Source: Zygnema circumcarinatum SAG 698-1b (Eukaryota; Plantae; Zygnematophyceae). From it: a DNA stretch of 64,000 bases. Positions 1 through 64,000 of this stretch are shown piece by piece. Each line of letters begins with the position of its first letter. Position 1 is the first letter of the stretch. The stretch is taken from contig CM074810.1 in NCBI GenBank assembly GCA_037447605.1, positions 1 to 64,000 on the forward strand. The letters run 5' to 3'. The position numbers and the translations under genes were made by a program. The notes beneath the pieces are model-generated. The model made no database searches and had not been told where the DNA came from. It saw only the letters and a list, made by a program, of their open reading frames with translations.

Positions 1-1665
1 ACTCAAACTTTTTGTGCATACGGCGGACTCACTGTAGAGTGACGCTGAGAAATTTCGGTGCAAAAGAATAAAAGACAAAAAAGTTATGTATAACGGAGTG
101 GACGTGTATAGGAACGCAACTTTTTGCACGTGTCACAAAAACGTCCATATCTAAATAGGGAGAACGCCAAATTGACTCAAACATTTTGTGCATACGACGG
201 AATCACTGTAGAGTGACGCTGAGAAATTTCGGTGCAAAAGAGTAAAAGACAAAAAAGTTATGTATAACGGAGCTGACATGTATAGGAATGCAACTCATTG
301 ATGTGTCACAAAAACGTCCATATCTGAATAGGGACAACGCTTAATTGACTCAATCTTTTTGTGCAAACGGCGGACTCACTGTAGAGTAACGCTGAGAAAT
401 TTCGGTGCACAAAACTAAAAGACAAAAAAGTTATGTATAACGGAGTGGACGTGTATACGAACGCAGCCTATAACACGTGTCACAAAAACGTCCATATTTG
501 AATAGGGAGAACGCCAAATGGACTCAAACGTTTTGTGCATACGGCGGACACACAGAAGAGTGACGCTAAGAAATTTCGGAGCACAAAAGTAAAAGACAAA
601 AAAGTTATATATAACGGAGTGGACGTGTATAGGAACGCAACTTATTGCACGTGTCACAAAAACGTCCATATCTGAATAGGGACAACGCTTAATTGACTCA
701 AACTTTTTGTGCAAACGGCGGACTCACTGTAGAGTAACGCTGAGAAATTTCGGTGCACAAAACTAAAAGACAAAAAAGTTATGTATAACGGAGTGGACGT
801 GTATACGAACGCAGCCTATAACACGTGTCACAAAAACGTCCATATTTGAATAGGGAGAACGCCAAATGGACTCAAACGTTTTGTGCATACGGCGGACACA
901 CAGTAGAGTGACGCTAAGAAATTTCGGAGCACAAAAGTAAAAGACAAAAAAGTTATATATAACGGAGTGGACGTGTATAGGAACGCAACTTATTGCACGT
1001 GTCACAAAAACGTCCATATCTGAATAGGGAGAACGCTTAATTGACTCAAACTTTTTGTGCATACGGCGGACACACAGTAGAGTGACGCTAAGAAATTTCG
1101 GAGCAAAAAAGTAAAAGACAAAAAAGTTATATATAACGGAGTGGACGTGTGTAGGAACGCAACCTATTTCACGTGTCACAAAAACGTCCATATCTGAATA
1201 GGGAGAACGCCAAATTGACTCAAACTTTTTGTGCGTACGGCGGACACACTGTAGCGTGACGCTAAGAAATTTTGGTGCAAAAGAATAAAAGACAAAAAAG
1301 TTATGTATAACGGAGTGGACGTGTATAGGAACGCAACTTATTGCACGTGTCACAAAAACGTCCATATCTGAATAGGGAGAACGCTTAATTGACTCAAACT
1401 TTTTGTGCATACGGCGGACACACTATAGAGTGACGCTGAGAAATTTCGGAGCACAAAAGTAAAAGACAAAAATGTTATATATAACGGAGTGGACGTGTAT
1501 AGGAACGCAACTTATTGCACGTGTCACAAAAACGTCCATATCTGAATAGGGACAACGCTTAATTGACTCAAACTTTTTGTGCATACGGCGGACTCACTGT
1601 AGAGTGACGCTGAGAAATTTCGGTGCAAAAGAGTAAAAGACAAAAAAGTTATGTATAACGGAGTG
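1..1665. repeat. 174-bp tandem satellite, segment 1 (about 9.5 monomers, runs off the left edge)
   Basis: The anchor ACTCAA recurs at 1, 175, 348, 522 and 696 (period 173-174). AT-rich monomer with A-tracts. Confidence 0.98.
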
Positions 1666-2452
1666 TGTTGTACGGGCCTAGAGGCCGTACAACGTTTGGC
1701 GCATAGTCTCTAGCGAATAATGAACTAGACGCGAACATGCAAGCCAGCAGGCTGGGTCGCCAACATGCGTGAATGTTCTGGACCGGACACCAAGAGACGG
1801 CATTGAGCCGGACGCAAACATTGATCTGGCGCGCGCGGGCGCGCCAGCCGTCGTCCCACTACTGCCGGGCGTGACGCGAGTGGGCGCGCGCGGAGCGTCA
1901 GCTTCGCAGTGTACGGGCGCGCGAACCCACTACTTCCGACGGGCTCTGACGCGGCCAACTATGGAGGAGACCGGGTCCGCAGACGAGCTGGCTGCTGAAC
2001 GCGCAGCTGGCTGCGGACTGCATGCACCCGCTCAGGGCGGGCGTGACAAGCCGGTCCACAGGACGCTGTCACGTAGCTTAGTCGTAGGAAGTATATAGAG
2101 AGTAGCATTCCTCAGAGTAAATAACCTCATACCACATGCCAATGGGGGTGTGTAGCGAGCTGAGGCCGAGCCTGTAGTTAAGAAGAGGAGTAGTGCTGCC
2201 AGTCTTGGGAAATAGTAAGTGGGGTAGTGCAAGCTGCATTAAGCAGCCAGGGGCTGCTTGAATCTGTTGTACTTCACCTCCAAAGAAAATCAGAGTTTTA
2301 TGCCCGGTGGGGCTTTCTCTATCTTGACGTCTCTTGTCTTGCATCTGTCTTGAGCTTTCCTTTCGCGAACAGCTGCTGCGAAGATGTCTACGACTCAAGA
2401 GCCGAGTGGAGGCGACTCTGTCGAGGGTGGTTCCACCATGGAATTACCAACA
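1666..2452. mobile_element. Solo LTR (787 bp) inserted in the satellite
   Basis: Termini TGTTG...CAACA; 5-bp target-site duplication GAGTG at 1661-1665 and 2453-2457; the monomer resumes in register; no coding domains. Confidence 0.9.
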
Positions 2453-3156
2453 GAGTGGACATGTATAGGAACGCAACTTATTGCACGTGTCACAAAAACG
2501 TCCATATCTGAATAAGGAGAACGCCAAATTGACTCAAACATTTTGTGCATACGGCGGAATCACTGTAGAGTGACGCTGAGAAATTTCGGTGCAAAAGAGT
2601 AAAAGACAAAAAAGTTATGTATAACGGAGTGGACATGTATAGGAACGCAACTTATTGCACGTGTCACAAAAACGTCCATATTTGAATAGGGAAAACGCCA
2701 AATTGACTCAAACTTTTTGTGTATATTGTGGATTCTCCATAGACTATGCTGAGAAATTTCGGTGTACAATAAACCTAAAAGACAAAAAAGTTATATATAA
2801 CAGTGGATGTGATACGAATCGCACCTGCACAGTACGTGTCACAAAAGTATCCCACCCAACAGGGAGACGCCAAATGGACCCATGTCTTTTGTGCATACTG
2901 TGGACACACATAAGAGCCACGCTAACAAATTCTCGGGAGCACAAAAGTAAAAGACAAATAAGTCATATATAACGGAGTGGACGTGTATAGGAACGCAACT
3001 TATTGCAAGTGTCACAAAAACGTCCATATCTGAATAGGGACAACGCTTAATTGACTCAAACTTTTTGTGCAAACGGCGGACTCACTGTAGAGTAACGCTG
3101 AGAAATTTCGGTGCACAAAACTAAAAGACAAAAAAGTTATGTATAACGGAGTGGAC
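2453..3156. repeat. 174-bp satellite, segment 2 (about 4 monomers, one strongly degenerate at about 2720-2960)
   Basis: Same monomer as segment 1. Confidence 0.97.
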
Positions 3157-4151
3157 TGTTAGTGTTAGTGTATGATAGTTAGACATTGTATGGCACACAC
3201 TAACTTGTTGTGGTACTCAGTTTGTAGAACATGAGATCTGCTAGGCGTAGTGCTCTTAGATTTAGGAATGTCGGTGCTCTGACTCAGGTGAGTGCGCCGC
3301 GAGTGCGCGGAGTACGAACGAGCGGCGCTGATTGGACGCGGCGCTGACACACGTGCGCGGAGAACGGAGCCACTTCACTGGTCGAGAGCGCGCCGCGGAT
3401 CCGCGAGACGGACGCGCCGCAACTCCGTCGGTCGCGCGCGACGCCAAACGCGGAAGTGGAAGTTGCGGTGCGGAAATGACATAGAAGATATTTGGCGGCA
3501 AACCGGAATGCGCCACGTGGACGACTCGCAATGTGGGTCCGCGAGTTCGAGTGTACGGCCGAGGTGTCGGCGGGCGAAGACTGGGAAGGAGCGCTGGCGA
3601 AACGGCGAAACTGTACGGACAGGTGTACGAGCCGACAAGAACTAGGTCGGCGCTGCCGGCAGATTCACCGAGGCAGCTAGCCGGCCTTGTGATTCTGAGT
3701 GGTCGCGCACTCCAGCACCACTGTATGAGCCCGCATGTGCATGCGCCACTGACACGTGAGGTGTCATGTCACGGATGCCATATTATATAGTGCATAGCTT
3801 CATTATGAAAGAGCCCATCAGGCATGATCTCGTCAGAGTTTTGGATCCTTTGCCTGCGTGCGCCAGGCTGCCTACACTTGTGTCGTGAGGTAGTGTGGAT
3901 AGGGACCTTGAGAGTGAGAGTTCATTGTGGGAAGATAGTTTTATCTATAAGGAGTTTTGAGAGCTGTAGTTTCTCCCTGCAGATCTCTCAGTGTGATTTC
4001 CGCTGCTGTCTTGTAGCTTCATTCTATTGTTATGGACGACTTAGCCAGAAGAGAGAGCTTTGAGTGTTTGAATGCTTTCATTGTGGAATTTAAGTTTCAA
4101 CTGAGGGCGACACCCAAGGTGGTGCGTAAGTGTGGGAGCACGCTTTAAATA
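3157..4151 (+). repeat. 5' LTR of the copia element (3' boundary approximate)
   Basis: Collinear similarity to 8433-9408; an 86-bp block (3283-3368 vs 8553-8638) has one mismatch and contains an ATTGG (CCAAT) box. Confidence 0.85.
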
Positions 4152-4314
4152 AAGGAAGAGCCAGGCTGGCGAGGAAGACCACGTGAAGTCCCGGCTATTC
4201 GAGGTCTCGATGGTTTGGACTATAGGGGTGGGGAGACGTGTGGTTCCTGCTTGTGGCAAGGGGCTGTCGGGCATGTTGACGCACCATCAAGGCAGCCGGC
4301 CAGCCGCAGGAGCC

Positions 4315-7300
4315 ATGGCGGAGCGGCAGTCGGAGTTCGACACAGCGCTCGCCAGATGGAGGACCAAGGACAACAAGGCCCTCACCCAGATCGTCATGAG
4401 CGTGAGGGGAAGTCCCTCTTCCATGCTGTATGACCTTAAGACTTCACATGCTATGTGGAGATGCTTAGAGGAGATGTATGATGTAAAGGATAACGTAACG
4501 ATAGTCAGCCTTTACACGCAGCTTGGGAAAATGAAGATGTCCTCGGAAGAGAAGTTGAGTGAATATATGGTCAGATTCGCACTCTATGGGAGATATTTAC
4601 AGCGCTGCAAGTTGCTAGAGGAGACTATAAAATCAGCCAACTCCCAGGGGGACTGCCTGGCCGATTTGATGTAGCAGTTGCAGCTCTTAGGACTGTTCTA
4701 ACGAACACCGTGATGACCGACAAGTGAAACGGAGGATCAAAGGAGAGAGCTGTCTAAGACGCTGGAGGACCGATAGAGGTGCTTGGTGCTCACTCACGAG
4801 AAGTTTGAGAGGTAGGGCGCCAGAGATAGACTGTGGGAACGCCGTGCGGAGCGTGTTACACGTGTGGGCAGACGGGGCCACTTCTCGGCGACTGTCACAA
4901 GAACAAGAACACCCAAGATTGGGGTGGAGGGAGCATCGCCATCCGTCAAGAAGGGATTCAAGGGAATCTGCTTTTAATGTAAGACGAGGCCATAAGAGCA
5001 GAGACCGCGAGAGTGGCGGTGGAGGAATGGTCTTATGCCGAGATGAACATTCTGATTTTTGTTGGGGAAGATTCAGGTTGATGGATTTGAGCCGCCATGG
5101 GTGGATCCACTCCGGCGTTCCACGCACATGTGTGGGCGACAGTTGGTGTCTCCACGCTGGACACCTTGGAAGAGGCTCAGTCCGTTGACCGGCAACCGGA
5201 GAGGGAGCCGCAGCCACAAGTAGGTGTAGTAAAGATGATCCTTGGAGGCGGCTCTACCATCTACGAGAGAAAAGAAGAGAAGAAATGGCTCATCGTGACG
5301 CACTTCAGACTCTGACTGGAAAGAGAACTTCATGTCTGGCTAGTTTAGTATGTAAGAGGGGGTACGAAGTCACCTTTAGGAGAAATCTTGTAGTGATCAC
5401 TGAGAGTCGGGGAATGGTGTTTGAGAAACACCATGGAGGCTGGATTACCTTCATTATAGGAGGAAGAAGATGAGGGTGCTGATGGCTTGTACTAAGGGTG
5501 CAGTAAACTTTGGCATCGTAGACTTGGTCATCTAAACCATAGGGGACTGCAACAGCTTGCTGCAAAGGGGCTGGTCCGCGGGTTAGACGTTGACGTAGTT
5601 AAGAAGGAGCTAGGCTTTTGCAAAGAGTGTGTAGAGGGGAAAGCGCACAGAAGACCTTTCTCAGTGGAGAGGAGTCATTCACGCAAGAGGAAACTGGAAT
5701 TGGTCCATGTCTGTGTGGACGCGACACCGGCAATGTGAGGAGTCGCTACTTCATCATGTTCTTTGACGGTTCCCAGGGAAAATCGCTGGAAATTCTCAAG
5801 TATAAATCTGAAGCTTTCGAAGTGTTCAGACGGGAGACTGAGATGGAGTGAGAGAGCGGTTAGACACTGGAGACGCTGCGCTCGGACAACGGAGGGGAAT
5901 TCAAGTTGAGGAGTTTGGCGGCACTTGAAGGTCGCGAAGACAGAACCTAATTTTCTGCTCTTACCCCTCAAAACAATGGAGCTGTAAGGGTCATAGGATT
6001 GTGGGGGACATGGACGGACCATGCTGAGACAATCCCCCTTCCCGGCACCTCCTTTCGGGAGAGGTGGTGATGACTGCACTTACCTTAGAAATAGATGCTC
6101 ATCTTTAAACTTAAAGATCAGGTTTCTTGAAGAGGTGTGGAGTGGGAGGGAACCCACGAGTCCCACCTGGGAGACCTTTGAGCGCGCTGCTGGTCGCAGT
6201 GCCGAAGGCGAGGGAGAGAGGGAGTCACCCCCGAGCGTGGTAGGGTACCTTCTCGGCTACAAGCAGGACAGTCGCACTGACCGGGTGTGGAACCTCCGAC
6301 ACAAACGAGTGAGAAGTCTGAGGATGTGACGGCTATGAGGGGCGGCGCTTGGCTAGGTGAGACCCACCCAAGGCAGGTTTGGAGGACGAGGACGAGGATG
6401 TGGAGACCAGCGAGAGGATGGAGGCCTCTCATGTCCCAGCTTCAGAGGAGATCAGCACGCCTGAGAGCGCGGGAGCTGAGCTTGAAGCAACGCCGAACGT
6501 GGAAGCGGCCGTGGGAGCTGAACCCGAGGAGCCGCAAGCGGGGGAGCCGCAAGCGGGGGAGCCGCAACCTTCAACGGAGACGGCACCACTACAGATTACC
6601 TGTCGGGACGAGGGGAGCCCTGGGCTGAACTGCATCTTCTAGGACGAGTCTGAGGATTTGGGAGATGGTTGGGAAGGGTAGGCTGATGTTGTCGAGTATG
6701 CCTTTGGGTTTGTCCTGGGATCTCTTCAACACTGAGGAGCCGGAGAGCGCAAGGACCTCGGAGGAGCACCCGTGTGGTGAGGAGGCCTGATCACTACAGG
6801 CCTTCACAGACTAACCTAGTACAGGAAAGAGTGCCTACAGACTCAGCGGACCTCGCGGGAGCTGCCCACTGTTTTATGATCACCGGTTGCAAACCTTTGA
6901 GCAGTGTATACGGGGTCGATGGAGAGAGTGGTGAGCAGGAATCGACAGCGAATGGGAAGATTTGCTGGAGACTGAGACGTGACTTGAGGAGCTGCCAGAA
7001 GGAGGGCCATTGGATGCAAGTGGGTGTTCAAGGTGAAGCGAGCGGACGAGTGGTCGGTTGATAAGGCGTGGCTGGTGGTGGGGGAGGGTCTCAGCTTTGA
7101 GGCGATGGAGTCCATATACCAGAGCCTTCGCCCCCGTGGTGAAGTTCAACTCCCTCCGTGCCCTAATATCGATTGCAGCAGCCGAGGGGATGCACGTACA
7201 TCAACTCGATATCAAGACTGCGTTTCTGTACGGAGATCTCGCTGAGGAGATCTACATGGTACAGCCCGAAGGGAAAGTTGTCCCGGGGCAGGAGCATCTC

Positions 7301-8438
7301 GTTTGTCGTCTTGTGAAGAGTTTGTACGGACTGAAACAGGCGCCCAGGATTTGGTACGAGAAAATTGATGACCTCCTGCGGAGTAACGGATTTGCGCGAT
7401 TCGAGACGGATCATTCCGTGTACCGACAAGGAGAAGAGGCGGATCTCATGTACGTTGGGATCTACGTGGACGACCTCATAATGGTGAGCCTCTCATTGAA
7501 GATTAAACCATTGAAGCACTTTTGGAAGCTAACTTCAAAATGTCGGATCTAGGGGAGGCACAGTATCTCCTAGGAATGCAGTTGAAGAGGGGGCAGGACG
7601 GTAGCTTATTTCTTTGTCAGAAGAAGTACGCCGCAGATGTACTTGCCAGGTTCAAAATGGAGGAGTGCCGTCCTTGCTCGAGTTCGATGGAGATCGGAAT
7701 GCGATTGTCGAGAGATATGATGCCGGCGACAGATGCGGAGGTACAGAGAATGTACAGAGTGCCGTACAGATCGGCAATCGGGAGTTTAATGTATCTGATG
7801 ATAGGTACTCGTCCTGACTTGGCAAAAGCCGTGAGCTCAGCAAGTCGGTTCATGGAGAATCCCGGTCCTGAACATTGGGAGGTCGTGAAGCGGATTTTCA
7901 GATTCGTGAAAGGGACCTTGGATTACGGTCTCAGATTTGAGAGGGGGCCAACCAGAGTGATCGGGTACACCGACTCTGATTGGGGAGGTGATGTGGACAC
8001 GTCACGATCGACGTCAGGATTTGTGTTCCTGAACGGAGGAGGCGCGATCTCATGGAGCTCGAAGTTACAAGATTCGGTGGCGCTGTCGAGCACCGAAGGA
8101 GAGTACATGGGAGCGTGCCATGCAGCGGAGTAGGGGATGTGGTTCTACATTCTCTGATGAATGTAAGCAACTATAAACACTATTGACCCTTTACTAACCA
8201 GTCATCTTAGCCTCCATGAGAATCCCCCGTGTTTCATAAGAGAACCAAGCACATTAGGGTGCAATATCATTATGTGCGAGAGTTGGTAGAGGAAGGGATG
8301 ATAGTGGTGAAGTTTGTAGGAACAAAAGAGCAGGCTGCAGACATGTTGACCAAGGGGGTCAGCGGGGAGACACTACTAGTGAACAGCAGGTTGATTGGGC
8401 TAGGGCCCACGAGGGACCGAGGATCAGAGGGACGTTAG
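4315..8438 (+). pseudogene. Copia gag-pol polyprotein, disrupted by frameshifts and stops
   Basis: Gag-like ORF from ATG 4315; frameshifted CCHC knuckle at about 4855-4897; degenerate protease WIxSG..THMC motif at about 5102; LWHRRLGHLN at about 5509; CKECVEGKAHR; LRSDNGGEF at about 5877; RT HQLDIKTAFLYG and YVDD (7058-7552); RNase H GYTDSDWGGD, SSTEGEY and RTKHI, ADMLTK (7522-8438). Confidence 0.95.
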
Positions 8439-9408
8439 TGTTAGTGTATGAAGAGACATTGATGGACATACTAACTGCGTGGGCATCAGTTTGAGAATAC
8501 ATGAGATCTGCCAGGGCGGAGTGTCTCAGAAACATGAATGTCGTGCTCTGACCTCAGGTGAGTGCGCCGCGAGTGCGCGGAGTACGAACGAGCGGCGCTG
8601 ATTGGACGCGGCGCTGACACATGTGCGCGGAGAACGGACGCGCAACTTTGATTGGTCGCGGCGCGGGCGCGAAACGCGGAGCGCAAAGTTGCGGCGCGGA
8701 AACGACATAGAAGATATTTGGCGGCGAACCGGAATGCGCCACGTGGACCACTCGCAATGTGGGTCCACGATCCAGCTACGCCGGTGCTCGGTGGGTCAGG
8801 AGACTGGGAAGGAGCGTGACGGTCTGGGGGCCAGACTGCACGGAGAGGTGTATGAGCCAGAGAATTAGAACCGGCGCTGTTGGAGGTTTACGAGGAGTGA
8901 GTGGGGCTTTGCCACTCCTGAGTGCGTCCACTCAGACTCAGTGCAGGAGTTCTTGCATGTGATGCGACGTGACATGTGTGTCATGTTACGGATGCCATAT
9001 TATATAGCTGCATAGTTTTATTACGGGAAGTAACCTATCTACACTGACCGACTGTCTGCATAAGCCTTGGGTTCTCATCTGTGCCTGCTCGCTACCAGGC
9101 TGCCCAGGCACTTGTGTCGTGAGGGTAGTGAGTGAGAGGGACCTTGAAGTAGTGGGAGAACTTCATTGTGGGAAGACAGTTTTATTATAAGGAGTTTTAG
9201 AGCCGTGAGCTTTCTCCTAACACTCTCTCATTGTGATTTCCGCTGTGCTTGCTTGTAGGCTTCATTTTGCCTGCTTAATGGGATGACTAGTGAAGGCAAG
9301 AGATAGCTTTGAGTGTTTGAATGTCTTCATCCGTGGGAACTCAAGTTCCAATGGAGGGCGACACCCAAGGTGGCGCCGGAAGTGGGGAGCAAACCCTCTG
9401 CTTCAACA
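8433..9408 (+). repeat. 3' LTR of the copia element, preceded by a purine-rich tract
   Basis: Begins CGTTAGTGTTAGTGTATG (5' LTR begins TGTTAGTGTTAGTGTATG) directly after GAGGATCAGAGGGA; ends CAACA before the TSD. Confidence 0.88.
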
Positions 9409-12400
9409 TGGACGTGTATACGAACGCAGCCTTTAACACGTGTCACAAAAACGTCCATATTTGAATAGGGAGAACGTCAAATGGACTCAAACGTTTTGTG
9501 CATACGGCGGACACACAGTAGAGTGACGCTAAGAAATTTCGGAGCACAAAAGTAAAAGACAAAAAAGTTATATATAACGGAGTGGACGTGTATAGGAACG
9601 CAACTTATTGCACGTGTCACAAAAACGTCCATATTTGAATAGGGAGAACGCCAAATGGACTCAAACTTTTTGTGCATACGGCGGACTCACTGTAGAGTGA
9701 CGCTGAGAAATTTCGGTGCAAAAGAATAAAAGACAAAAAAGTTATATATAACGGAGTGGACGTGTGTAGGAATGCAACCTATTGCACGTGTCACAAAAAC
9801 GTCCATATCTGAATACGGAGAAAGCCAAATGGACTCAAACTTTTTTGTGCATACGACGGACACACACTTGACACACGTTGAGAAATTTCGGTGCACAAAA
9901 GTAAAAGAAAATAAAGTTATATATAACGGAGTGGACGTGTGTAGGACCGCAACCTATTGCACGTGTCACAAAAACGTCCATATCTGAATAGGGAGAACGA
10001 CAAATCAATTCAATTTTTTTGTGCATACGGCGGACACACTGTAGCGTGACGCTCAGAAATTTCGGTGCAAAAAAGTAAAAGACAAAAAAGTAATTTATAT
10101 CGGAGTGGACGTGTATAGGAACGCAACCTATTGCACGTGTCACAAAAACGTCCATATCTGAATAGGGAGAACGCTTAATTGACTCAAACTTTTTGTGCAT
10201 ACGGCGGACTCACTGTAGAGTGACGCTGAGAAATTTCGGTGCAAAAGAGTAAAAGACAAAAAAGTTATGTATAACGGAGTGTACATGTATAGGAACGCAA
10301 CTTATTGCACGTGTCACAAAAACGTCCATATCTGAATAGGGAGAACGCTTAATGGACTCAAACTTTTTGTGCATACGGCGGACTCACTGTAGAGTGACGC
10401 TGAGAAATTTCGGTGCAAAAGAATAAAAGACAAAAAAGTTATGTATAACGGAGTGGACGTGTATAGGAACGCAACCTATTGCACGTGTCACAAAAACGTC
10501 CATATCTGATTAGGGAGAACGCTTAATTGACTCAAACTTTTTGTGCATACGGCGGACTCACTGTAGAGTGACGCTGAGAAATTTCGGTGCAAAAGAGTAA
10601 AAGACAAAAAAGTTATGTATAACGGAGTGGACATGTATAGGAACGCAACTTATTGCACGTGTCACAAAAACGTCCATATCTGAATAGGGAGAACGCTTAA
10701 TTGACTCAAACTTTTTGTGCATACGGCGGACTCACTGTAGAGTGACGCTGAGAAATTTCGGTGAAAAAGAGTAAAAGACAAAAAAGTTATGTATAACGGA
10801 GTGACATGTATAGGAATGCATTGCACGTGTCACAAAAACGTCCATATCTGAATAGGGACATGGCTTAAATTGACTCAAGCCTTTGCTTATATGGTGAATT
10901 TACTGTAAAGTGATGTGATAAATTTCGGTGCAAAAGATTAAAAGACAAAAAAGTTAGGTATAACGGAGTGGACGTGTATAGGAACGCAACTTATTGCACG
11001 TGTCACAAAAACGTCCATATTTGAATAGGGAGAACGCCAAATGGACTCAAACTTTTTGTGCATACGGCGGACTCACTGTAGAGTGACGCTGAGAAATTTC
11101 GGTGCAAAAGAATAAAAGACACAAAAGTTATATATAACGGAGTGGACGTGTGTAGGAATGCAACCTATTGCACGTGTCACAAAAACGTCCATATCGGAAT
11201 ACGGAGAAAGCCAGTGCCACTCAACCTTTATTGTGCATACCACGGATACACACTTGACATATGTTAGGATTTTGGTGCACAAAAGTGAAAGAAAATAAAG
11301 CTCACAATGAGTGATGTGTGACCGGATGATTGACGTGTCACAAAAACGTCCATATCTGAATAAGGAGAACGCCAAATTGACTCAAACTTTTTGTGCATAC
11401 GGCGGACTCACTGTAGAGTGACGCTGAGAAATTTCGGTGCAAAAGAGTAAAAGACAAAAAAGTAATGTATAACGGAGTGGACGTGTATAGGAACGCAACC
11501 TATTGCACGTGTCACAAAAACGTCCATATCTGAATAGGGAGAACGCTTAATTGACTCAAACTTTTTGTGCATACGGCGGACTCACTGTAGAGTGACGCTG
11601 AGAAATTTCGGTGCAAAAGAGTAAAAGACAAAAACGTTATGTATAACGGAGTGGACGTGTATAGGAACGCAACTTATTGCACGTGTCACAAAAACGTCCA
11701 TATCTGAATAGGGAGAACGCTTAATTGACTCAAACTTTTTGTGCATACGGCGGACTCACTGTAGAGTGACGCTGAGAAATTTCGGTGCAAAAGAATAAAA
11801 GACAAAAAAGTTATGTATAACGGAGTGGACGTGTATAGGAACGCAACCTATTGCACGTGTCACAAAAACGTCCATATCTGAATAGGGAGAACGCTTAATT
11901 GACTCAAACTTTTTGTGCATACGGCGGACTCACTGTAGAGTGACGCTGAGAAATTTCGGTGCAAAAGAGTAAAAGACAAAAAAGTTATGTATAACGGAGT
12001 GGACATGTATAGGAACGCAACTTATTGCACGTGTCACAAAAACGTCCATATCTGAATAGGGAGAACGCTTAATTGACTCAAACTTTTTGTGCATACGGCG
12101 GACTCACTGTAGAGTGACGTTGAGAAATTTCGGTGCAAAAGAGTAAAAGACAAAAAAGTTATGTATAACGGAGTGGACATGTATAGGAACGCAACTTATT
12201 GCACGTGTCACAAAAACGTCCATATCTGAATAGGGACAACGCTTAATTGACTCAAACTTTTTGTGCATACGGCGGACTCACTGTAAAGTGACGCTGAGAA
12301 ATTTCGGTGCAAAAGAATAAAAGACAAAAAAGTTATGTATAACGGAGTGGACGTGTATAGGAACGCAACCTATTGCACGTGTCACAAAAACGTCCATATC

Positions 12401-15400
12401 TGAATAGGGAGAACGCTTAATTGACTCAAACTTTTTGTGCATACGGCGGACTCACTGTAGAGTGACGCTGAGAAATTTCGGTGCAAAAGAGTAAAAGACA
12501 AAAACGTTATGTATAACGGAGTGGACGTGTATAGGAACGCAACCTATTGCACGTGTCACAAAAACGTCCCTATCTGAATAGGGAGAACGCTTAATTGACT
12601 CAAACTTTTTGTGCATACGGCGGACTCACTGTAGAGTGACGCTGAGAAATTTCGGTGCAAAAGAGTAAAAGACAAAAAAGTTATGTATAACGGAGTGGAC
12701 ATGTATAGGAACGCAACTTATTGCACGTGTCACAAAAACGTCCATATCTGAATAGGGACAACGCTTAATTGACTCAAACTTTTTGTGCATACGGCGGACT
12801 CACTGTAAAGTGACGCTGAGAAATTTCGGTGCAAAAGAATAAAAGACAAAAAAGTTATGTATAACGGAGTGGACGTGTATAGGAACGCAACCTATTGCAC
12901 GTGTCACAAAAACGTCCATATCTGAATAGGGAGAACGCTTAATTGACTCAAACTTTTTGTGCATACGGCGGACTCACTAAAAAGTGACGCTGAGAAATTT
13001 CGGTGCAAAAGAATAAAAGACAAAAAAGTTATGTATAACGGAGTGGACGTGTATAGGAACGCAACTTATTGCACGTGTCACAAAAACGTCCATATTTGAA
13101 TAGGGACAACGCTTAATTGACTCAAACTTTTTGTGCATACGGCAAACTCACTGTAGAGTGACGCTGAGAAATTTCGGTGCAAAAGAATAAAAGACAAAAA
13201 AGTTATGTATAACGGAGTGGACGTGTATACGAACGCAGCCTATAGCATGTGTCACAAAAACGTCCATATTTGATACGGAGAAGCCAAATGGATCTAAATC
13301 ATCGTGCATACGATGGACACACACTTGACACACGTTGAGAAATTTCGGTGCACAAAAGTAAAAGAAAATAAAGTTATATATAACGGAGTGGACGTGTGTA
13401 GGACCGCAACCTATTGCACGTGTCACAAAAACGTCCATATCTGAATAGGGAGAACGACAAATCAATTCAATTTTTTTGTGCATACGGCGGACACACTGTA
13501 GCGTGACGCTCAGAAATTTCGGTGCAAAAAAGTAAAAGACAAAAAAGTAATTTATATCGGAGTGGACGTGTATAGGAACGCAACCTATTGCACGTGTCAC
13601 AAAAACGTCCATATCTGAATAGGGAGAACGCTTAATTGACTCAAACTTTTTGTGCATACGGCGGACTCACTGTAGAGTGACGCTGAGAAATTTCGGTGCA
13701 AAAGAGTAAAAGACAAAAAAGTTATGTATAACGGAGTGTACATGTATAGGAACGCAACTTATTGCACGTGTCGCAAAAACGTCCATATCTGAATAGGGAG
13801 AACGCTTAATGGACTCAAACTTTTTGTGCATACGGCGGACTCACTGTAGAGTGACGCTGAGAAATTTCGGTGCAAAAGAATAAAAGACAAAAAAGTTATG
13901 TATAACGGAGTGGACGTGTATAGGAACGCAACCTATTGCACGTGTCACAAAAACGTCCATATCTGATTAGGGAGAACGCTTAATTGACTCAAACTTTTTG
14001 TGCATACGGCGGACTCACTGTAGAGTGACGCTGAGAAATTTCGGTGCAAAAGAGTAAAAGACAAAAAAGTTATGTATAACGGAGTGGAGATGTATAGGAA
14101 GGCAACCTATTGCACGTGTCACAAAAACGTCCATATCTGAATAGGGAGAACGCTTAATTGACTCAAACTTTTTGTGCATACGGCGGACTCACTGTAGAGT
14201 GACGCTGAGAAATTTCGGTGCAAAAGAGTAAAAGACAAAAAAGTTATGTATAACGGAGTGGACGTGTATAGGAACGCAACCTATTGCACGTGTCACAAAA
14301 ACGTCCATATCTGAATAGGGACAACGCTTAATTGACTCAAACTTTTTGTGCATACGGCGGACTCACTGTAGAGTGACGCTGAGAAATTTCGGTGCAAAAG
14401 AGTAAAAGACAAAAAAGTTATGTATAACGGAGTGGACATGTATAGGAACGCAACTTATTGCACGTGTCACAAAAACGTCCATATCTGAATAGGGACAACG
14501 CTTAATTGACTCAAACTTTTTGTGCATACGGCGGACTCACTGTAGAGTGACGCTGAGAAATTTCGGTGCAAAAGAATAAAAGACAAAAAAGTTATGTATA
14601 ACGGAGTGGACGTGTATAGGAACGCAACTTATTGCACGTGTCACAAAAACGTCCATATCTGAATAGGGAGAACGCCAAATGGACTCAAACTTTTTGTGCA
14701 TACGGCGGACTCACTGTAGAGTGACGCTGAGAAATTTCGGTGCAAAAGAATAAAAGACACAAAAGTTATATATAACGGAGTGGACGTGTGTAGGAATGCA
14801 ACCTATTGCACGTGTCACAAAAACGTCCATATCGGAATACGGAGAAAGCCAAATGGACTCAAACTTTATTGTGCATACGACGGACACACACTTGACACAC
14901 GTTGAGAAATTTCGGTGCACAAAAGTAAAAGAAAATAAAGTTATAATTTCGGTGCAAAAGAATAAAAGACAAAAAAGTAATGTATAACGGAGTGGACGTG
15001 TATAGGAACGCAACCTATTGCACGTGTCACAAAAACGTCCATATCTGAATAGGGAGAACGCTTAATTGACTCAAACTTTTTGTGCATACGGCGGACTCAC
15101 TGTAGAGTGACGCTGAGAAATTTCGGTGCAAAAGAGTAAAAGACAAAAACGTTATGTATAACGGAGTGTACATGTATGGGAACGCAACTTATTGCACGTG
15201 TCACAAAAACGTCCATATCTGAATAGGGAGAACGCTTAATGGACTCAAACTTTTTGTGCATACGGCGGACTCACTGTAGAGTGACGCTGAGAAATTTCGG
15301 TGCAAAAGAATAAAAGACAAAAAAGTTAGGTATAACGGAGTGGACGTGTATAGGAACGCAACCTATTGCACGTGTCACAAAAACGTCCATATCTGAATAG

Positions 15401-16428
15401 GGAGAACGCTTAATTGACTCAAACTTTTTGTGCATACGGCGGACTCACTGTAAAGTGACGCTGAGAAATTTCGGTGCAAAAGAGTAAAAGACAAAAAAGT
15501 TATGTATAACGGAGTGGACGTGTATAGGAACGCAACCTATTGCACGTGTCACAAAAACGTCCATATCTGAATAGGGAGAACGCTTAATTGACTCAAACTT
15601 TTTGTGCATACGGCGGACTCACTGTAGAGTGACGCTGAGAAATTTCGGTGCAAAAGAGTAAAAGACAAAAAAGTTATGTATAACGGAGTGGACATGTATA
15701 GGAACGCAACTTATTGCACGTGTCACAAAAACGTCCATATCTGAATAGGGAGAACGCTTAATTGACTCAAACTTTTTGTGCATACGGCGGACTCACTGTA
15801 GAGTGACGCTGAGAAATTTCGGTGCAAAAGAATAAAAGACAAAAAAGTTATGTATAACGGAGTGGACGTGTATAGGAACGCAACCTATTGCACGTGTCAC
15901 AAAAACGTCCATATCTGAATAGGGAGATCGCTTAATTGACTCAAACTTTTTGTGCATACGGCGGACTCACTGTAGAGTGACGCTGAGAAATTTCGGTGCA
16001 AAAGAGTAAAAGACAAAAACGTTATGTATAACGGAGTGGACGTGTATAGGAACGCAACCTATTGCACGTGTCACAAAAACGTCCATATCTGAATAGGGAG
16101 AACGCTTAATTGACTCAAACTTTTTGTGCATACGGCGGACTCACTGTAGAGTGACGCTGAGAAATTTCGGTGCAAAAGAGTAAAAGACAAAAAAGTTATG
16201 TATAACGGAGTGGACGTGTATAGGAACGCAACCTATTGCACGTGTCACAAAAACGTCCATATCTGAATAGGGAGAACGCTTAATGACTAAAACTTTTTGT
16301 GCATACGGCGGACTCACTGTAAAGTGACGCTGAGAAATTTCGGTGCAAAAGAGTAAAAGACAAAAAAGTTACGTATAACGGAGTGGATGCGTATACGATC
16401 GCACCATTGCATGTGTCACAAAAATACA
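9409..16428. repeat. 174-bp satellite, segment 3 (about 40 monomers) with an internal duplication of about 3.5 kb
   Basis: Continuous monomers; diagnostic variants recur in the same order about 3.46-3.64 kb apart; the last monomer decays at about 16390-16428. Confidence 0.98.
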
Positions 16429-16527
16429 TTTGATGGCCTCGCCATCGTGAGTTCAATGCGATTCCCGGTATCGGCCATCCATCTATCCAGCCATCCGTCC
16501 GGCCGGCCCTCCCCTGTGCCGAAAATA

Positions 16528-16680
16528 GTACAGTACAGTACAGGACGGACCCCGCCCTGCCGTACAGTACTGTACAGTGCCGTACGGCTTTTAGGACTGT
16601 ACGTACGTACACGGCGTGGCACAGCGCTACACCACCGGCACCGGCCGACCTGCCCCGACCTGACTCCGGCCGTACCGTAC
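16528..16680. promoter_or_regulatory. GTAC-motif cluster upstream of UTP21
   Basis: 12 GTAC cores in 153 bp, including two 14-bp palindromes; ends about 115 bp before the ATG. Function is inferred only. Confidence 0.45.
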
Positions 16681-16795
16681 GAACCAGGGTTCAGAGGCGG
16701 CAAGCAGGCAAGCAAGCTGCTCACTTTTTTAGCGAGCGTGCTTGCGTGCGCGAGCAAGCGAGCGGCGCGGCTTGGCTTGGCGCGGCTCGGAAGCC

Positions 16796-19700
16796 ATGCC
16801 GATATTCCATCCCTTTCGGGCGCTGGGCTACATCACGGACGCCGCTCCGTTCAACGTGCAGCGGAGGGGCCGGGAAACCTTCGTCACGGTCAGCGTGGGC
16901 AAGGCCTGGCAGATCTACAATGTGAGACTGCCTTTCAAATTCTTGCCTTGCAGTCCGTGTGCTGTCAGGTAATGAATGTGTTTTGTAGAACCAGCAGCAT
17001 GTGGCTCAAATAATTTCTCATTTGTAGGTTTTTTTGGACGTGTTTGCTGTATGTCAGTGCCGGAAGGTACATGGGTCTGAGGGGTTCTAGTTTGTGCTGG
17101 TAAATGATAAGTATAGCATCTTTATCGTCAACTATGTGTTCAACTCCGTGTGTTGATGTCTAATGCAATTTTGGGTCGTGCCTTGGGCTGCGGGGAACAG
17201 TGCGCCAAGCTGACACTAGTATTCGTAGGTAAGACAAGTCGCCTGCCTCATGCATTAGTCTTTTTCGTCAATTTTCTCTGTAATGCTGGACTCCGTATTC
17301 TTCTTTTTTTTTGTTTGGGCTGTTTTTTTAGACCGACCGTTGGCTTCATGAGTTTGTGTATTTGTTGGCGGGTTTCGAAAAAAAAACCTCAATTCTGAAA
17401 GCACGCTGTTGCGATGGGACGGGTTTTCTAAAAAGAATGGTCTTCCATTATTCAGTGCGCGTTTAACCATCGCTTTCACTGTTCCCTGCAGGGCCACAAC
17501 TTGAAAAGAGGATAAGGGCACTCGCGTCATGGCGCGACTACACCTTCGCGGCGTATGGTCATAATATTGCAGTTTTCAACCGGGCTCATCAGGTTTGTTT
17601 CATGTTTTATCGGTTAGCATGCTTTTCAAGACCTACATTGCCGCCAAGTGATTGTGAATTGTGAATTTTGAATTCCACGTCAGGTATCCAATAGGCAGCC
17701 AAGGTGGGTGTGGATGTGACTTTCTAAGGATTAAAGAAAGGCCAAGGAATAAGTTGGGTGTCCACTAGTCTTCCTTAGTCATAACCCTTGCTACAAGAGC
17801 TTGCTATGAACTGCAATTTGAAAGAGGTGATTGTTTTTTTCTTAAACGGCAGGTGGCAACACTTTGTGGTCATACCGGGAAGGTGGTCCAATTAATGCAA
17901 TTTGGAGACCTGATTATTAGTGTTGGAGCGGATCGCCAAATTTTGATTTGGCCAGTTGAGGCGCATAAAGCAGACAGAAAGCCGATTGGAGAAATCACGC
18001 TTTCAGAAGGATTTGTGCCGACATGTATGATGCATCCCGACACATACCTCAACAAAGTATGCTTATCATCAACCTTATGGCTAATATTTTATTGAAAGTG
18101 GCACTCGAGATGTCAAGTGTTAGATGTATCAAATGACGTTAGATGTCTGAGTGTATGTCTGAGTAATTACTGAGTTTTGTTACTGTGACGCTTTTCAAGC
18201 ATGATCATTCGTTCGTGCTTGAAATTGGCTTTAGGAACAGAGCGGAATGTTGAAATAGAGCTGTTTCGCTTTTGCTGCAGATTTTGGTGGGCAGTGAAAA
18301 AGGGCAACTTCAGCTGTGGAACATACATTCCAATAAGTTGGTCCACGAATTCAAAGGATGGGGATCTGCCGTGCGGTGCTGCGCCTCCTCGCCTGCTCTG
18401 GACACGGTCGCTGTGGGCTGTGCAGACGGCAAAGTGCGCGTCCTCAACCTCAAGTACGATGAGACGCTGCTTACTCTCTCGCACGCGTCCGACGAACCCG
18501 TCACCGCGCTCTCATTCCGCTCCGGTGGGTCCCTCTCGAGCTCCATTCTTGAAAGAGCAGAAGTCGGAGAGTGGAAGGGGGGCGAGGAGGATAGAAGCTG
18601 AGGATGTTGGATGACTATCTCCAGCCCTGCACTTGCATGAAGGACAGGTCTATGTTTTCAGTGTGTAAGAGGGTTTTGACGGTATTTTTTGCTGCCCTGG
18701 GCGGGGTTTTTAGGAACCCAAAAGATGGCCAGCCACTGTTGGCAGCAGGCGGCTTGACAGGTGTGATCAGTCTTTGGAACTTAGAACAAAGAAAATTACA
18801 AACCGTGATAAATGATGCGCACGACGCGGCTATCATGTCGTTACACTTTTTCCCGCGGGAGCCTGTCCTCCTTTCCTCTTCAGCTGACAACTCAATCAAG
18901 GTATGCTCGTGGGAGAGGGTGAGGACGATGGGACACAGAAAGGAGAGTTTGACGGCAACAATCTGTAAGGAGAGGAACGAGTAGAGCACGGGGAAAGGCC
19001 AGCAGGCAGCAGAACAGGAGAGGAGAGGAGAAGAGGGGGACAGAGAGAATGAGAGGGGAGACAGAATGTATACGCTGTTTCCTCCAAATTCCAGGTTCAC
19101 AAGAGTGTGGAGCGTGGGGCCTGGTGACAGATGTGGATTTTCGACTCGGAGGATGGAGAGGCTCGGCTTCTCCGCTTTCGAAGTGGACACAGTTCGCCTC
19201 CAGCATGTGTCCGGTGCGTTCTTGTTTTTCTCCTCCTTGTCACCTTTTCCGGCTGATATTGTTCATTCTCTGACTATCGATTTGAAAACTAGTCCAAGTG
19301 TGTGGGGAACTTCATTTGGTATAGCAATATCGGCTGTTTGGTAGGTGGATAATGGCTTGTTCTTGCAGCCTGGTTTTGAGTGGATGATGGAATTCTGAGA
19401 AGTGTTCATGCTCGCAGATATTACGCTAAGGGCACGCATATTCTTTCCGCTGGTCAAGATCGTGCTTTCCGTGTGTTCTCTACAATTCAGGTGAGCCTTG
19501 AGTCTAGAGAGGCGGGAGGACGTCGAGAGGGAGAGGGAATGGGAGAGAATGGTGGATGGTAATGGATCGCAGATCACATCTCTGTGTTGAAGTTCCTTGT
19601 TCAATTCCGGGATGACGATGTGGACTTGTGGGAGAGTGATGCAGGACCAACAAAGCCGGGAACTCTCGCAACGTCATGTTGGAAAGCGAGCTATGCGACA

Positions 19701-22700
19701 CAGAGTGAAGGTAAGGAGCAGAGGAATATTCGAAAGTTCAGAACACCAAAGACATTGCAACCCTTATTCGTTTAATTCTGCTCTATTGTTGGTTTAAGTT
19801 GTTGTTTTGGGTTACTCTTTCCATTTTTGTGGAGAAAAAGGGCGAATGTGTCATGGTACTTTCGTAACAGTTCCCACACTTGGTGCTATGACGCAGGAGG
19901 AGGAGTTGAAATTGCCGCGAGTGGTTTCTTTCGCAGCAGGTAGTTGCTGACACTCTCATATATACTCTGTGCGGCGCATGTTAGTTTGGAACGCACTGTA
20001 TCTGAACTGATGCTGCGACAGAAATAACTGGAACTGATTGGACTTGTTTGGACTGATTTGCTAAACGTCCTTTGTGCTTCTGTCCTTCTTTCACCCAATT
20101 CTGTACAGCCCAGGTTGGATGAGGTTGCTAAAAGTGACTTGTGTGTGACGTCAGCGAGTGGTTTCTGTGCTGTGAACATGGGCGTCAAATGTTGGGACGT
20201 GTTGGGGCCTGCCTTGTGAACAGCTGAAATTCGTGAACGTGATTGGTGCAATGTGGTGACATGCCATGAGGGCGAATCATCCGCTTACACCTGGCGGCTC
20301 CAAAACTTCGTTATTGGAGAACATGTGCTGCGACCCCCTGGTGGCGAACCCTCTCCTATCAAAGTGAGGCCCCAAAAGCTTGAACTCCGTGTACGCCCCT
20401 GCTCTCGCATGTGAACTATCGTATGAACTTTCGCTTGTATTTGTTAACGACAGTGGGCGCCCTGTTTCCCTGGCCGTGAGGAAGGCCGGCAGAATCTTGG
20501 GAAGTGTTCAGCCGGAGTGGAATGATGATATATGTCTCCCGAATTTGGGATTGATTTGCTGAAATGATGGCGATAATTGCCTCAAACTTACTGACCACTC
20601 CGCGAACGGCATGAAAACCGTCCTATAGTCTGCTTTATCCTGATCCTTCTTTCGAGGGCAAAGCCAAGCTAGTTCAGAGTAAACCATAAATAACCCTATA
20701 ACCACAACAGCCCATGGTCTAAATAGTCTCTCCTCCGCTTCTGCTCTGTCCCTCTCTGCTCTGCTGCTCCTTTTTTTTTTTTTTTCTTTCTTTTTTCTGT
20801 GGTGATGAATGCAGGCCGTGGTTATCAGTGCCTGCGGAAATTTCGCAATTCTGGGAACTGCAGCTGGAAGAGTCGAACGGTTTAACATGCAGTCGGGATT
20901 GCACCGCGGATCGTATCAAGCGGCCAAGCAGCAATACTCGCCAGCTCATCAAGGCGCAGTTGTTGGCCTTGCCAGCGATTCAAGAAATCTGCATCTTTTC
21001 ACGGGGGGGTACGACGGGTTTGTTAAGGTTAGTTCAGAGCTTCAGTGCACAAGACTACAGCTCTATCGCAGACCTTAACATTGAGAAACTTAACAACTAA
21101 ACGGTTTTAACTTGAAGATAGTTTTTTGGCAGGTTTGGGACTTCAAGAAGGGCAAGCCAAAATTGAGCATAGACGTGGGGTCGCCTCTCGTGAAGATGAC
21201 GTATCACCGTGGAAATGGTGAGAACTCAGTTTTTCCGCGTCATCGCGATGAAGAATACTGAAGATGTTGCTCTGTATGGCAGAAATGGTCTTCCCATGTT
21301 TCCGAGCTATATTCATTGTTGCAGTGTCCAGATTTTCTTGGATTGATTGTTTGGGTTCTATACGTTTCTTTCCGGTCCATCGCAGGTCTCCTTGTGACGG
21401 CCTCCGACGATTGGCTGCTGCGCGTGTACGATGCGGTGGCCGGCCGGTTGGTCCGAAAGTTTGAAGGGCACGCGGACAGAATTACGGATCTATGCATCAG
21501 TCAGGACGGCCGTTGGCTCATTACAGCATCTATGGATTTTACGGTCCGAACATGGAACCTCGTCACAGCTCGCCAGCTGGACTGCATGCGATGTGATGTT
21601 GCGGTCACTGGACTGTCACTCTCTCCTGCAATGGACATGCTCGCAACAATCCATGTGAACAGAAATGGTATCTATCTCTGGTGAGTTCGCATCTCGTGTT
21701 TGGTGTTCCCTCGTCGACAGATTATGCGCTTGCGGGTGTCGTACTTGGCTTCGTCTGTCATTTCTTTTCAGAATTCAGGTCAGCAATCGTGTTCTGCTCG
21801 CCTTATGCACCTGCCTGCCTTTGGTCGCTAAATGCAGGGCCAACAAAGTGATGTATTCTGGACTTGAAGAGGGCGATGTGTTTGGAAGTGGAAAGGCAAC
21901 AGAAGCAGTTCCCCTGCCAACCATCTCCACTGGAGTGGCTGAGAACGACGAGGATAAAGATACCGCAGGCGTTGCATTTGTGGAGAGAGGCACTGATGAT
22001 ATGGCGGCAGGCGAAGGAGAGGGAGAGGAAAAAAACAGGGTGGGAAAAATGTTGGGAGGAGGGACGCAGCTGACTCCGGAGCTGATTTCATTGGCCATGT
22101 TGCCTCGCTCGCAATGGCAGAACCTCATCAATTTGGACATCATCAAAGTGAGCTTTTGGGATTTTCGGGCGGGTTTAAGTGCTTCTGTAATGTAGTAAAC
22201 ACTCTTTGGTGTAGTGTCTTCAGCCCTTTCATTGTGAAACCGCACAGGTGAGCATGCGCTAAACAAGACTTCGCTGTTTCAGGAACGGAACAAACCCATA
22301 GAACCGGTCAAGAAGCCCGACAAAGCACCTTTCTTTCTTCCTACTATACCCTCTCTGTCCGGAGATCTCCTGTTCGCCCCTACTACTCCAAATCAAGGGG
22401 ATTCAGAAGCTGACGATTCGCGGGCTGCTTCACGCGTCAAGAGGCATAGGCCTGCAGAATCCTTTAGATCTGAATTTTCGCGGCGTTTACATGAAGGGAC
22501 AGAGGCGAGAGATTGTAAGTGGCCCGCATTGAACACGTGTGAATGAGGCAGTGATGCACGTGCCCCTCTCTTCAGCCCCGCAGCAGATTGCAGTGCTGCA
22601 TGGGCCCAGTTCTAGGGGCACACATTAGTTCGGATGTCCACGTCCTGCTGCACCTCGTTTCATTGGGAATGCGGCTCGAGGGAGGCCGTACATTGTGTTC

Positions 22701-23376
22701 AACATCTAGTGCCGTGCATGTCAGAGTTGGGACATTGCTGTCAATTTCAGAATTGGACAATGTAGTATTTGTTTTTTTTTTCTTTTGGGCCCGCTTCACG
22801 CATGAGGGTACTGGACTGCGCTGTCGTTTTTCTTAAAAGCGTTAAACTGCCCTGAGGTGTGGTCTTGAGCTGAAGTATGCGCTGCCAAGTGCCACGCAGA
22901 CACGCAGTTGGTGGAGCTGCTCCGTGACATGTCGCCCTCCGCTGTTGACTTGGAGCTGCGCATGATGGAGATCATCAGTGACGTGGACTCGGCGGCGGAG
23001 GAGGATGTGCGGGAGGTGGAGATGCTGCTCCACTTTCTCGCTATGGAGACCGCTTCAAAAAGGAACTTTGAGCTCATTCAAGCAGTCACACACCGCAGTC
23101 TGACGGTGAGGAGTTACCCAATCCTTTTTCATCCCTCCAAAGTGCAAGAAACTGTGTAGTTTCTGGAATTTCCTGTAACCTAATGCATGTGGTGCATTGT
23201 GCGAATGTTTGCCATTTTGCGAGCAGATACATGGTGATGTCATATCTCGACACACGCGGTTGAAGGAGAAGGCGAAGGAGCTGCTTGATAAGCAGGCCGC
23301 CACGTGGAAGAGCCTGGATGACCTATTCCAGAACGTGAGGTGCATGGTCGGCTTCCTCGGCAACACGCGCCACTAG
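16796..23376 (+). CDS. UTP21: U3 snoRNP / SSU processome WD40 protein UTP21 (WDR36), 18 exons
   Basis: Exons 16796-16921, 17201-17228, 17492-17592, 17853-18056, 18281-18524, 18725-18900, 19131-19213, 19418-19490, 19645-19710, 19897-19939, 20224-20363, 20815-21027, 21133-21217, 21386-21680, 21838-22147, 22283-22514, 22900-23105, 23227-23376. Peptides IFHPFRALGYIT, RLLRFRSGHSSPP, ACGNFAILGTAAGRVERFNMQSG and KAPFFLP, SPSAVDLELR match plant WDR36/UTP21 as recalled. Confidence 0.95.
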
Positions 23377-24964
23377 CCGCAACCTGTATTATTCTGTATG
23401 CGCGCGAAGTCCCTGGCTCAGGGCAGTCCCAGGCTCCATAAGGGCGTTCGGCCCGGTTCGCTTCGTATCCTTGTGTTGCTTTGGAATCGCGATTTTTGCA
23501 ATAAATGCGTAAAGCGCATGGAATGAATGATGCTGCTATGTACATGTTTGGGGAGGAGTGGCGCTGAGGTCATGCCTCGCAAGTCTCTGCAAGGGCGAAG
23601 TGTCTGCGCAGGTGCCTTTCGCGTGGCATTTTCACGAGTCGTGATTCATAGCTTGGGACTAACCATCAGGATCAAGTGGAGGACTTATAGTAAAAGCTTG
23701 GGGAGGTAGTCCCGCAAAAAGGAAAAAAATTGCACCAAAATGGTGCGTTGTCGTGTCGGCCTAGGCCTTAATTAATTTTTGAAGTACTCGTAATGACGCA
23801 CTCATGGGTTCGAGAGATGAAGCCGTACTTGGCGCAAGGCATCCTTGGAATGGAATCGCCCAGACCTTACGTGGAAGAAGCTTGAATTCGACCCTGTGAG
23901 CGTACGTGATGATAAATTGAACAACATGAAATCGAGTAGAAAATCTAAGCTGGAAATTTTCCAGATTCCTGATTCTCACGTTCAAAGGAGACGAATTACT
24001 TCGACGCCACGGTACGAAAGTTTCTGCAAAAGGCAAAATATAAGGTGGGTCGAGGTATCGCATGATACCGTTGAGCTTCACAGACCGTACACTAGTCTAG
24101 ACAATTGTCAATTGTCTAGTGGATATTTGAAATTGTAGTTGAACTGTTCAGCTGGTAATCGTGACAAAAACTAGTGAAACAAAAAAAAAACGAAGTACTT
24201 TCTCAATATTATTCATGACTTTGAGATGCTGGCTCCAAACAGCTTCAGAAATGAGACAACCCAAATGATTATTTTTCTTCTAATTCATATAGTCATGCTG
24301 CGGGTTGACTCTGGTCGCACGATATCGACGTCGCATAGAGATGAGCGACAGAAAAAACCATTGTGGAACGGTCACAAATGAGAACCAATACAAGTTGATG
24401 CGAGGAGCAAACCGTTGCCTTCCTTCCTGGGCCAACCAACCATCGCGGCAGGGCACGACTCAAAGAGCAGTCGGTCGCTGAGGGTCGCACTCCGAGGGAG
24501 GGCGGGCGGGAGGGCGGAGGGAAAGGGATGTTTAAGGGACTTGCGGGAATGGAGGAGTTGCGGCGATCCATGCTCTCCGTACGGAGGCGGCCGCCCGCCA
24601 TCGCGCGCACGCGAAGGCGGCGAGGCGGGACGGGACGGGACACGGAACGGCGCCGCATGGAACGCGACCAGCCTCGGTCCCCTCCCAGCCCGGCCCCGAG
24701 TCCCCAGAGTCCCCCGAGTCCCCCAAGTCCCCCAAGTCCCCTCCGGCGCAGGAAGGACGGACGGTACCGTACCGGACCGGACCGCAGTGCGGCGCTCTAT
24801 CGACTGCGGACGGCATCAGCGCTCAGTGGCTGCCCGCGCCGCGCCGCCCTCTGCCACCGCCACCTCAGAGAAGGAAGGAAGGGCCCCTCCTCTCCCCTCC
24901 GCTCGCGCCCGAAGGACGACTGGAAGCTTGCCAGGCTCCCGTCGTCCCGCCGCCGAGGAAGGGA

Positions 24965-28078
<3,114 letters not shown>

Positions 28079-28482
28079 CCAATAATACAGCGCTGCAGGT
28101 GGAGGCGAAGGTAAAGGGTTGTCCGGTATCAGCCAAGGTGGTGCTGTGCTTTCCACTGTATGTAGTTCTACAGTGTGTGACGAGGGTTTATGGCCTCGCT
28201 TCAAATTAATTTGTTTCTACGGAATCGTTCACATCTCTCCTGAGCGTGTCCCCTTCCCCCCCCCGCCCTCTATGCCCCTCGCCCTGGCACTCTGCCTCTC
28301 CCTGCCCCTCTCTTATTCCCTTCCCCTCTTCCCCCTCACCGTATGCTTGCCCCCATGCTCTACCCCCTGCTGCGGCTGAAGCCACACGTTGACTGGCCTT
28401 AGGCACAACCTGACACTGCCCAGTAAGAGCCCCCTGCTCCCTCCGCCTACCCCACTCCCGACCACCCCGTCTACCTGCCCTT

Positions 28483-28535
28483 CTGCCACTGCCTCTCCCT
28501 GCCCTTCTGCCACTGCCTCTCCCTGCCCATCTGCC
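28483..28535. repeat. 24-bp tandem duplication inside a pyrimidine-rich low-complexity tract
   Basis: CTGCCCTTCTGCCACTGCCTCTCC occurs twice; lies between the convergent 3' ends of PRMT10 and the bZIP gene. Confidence 0.7.
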
Positions 28536-29049
28536 TACCCCTCTGCCACTCCCAATCGCTTCCCATCTCCCTTTCCCACCCCCCCCCCACCTTCTGCCTG
28601 GCCCTCCCTGCCTGCCCTTCTGCTCTGCCTGTTCATGCCTGACTTTCTGCTGTCTCTCCGGCTTAGCAAAAGTAGACAGCATGTACACTGGGTCCTTTTA
28701 AACAGGAGAAAACAGGAGAATATATTATCAATGAGTGTGCGACATTGATTGCAAGGAATGCTTCTATACCCCCAGAGGGAAAAGCTTATGGACTTCAGCA
28801 CAGTAGACGACCAAAACTGTATCCACATTGACTTGTCTAACCGAGCTGTAAACTACTCTCTCCGTGGATCTGAAATCTGAAAAAAAAAAAAAACCATTGG
28901 CTGCTTTCACGCATGCAGCTCACTTCTCCAGTGTTCAGAACCGACACAGTATGCGCGAGGAAAGGGCTGGAAAGGTCCACGAGGCGGGGACTGATGAGGC
29001 ATCTTGACGCATGGCAGAAGGACAGGTGGCAGGTCTCCTCAGCCCGTCA

Positions 29050-31367
29050 CTACTTTACCAAGCCGAGCTGGACTAAACACTTCTTTAGCGCCCGTTTTTG
29101 TTTCCTGACTTTTTCCTGCATCACAAAGATGAGCTCGAGTGAGCTGAGCATTCCAATCATCCCTCTACTCCTTACTCCGCGGCTCCGGCCGCAGCCGCAG
29201 CGTGACCAGAGCCCTGCGGCCCCCTCTCTGCCATGTGCTCGTCTACACTTGTCCAATGTAGTAATAGAAACAGAAAGTGAGCAAGCTATAAAGAAGCAGT
29301 CGTGTGACCCGGGATGTACCTTCATCAGCTCCAGTTGTGCTGTCAAGTCTGACTTATCAGCTTCAAGAACCTCCACCTAGGGAAAATAAAAATAATCCAA
29401 ACGATTGGTTTTCAAACTCGTCACTGGAGGAAACAGGAAATACCTATATACAGATACAGATACCATCATAGGCTTTTGTCAAGGAATACGCTGCCAGTTA
29501 TGTTTGGACAATTCTCTTAAGCGACACATGAAAAAAGTGGGAAATCGCACCTGCTTCGTTAGGAACGCGATCTTCTCGAGGCGTCCAAGCCGGGTTCTCT
29601 CTGCTGCACGCCTGTTGGCGATGATACGAGCAGCCTTTTTCGGATCTTCCTTTTTTAGAACCTGCACGAGAACGTGGGAAAAATCCGGCTATGTGGGATA
29701 CGGAACGAGGGTGAATGCAGGAACAACTAGTTAGATTCAGCTCCACTCTCGTTTTCCTAACCTGAAACAGCAATAGAGCCTGTCTCCCAAACCAGTTCGA
29801 CCACGCAACCAACACAGTACTCCCTGGGACGTGGACACGGGTGAGCTCTGATTGTACCTCAAGCTGCGCTTGGCCACACCTTTTCCTCCGACCGATTGAA
29901 ATACGCCCTGTTAACGTAGATTGTAGAAAACACGATGATCAGTTGTGAGCACATCCTGTGATATTGAAAGGATAAAGGGCCAAAGTCAACAGCTCACTGA
30001 AAAAAGTCGTCCTGATTAGCCAGTGTTCAGCCAGTGTTCAGCCAGTGTTCAGCCAGAATCCAGCAAACTCACCTGCTTCCATGCTTGCACCCCTGCCCAA
30101 GCCCACACGAAAGGAAAAAAGTGGTCAATTAGCTGCTTACGTCTGAGGTGCTAAGCTTACTCGATGATCAATTTCAGAATCCTTTCAGTGGAGTATGTAC
30201 CGAGATTCAGTTGTCGCTGAAAGTTCAGGCGATTGTTGCCTTCCTCCATGCTCGAAAAGCATAGATTGCTTTCGAGTGTATCTGATTGGCCGCTGTTCCT
30301 GCTGCAACATGGAGAGCCTTCTCCAGGCCCGTTTCCTCTGTGGCAACTTAGAGCGTAACTTCTTGCTCGAGTTCAATCCCGTTGGTGAAAACTGAAGGCT
30401 TGCGATGTCCTCCCATTTGCCACCGAACAACAGACCTCGACGTTGTTGTGGACGGTCAGCATGCCTCGAATAACAGTTTATTGGACTTTCACTAGCACGT
30501 AGAAACGAATGAATTGCCTTTGGTGTGGAAAAATGCGATATCGCCTGCAAATAATGAAAAATCTCCATCAGCCATTGGCTTGTGACTTGGATCTTTCTTG
30601 CACCAGATGCCATAGCACGTAAACAGCCATTTGACCACGACTGCCCACTTTTTCCTGTACTGAGATATAAAAAAATTATGATTTGGTTCAGCTTACCTGA
30701 TCTAATCCTCCTTGGCTGATGCTACCACTTGGTGCATAGGAAGTACGCTTGATCGTGCTTTCTATTGGCAGAGCCGATCGCTTTGCTGAATGAGTCCCAT
30801 GCACCTCGGCAACAGATAAAGAAGGGAGAAGAGGAGTGGTAATTGCTTGATATCTGCGATCGAAGTCATGTAAATGTCGAGTTGCACATAATTGAGTTGG
30901 AGAGTAAGCGAGAGGTCGAAATCGGTCCCTGCAGTACACGATAGTGGTTTTGCAATGGAAGCAACACGAGAACGCAATCATTAATGGACTCGATATCCTA
31001 GAAGGCATCCCTGAACTGCAAGAACGAATAACATTTCCCTTTTGTGAGACTGGCATTAGTTTTACAATCATGAACAAACTATCCAGCAGTTGCACTTTCA
31101 TTGACAAAAGAAGGATATCTGAATGCTCCCGCTTGCGCACCAACGCGTTTTGCACTTTCACTCAAGCACTCTTGATTATCGTTACCTTTTTGTAGATGGT
31201 GTTGCGGAATGCACCGACAGATCGAATGACCCCAACGGTGTTAGGTTTGATTCCATCCATTTCCGGTCGGGACTAGGTGACTGCATCTTATAAAAATCTG
31301 CAGCATACAGAGCATTGATGAGACTCGATGGACTGTACAAGTTATGCATGAGCACAGAAGTCACACC
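29050..31367 (-). CDS. bZIP transcription factor with C-terminal bZIP domain (5' end uncertain)
   Basis: Phase-consistent exons 31367-31186, 30928-30697, 30640-30201, 30092-30073, 29907-29858, 29661-29551, 29376-29320, 29115-29050. DPKKAARIIANRRAAERTRLGRLEKIAFLTKQVEVLEADKSDLTAQLELM fits N-x7-R-x9-L-x6-L-x6-L. Confidence 0.82.
30018..30056. repeat. 11-bp tandem repeat (AGCCAGTGTTC) x3 in a bZIP intron
   Basis: Direct reading. Confidence 0.8.
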
Positions 31368-32324
31368 CTGCAGATCCTCCTTACGAGTTTATTGCTATCA
31401 CTGACTGGATGCATAAGACGCAATCCTGCGCCTTTTCTCTCTATGAAAGGATGAAATCAAAGGAATACTGCTACCGTTGAATAAGCGAATTGTTTGGTAT
31501 CACGTAAGAGGAGAACGATTTGCAGAAGACAGCGCCTAGCTCGCACATTTCACTCACTGAAATTTCCAAATGACATCTGCACTTGCCACATAAGGGACAA
31601 TGAAAGATAAGGACCATGCGTGTTTGAAAAAAAAAAAGGGAGGGGAGGCGGAGTGAAAGCTCCAGTCTCGAACAAAGCAGAACAGACGGGCACTGATAGC
31701 CCTGCCAAAATTCGCATATTTCTCTATTGTTTGTCGTAAATCACTAAGAGAATGAAGCCAAAGCATGGTCAGAGAAATTATGTAAGAAGATAGGTTCTGG
31801 AACAATTCCTCTTCGAAATGCACATACAGAAGAAGTCGGCAATCAAAATCTGCCCAGTCGTTACATGTTGTACACTTTTTATGTAAGCTACTCTTACGCG
31901 GTGTTCTTACTTCGTGTTCGCCCTCTTGAAGTTGCAGCGGAGTAGGCCAGCGTCGGGTCAGCTGCAGCGTGCAGGCAGGGGCAGGGGCGAAGCTCTCCGC
32001 TCTTTCTCTCTCTGACCGAGTGCGTGCGGGCGTGCAAGCCGGCGCCGTCCGCGGCGTGGCTTGGCGGCCGCTCTCAGGGGGCGGCGCTGCCTCCGAACGG
32101 ACGGACGGCAAACTGCAAATTTGAATGTTGAACCAGCGCAGGAGCCAGGACCGTATTGTACGGTATACTCCCCGCGTGTGTGGAGACACCCCCATGGAGA
32201 TGCGGTGAACATGCCTGGAGATGTGAATCATGAGATGGCGCGGCTTCTCCTGCCGTACCGTACGGTACCGTACCATTCATTCATACATTCTCGCGCCGGT
32301 GCAAACACAACATGGCACCCGCAT

Positions 32325-32397
32325 GGCATGCCATCGCATGACATGCCATCGCATCGCATGGCATGGCATCGCATGGCATGGCATCGCATGGCATGAC
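32325..32397. repeat. Pentamer repeat (GCATG/GCATC)n
   Basis: ...CCATCGCATCGCATGGCATGGCATCGCATGGCATGGCATCGCATGGCATG... Confidence 0.85.
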
Positions 32398-32606
32398 TGT
32401 CACGCTTGACTGTCACGCGTCACGTGTAACAGGACTCCGTGCTTTAAACGCGACGTCACTGCAAAGCAATGCACGCTCCGTCCCACTCGCGAAATTCGAC
32501 ACCACTTCGCGCGAGACAGTGAAATCATCGGAATGATGGTGAAATTGAAACGACCTCTCTCCAATTCAAACCGAAGCTTGTCAACGACGACGTCTGAAGA
32601 AAAGCC

Positions 32607-32652
32607 CGCATGTGACACTTAAAAAGAATCGCATGTGACACTTAAAAAGAAT
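32607..32652. repeat. Perfect 23-bp tandem duplication
   Basis: CGCATGTGACACTTAAAAAGAAT occurs twice. Confidence 0.9.
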
Positions 32653-32948
32653 GGCGGGTGAAGGAAGCACCAGGGGCAGCACCGCAAGCGTGCAAATTCT
32701 CAAGAGGAGGTGGATGGTGACCATGCCCATTGACGTGCAATTGAGATCCTCACATTTGATTCCACAAAATGTGTTGTAGGTATCCATGCAGACTCCACAT
32801 GTACGTGCAAACAAGAAAAATGGAAAAACGAGCCGCACAGGTAGCTATTTACAAGTGCAGAGTTCCCTTCTGAAAGGAAGAAAGGAATTTGTGCAATCTC
32901 CTCTTAAAGTCTTTTCGAAATCGAACAGGCAAAGATGCAGCGCCGGCT

Positions 32949-34145
32949 TCAAGCTTGCTGCTCCTCGCTTCGCAGCTGCGCGAGAAGGTCTTGCGCGCCT
33001 GAAGTTGTGAAGTCTCCTTTTTCTTCCAAGTGCAAAAATTTCACTTTCAAATTTTCAGCATACAATGAAAAACGACGGCATCGGCGACCCAAGCCAATGT
33101 CGCTCAGGTCAACGTCGAACCCGAGGGCTCCGGCGTAGTCGCCAGGGCCGTCTGCAAACATTCGTATGTTGCCTTCGACGCCCGGAAAGGTCTTCTCCCA
33201 CGCCCTCATCACATACGCGTCATTCACTGCAGAAAGTATTACTAGGTTAGGACATGATCATGTAAGGGGACGGGTAAGCCCACAATATTTGAAGCTGACT
33301 AAGCCGAGTATTGGTAAGGCGAGCTTCATGTTACAGTATATCGCAGGTTGCATGCCAGACAAAACTCTAAACATTGGGACGAAGCCAACCCGAACAAGAG
33401 AAGACATCTCTGGGCATCGAAGGCAGCACGCAAGTGTCTGCAGACAAGCCATGAGACCACGCTCTCAACTGAGAGCAGCACACCATGAGTCCGAAAGAAG
33501 GACTCATGGTGTGCTCAGGATTCTACAAGACAACTTCCTCGAGATAGAAAATAAAAGAGGGTGGGAAAGAGAGACGTACGCAACCAAGAATTGACATCAC
33601 GGTCAGTGCTTCCGCCTATCCCCAGAGAACTTTACCTGATAAAACCGCTATATCATCCAGGTACTTCTTCAGTTCAGGAGCGTGCTCGATGAAGCCTGGA
33701 ATATGCTTCGAGCTGCATGTGTGAAATTAACAAACGTATTAGACCTTGCTCGCCAAATTCTTTGATGAGGCTACCTGGCATCAAGCCTTTTACACACTCG
33801 CACCTGATTCCAAACATTATTTTCTGAAATATTATGGGGGTATCGTAATGGGCATTTTTCAAGTTTGAAAGAGTAGAAGAACAGAAATAGCTTGGCTGCT
33901 ATTAGCAAGATATGGAAGCGATTCTTGGTGCCAATTTGTTTACAGCATAATCCTGTCGTTTGCAAAAGTTCGCTTCTTCATATCGCATACCTGCAGACAG
34001 GAGTGTAAGCTCCTGGAATCCCAACAAGGATAACCTTCTTATTTTTTGCCCAGTCATGGATCCGCAATTTTTGCAGCTCTCCTTCCTCGTCAAAGAAGGA
34101 AACCTCTCCGTCCGGCAGCGTGTCCCCTACAGCAATCGGAGCCAT
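32949..34145 (-). CDS. PRXII: Type II peroxiredoxin (Prx5 family, similar to cytosolic PrxIIB/C), 3 exons
   Basis: Exons 34145-33991, 33712-33636, 33226-32949. [46 protein letters not shown], RRF motifs. Confidence 0.93.
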
Positions 34146-34358
34146 GGCGTCAGCGCCACCCTCCCCGAAAAATACGGAGCAAGGAGGAGGCAAGCAGCGC
34201 GTCAAAAAGCCCAGCACTTGTCGTTCTAAAGCTGCGCTTCGTCGCCTCGCCTCGCCTCCGACCGGGCGCGCTGCCTGCATGCACGAGCTGACGCTTGCGC
34301 CACGCGTCGTAATGCAGGTAAACTAAATTTATAATAAAAAAATAATAAAATCATCCAT

Positions 34359-34363
34359 GCGGG

Positions 34364-34406
<43 letters not shown>

Positions 34407-34431
34407 GCGTGTTCGATCCACGCTCACCGCA
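34359..34431 (+). tRNA. tRNA-Phe (GAA), no intron
   Basis: GCGGGGATAGCTCAGTTGGGAGAGCGTCAGACTGAAGATCTGAAGGTCGCGTGTTCGATCCACGCTCACCGCA; A and B boxes, anticodon GAA, followed by a TTTT Pol III terminator, with an AT-rich upstream tract. Confidence 0.98.
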
Positions 34432-35561
34432 TTTTCAACCTTTACGGTAATTTGGACAACGAATTGAGAGACCGGATAACATTTTCCTCGAAAGTACAGC
34501 AGCGTGCATTGTGTTGGGGATCTATGCGGACCTGCTTTTGGGGCCGTCGCAGGGCCGGTTGTTGTCTCACCTTGCTTTGTAGCTTCGACATGTCTTCATC
34601 TGTCCACTCTTTGACATTAACTTGGACAGGCTCAGTTGAGACTGTTTTTACATTAGATCTACAAAAAATGTCTGACAAAATCCCCGTCCCAACAATCTAT
34701 AGATTAAACCAGTTCACCGCTAGCGCACACTCTGGATTACACTGCCGCTCTTATACCTTTCCTTTGCTACTTCTCCCAATCAATGCCACTCCTACGGCGA
34801 TACCACCACTCTTAACAACAAAACATGCTCATTGCCTTTTGAAAACATGGCAATTCTCTAAAGGAGATTTGAATTGTGGACTATGCTTCATATGCGCCTT
34901 ACACTGCCATGCATGGCCCCTTTCTCGCACGGTTGTCACAATGCAAATGGTGATGGTGTACTGCAGTGCCAGTGCGCCGCCCCCCTCTGGCACCCCCTGA
35001 CGCCAAAAGACAGGAACCGTTTGCAAGAAGGTGACAACGCGGTCCTATTCAAACTCATCGAGCTGCGGGAATGCTGTATTATTCGTGTCTGACGCATTGA
35101 CCAGGCAGGTGGGAGGGGGGTTCAGGTGGGGGGACTCTTCCGCGATCACTCTCTACCAGTTTGCCTTCCCCCAAGTCTAAATTTGGCTTCCCCCACTTGC
35201 TTGGAAAGCCAAGGTCTATTGGCCGATGCTAGCGACGTAGCATACTACGCTTACTCTCGCTGGTACCACATAGGTTCACACGCGTACAGGGCATGCCTAC
35301 CAAGAACCAAAAAGCAAATTTTGATGGCGTACAAAGGTATTCACTGTATCAAATTCACATTAGTCATTGCGTAAGAGCACAATACTCTCAAGTGCACCGT
35401 CTCATAGCTAGTGGCGCTTTCGCCATTCCGCCGTAATGTTGAATTGCTTCAAAAAGCGAGGAAACCACAGCTGTACATGGCGCTCTTCCTCATCCCCCCA
35501 GTCACGCAGCCACCACCATCATGGACAGCTTGGAACTCGCCACCTTTACAGCTCCAATTCA

Positions 35562-37734
35562 TCATGGAAAGCTGTCCATTAACGTTTTGGCTGCCTTCAA
35601 TTCTGCGTTCATTCACTCCACATGCCCACTAATTCAGGTCTCAAGAAACTTTCGAGATGGGCATCTGTAAAAGGACCCAAAGTATCGGCAAACCTCGAGT
35701 GACGAAATCCAAAAAATCCAAAGAAAAAGATTGTGCGACATCTCAGGCCTGCGTAGGTTACTCACCATGAAGCAACACTCGGAACTTGTCTTTTGAGACA
35801 AGGAAGGGCTGAGCAAACCCATTGGGCCCCTCTGAAGTGAGCTGCAAAAGCACACCTTGCTCTCTCCCTCCCTGCACCTGCCATCCTGTGACGGCAAGAG
35901 CCGGTACTGCACGGATACACAGAAGCATTGCGACAAACGAGGATCAAGAGGAGTAATATCAACGTGCCGCAAAAGAGGGATAAAGCCTATCAAAATTCAT
36001 GCATATGACGGGAACGAGAAATGACAAGGAGACACCAAACGGGTTGTGTTAACCTGTGAGAGAAGATTGACGCAGCTTAGCCTGCAAAGACTGCTTGCTG
36101 CTCCAGTATGGGCGGCATACGGCTTCACTATGATCTGTGCCAAAAACAGTATGGAATCGCCTTAAATCAGAAAACTCGCCAACCTCCGAGCACCAGGCCT
36201 CAGTACGAAGGTAGAAGAAAAGCACAACTCACAGAAGCAGCAACTCCATGACGAACTCATCAACTCAAACTCCCGACGTTCACATTATATCAATGTCTTG
36301 TGGTGGGTGAAGGAAATGAAAAAGCAACACTGTCGATTTAAGCTATCTTACCTCTTGGAAGCCCCCACTGCTGAAGTTCTCTGGACAATGCCGCATCGCT
36401 GACATTATACTTAGCAGCATTAGTGATGACGAAATGCACAGCAGCCATAGCTGCCTTCACGTCTGACAAGGCTGCAAGATGTTCCCACTGCGGCTATCAC
36501 CTTCGCGTACATGAGCATGCCTCGTTTGTAGGTTGCCACTCAGATCAGTTTCAATGCTGGAGCTTGACCTGTTGCTTTAAGCAAAGCTTCAGCCGGTAAC
36601 TGAGCTCACCAAGTGACGTTTCAGTTGGCAACTTCAGCATCTCCGAGTGCTGCAAACCCAAACAGCACGAGCATTGGTTATCATTAGGGTTAATTATCGA
36701 AAAGATTGGGGTGACCATTAAAAAATTGCATGTTCCGCGGGCAAACCGGAAAAGTAAATCGCATGCTCACGTCAAAGGAGCCATCCACAATGCACTGGAT
36801 AACCAGCTCCGCAAGTGCCTGAATCTGTACAGCCACCTGCGGCAGTAAACGCATAACACCAGAACAGGATAAGTCAAGAGGGTCCTTCTGCATAAACTCA
36901 GGACCTTCCGAATTTAGCTTCACAGAGATCCAGGATGCAGAATTTGAGAATCGCGATACAATATCTGAGCAATGTGGTGATCATCGTCTTTTTGAGATAA
37001 TGACAGTTCCCATACATGGTAAAACACATGTTTGGCAAGCTGATATGATGAAGAGACTCAAAAGCTCAACCTTCGCCTCCTGAAGTTAATCGGAGTTATT
37101 TGTTGCATCGCCATAATTCATCATGGCAACGTCTTCGAGAAAAATATCGGACCTAATTTGAAACTCTCAGGAGCTTTCTGGGATGTATGCCTATATGTCG
37201 AGTATACAAAGGTCGACTATACAAAGGTCGACTACATAACTATCTCACCTTCGTACCTTGCCGAGTGCTTGCACCAGAGAGCCAACTGATGAACATCATC
37301 ATCAATCAAGAACATCTCAAACCCTAAAAACCCTCAGACTCTTCCTCAAAAAGCCTAAACAGCTCCATTGAAGGATGTTTCGAAGAACTGCATGTGGCAT
37401 ATCGTTTTGACTATCAAGTAGAAAGCAATTTGTTTGACATTTTAAGCAGTCCTCTGTTTCTATCAGATGTTGGATGGTGTGACGAGGGAAACAAATGGCA
37501 ATTCAATTCAATCAGATAAGCAAAGTGTATCCCAAGGTTTCGCTTTGCCGCAATTAAGCCTTTCATCAGGCTTTTAGACCACATAAAGATGTATTGATTT
37601 AGATTGGAACAAACTGAGCATGCTTATTGTTCTCGCGATCTGAGAGGTCGCATACTGACCAGGGTGGAGAGAGTTAGCATCTCGGCGAGGATCCAATCAG
37701 GAGCATCCAAGCCGCCGCATACGCTGAACTTCAT
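35562..37734 (-). CDS. COMMD4: COMM domain-containing protein 4 homologue, 7 exons
   Basis: Exons 37734-37660, 36836-36771, 36649-36610, 36471-36352, 36134-36054, 35906-35766, 35602-35562. MKFSVCGGLDAPDWILAE, SDVKAAMAAVHFVITNAAKYNVSDAALSRELQQWGLPR and DKFRVLLHELKAAKTLM match the recalled COMMD4 motifs MRFRFCGDLDCPDWVLAE, ELQQLGLPKEH and DKFQVLLAELKQA. Confidence 0.88.
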
Positions 37735-38234
37735 GCTTCATGCAGCAGCAGCTGCTCGGCAGATGCGTCGCTTGCAATGAGGCAGTGAGACAGCGAGACT
37801 CTCATGCGCACTCTGCACCGCCCAAGTGCTCTGCTCGATTCGTCGTCAAAAGTTCGAGCTGAACCGATGCGAGCTTCAAGCTCCCGCTGAGCAGCATTGA
37901 GGATCGTGAGCACTGGGACTGTAATGGAGAGGACGCGGGTTCGATGAGCGACGAAGACCGTTGCTAGCATCTGCTGGCGGTAGTGCAAGAACCTTTCTTC
38001 TCTCTCAGTCTCAGATATCGGCAAACAGACCGTCCGGACACCCCCTGGCTGTCTGCAGCTGAATCAATTCAGCTAACGAGACCTTCGGCGAGTGTCCGCA
38101 ACTCCGCATGGCTCTATACCGTAGTTTCTAGAGCTTGTCGGCAGCGCACGGGGCCGAAGGAAAACGGCGGTTGCAACTAGACCTCTCTCTCTCTCTCTCT
38201 CTCGCCTCTGGAGTTCCTAGGTTTCGCCTGCGCC

Positions 38235-40789
38235 ATGGGAGCAATGTGGTACGTTTTCCTGTTCAAGTATGAATGGTGGAGCATCGTTTCTCATTCTTCC
38301 TCTTCTCGTTGTTCTTGTGATGTTTCGCTTCCTTCCTTTGGAGAGAAAAGGTCATCCCGTTGTAACGCATGATTCCTTTAAGAGCCGCTTTTGGTCTGCA
38401 GAAAATTCTGTAGTTATTCGTTGATGCTCGTCGTGAAGTACAAACTTTTCTTACAACGTTAGAATTTGGTAAATATTTTGCGTGCTGACACTTCGCAGTT
38501 TTTGCTTGGCTTTTTCTATGCTTACTTGCGGGCAGTTTTGGGGCTCAAGAAATTAGTGAGTTTCCAAGCTGTCCTGCAATTCTCAGAGAATCGATTGCAA
38601 ACGTGTCAGAACAGCCAAATTCATGTTAGCTTGGTCAAATATTTTCTGCCCTTTCAGTATGCTTGTGGTATTGATGAAAAATTCGTGCATAGGCCATTTC
38701 TGCAATGACCACCTCTCATGCCCTCCGTTCCTCTAAAATCAAGGTCAATTTCTTTATTTTTCCGTACTCGTCTCCACTCGAATTGAACTGCATCTTGTTT
38801 AGTTTACAAGCAGGGCCACTGTAAGCTACTTGCTGTCCTCTTTTTGGATCCAACGAAACTCCTGGAAACTGCCTCTCTGTCGTCCACAAAAACATGTTAC
38901 ACACAAAAACATGTTACAGTCATGAGAGCGGCTTTAGTCGTCATTGCAGAAGTCGTTGGTTCTGTTTGCTGAAAATAGTGACAGGACGTGGTGTAAGAAA
39001 ATGCGGAAAAGCGAAGTAAGTCGAGAAAGATAAAAAACAAAAGACTCAGGTGGATGTTGACTTATGGATGTCTTGTGTGGATTGAGTGCTGGTGCTGCAC
39101 GCTTTGCTGACAGGATTCTGCATTGGCAGCCTGCACCGGGAGCTGCGATGAGCAGTCAGACGTATGCAGAGGTGGTGAAGGCGGTGGAGAGTCTAAGCAG
39201 CACACGCAACGGTCGATGGCAAGCCACGTGCTCACTGCATCGCCCCGTAGTGCGAGGTATCGAACAGCTCGTCCCGGTGCAGCTAGTGGACTCCCTGAAG
39301 ATGGATTCAAGAATGAGACTTTTCTTAAAGCTTCAGATTGAAAATGTATTGGTAGATGGGTAAGGTGGACTGAGACAGATGAGCTAAGGAGCGTCAACGA
39401 GAGTGCCTTTATGTTCAGTGAAACTGATACCCTCGGCCATCTGTTCAGACAGCTGTGTTTCGTTTGTCGTCTTTGCTATTCTGCTTTAAAGTCCGTTGAC
39501 TTATCCCCTTGCCTGACGCACACTCTGAGAGCTGGTCAAGTTGTAGTTGGCGAATTCTTAGAAATATGGAGGTCATATTTCTATGTCAGTTTGTGTCCGG
39601 AAGTTCCATGTCGTTTCATTCCTCTGAAAAAAAACGACATGTCATGGTTATTGTATTGAACTGAAAGTTGCAACTTTAGGATTGTTCTCACAGCTCCTTC
39701 ATACTCTCTATCTCTACTCTACTCTCTCTATTCTCCTCTCCCTCTCTTCCCTGCCCCCCCCCCGCTCTCTCCATCACACGGACATGCATGCTTTCCGTCT
39801 ACAACGTAGTGCCCTAGGCAGTACGAGCTAGTAGATTTTCTGTTCTGGATTCTCTTCAAACACTTGTACTGCCTAGCGAAGAAGTTTCACTGCAGCATTG
39901 CGAAGAGTCATGCAGTTTTGCCCCTCCCGCCGCGCAGCTGAGAGGGTGCGCGGCCTCCTCCTCGGGCCGGGAGGAGCGCAGAGGTCGGCGTGCCGGCGGC
40001 GGAGATGGTCACTCCCGCCCGGGAGCTTTTCGGAGTCAGCTTTTCGGACTGGCCCGGGCGGCACTTCCTCGTGCTGCGGCACGAGCACCTCGTGCTGGAG
40101 GCAGAAGCCACGGTGGAGGCAATAATGGAAAAGCTGCAGCTCTATCGGCATAGAAGCTCCGTGGCCTATGAGGTGAAATGGAAAGTGGATGATTGTCAGC
40201 GCCGCACTCCTGCTGACATGCGGCAGAATTAGAGATTGCTACACGCTTTGTTGGGAATTGAACGGAATTTTCTATCTGTTTTGGCCACAGGGCTTGGAAT
40301 ATTTGCTGGGTGACTTCCACATTCGTGTAGGGAAGGCCGTCCAAACTAGTAGTGAGGCGCTGAGAGGAATTCTCTTGGAGGTATGCCCAGTAGATCTCGC
40401 TGCTCTGGAAAACCGACGGGCTCATTTCAAGGATGCTATCTGCGTTCTTTCATATGAAAACCAGAGAGTTTGATGTGAAGCTGCTGTGCGTGTGAGGTCT
40501 GTGTAAACCCTTCAGACAGGATGCTGCAGGTTTGAGCTCGGCAGGTAACGTTGGGGGGTGCGTGCAGGTTAAGTTTGCCCCGTGCGCGTCGCTGGAGGGC
40601 GGGCGCGCGCTCTGCCAGGACTTCCTGGGCGTGTGGCAGGAGGTGGTGGCGGCGCGGGGCCTGAGCGGCCGCTTCGTGCTGCTCGAGCCGACCTACGCGG
40701 ACTACGGCTTGGGGGACGCGTACGGCGCGCAGCACACCGCTCTGCAGTTCGTGCTGCTCTCCGCGCACTTCATGGCCGCCCGCGTCTGA
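38235..40789 (+). CDS. MED20: Mediator subunit 20 (plant MED20a-like), 5 exons
   Basis: Exons 38235-38248, 39114-39256, 39982-40172, 40291-40380, 40568-40789. WILHWQP, GRWQAT, LVLEAEATVEAIMEKLQLY, LGDFHIRVGK, YGLGDAYGAQHTALQF. Confidence 0.92.
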
Positions 40790-41414
40790 ATGCTCGGGGC
40801 GGACGGAGGAGAGAGAGAGAGCTATCTGTCTGGAAGGGCCCTCTGCTGCCCCTCCCCTCCTCTTGTTCCACGTTCGTCTTGAGTGCTGCGTCGGGAGTAG
40901 TTCCTTCAGCGGCGGTCGTGCCCGCCCGGCCGTGTTCCACCAAAGAGCTGCACGGACGAGACAGCCTCCGGGGGGAGGCTGGCGGGATGAAGATGCCCCT
41001 CAGCGGCCTTCCGAAAGTGGGGGGGGGGAACCGGAAGGCGCACGGCCTTGTGCTCGTTTTGCCCCATCCGACCTCAGCCGTCGGATCTGAGTGAACCTCG
41101 GGAGCTCTGTGTCGGTCTGTTCGCCGCATGGTCCCATTCCCGCACACGTGGCGACAGCAGCAGCGTGGACTTGGTGCAGGTCGCTTGTGGAGTCATGCGC
41201 GCTCCCTTGCATTGCTACCACGTGTCATTCACTCGGCGCTGCACCGATAGGCAGCAATAGCTTTTGTAAGAAGCTGCTTTTCCTTCTTGTACGGATACAC
41301 GTTGTTTGCGTCGAGGTTTTCCTCTTTATGAAAGGAGCCATTTGGGGGGGTTTCTCCTCTGAGCTGGGCGTGTCCTGGATGCTGCCTCCGTCAGTCGTCA
41401 CCGTCAAGGCGGGG

Positions 41415-41516
41415 CCCCTCCCCCTCCCCCTCCCCCTCCCCCTCCCCCTCCCCCTCCCCCTCCCCCTCCCATCGCTCGTCCACGCGGCACACTGCGCGCA
41501 CACACGAACACACACG

Positions 41517-41571
<55 letters not shown>
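41415..41571. repeat. Microsatellites (CCCCCT)n at 41415-41470 and (CA)n at 41499-41571
   Basis: Direct reading. Confidence 0.95.
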
Positions 41572-41574
<3 letters not shown>

Positions 41575-42113
41575 CTACCAACCATGGATGGATGGCACGG
41601 ATAGGGCCCAAAGGTTGGTTGGTTCCGCCCTCAATGCCACAAACGACTGTGCTTCACAACTGACCCGGCCCTTCCCTCGTTAGCCTCGCGCTGCCCGCTG
41701 AAGTCGAACACAGCCGCACGATTTGACCATCACTGGGGACAACATTTGCCCTCAATCCTATTTCCTTTACAAGAGGAAGACGGGACGGTGCCGCACTTGA
41801 CGCTTGGGGCAATAACAGTCGTTTTCGAATCTGAGATCCGCAGTGCCAAAGCGACACGTGGCAGTCAGCCAGCGGGGACTCGAATCCAAGGACCGTGCAC
41901 CGCGATTCGCGGCGCCCGTTAGTCAGGCAGTCCGTCCGTCCGTCCGTCCGTCCTGCGATGTTTCCGTGCCAGGCCGAGCGCATGGGCGCTAAGCGACTTC
42001 TCGGCGAGGGCGAGCCCCCCGCCACCACCGGCGAGCCGTGCGTACGGTCGAGGGCAGAGCCGGGCGGGGCGGGCTGTCAGGGTTTGAGCTTGGAGGGTTT
42101 TATACTTTTATTA

Positions 42114-42270
42114 GGGGGTGTCAGACTTAAAAAATTTCAGTACGCGTGTTCGTAAGTTTGACATCAGAACGAGTACTCCAGTATAATCACGATCCTCCTG
42201 CGGCGGAGTACTTTCGTAACCTTTTTTTTCGTAACGCTTTTCGTAAGATTTTGTTAAGTCTGACACCCCC
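42114..42270. mobile_element. MITE-like non-autonomous DNA transposon (157 bp)
   Basis: Terminal inverted repeats GGGGGTGTCAGACTTAA(A/C)AAAAT; flanked by TA on both sides (or ATT if the termini are shifted 1 bp); AT-rich island in GC-rich DNA; internal TTCGTAA x4. Confidence 0.85.
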
Positions 42271-43272
42271 TATTAGCCATACGGGAGCGAGGCGCGGTGG
42301 GAGACCGTACCGTACCGTATTATACCGTACTGGGGTCGGGGCGGGCGGCAGGCGGCGAGCTGCGCGACGTGGTGCGACCCCGCCGCGACAAGCGCGCCCT
42401 CCTCAGGTGCCGCGGGCGGCCAGGCGGGCGGTGCATTAATATGGATTTGTCGCGGCGCGGCCGCCCGGCGCCCTCTGCGCGGCGGTGAATCGTCCAAAGC
42501 CGCCGCGGGATCCGCGGAAACCGCCAGGCGGCCACGTCACCGCTCAGTGCGTGCGCCCGCCCGTCATGGTGTCAGGGCCCGCGAGGACAGAGGGAGTGAG
42601 GGAGGGTGCGAGAGCGCGAGGGCGAGAGCGCGAGGCAAGGGCGGGGCGGGGCCGGCCTGCCCGCCTGCCTGCCTGCGCGTGCGCCAAATACAAAATCCTT
42701 TTGGCAGAGCAAGGAAAGGAAAGGTACGCACGCACGCCCGCTTTTGCTGCTTGCTGCTGCCTGCCGCGAGTCTTCTCTCGCAGTGCGTACGAGTGCCGTA
42801 CAGTACGGGCTCACCGCAGGCACCCGCGCCGTACAGTGAACCACGTGGGCTCTTGTCCGAGCGGCCGCACGGAGCCGATCCGCGCGCTCCCTCCGCCCCG
42901 CCCGCCCGCGGGAACGAACGAACGAACCACCAACCGACGGCCCAACGAACGGCCCGCGGCCGCAGAGAGCGCAAGTGGACCCGGACCGCAGCGGACGGGC
43001 GGGCGGGCGGCACAGTGAACCCGGGCGCACAAGTGGACTCAGGGGCCCGCAGTTGATCCGCGGGGCGCCTCCCTCCCTCCCCTCCCTGAAAAACGATCGC
43101 CGACCCTCGCTCCCTCCCGCCCGCCTGCCCTCTCTGCCGCCCGCCCGCCCGCCCTCGCGCGTTTAATTCCCGCGGCCCTTGCCATCTCCTCCGCCATCTC
43201 CCTCTCCCTCTCCCTCTCCTTCTCCCTCTCCCTCGTCCTCTTCCACGGCGGAAAGGCTGTGGCTGTCGCGCC

Positions 43273-45201
43273 ATGGGATCCCTCAGCGAGCCTTCGCTCT
43301 CGCAGCAGCCATTGCAGATACGGAAAGGCTATGCAGACACGTCCTATGGCCAGATTCATTATCGCCGGTAACACACCGACCTCTTCCCTTCCGTGAAACA
43401 CATGCAGCTTAGAACTTACGCCATGCACGCTTGTGTTTAATGCTCAATTAGCTCTTGTGTATGGCGACGACAGTTTGCGGAGCATGAGCAACAGGCTCGA
43501 ATGGGGTTAGGATCTGGTTTATCATTACATCCTGAATACTTTGGGATACATTTGGAGTCCAAGTGTTAACGCAATAGAACATATTGCGCTCGTCATGCGC
43601 GAGCAGAACATCGTTTGCAGGGTGGCAAACTGATTCCCAACACCTGTAGCTGCCCTCCATCCTCCTCATGAGCATCTCTCTCTCTCTTTGCGGTGCCGGC
43701 CGCTCTGTCAAGTGGTTGCAAGTGAGCAGAGTTTAGAGGGCTTGAGTCGGCGGTGGCTGGCAGGTGCGGCGAGGGCCCCCCGGCGGTGCTGCTGCTGCAC
43801 GCGGCGGCCGCGTCGTCGGCAATGTTCGCGTCGGCGCTGCCCCGCCTCGCGGCGCGCGGCCTCGCGGCGGCGGCGCTGGACCTGCCCAACTGCGGCGAGT
43901 CCTATGCGGGCGCGGGGGAGCCGCGGCTGCCCGACCTCGCCAACGCCTTGCTCGAGGCCGCGCAGCAGATCGGCTTCCCGCCCGCCTTCTACGTGGTCAG
44001 CCTCTCAACAGGGCCTCTGCTTGTCCTTGCTTGGTAGCTGTTATGCGGAACCCTCGCTGCCTGCTTTTGTGGGAAAAAAATCCTCGTTTTTCAAGGAGCG
44101 TTCGGGTGAACAGCAGCTTTGTTCTCCCTTCAAGCATATGGATGTCCACTTTGCTTTCTTCGATCCGAAATACCTTCTTCAGCACTCTCCCGCAGTTCGG
44201 CCGTTCAACTCTCCCGCCTTGTTCACTTCTTTTGCATTTGTGGTAAAACTCTATTTTGGTATAACGTTCTTATGCGACCTCTCCCTCTTCTCATTTTCTC
44301 TCTCTCTCATCATGTTGCATGTCCAGGTTGGTCATCAAGCAGGCGCTTCCATGGCCATACACCTTGCGGCACAGTTTCCGGAGTTGGTGAAAAAATTGGT
44401 TCTGTGGGGCGTACCTGTGATGAGCGTGATGAAGCGCGGAGATGTTCTGAGAGAGGAGCCGCCCGACTACAAGGGCGACTTCTTTGGAGTGATCCAATCT
44501 TTCATCGCTGAACGCTTTCCCGATGAAGACTATCCCTGGCAGCTCAAGGTACACAAGCTTTCCATGTTTTGCTGTATCAAGACGGACACTTCCAAACAAA
44601 GCCTCTCAGCATACCCTCCCACAGCCGAGCACAAAAAAATCCACAGAAAACAAAACGACTCAGACTCCTTGCTTGCTTGCAGGTGCGCGGTTTAGTCGAC
44701 ATGCTGCAGAGCGGCGAGCGGCGGCCATGGACCACGCGCCCTATGGCGCTGTGCGACCACGAGGGCCTCCTGCGGCAGATCCGACAGCCCACCCTCTGCC
44801 TCGCGGGGGACCTCGAGCCCCTCCAGAAGGCCACCATGAAGGCCGCCCTGCTCCTCTCCAACGGCAAGTACCACAACTTGGGCCCCGCGGGCTGCGACGT
44901 CGCGGACGAGTTCCCCGCCGAGTACGTGCAGGCGGTCGCGGAGTTCCTGAAGGTCCCCGGGGTCCCCCTGGAGCGGTCGAGCTGCACCATCCCCGAGGAC
45001 AAGAAGCCCGACCCCCCCCGCCGCGCCTCCGCGCACGCGACCGCCCCCCCCGAGGAGCTGCTCGCCTCGCCCGCCTCCTCCCCCTCCGCGGGGGACTTTG
45101 GGGCGGACCTGGCAGAGCGACGGAACTCCGAATCCGAAGGAAGGAGCTTTACTGAAAAGAGGCGGACGACCTTGAAGAGTTTGCTCAAAGGAAAGTTTTG
45201 A
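43273..45201 (+). CDS. Alpha/beta-hydrolase-fold protein A, atypical nucleophile elbow GHQAG, 4 exons
   Basis: Exons 43273-43367, 43764-43995, 44327-44548, 44683-45201. IRKGYADTSYGQIHYRR, VLLLH, ALDLPNCGES, VGHQAGASMA, PELVKKLVLWG, PTLCLAGDLE, DEFPAEYVQAVAEFL. Confidence 0.88.
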
Positions 45202-45654
45202 ACCTGAGGGGAGTCAAGGCGGCGGCTGAAGAAGTTTGGGAGAGCTGCAGGCCTGGTTTGGGCTGGGCTGGGCTGCTGCCATGGCCGGTTCAGAGCACTG
45301 CTGCCTGCCAGACTTGGAACCCCGCGGATGTATGTATTCGTAGGTATTGTTAAATGACGCAGATATGCGTGCTTGTACATATTGGAGGATAGGCAGTGAA
45401 CACGAAGGGCGCTGAAACGGGGGGCGCTGCGAAGATAGACTCTAAACCTGCGGCTTGCAGAAGGGGGATGTAGCGAAGGGTGATGGCCGAGAGGGTGGGG
45501 GCGCACGCCCCTGTCTCCAGTGATAGATCAGACTCGATTTTTTTAGCCTTAACTTTCAAACCATTGCACGAGTGATCAGGAGTCTGTCTGATTGGCACAA
45601 GAGAGAGAGAGAGAGAGCTAGAGAGGGAGAGCGAGAGAGAGTGGGTGACAAAGC

Positions 45655-45687
<33 letters not shown>

Positions 45688-46093
45688 AGAGGGAGCGAGC
45701 GCGCATCCTTTGAGAGCAGAGTCGAGCAAGGCCGAGCGGCGGCCCCGCGTGCCCGCAATAGTCCGTTAGTATGTTCGTACGGACGCCAGCGCCCTTGTAC
45801 GACCGCTGAACGCACAGCATGCGCTTCACCGACATGGGCCGTACAGGTCGCACCGCCGCGCACGGTTCGTGGTGTACGGCTCGCTCGTCAGCTGGTGCAC
45901 GCGTCCGTACAGACTGCCCGGCTCGCGTGTCCGTACCAGAGACCGCCCGTACGGCCGCCCGCCCAGGCGGTGGCTGGTGGGGCCGGGGACCGCAGCGCTT
46001 CCTCCGGGGCGAGGGCGAGGGAGAGGGAGAGGGAGAGGGAGAGGGAAAGAGAGAGGAAGAGGGAGGGAGAGGGGGCGAGGGAGAGGGCCCCCC

Positions 46094-46709
46094 ATGGCCT
46101 GCGAGCCGCGCCGCTGCGACTCGTCCACCTTGGTCTCGAGATCGGGCTCGGGCTCGGGCTCTGCCTCGGCAAGCACAGGCAGCGGCAGAGGGCGAGGTGG
46201 CGACCCGCGGGAGGAGGGCAGCGCTCCGAAGAGCAAGCGCGCGCGCACGGAGCGGCGCGACTGCGAGCCTGCCGCCGCGCTGGAGGAGGGCTCCGTGGCC
46301 GTGCACGGGCGGCAGCTGCACTACCGCAGGTGCGCGGCCGACTGTGCGGGGCTCCTGACAGGGATGGGGGAAGAAGGGGGAGGCGGCCGTTTCGAATGTG
46401 CTTGCTTGCGGATAACGAGGTTCACTTCAGAAAGGGAAGCTTCAGGTTTGGGAGGGAATTTTGTGCCACTCAGATGATGAACTGTCTTCTGAAGGCGGGA
46501 GGATTGGTGGTTCCGATGTGGCTGGAAAGCAGCCGCATGAGTTCTGAAGTCGTTCGGCTTCGAGAAGCCAAATTCGACTTTGCTTTGCTAATTTTGGCTA
46601 AATTTCCTTATCTTCCGCTTTGTGTTGTAGCAGGCATATTGCTGTGTAGAAAACCGCAGATGTAGCAGGATGCTGTTGCTTTAATGGCCTTAAGAAACCG
46701 ATCCCCTTC

Positions 46710-46746
<37 letters not shown>

Positions 46747-47839
46747 CCCCCCCCCCCCCCCCCNNNNNNNNNNCCCCCCCCCTTTGCCCCAACCAGTCCC
46801 CAGAGTCTGGATCCCCCCTTTGCGTCCTAAAATAATGCGGAGTTGTTGGAGCCAACCTCCTCCTTGACAGCGCTGTTCTTATCGGTGGACAGGCTTTTCT
46901 GAACGGGGGTTCAGGTGCGGAGAGGCGGCGGAGAGGGCCGTCCTACTGCTGCATGGAACGCCGTCATCTTCTGCCATGTTTTTGCGAATTCTGCCGGAGC
47001 TGGCGGCTAAAGGCTACGCCGCGGCAGCTCTGGATCTGCCCAACTGCGGGGAGTCCTTCTTCACGGAGGCGGAGCTGGAAATAAAAGACATGGCAGACGC
47101 CGCCATGGGAGCTGCAGACGCCCTGAATTTTCCATTCTCCTTCGCAGTGGTAAGGAGATCCCCTTTTCGGCCGAGAGTCTCTCTCTCATACGCTGGGGGT
47201 GCCCTACTTACTGACTGCCTCCTGTGTGCAGATCGGCCACCACACGGGCGCGGCAGTGGCCCTGCAGATTGCGGCGGACGCGCCGGCTCGCGTGAGGCGG
47301 GCGGTGCTTTGGGGCGTGCCGCTACCCTCCGCGGAGCAGCGGGCGGCCGCGCTCGAGCAGCGGGAGCAGGAGACCGCCTGCCTGAGCACGCAGCAGCTTG
47401 AGGTCTGATGTCCGTACATGGAGCGAAAGAGTGTTGCTTAATGTGACGCAAGACTCGGCTCTTTTTCGCACAAAAATATGTAGAAACGGGGAAAGGCGGA
47501 GCAGTGTGCGTTGAGAACGAGGCTGATTATAGAGAGTGTGATGGGGCTGGGCGATAGCAGGTGAGGGGAGCGACAGCTGCTCTGCAAGCGCCCGACCGCC
47601 TGCGTTGGGGCCAAAGGGCGGCTGCAAGAGTGGACTACGAGACCCTCCTGCGCAGAGTGGACCAGCAGGTGCTCTGCCTCGCAGGGGACCTTGAGACGCT
47701 GCAGCTTCCCACCATGAAGGCGGCATCGCTGCTGCGGCGCGGCCGGTACCACCACGTTGGGGCAGCCGGCCCGCGCGTGGTCGACGAGCTCCCTGAAAAG
47801 TACCTGGAAGTGGTGCACGAGTTTCTCTCGGCTCCGTAG
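46094..47839 (+). CDS. Alpha/beta-hydrolase-fold protein B, tandem paralogue of A, elbow GHHTG, 4 exons
   Basis: Exons 46094-46329, 46915-47149, 47232-47402, 47561-47839; same three intron positions and phases as gene A. LLLHGTPSSS, ALDLPNCGES, IGHHTGAAVA, VLCLAGDLE, DELPEKYLEVVHEFL. Confidence 0.88.
46764..46773. other. Assembly gap (10 N) inside a poly-C run in intron 1 of gene B
   Basis: Run of N characters. Confidence 1.
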
Positions 47840-49408
47840 GCTGGGAGAGGAGTGGGAGGGGGAGGAGTTGTGGCTGCCAACGCAAGTCAGGCGGTTCCTG
47901 TACATATAGAGAGGCTCACCTGAACAAGGTCAGGTTTTTGGAAGAGGGAAAGGGAGGAAGATGGCAGCTTTTATTCCACGAAGTTCCCCCCTCCCCCCGC
48001 CCCCCGCTTTGTTGCAATTTGCCCTGTTTTATCGGTTTAGATTGTCAGGTGAGGGCTATCCACAGTGTTGTCGGTTGTTCGCATTCTGACATCGATTGAT
48101 GATCAATTCCCGCATTGGTTTCTGTTCAAGTGAAGCCCTTATGGAGGATTTTGCAAGGAGGGAGGTACCATGGATTGCGTACTGTGTTGTTGTACACGCC
48201 GGAAGGGAGGGCCTAGGCTGGGGGAGGCAAGCAGACCTTTGTGCTGCGGTTGTGAGGATGTCTCTCGTCGAAAGCCTGCAGTGTTGCTCTGGAATCACGG
48301 AAGCGGAGGCCGGTGCAGACATGCTGCTGTGTCTGGAGTCTGTGATCGTGCGAGAAAGGCAATGACTCAGGCAGGCAGTGCCAAGAGAGTAAGCCTGTGC
48401 CCCCACAGAGTGTGTGGGACTTCGGTCCTATAGACAGAGCTGCCCTCGCTCTCTCTGCTCGCTGAGAGGCTGGCTTGGAGGGAACGATGAATTTTGATCA
48501 GCAGCAACCGTGCCGCGTTTGGCAGGACGTAGCGCCGTGAGGCAGAAACAAAACAATGGCTGATCCCAAAATTGCCCACTCCCACTGCCAAGCCATGCAG
48601 TACACAGTCGCTCATAAGAGCACGAGCGTTACATTAAAGATTCAATGAAAGCGGGAAACAAGGCTTCCCAACGCCTGCCGTGATACCTACTACACCAGCG
48701 CGATTTTTGAATTTGCTTACAAATTAACGAATCTCGTGGGCGATCTCCTGAGCATGCATGCATGCCAGCCTATGCATGGCTCCATTTCCAGCACCAGTCC
48801 ACACGCGCGTGTGTTCGCAGCAGGGAACAAACAACGTGGAGCCATGAGATCACCAAGGGCAGCATTCGCGTCTCCCGTCGGAGCCGCTTCCCACTGGCGA
48901 GCGGGCGCGCTGTCTGAAGACATCCATCAACTCCCTCGCTGTTAACAGTCGCAAATGCGAATCCAACTGGCGAGCACCGTACCTTGCTCAACTGCTCTGC
49001 TTCACTTCACAGCTAGGCCTGGTTAGCTCACACATCTGTTTGGAGGTGCGGATACTCTTTCTATGGACCCTATTGAGGCCAGTTCCAAAGGTACAAATAG
49101 ACGGACGTTCTGAAGTGCAAGGTGTTATTTCCATGCAGTGCAGAGACTCCGCTCCGCAGTCCCCAAGTTCCAGACTGACCTTAAACGCTCCCCCTCACGC
49201 TCGCTGACTCCCACTTTGTGAGACTAGGTTGATATTACGGATACGGCTGCCAATATACTCGATTCAACTCAAGTGACAAAGGCATTCTGGAGGCAGAGTG
49301 CTCCACAGTGGGTTGAACCACTTACAGTGTGCTAGATTCTCTGGAATGAAATAAAGCAATGTTTCTGAGCGTTTCACTTGGGCTCCACGTATGGTTAAAA
49401 TAAAGATA

Positions 49409-52400
49409 TCAGCTTTTGCCCATCTTTTCGGGCAGTGTCGACCCACGCCGAGTCTCTTTAGCCCTGACGTGGTTGTACATCACTACTCCTGCGAAAGCTG
49501 TTCCAGGCCACCTCCAACACCCAAGCCATTCACACATCCTTCGCACACTCATCTCCACTACCCTTCACGTTGCCTCCACTACGTCCCAACTCTCTCCTCC
49601 ATTCCCTTTCCCACTCCCCAAACGACTTCCTCACTACTCTTCCGACAATCTTCAACACGCCCCATGCTGAAGCAGGAACGAAAGAGTTAGCCACAGAATC
49701 TGCCCTCATCAACGGCTGACTCCTAGCCGTACCAGCCTATAGTGGGGAGGGACCTGCCACGCACCTAGGGTGTAGCCTCCAATAGTGACCGCTGTCAAGC
49801 GCGCATCAGGGAAAACGACGGTAGACAGGCCAATCAGCAGCCAGTCCTTCACAACACTGGCGACGCGCACAGTGACAGCACTCGTCCGGCCGAGAACCAC
49901 AAATGTGGATAAGTTGAGAGCGAGGGCACAAAGCGCACTTGAAAAGAATACAAGGAAATTGAACGGTACGGGGTTCGCCAACATCTGTGTTCTTTCAATG
50001 AAGAACCAGGGGATTGACAAAAAGACAAGGCTGTGGACAAAGATCACATATACATGACATGAACATTTGTAAGAAAAAGGAACACAGGGACATGTCATTT
50101 CACTGCACTGCTGCAAACAACAGCCTTGTCGAGGAGGACCCAACACCACAATACCAACAGCCTAGTGGTTAGTGACCTGAGGGGGGCAAAGCAATACTGA
50201 CTGGAAATAGGACTAGAGGCGGCAATGTTATAGAGAAGAGCGCAACGTGATTTTTTTGAAGCAGGTCAACAAAACCAACAGAACATCATCGATTAATGCC
50301 TTCAGAATTGAAAGCAACCTGAATAGACAAAATTGCAATAAATCTACAATTGTAAAAATTGCGAATAGGAAGCTTACCTGCAGGGAGCAATGTAGTAAAG
50401 GCTTGTGATAGGATTAAGGGTGAGCCCCTTCTTCTGTAGCAGCACTTGGGTCAGCACTAGTCGTAGCGCTTCACAGCAGATTCCAGTAATCTGATAGGCT
50501 GTGCCTAAAACGTTGAAATGAATTTCACCATATGATGCCACGGCTACTCCTCCACTTATCCAAACCATAATCGCAAAGATGTCGAGACGAGGCCGATCGG
50601 TTGCGCACAACACGCCCATGAAGAACGTGGCAACAGGCACTGCTCCAAGTACACAGGATGACAGAATTGCTTGTGAAACACGCTCCTTTACACTGAGTAT
50701 GCCTGATGATACTCTTCAACGTGCAGCAGCATTGCTCACGATTGACCATTACACGCGGGGACTTACTCAGGGACTTCAGCATTTGGATGAAAGCGACGGA
50801 AAGGTACAGGTATGCAGAATTTCCAAACCTGCAATGCCAACCGTTGAACATAATAAGTTGCCTTTCGTGAGTCTGCAGTTGAACCTCCGATCTGCCAAAG
50901 GACAAAAAACGACCTCTGCCCCTCGCCTTTCTCCCTCCCGCTCTCCCTCTCTGTCTCTCCCCCCTTTCTCTCACACACACTCTCTCCCCCCTTGTCCCTC
51001 CCCTTCTTTCTCTTTCTACTTTCCCCCTCTTCCCACTCTGCCACTATACCTCCTACTCGCTTTACTGGCCTAGACACAGACGGATTCAATCCTCAAATTT
51101 GGCAAAGTCTCTGCCATTGCCGATTGGAGGAGGCCCCTTCATCCTGCCATACGTAAGGGCTCACAGAAGGCGACTCACCAGAGGCTTGCTGCAAACAGTG
51201 CGCTAATCGGGACTACACAAGTGGTATATCTGCATGGTCCACATAGGAATAATAAAGAGCTGAATTAAACAATAGGTCCAACAAAAAGGAAGATGACTCT
51301 GAGAAGAAGTTAGCTTGTCCTACTCTTACAGATTCGGTCCTCCTTCCAACTTGGAACCATCCCTAACATGCTGAAGAAGAGGCTACAAGAGATATTAAAG
51401 AATGAAATAACCTTATCCATTCCAAAAGTCTTTGCACATTAAACTACGGCTTCATAGACCTTAGCAAGTATGACAAAATGCCACACATACAGAGTCTTTC
51501 TCTCAGACTAATTTGCCTCCATTTCCGACAAGGTTACAGAGTTATTCAATCGAGTCTCAACGAAAAAATTTACAAAGAACAAAGTGCGGACTCGCGGTTG
51601 ATCAAAAGTCGCAAGAAGAAGCTATCATCGCAAGAGACAAAGGTGAGAGAGACAGCTGGCGCTGCCCGAGGAGCCTTACATTGCTGCCGTCATCTTGACT
51701 GGTTCCACCAGCTGGCAGCACAACGAGACACGAAGCAACGCGACAGAGTTACTGGAGCTTCAAACTAACAAGGGTCACTTCCGAGCCAAATATCCAGTAC
51801 CAAGATTGTGAGGGGGGAGCCAGGGAAAAGGAATGAATCAAGTAGGAGTACGGGAAGGAAAGAGCGGAGGAGCCGACAGATGGTAGATACGAGTACAGTC
51901 AGCTTAAATCACTACCCTTCGTCGACTAACTAAACCTTTTGCGGAAAAATAAACATAACTGGAAGCTACAATAAGTGGCATTTTGCCAAGAAAAACGTAC
52001 ATACTGCTGTATCGCCTAAGCTAACCAGGAAAAGCACCAAAAATACCGACCTTGAGTACATGAACAAGTAGTGCGGCGACAGATCCTGAAAATGCCATGT
52101 GGATCATGGTAAGCGTGATTGGAAATGGAAACCCGAAGTAATCTTTGGCCAATATCCACTGCACACGTGCAAAATACCGTTTACAATGGAGTCAAGCAGA
52201 AGCAGCAACTGAAACAGTTCAAAAAAGATTCGTTCAGTTCACCGGCTTTTTTCATTTTCCTGATGATGCCATTGCAATGCAACTGTTTCCAGTGAAGCGC
52301 GTCCTCCGAACAACCTCTGGAGCAATCGCACACCTTGTTGTACATAATGACTCCTGCAGAGAGAGCGATGTAGATGGCGAGAGAGAGGTAGGTGAGAAAG

Positions 52401-52432
52401 GCCGCGCGCGTGATTCCAAAGGAGGAGGCCAT
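49409..52432 (-). CDS. Nucleotide-sugar / sugar-phosphate translocator (TPT/DMT family), 8 exons
   Basis: Exons 52432-52334, 52158-52051, 51710-51679, 51229-51179, 50828-50766, 50639-50378, 50030-49765, 49497-49409. GFPFPITLTMIHM, FGNSAYLYLSVAFIQMLKSLMPVA, EALRLVLTQVLLQKKGLTLNPITSLYYIAPC, VKDWLLI. Confidence 0.93.
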
Positions 52433-52958
52433 GGCGGGCTTCAAGTAACAGAGTGTGGAGAATGGGGAGCGGAGAGGACTGTATCTCCTCTCCACTTCTC
52501 TCCCCCCTCTCCTCTCTCCCCTGTTCTTCCCTGCAAGGGAAACAGCAGCCGCAGCGCGGGCGCGGTCAGCGGTCCGCCGGAACTTGGAAACTCAACGGAC
52601 GGACGGACGGACGGACGGACTGACGGAGGGGCGGGCGGGCGGGCAGCTCCGCGAAACGCGGGGGACAGGGCGCGTGGCGCGGAGGGAGGGAGGGAGGGAG
52701 GGAGGGAGGGAGGGAGAGAGGGAGGGCCGCGTGCGGAGCGGGGCTGCTGCTGCTGCTGCTACTGCGGGGAGAGGGGGGGGCGGGGGCGGGGCTGCAGCGC
52801 GGTGTGGGTGTGGGCATGGGCTCGCGCGCAGGCTGAGACTGCGAATGAGGACGAGGGGGGGGCCCTACGGCACTGGAAGCGGGACGGGACGGGGCGGGTC
52901 GGTCCTGGAGGCGTGAGGGAGTGGGGGAACCTCGCCTGCTTCAACGAGACTGCGCGCG

Positions 52959-64000
<11,042 letters not shown>

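Follow-up and report, generated by a model that had tools for sequence, protein, structure and literature searches.

A tandem pair of α/β-hydrolase-fold paralogues from a clade with a histidine at the nucleophile elbow in Zygnema circumcarinatum

The window analyzed here, a 64,000-nucleotide stretch of the Zygnema circumcarinatum genome, carries two adjacent genes, A (43273-45201, + strand) and B (46094-47839, + strand), which are expressed, spliced and constrained paralogues belonging to an uncharacterized clade of α/β-hydrolase-fold proteins. In this clade, the position usually occupied by the nucleophile is a His, which B retains and A has replaced by Gln, and sequence comparisons indicate that the clade is related to the Asp-nucleophile dehalogenase/epoxide hydrolase group.

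Gene structure, expression and selection

Both genes consist of four exons separated by GT..AG introns (Table 1), and the joints of all six predicted introns are present in RNA-derived Logan contigs of runs X1 and X2, each of which comes from a different study. These two runs provide the expression evidence, the RNA-labeled runs X8 and X10 having no contig over the A/B region. The tandem hydrolase-fold genes that an earlier note had read from this DNA are real, since their coordinates hold and both are spliced and found in RNA-derived contigs. The note had also called the frames open, and they are indeed intact, but each is spread over four spliced exons rather than being a continuous ORF.

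Table 1. Exons and other features of genes A and B, with their matches to the family profile and, where the spliced contigs give them, the joints to the next exon
Feature	Positions	Strand	Content	Family profile	Joints and residues
A exon 1	43273-43367	+	ATG, N-terminal hairpin ...KGYADTSYGQIHYR; phase 2 end CG/gt	E 5e-8	joint 43367/43764 (X1 and X2)
A exon 2	43764-43995	+	LLLHAAAASSAMF oxyanion-loop region, DLPNCGES	columns 21-94, E 4e-24	joint 43995/44327
A exon 3	44327-44548	+	elbow GHQAG 44330-44344, first lid half	columns 97-153, E 3e-17	elbow Gln codon CAA 44336-44338; joint 44548/44683
A exon 4	44683-45201	+	lid end, acid site, C-terminal tail	columns 173-261, E 5e-28	acid-position Glu codon 44815-44817 (AGDLE); canonical-His-position Cys codon 44893-44895; stop 45199-45201
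A C-terminal tail	about 44950-45198	+	ER[ST]S, RRAS, RRxSxS...LLKGKF islands
B exon 1	46094-46329	+	ATG, Ser/Gly-rich extension with KSKRARTERR, then ...GRQLHYR; phase 2 end AG/gt	weak resemblance, last 16 residues only
B intron 1	46330-46914	+	assembly gap N 46764-46773 in (CT)n/(C)n tract; 585 bases skipped in X1 and X2 contigs
B exon 2	46915-47149	+	LLLHGTPSSSAMF, DLPNCGES	columns 21-92, E 3e-24	joint 47149/47232
B exon 3	47232-47402	+	elbow GHHTG 47235-47249, shortened lid	columns 97-142, E 5e-19	elbow His codon CAC 47241-47243; joint 47402/47561
B exon 4	47561-47839	+	acid site, canonical-His position, stop	columns 173-262, E 4e-24	acid-position Glu codon 47693-47695 (AGDLE); canonical-His-position Pro codon 47771-47773; stop 47837-47839

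A and B were searched with one exon at a time and each tree covers a single exon, while the full-length P0001, a transcript-derived A orthologue of 363 residues that reproduces all three A junctions, served as a proxy for A. In tblastn, P0001 also finds A exon 1 and matches A exon 3 with 76% identity. The A transcript contig extends to about 45591, and the spliced contig of B runs more than 1 kb beyond the stop codon. At its 5' end, the latter spans 46090-46326 and then joins 46912-46915, while unspliced contigs over B intron 1 end at about 46700. Because spliced contigs join 46329 to 46915, the assembly gap lies outside the reading frame of B. The lid of B is missing profile columns about 143-172 (about 25 residues), and the contig joint that follows exon 3 rules out a missed lid exon. 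A candidate third copy in the window (55436-55657, − strand; tblastn E 0.036) was rejected, a six-frame profile scan providing no support for it.

A and B are under purifying selection. Their comparison gives a dN of 0.48 and a dS of 1.46 (dN/dS about 0.3), and that of A with P0001 gives a pN of 0.19, with synonymous sites saturated. Since dS is about 1.5 and B exon 3 falls outside the Gln clade in its tree, the duplication is old and not a recent tandem event. The earlier note had held that lack of expression and a neutral dN/dS would speak against its reading, and neither is seen, with spliced contigs in both X1 and X2 and the A/B ratio given above.

Active-site positions and the elbow-His clade

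By sequence, A and B qualify as members of the α/β-hydrolase fold superfamily. Pfam Abhydrolase_1 matches B exon 2 with 32.9 bits, above the cut-off of 25.8, and A exon 2 (profile positions 1-71) with 25.6 bits, just under it. The exon 3 pieces score lower (17.7 and 14.4 bits), the last exons of A and B taken alone have no Pfam match, and single exons find only the generic Abhydrolase_1/6 models. Against the family profile, E-values are about 1e-17 to 1e-28 (A exon 1 excepted), at which chance matches are excluded. P0001 carries PF00561 and PF12697, and its core is predicted to adopt the canonical fold with a helical lid and the canonical order of strands and helices (pLDDT 95.3, pTM 0.92), the nearest solved folds of the model being ordinary α/β-hydrolases with 15-21% identity and TM scores of 0.75-0.80.

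The elbow residue is Gln in A (GHQAG) and His in B (GHHTG), and exon-wise hmmsearch places both in the same profile columns, as it does the GDLE motifs of the two proteins, in which the acid is Glu. When P0001 is aligned with haloalkane dehalogenase, GHQvG falls on the aHDwG elbow, and in the alignment of the family profile with Cif-like 1, the nucleophile Asp of that enzyme is matched by the elbow His and its catalytic His by the Cys/Pro column. Of a catalytic triad (Ser/Cys/Asp nucleophile, acid and His), A and B thus have the acid Glu alone. These alignments to solved enzymes bear out the residue calls of the earlier note (Gln or His at the elbow, Glu at the acid position, Cys or Pro at the His position) and its claim that the canonical Ser/Asp-His machinery is lacking. 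Its shared DLPNCGES motif in place of D-x-P-G-x-G-x-S is also real, being common to A, B and their zygnematophyte orthologues.

An exhaustive HMMER search returned 3386 matches at E<1e-3, 607 of them at E<1e-10. Among 204 aligned domains from the best 150 of the 3386 matches, the elbow residue is His in 142, Gly in 22 and Gln in 15, with no Ser or Cys, while Asp occurs in at most one domain, in one half of a two-domain protein. In the same 204 domains, Thr follows the elbow residue in 142, Asp is the acid in 142 and Glu in 25, and the canonical-His column is most commonly Thr, Val, Ser, Gly, Leu, Met or Ile, His not being among these. We therefore define, as a grouping of this analysis and not a curated family, an elbow-His clade with the signature G-x-H-T-G, an acid Asp/Glu, no canonical His and an H-(Q/G/A)-x-P-S-S loop. 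Its members are mostly bacterial, eukaryotic ones being seen only in streptophytes (Klebsormidium, Selaginella and Zygnematophyceae), and are either single domains of ~265 residues or fused tandem pairs of ~565 residues. Among 56 two-domain proteins, 18 have His in both halves and about 30 pair a His half with a non-His half, and the predicted fold of one of them, P0020, shows no disordered linker (pTM 0.93). One MAG has two adjacent genes of α/β-hydrolase fold.

We found no curated family or solved structure for this clade and nothing relevant on GHHTG/GHQAG proteins in the literature searched, and no NCBIfam model came close to its cut-off for the clade proteins scanned. Assignment to an already characterized family, which the earlier note had named as a refutation of its reading, is thus not seen. 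The source names of clade proteins are generic, and their automated naming as 'pimeloyl-ACP methyl ester carboxylesterase', 'haloalkane dehalogenase' or 'bifunctional epoxide hydrolase 2' is almost certainly an error. A search with a narrower clade alignment yielded only nine loci, and no neighboring gene was found to be conserved between independent bacterial loci. Liv-type ABC transporter genes, GntR-FCD regulators and a luciferase-like monooxygenase are shared pairwise only, and the neighbors, which also include a short-chain dehydrogenase, are catabolic.

The earlier note had the pair diverge after duplication. The lack of the canonical Ser and His, however, is no change that followed the duplication: a large clade, most of it bacterial, has it as its ancestral condition. 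That the pair diverged after duplication holds insofar as the paralogues differ at the elbow, but the canonical residues were already gone. Nor do the Cys of A and the Pro of B at the His position carry a special meaning, since this column varies freely across the clade and is Ser, Arg, Ile or Glu in A's own orthologues.

Several residues track the elbow His when domains with it are compared with domains without it, phylogenetic relatedness being ignored in these frequencies. The acid Asp/Glu is present in 0.97 of the former and 0.57 of the latter, the lid His/Tyr in 0.77 and 0.33, Thr/Ser101 in 0.89 and 0.55, Ser/Thr34 in 0.73 and 0.35, and Arg173 in 0.55 and 0.15. Counting the elbow His, B keeps five of these six and A two, the lid column being Gln in B and Thr in A.

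B displays every feature of the clade (GHHTG, which is the consensus elbow, GDLE, Pro at the His column and LLLHGTPSSS) and retains the elbow His with its following Thr, a Thr in the oxyanion loop, and Arg173, its acid being Glu. The lid His/Tyr is missing, and B has lost Tyr10, Gly16, Gln34, Trp42, Trp156 and the lid His, which are invariant in the single-domain bacterial subfamily. Because several invariant residues and about 25 lid residues are gone, B may be non-catalytic as well. In other algae, neither the exhaustive HMMER search nor a word search found an orthologue of B type; in the latter, none of 128 candidates for B exon 2 was significant, which is a weak negative, as they were 97-310 residues long and compared by exact shared words.

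As for A, it is a derived member (GHQAG, GDLE, Cys and LLLHAAAASS) that has lost the elbow His-Thr and keeps the other clade features. Its orthogroup extends across Zygnematophyceae (Closterium, Mesotaenium and Spirogloea), with the elbow His-Thr replaced by Gln followed by Ala, Val, Ser or Thr, and P0001 keeps GHQ-G, GD-E and AGC. A word search with A exon 4, in a protein collection without this window's own proteins, gave P0001 as its single match. A disordered C-terminal tail is a further gain of the orthogroup; it carries basic-x-x-Ser motifs and ends in a basic-hydrophobic stretch, and the motifs are conserved in an alignment of five to six orthologues.

Proposed working of the pair

The best explanation that we can offer, which we consider about evenly balanced between right and wrong, is that the elbow His has an acid/base function in the clade, with B reactive and A its non-catalytic partner. 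The elbow His would occupy the room vacated by the absent canonical His and be held there by the acid carboxylate, a putative contact suggested solely by co-variation of the two positions. It would act on a small molecule as a general base or acid, with no covalent acyl- or alkyl-enzyme being formed. The working form of the clade proteins would be a dimer or pseudo-dimer, one half of which may have lost its His. In the alga, reaction or ligand processing would fall to B, and A would be a paralogue that binds or regulates without catalysis, with phosphorylation of its tail as the probable means of control. A may be B's partner, although their adjacency may simply be a relic of duplication. A non-hydrolytic or ligand-related role of the pair, as the earlier note had it, is possible.

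It is appreciably less probable, yet a serious competitor, that A and B, with perhaps the entire elbow-His clade, have no enzymatic function and are ligand receptors or scaffolds whose pocket serves for binding only, which is the reading of the earlier note. The two proteins have neither canonical nucleophile nor base, nor the lid residue (His/Tyr) whose presence goes with the elbow His; A bears a conserved tail of phospho-regulatory type, B an N-terminal extension with the basic KSKRAR stretch, and the long conservation of Gln in the A orthogroup fits a binding role. What weighs against this is that His-Thr and Asp are strict in hundreds of bacterial proteins and decay jointly, which resembles a catalytic set, that the bacterial neighbors are catabolic, and that the D14/KAI2 receptors keep an intact triad, no kinship of A or B to them having been found. 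A displaced triad, in which B and the bacterial members would be true hydrolases using the oxyanion-loop Ser/Thr (X of H-G/Q-X-P) or another hydroxyl as nucleophile, the elbow His as base and Asp/Glu behind it, seems to us unlikely. The Ser/Thr at column 34 does track the elbow His and is Thr in B and P0001, and the oxyanion loop adjoins the elbow throughout α/β-hydrolases, but only 73% of His-bearing domains have this Ser/Thr, others having Asn, Ala or Val, and Thr is a poor nucleophile. For A such a triad is inapplicable, column 34 being Ala and the elbow residue Gln. Finally, we give hardly any credence to A and B being decaying or neutrally drifting duplicates without function: while the lid of B is truncated, its N terminus of low complexity and its orthologue not found, both genes have intact frames, canonical splice sites, spliced contigs in two runs from different studies and the substitution ratios given above, and the A orthogroup spans three other genera.

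Returning to the acid/base role of the elbow His, we consider its most extended form rather improbable. The G-x-H-T-G clade would represent an undescribed catalytic solution, in which the base His has moved to the elbow and pairs with the acid, as a nucleophile-free dyad or a displaced triad, typically within a pseudo-dimer with one half perhaps non-catalytic. A and B would be its unfused eukaryotic version, B the elbow-His unit and A its partner, a phospho-regulated Gln pseudoenzyme, and the clade would have passed from bacteria to early streptophytes and been kept in conjugating green algae.

The α/β-hydrolase fold is among the best-studied enzyme scaffolds. Its known exceptions are of two kinds, those in which the C-terminal His persists (decarboxylases, lyases and dioxygenases) and isolated pseudoenzymes. 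The elbow-His clade is large, conserved and has no canonical His. It would represent a catalytic arrangement of a new kind or, failing that, the largest coherent set of non-catalytic members of the fold. A and B amount to a natural experiment, since B keeps the His and in the adjoining A, which has a regulatory tail, its change to Gln became fixed long ago. Zygnematophyceae are the sister lineage of land plants, a setting in which hydrolase-fold proteins have repeatedly become signaling components.

Comparison with known systems

Haloalkane (HLD-II) and fluoroacetate dehalogenases are the best sequence matches of solved structure (E 6e-7 with P0001 and about 1e-31 with the family profile). The fold and helical lid are alike (TM 0.75-0.80), as is the acid after strand 7, and the N-terminal motif LLHQSPSSSAMW is very similar to LHGNPTSSYLW of HLD-II. 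The haloalkane dehalogenase pentad consists of Asp, His, Asp/Glu, a halide-binding Trp after the nucleophile, and Asn or Trp. Here, in contrast, the nucleophile Asp is His (B and the clade) or Gln (A), Thr or Ala stands in for the following Trp, Ser, Ala or Thr replaces the Asn of HGNP, and there is no catalytic His. With neither nucleophile Asp nor catalytic His, a covalent alkyl-enzyme mechanism is therefore impossible. NCBIfam haloalkane dehalogenase models give the single-domain proteins scanned 23-64 bits, against cut-offs of 241-466. The top profile match is the Cif-like epoxide hydrolase Cfl1 (PDB 7jqx; E 3e-32), which aligns end-to-end over 261 profile positions and has the same H-G-x-P type loop and lid topology, but combines an elbow Asp with a C-terminal-loop His where the clade has an elbow His and a variable residue. 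Cif-like epoxide hydrolases also have a lid Tyr/His pair, whereas A and B, with Thr and Gln in the lid, have neither this nor the Asp nucleophile and His base.

The earlier note had drawn an analogy with GID1, D14/KAI2 and cofactor-free dioxygenases, to which we find no sequence or family tie, the nearest characterized proteins being Asp-nucleophile enzymes. The plant receptors have the superfamily fold and a streptophyte setting in common with A and B. D14/KAI2 keep a working Ser-His-Asp triad, absent here, and GID1 derives from the HGG/GxSxG carboxylesterase family; none of D14/KAI2/RsbQ or GID1 is among the listed PDB-sequence, fold and NCBIfam matches. Cofactor-free dioxygenases (HOD/QDO type) use a canonical His-Asp dyad with the C-terminal-loop His as general base, at which column A has Cys, B has Pro and His is not common in the clade. 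ABHD5/CGI-58 is a long-conserved Ser-to-Asn pseudo-lipase that co-activates ATGL, is regulated by phosphorylation and keeps the canonical His and Asp. While A shows no detectable specific kinship to it and comes from a family that never had the Ser, ABHD5 resembles the role proposed for A in its amide at the elbow, its binding of protein or ligand and its phospho-regulation.

Gene structure and expression of A and B

According to the ORF listing and direct reading, the neighboring α/β-hydrolase-fold genes A and B are eukaryotic spliced genes sharing an identical four-exon plan and identical intron phases, with GT..AG borders at every intron. A comprises 355 codons plus stop and B 306 codons plus stop, and the GC content is 0.67-0.69 in the exons versus 0.49-0.54 in the introns. 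A six-frame scan with a family profile built from 119 sequences revealed no copy beyond A and B within the window. It gave no confirmation either of a weak tblastn match to residues 188-253 of P0001, the full-length orthologue of A (29% identity, E 0.036), which we regard as probably due to chance.

Coordinates of A, B and surrounding features
Feature	Positions	Strand	Basis or remark
A exon 1	43273-43367	+	ORF listing, direct reading
A exon 2	43764-43995	+	ORF listing, direct reading
A exon 3	44327-44548	+	ORF listing, direct reading
A exon 4	44683-45201	+	ORF listing, direct reading
B exon 1	46094-46329	+	ORF listing, direct reading
B exon 2	46915-47149	+	ORF listing, direct reading
B exon 3	47232-47402	+	ORF listing, direct reading
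B exon 4	47561-47839	+	ORF listing, direct reading
N run (assembly gap)	46764-46773		B intron 1, within (CT)n/(C)n tract
Dense microsatellites	41400-41600, 45590-45700, 46000-46090, 46710-46790		(CT)n, (CA)n, (GA)n, (GAGGGA)n
ORF piece	49709-50149	-	PF03151, E 5e-4, below cut-off
Weak tblastn match	55436-55657	-	probably chance

Contigs from two public runs belonging to different studies (X1 and X2) were aligned to 43200-47900. Neither run carries an RNA label in its record, and RNA content was deduced from the spliced contigs. In these contigs, GT..AG joints coincide exactly with the six predicted introns. Their word depth is 164 and 54 in A, and 68 and 60 in B, above the 3-15 of the intron pieces; unspliced, low-depth contig pieces were also seen. 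Both genes, whose lack of expression would have counted against the reading of the earlier note, are thus transcribed and correctly spliced. Since the joint 46329|46915 bypasses the assembly gap, the gap is irrelevant to the frame of B.

Several features of the locus deserve mention in their own right. GC3 differs sharply among exons 2, 3 and 4 of each gene (A: 0.97/0.61/0.95; 43765-45198; B: 0.67/0.89/0.76; 46916-47836); GC3 of the P0001 transcript is only 0.43, versus up to 0.97 in A exons. Microsatellites flank both genes: the A transcript contig ends at ~45591 in one of them, and another contains the assembly gap. A spliced B contig (2046 nt, X2) extends more than 1 kb beyond the stop (47840 to beyond 47900), which points to a long 3' UTR or else to read-through transcription of downstream sequence. 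Further downstream, the ORF piece weakly matching the triose-phosphate/nucleotide-sugar transporter family is probably one exon of an opposite-strand transporter gene.

A protein clade with histidine at the nucleophile elbow

Sequence searches were run per exon, and P0001 served as a stand-in for A in full-length analyses. This 363-residue protein, the only one returned by a protein search with the stop-free frame holding the last exon of A, originates from ~1.4-kb contigs in three runs of another sample and is therefore transcript-like. It is 54-77% identical to the A exons, reproduces all three exon junctions and retains GHQ-G, GD-E, AGC and the C-terminal end. Its GHQvG aligns onto the aHDwG elbow of haloalkane dehalogenases. 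Over its whole length, the family profile can be aligned with Cif-like 1 (7jqx; E 3e-32), whose nucleophile Asp is matched by the family elbow His and whose catalytic His falls in the column holding Cys in A and Pro in B. Exon-wise alignment to the same profile (E 1e-17 to 1e-28) places Gln of A and His of B in column 100, and Glu of both in acid column 216. The three alignments confirm the unusual residues that the earlier note had read at the nucleophile, acid and catalytic-His positions.

When 1.84 billion representatives were searched exhaustively with HMMER, the P0001 core gave 3386 matches at E<1e-3, 607 of them at E<1e-10. Among 204 aligned domains from the best 150 of the 3386 matches, the elbow is His in 142, Gly in 22 and Gln in 15, followed by Ala, Arg, Glu and Phe; there is no Ser or Cys, and Asp occurs at most once, in a single half of a two-domain protein. 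In these same domains the residue after the elbow is Thr in 142, the acid column holds Asp in 142 and Glu in 25, and the canonical His column is most commonly Thr, Val, Ser, Gly, Leu, Met or Ile, His not being among them. GHHTG is present in 42 of 74 single-domain members (~265 residues), so the elbow of B is the family consensus.

The name and source of 30 of the best 150 matches were checked. The closest relatives come from Closterium, Mesotaenium and Spirogloea, with Gln at every elbow but one, which has Glu; next are Selaginella (GHHIG) and Klebsormidium (GHHTG), and the remainder are bacterial or metagenomic. These relatives identify the source organism as a conjugating green alga. Clade loci were found in MAGs of Dehalococcoidia/Chloroflexota, Burkholderiaceae, Solirubrobacteraceae and Acidimicrobiia. 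In two models from Closterium sp. NIES-64 (P0002 and P0006), an exon-3-like segment (VLWGVPMLGFMERGDVLREEPPD...WQLK) is present in two or three copies separated by unrelated sequence; the copies reflect either mis-annotated retained introns, an error of assembly or a genuine duplication of the exon within the gene.

No characterized family could be assigned. The names in the source records are generic or evidently assigned by automatic annotation, the Atlas clusters are labeled simply as unnamed hydrolases, no NCBIfam model came near its cut-off for the clade proteins scanned, and searches of solved structures and the literature found none belonging to, and nothing on, this clade. Judging from its N-terminal loop LLHQSPSSSAMW, which resembles the HLD-II loop in a haloalkane dehalogenase alignment, the clade seems to have branched off from the Asp-nucleophile dehalogenase/epoxide-hydrolase group. 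The earlier proposal of a non-hydrolytic pair is supported in part. It holds for its non-canonical chemistry and uncharacterized family, as seen from profile alignments, NCBIfam and the literature. It does not hold for its history, since the absence of catalytic Ser and His is an inherited state rather than a loss after duplication, nor for kinship to plant receptor families, to which no link was found.

Constraint and possible mechanism

Residues accompanying the elbow His were sought by comparing 137 His-bearing with 40 non-His domains. For the set formed by the elbow His and columns 216, 189, 101, 34 and 173, B has five of six and A two of six. B has lost the lid His/Tyr and is missing ~25 lid residues.

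Frequencies of residues tracking the elbow His (raw, kinship ignored, algal Gln clade excluded)
Residue (column)	His-bearing	Non-His	A	B
Acid Asp/Glu (216)	0.97	0.57	Glu	Glu
Lid His/Tyr (189)	0.77	0.33	Thr	Gln
Thr/Ser (101)	0.89	0.55	Ala	Thr
Oxyanion-loop Ser/Thr (34)	0.73	0.35	Ala	Thr
Arg (173)	0.55	0.15	Arg	Arg
His (17)	0.91	0.57	His	His

Built from single exons, the trees are short and poorly resolved, and the order of events has to be inferred from them. Exon 2 of B clusters with A and zygnematophyte sequences (SH-aLRT 98), all of which share a PN[CAS]GES variant, and exon 4 lies in an internally unresolved clade of zygnematophyte sequences and a Selaginella protein (SH-aLRT 94). Exon 3, which resembles the family consensus, falls outside a well-supported Gln clade (95) that includes Spirogloea. 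B may therefore have kept the ancestral elbow region, the A lineage having fixed a His-to-Gln change early in Zygnematophyceae. Together with these trees, a per-exon identity of 42-55% between A and B (dN 0.48, dS 1.46) and a pN of 0.19 between A and P0001, whose synonymous sites are saturated, indicate that the duplication is old and both copies are constrained. Substitution is non-neutral, which makes decay of the pair, a possibility the earlier note had kept in view, highly improbable.

We favor a mechanism in which the elbow His, supported by the acid residue, would act as a general base or acid and no covalent intermediate would form. In this scheme B would provide the reactive unit, with A as a regulated paralogue that is not catalytic and may be a partner of B. 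That both are instead pure receptors or pseudoenzymes is unlikely, although it deserves the most weight among the alternatives; bacterial gene contexts are loosely catabolic, but they are not conserved and give only a weak hint toward enzymes. We are more doubtful still of a displaced Ser/Thr-His-acid triad.

Tandem units and added segments

Regulation of A could involve its C-terminal tail, which in the A orthogroup displays three conserved islands: ER[ST]S immediately after the core, an RRAS-type site and a terminal (E/D)RRxSxEK(K/R)R...L(K/R)GK motif. Their sequences suggest putative basophilic kinase targets followed by a basic-hydrophobic end. B, unlike A, is extended at its N-terminus by a Ser/Gly-rich segment that contains KSKRARTERR.

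Among 56 two-domain proteins, both halves carry His in 18, and ~30 combine a His-bearing half with one that holds Gly, Phe, Gln, Asn or some other residue. The model of the two-domain protein P0020 (pLDDT 94.8, pTM 0.93) has no disordered linker, which indicates a fixed pseudo-dimer. In a Chloroflexota MAG (L009:5001-6412), a GHHTG gene is directly followed by a second α/β-hydrolase gene (Abhydrolase_1, E 9e-6). The family thus repeatedly places an intact unit next to a degenerate one. The Chloroflexota pair is an unfused tandem that parallels the fused clade proteins of ~565 residues, and the B/A pair, with a putative association of its products, would be an unfused repeat of the same intact-plus-degenerate arrangement.
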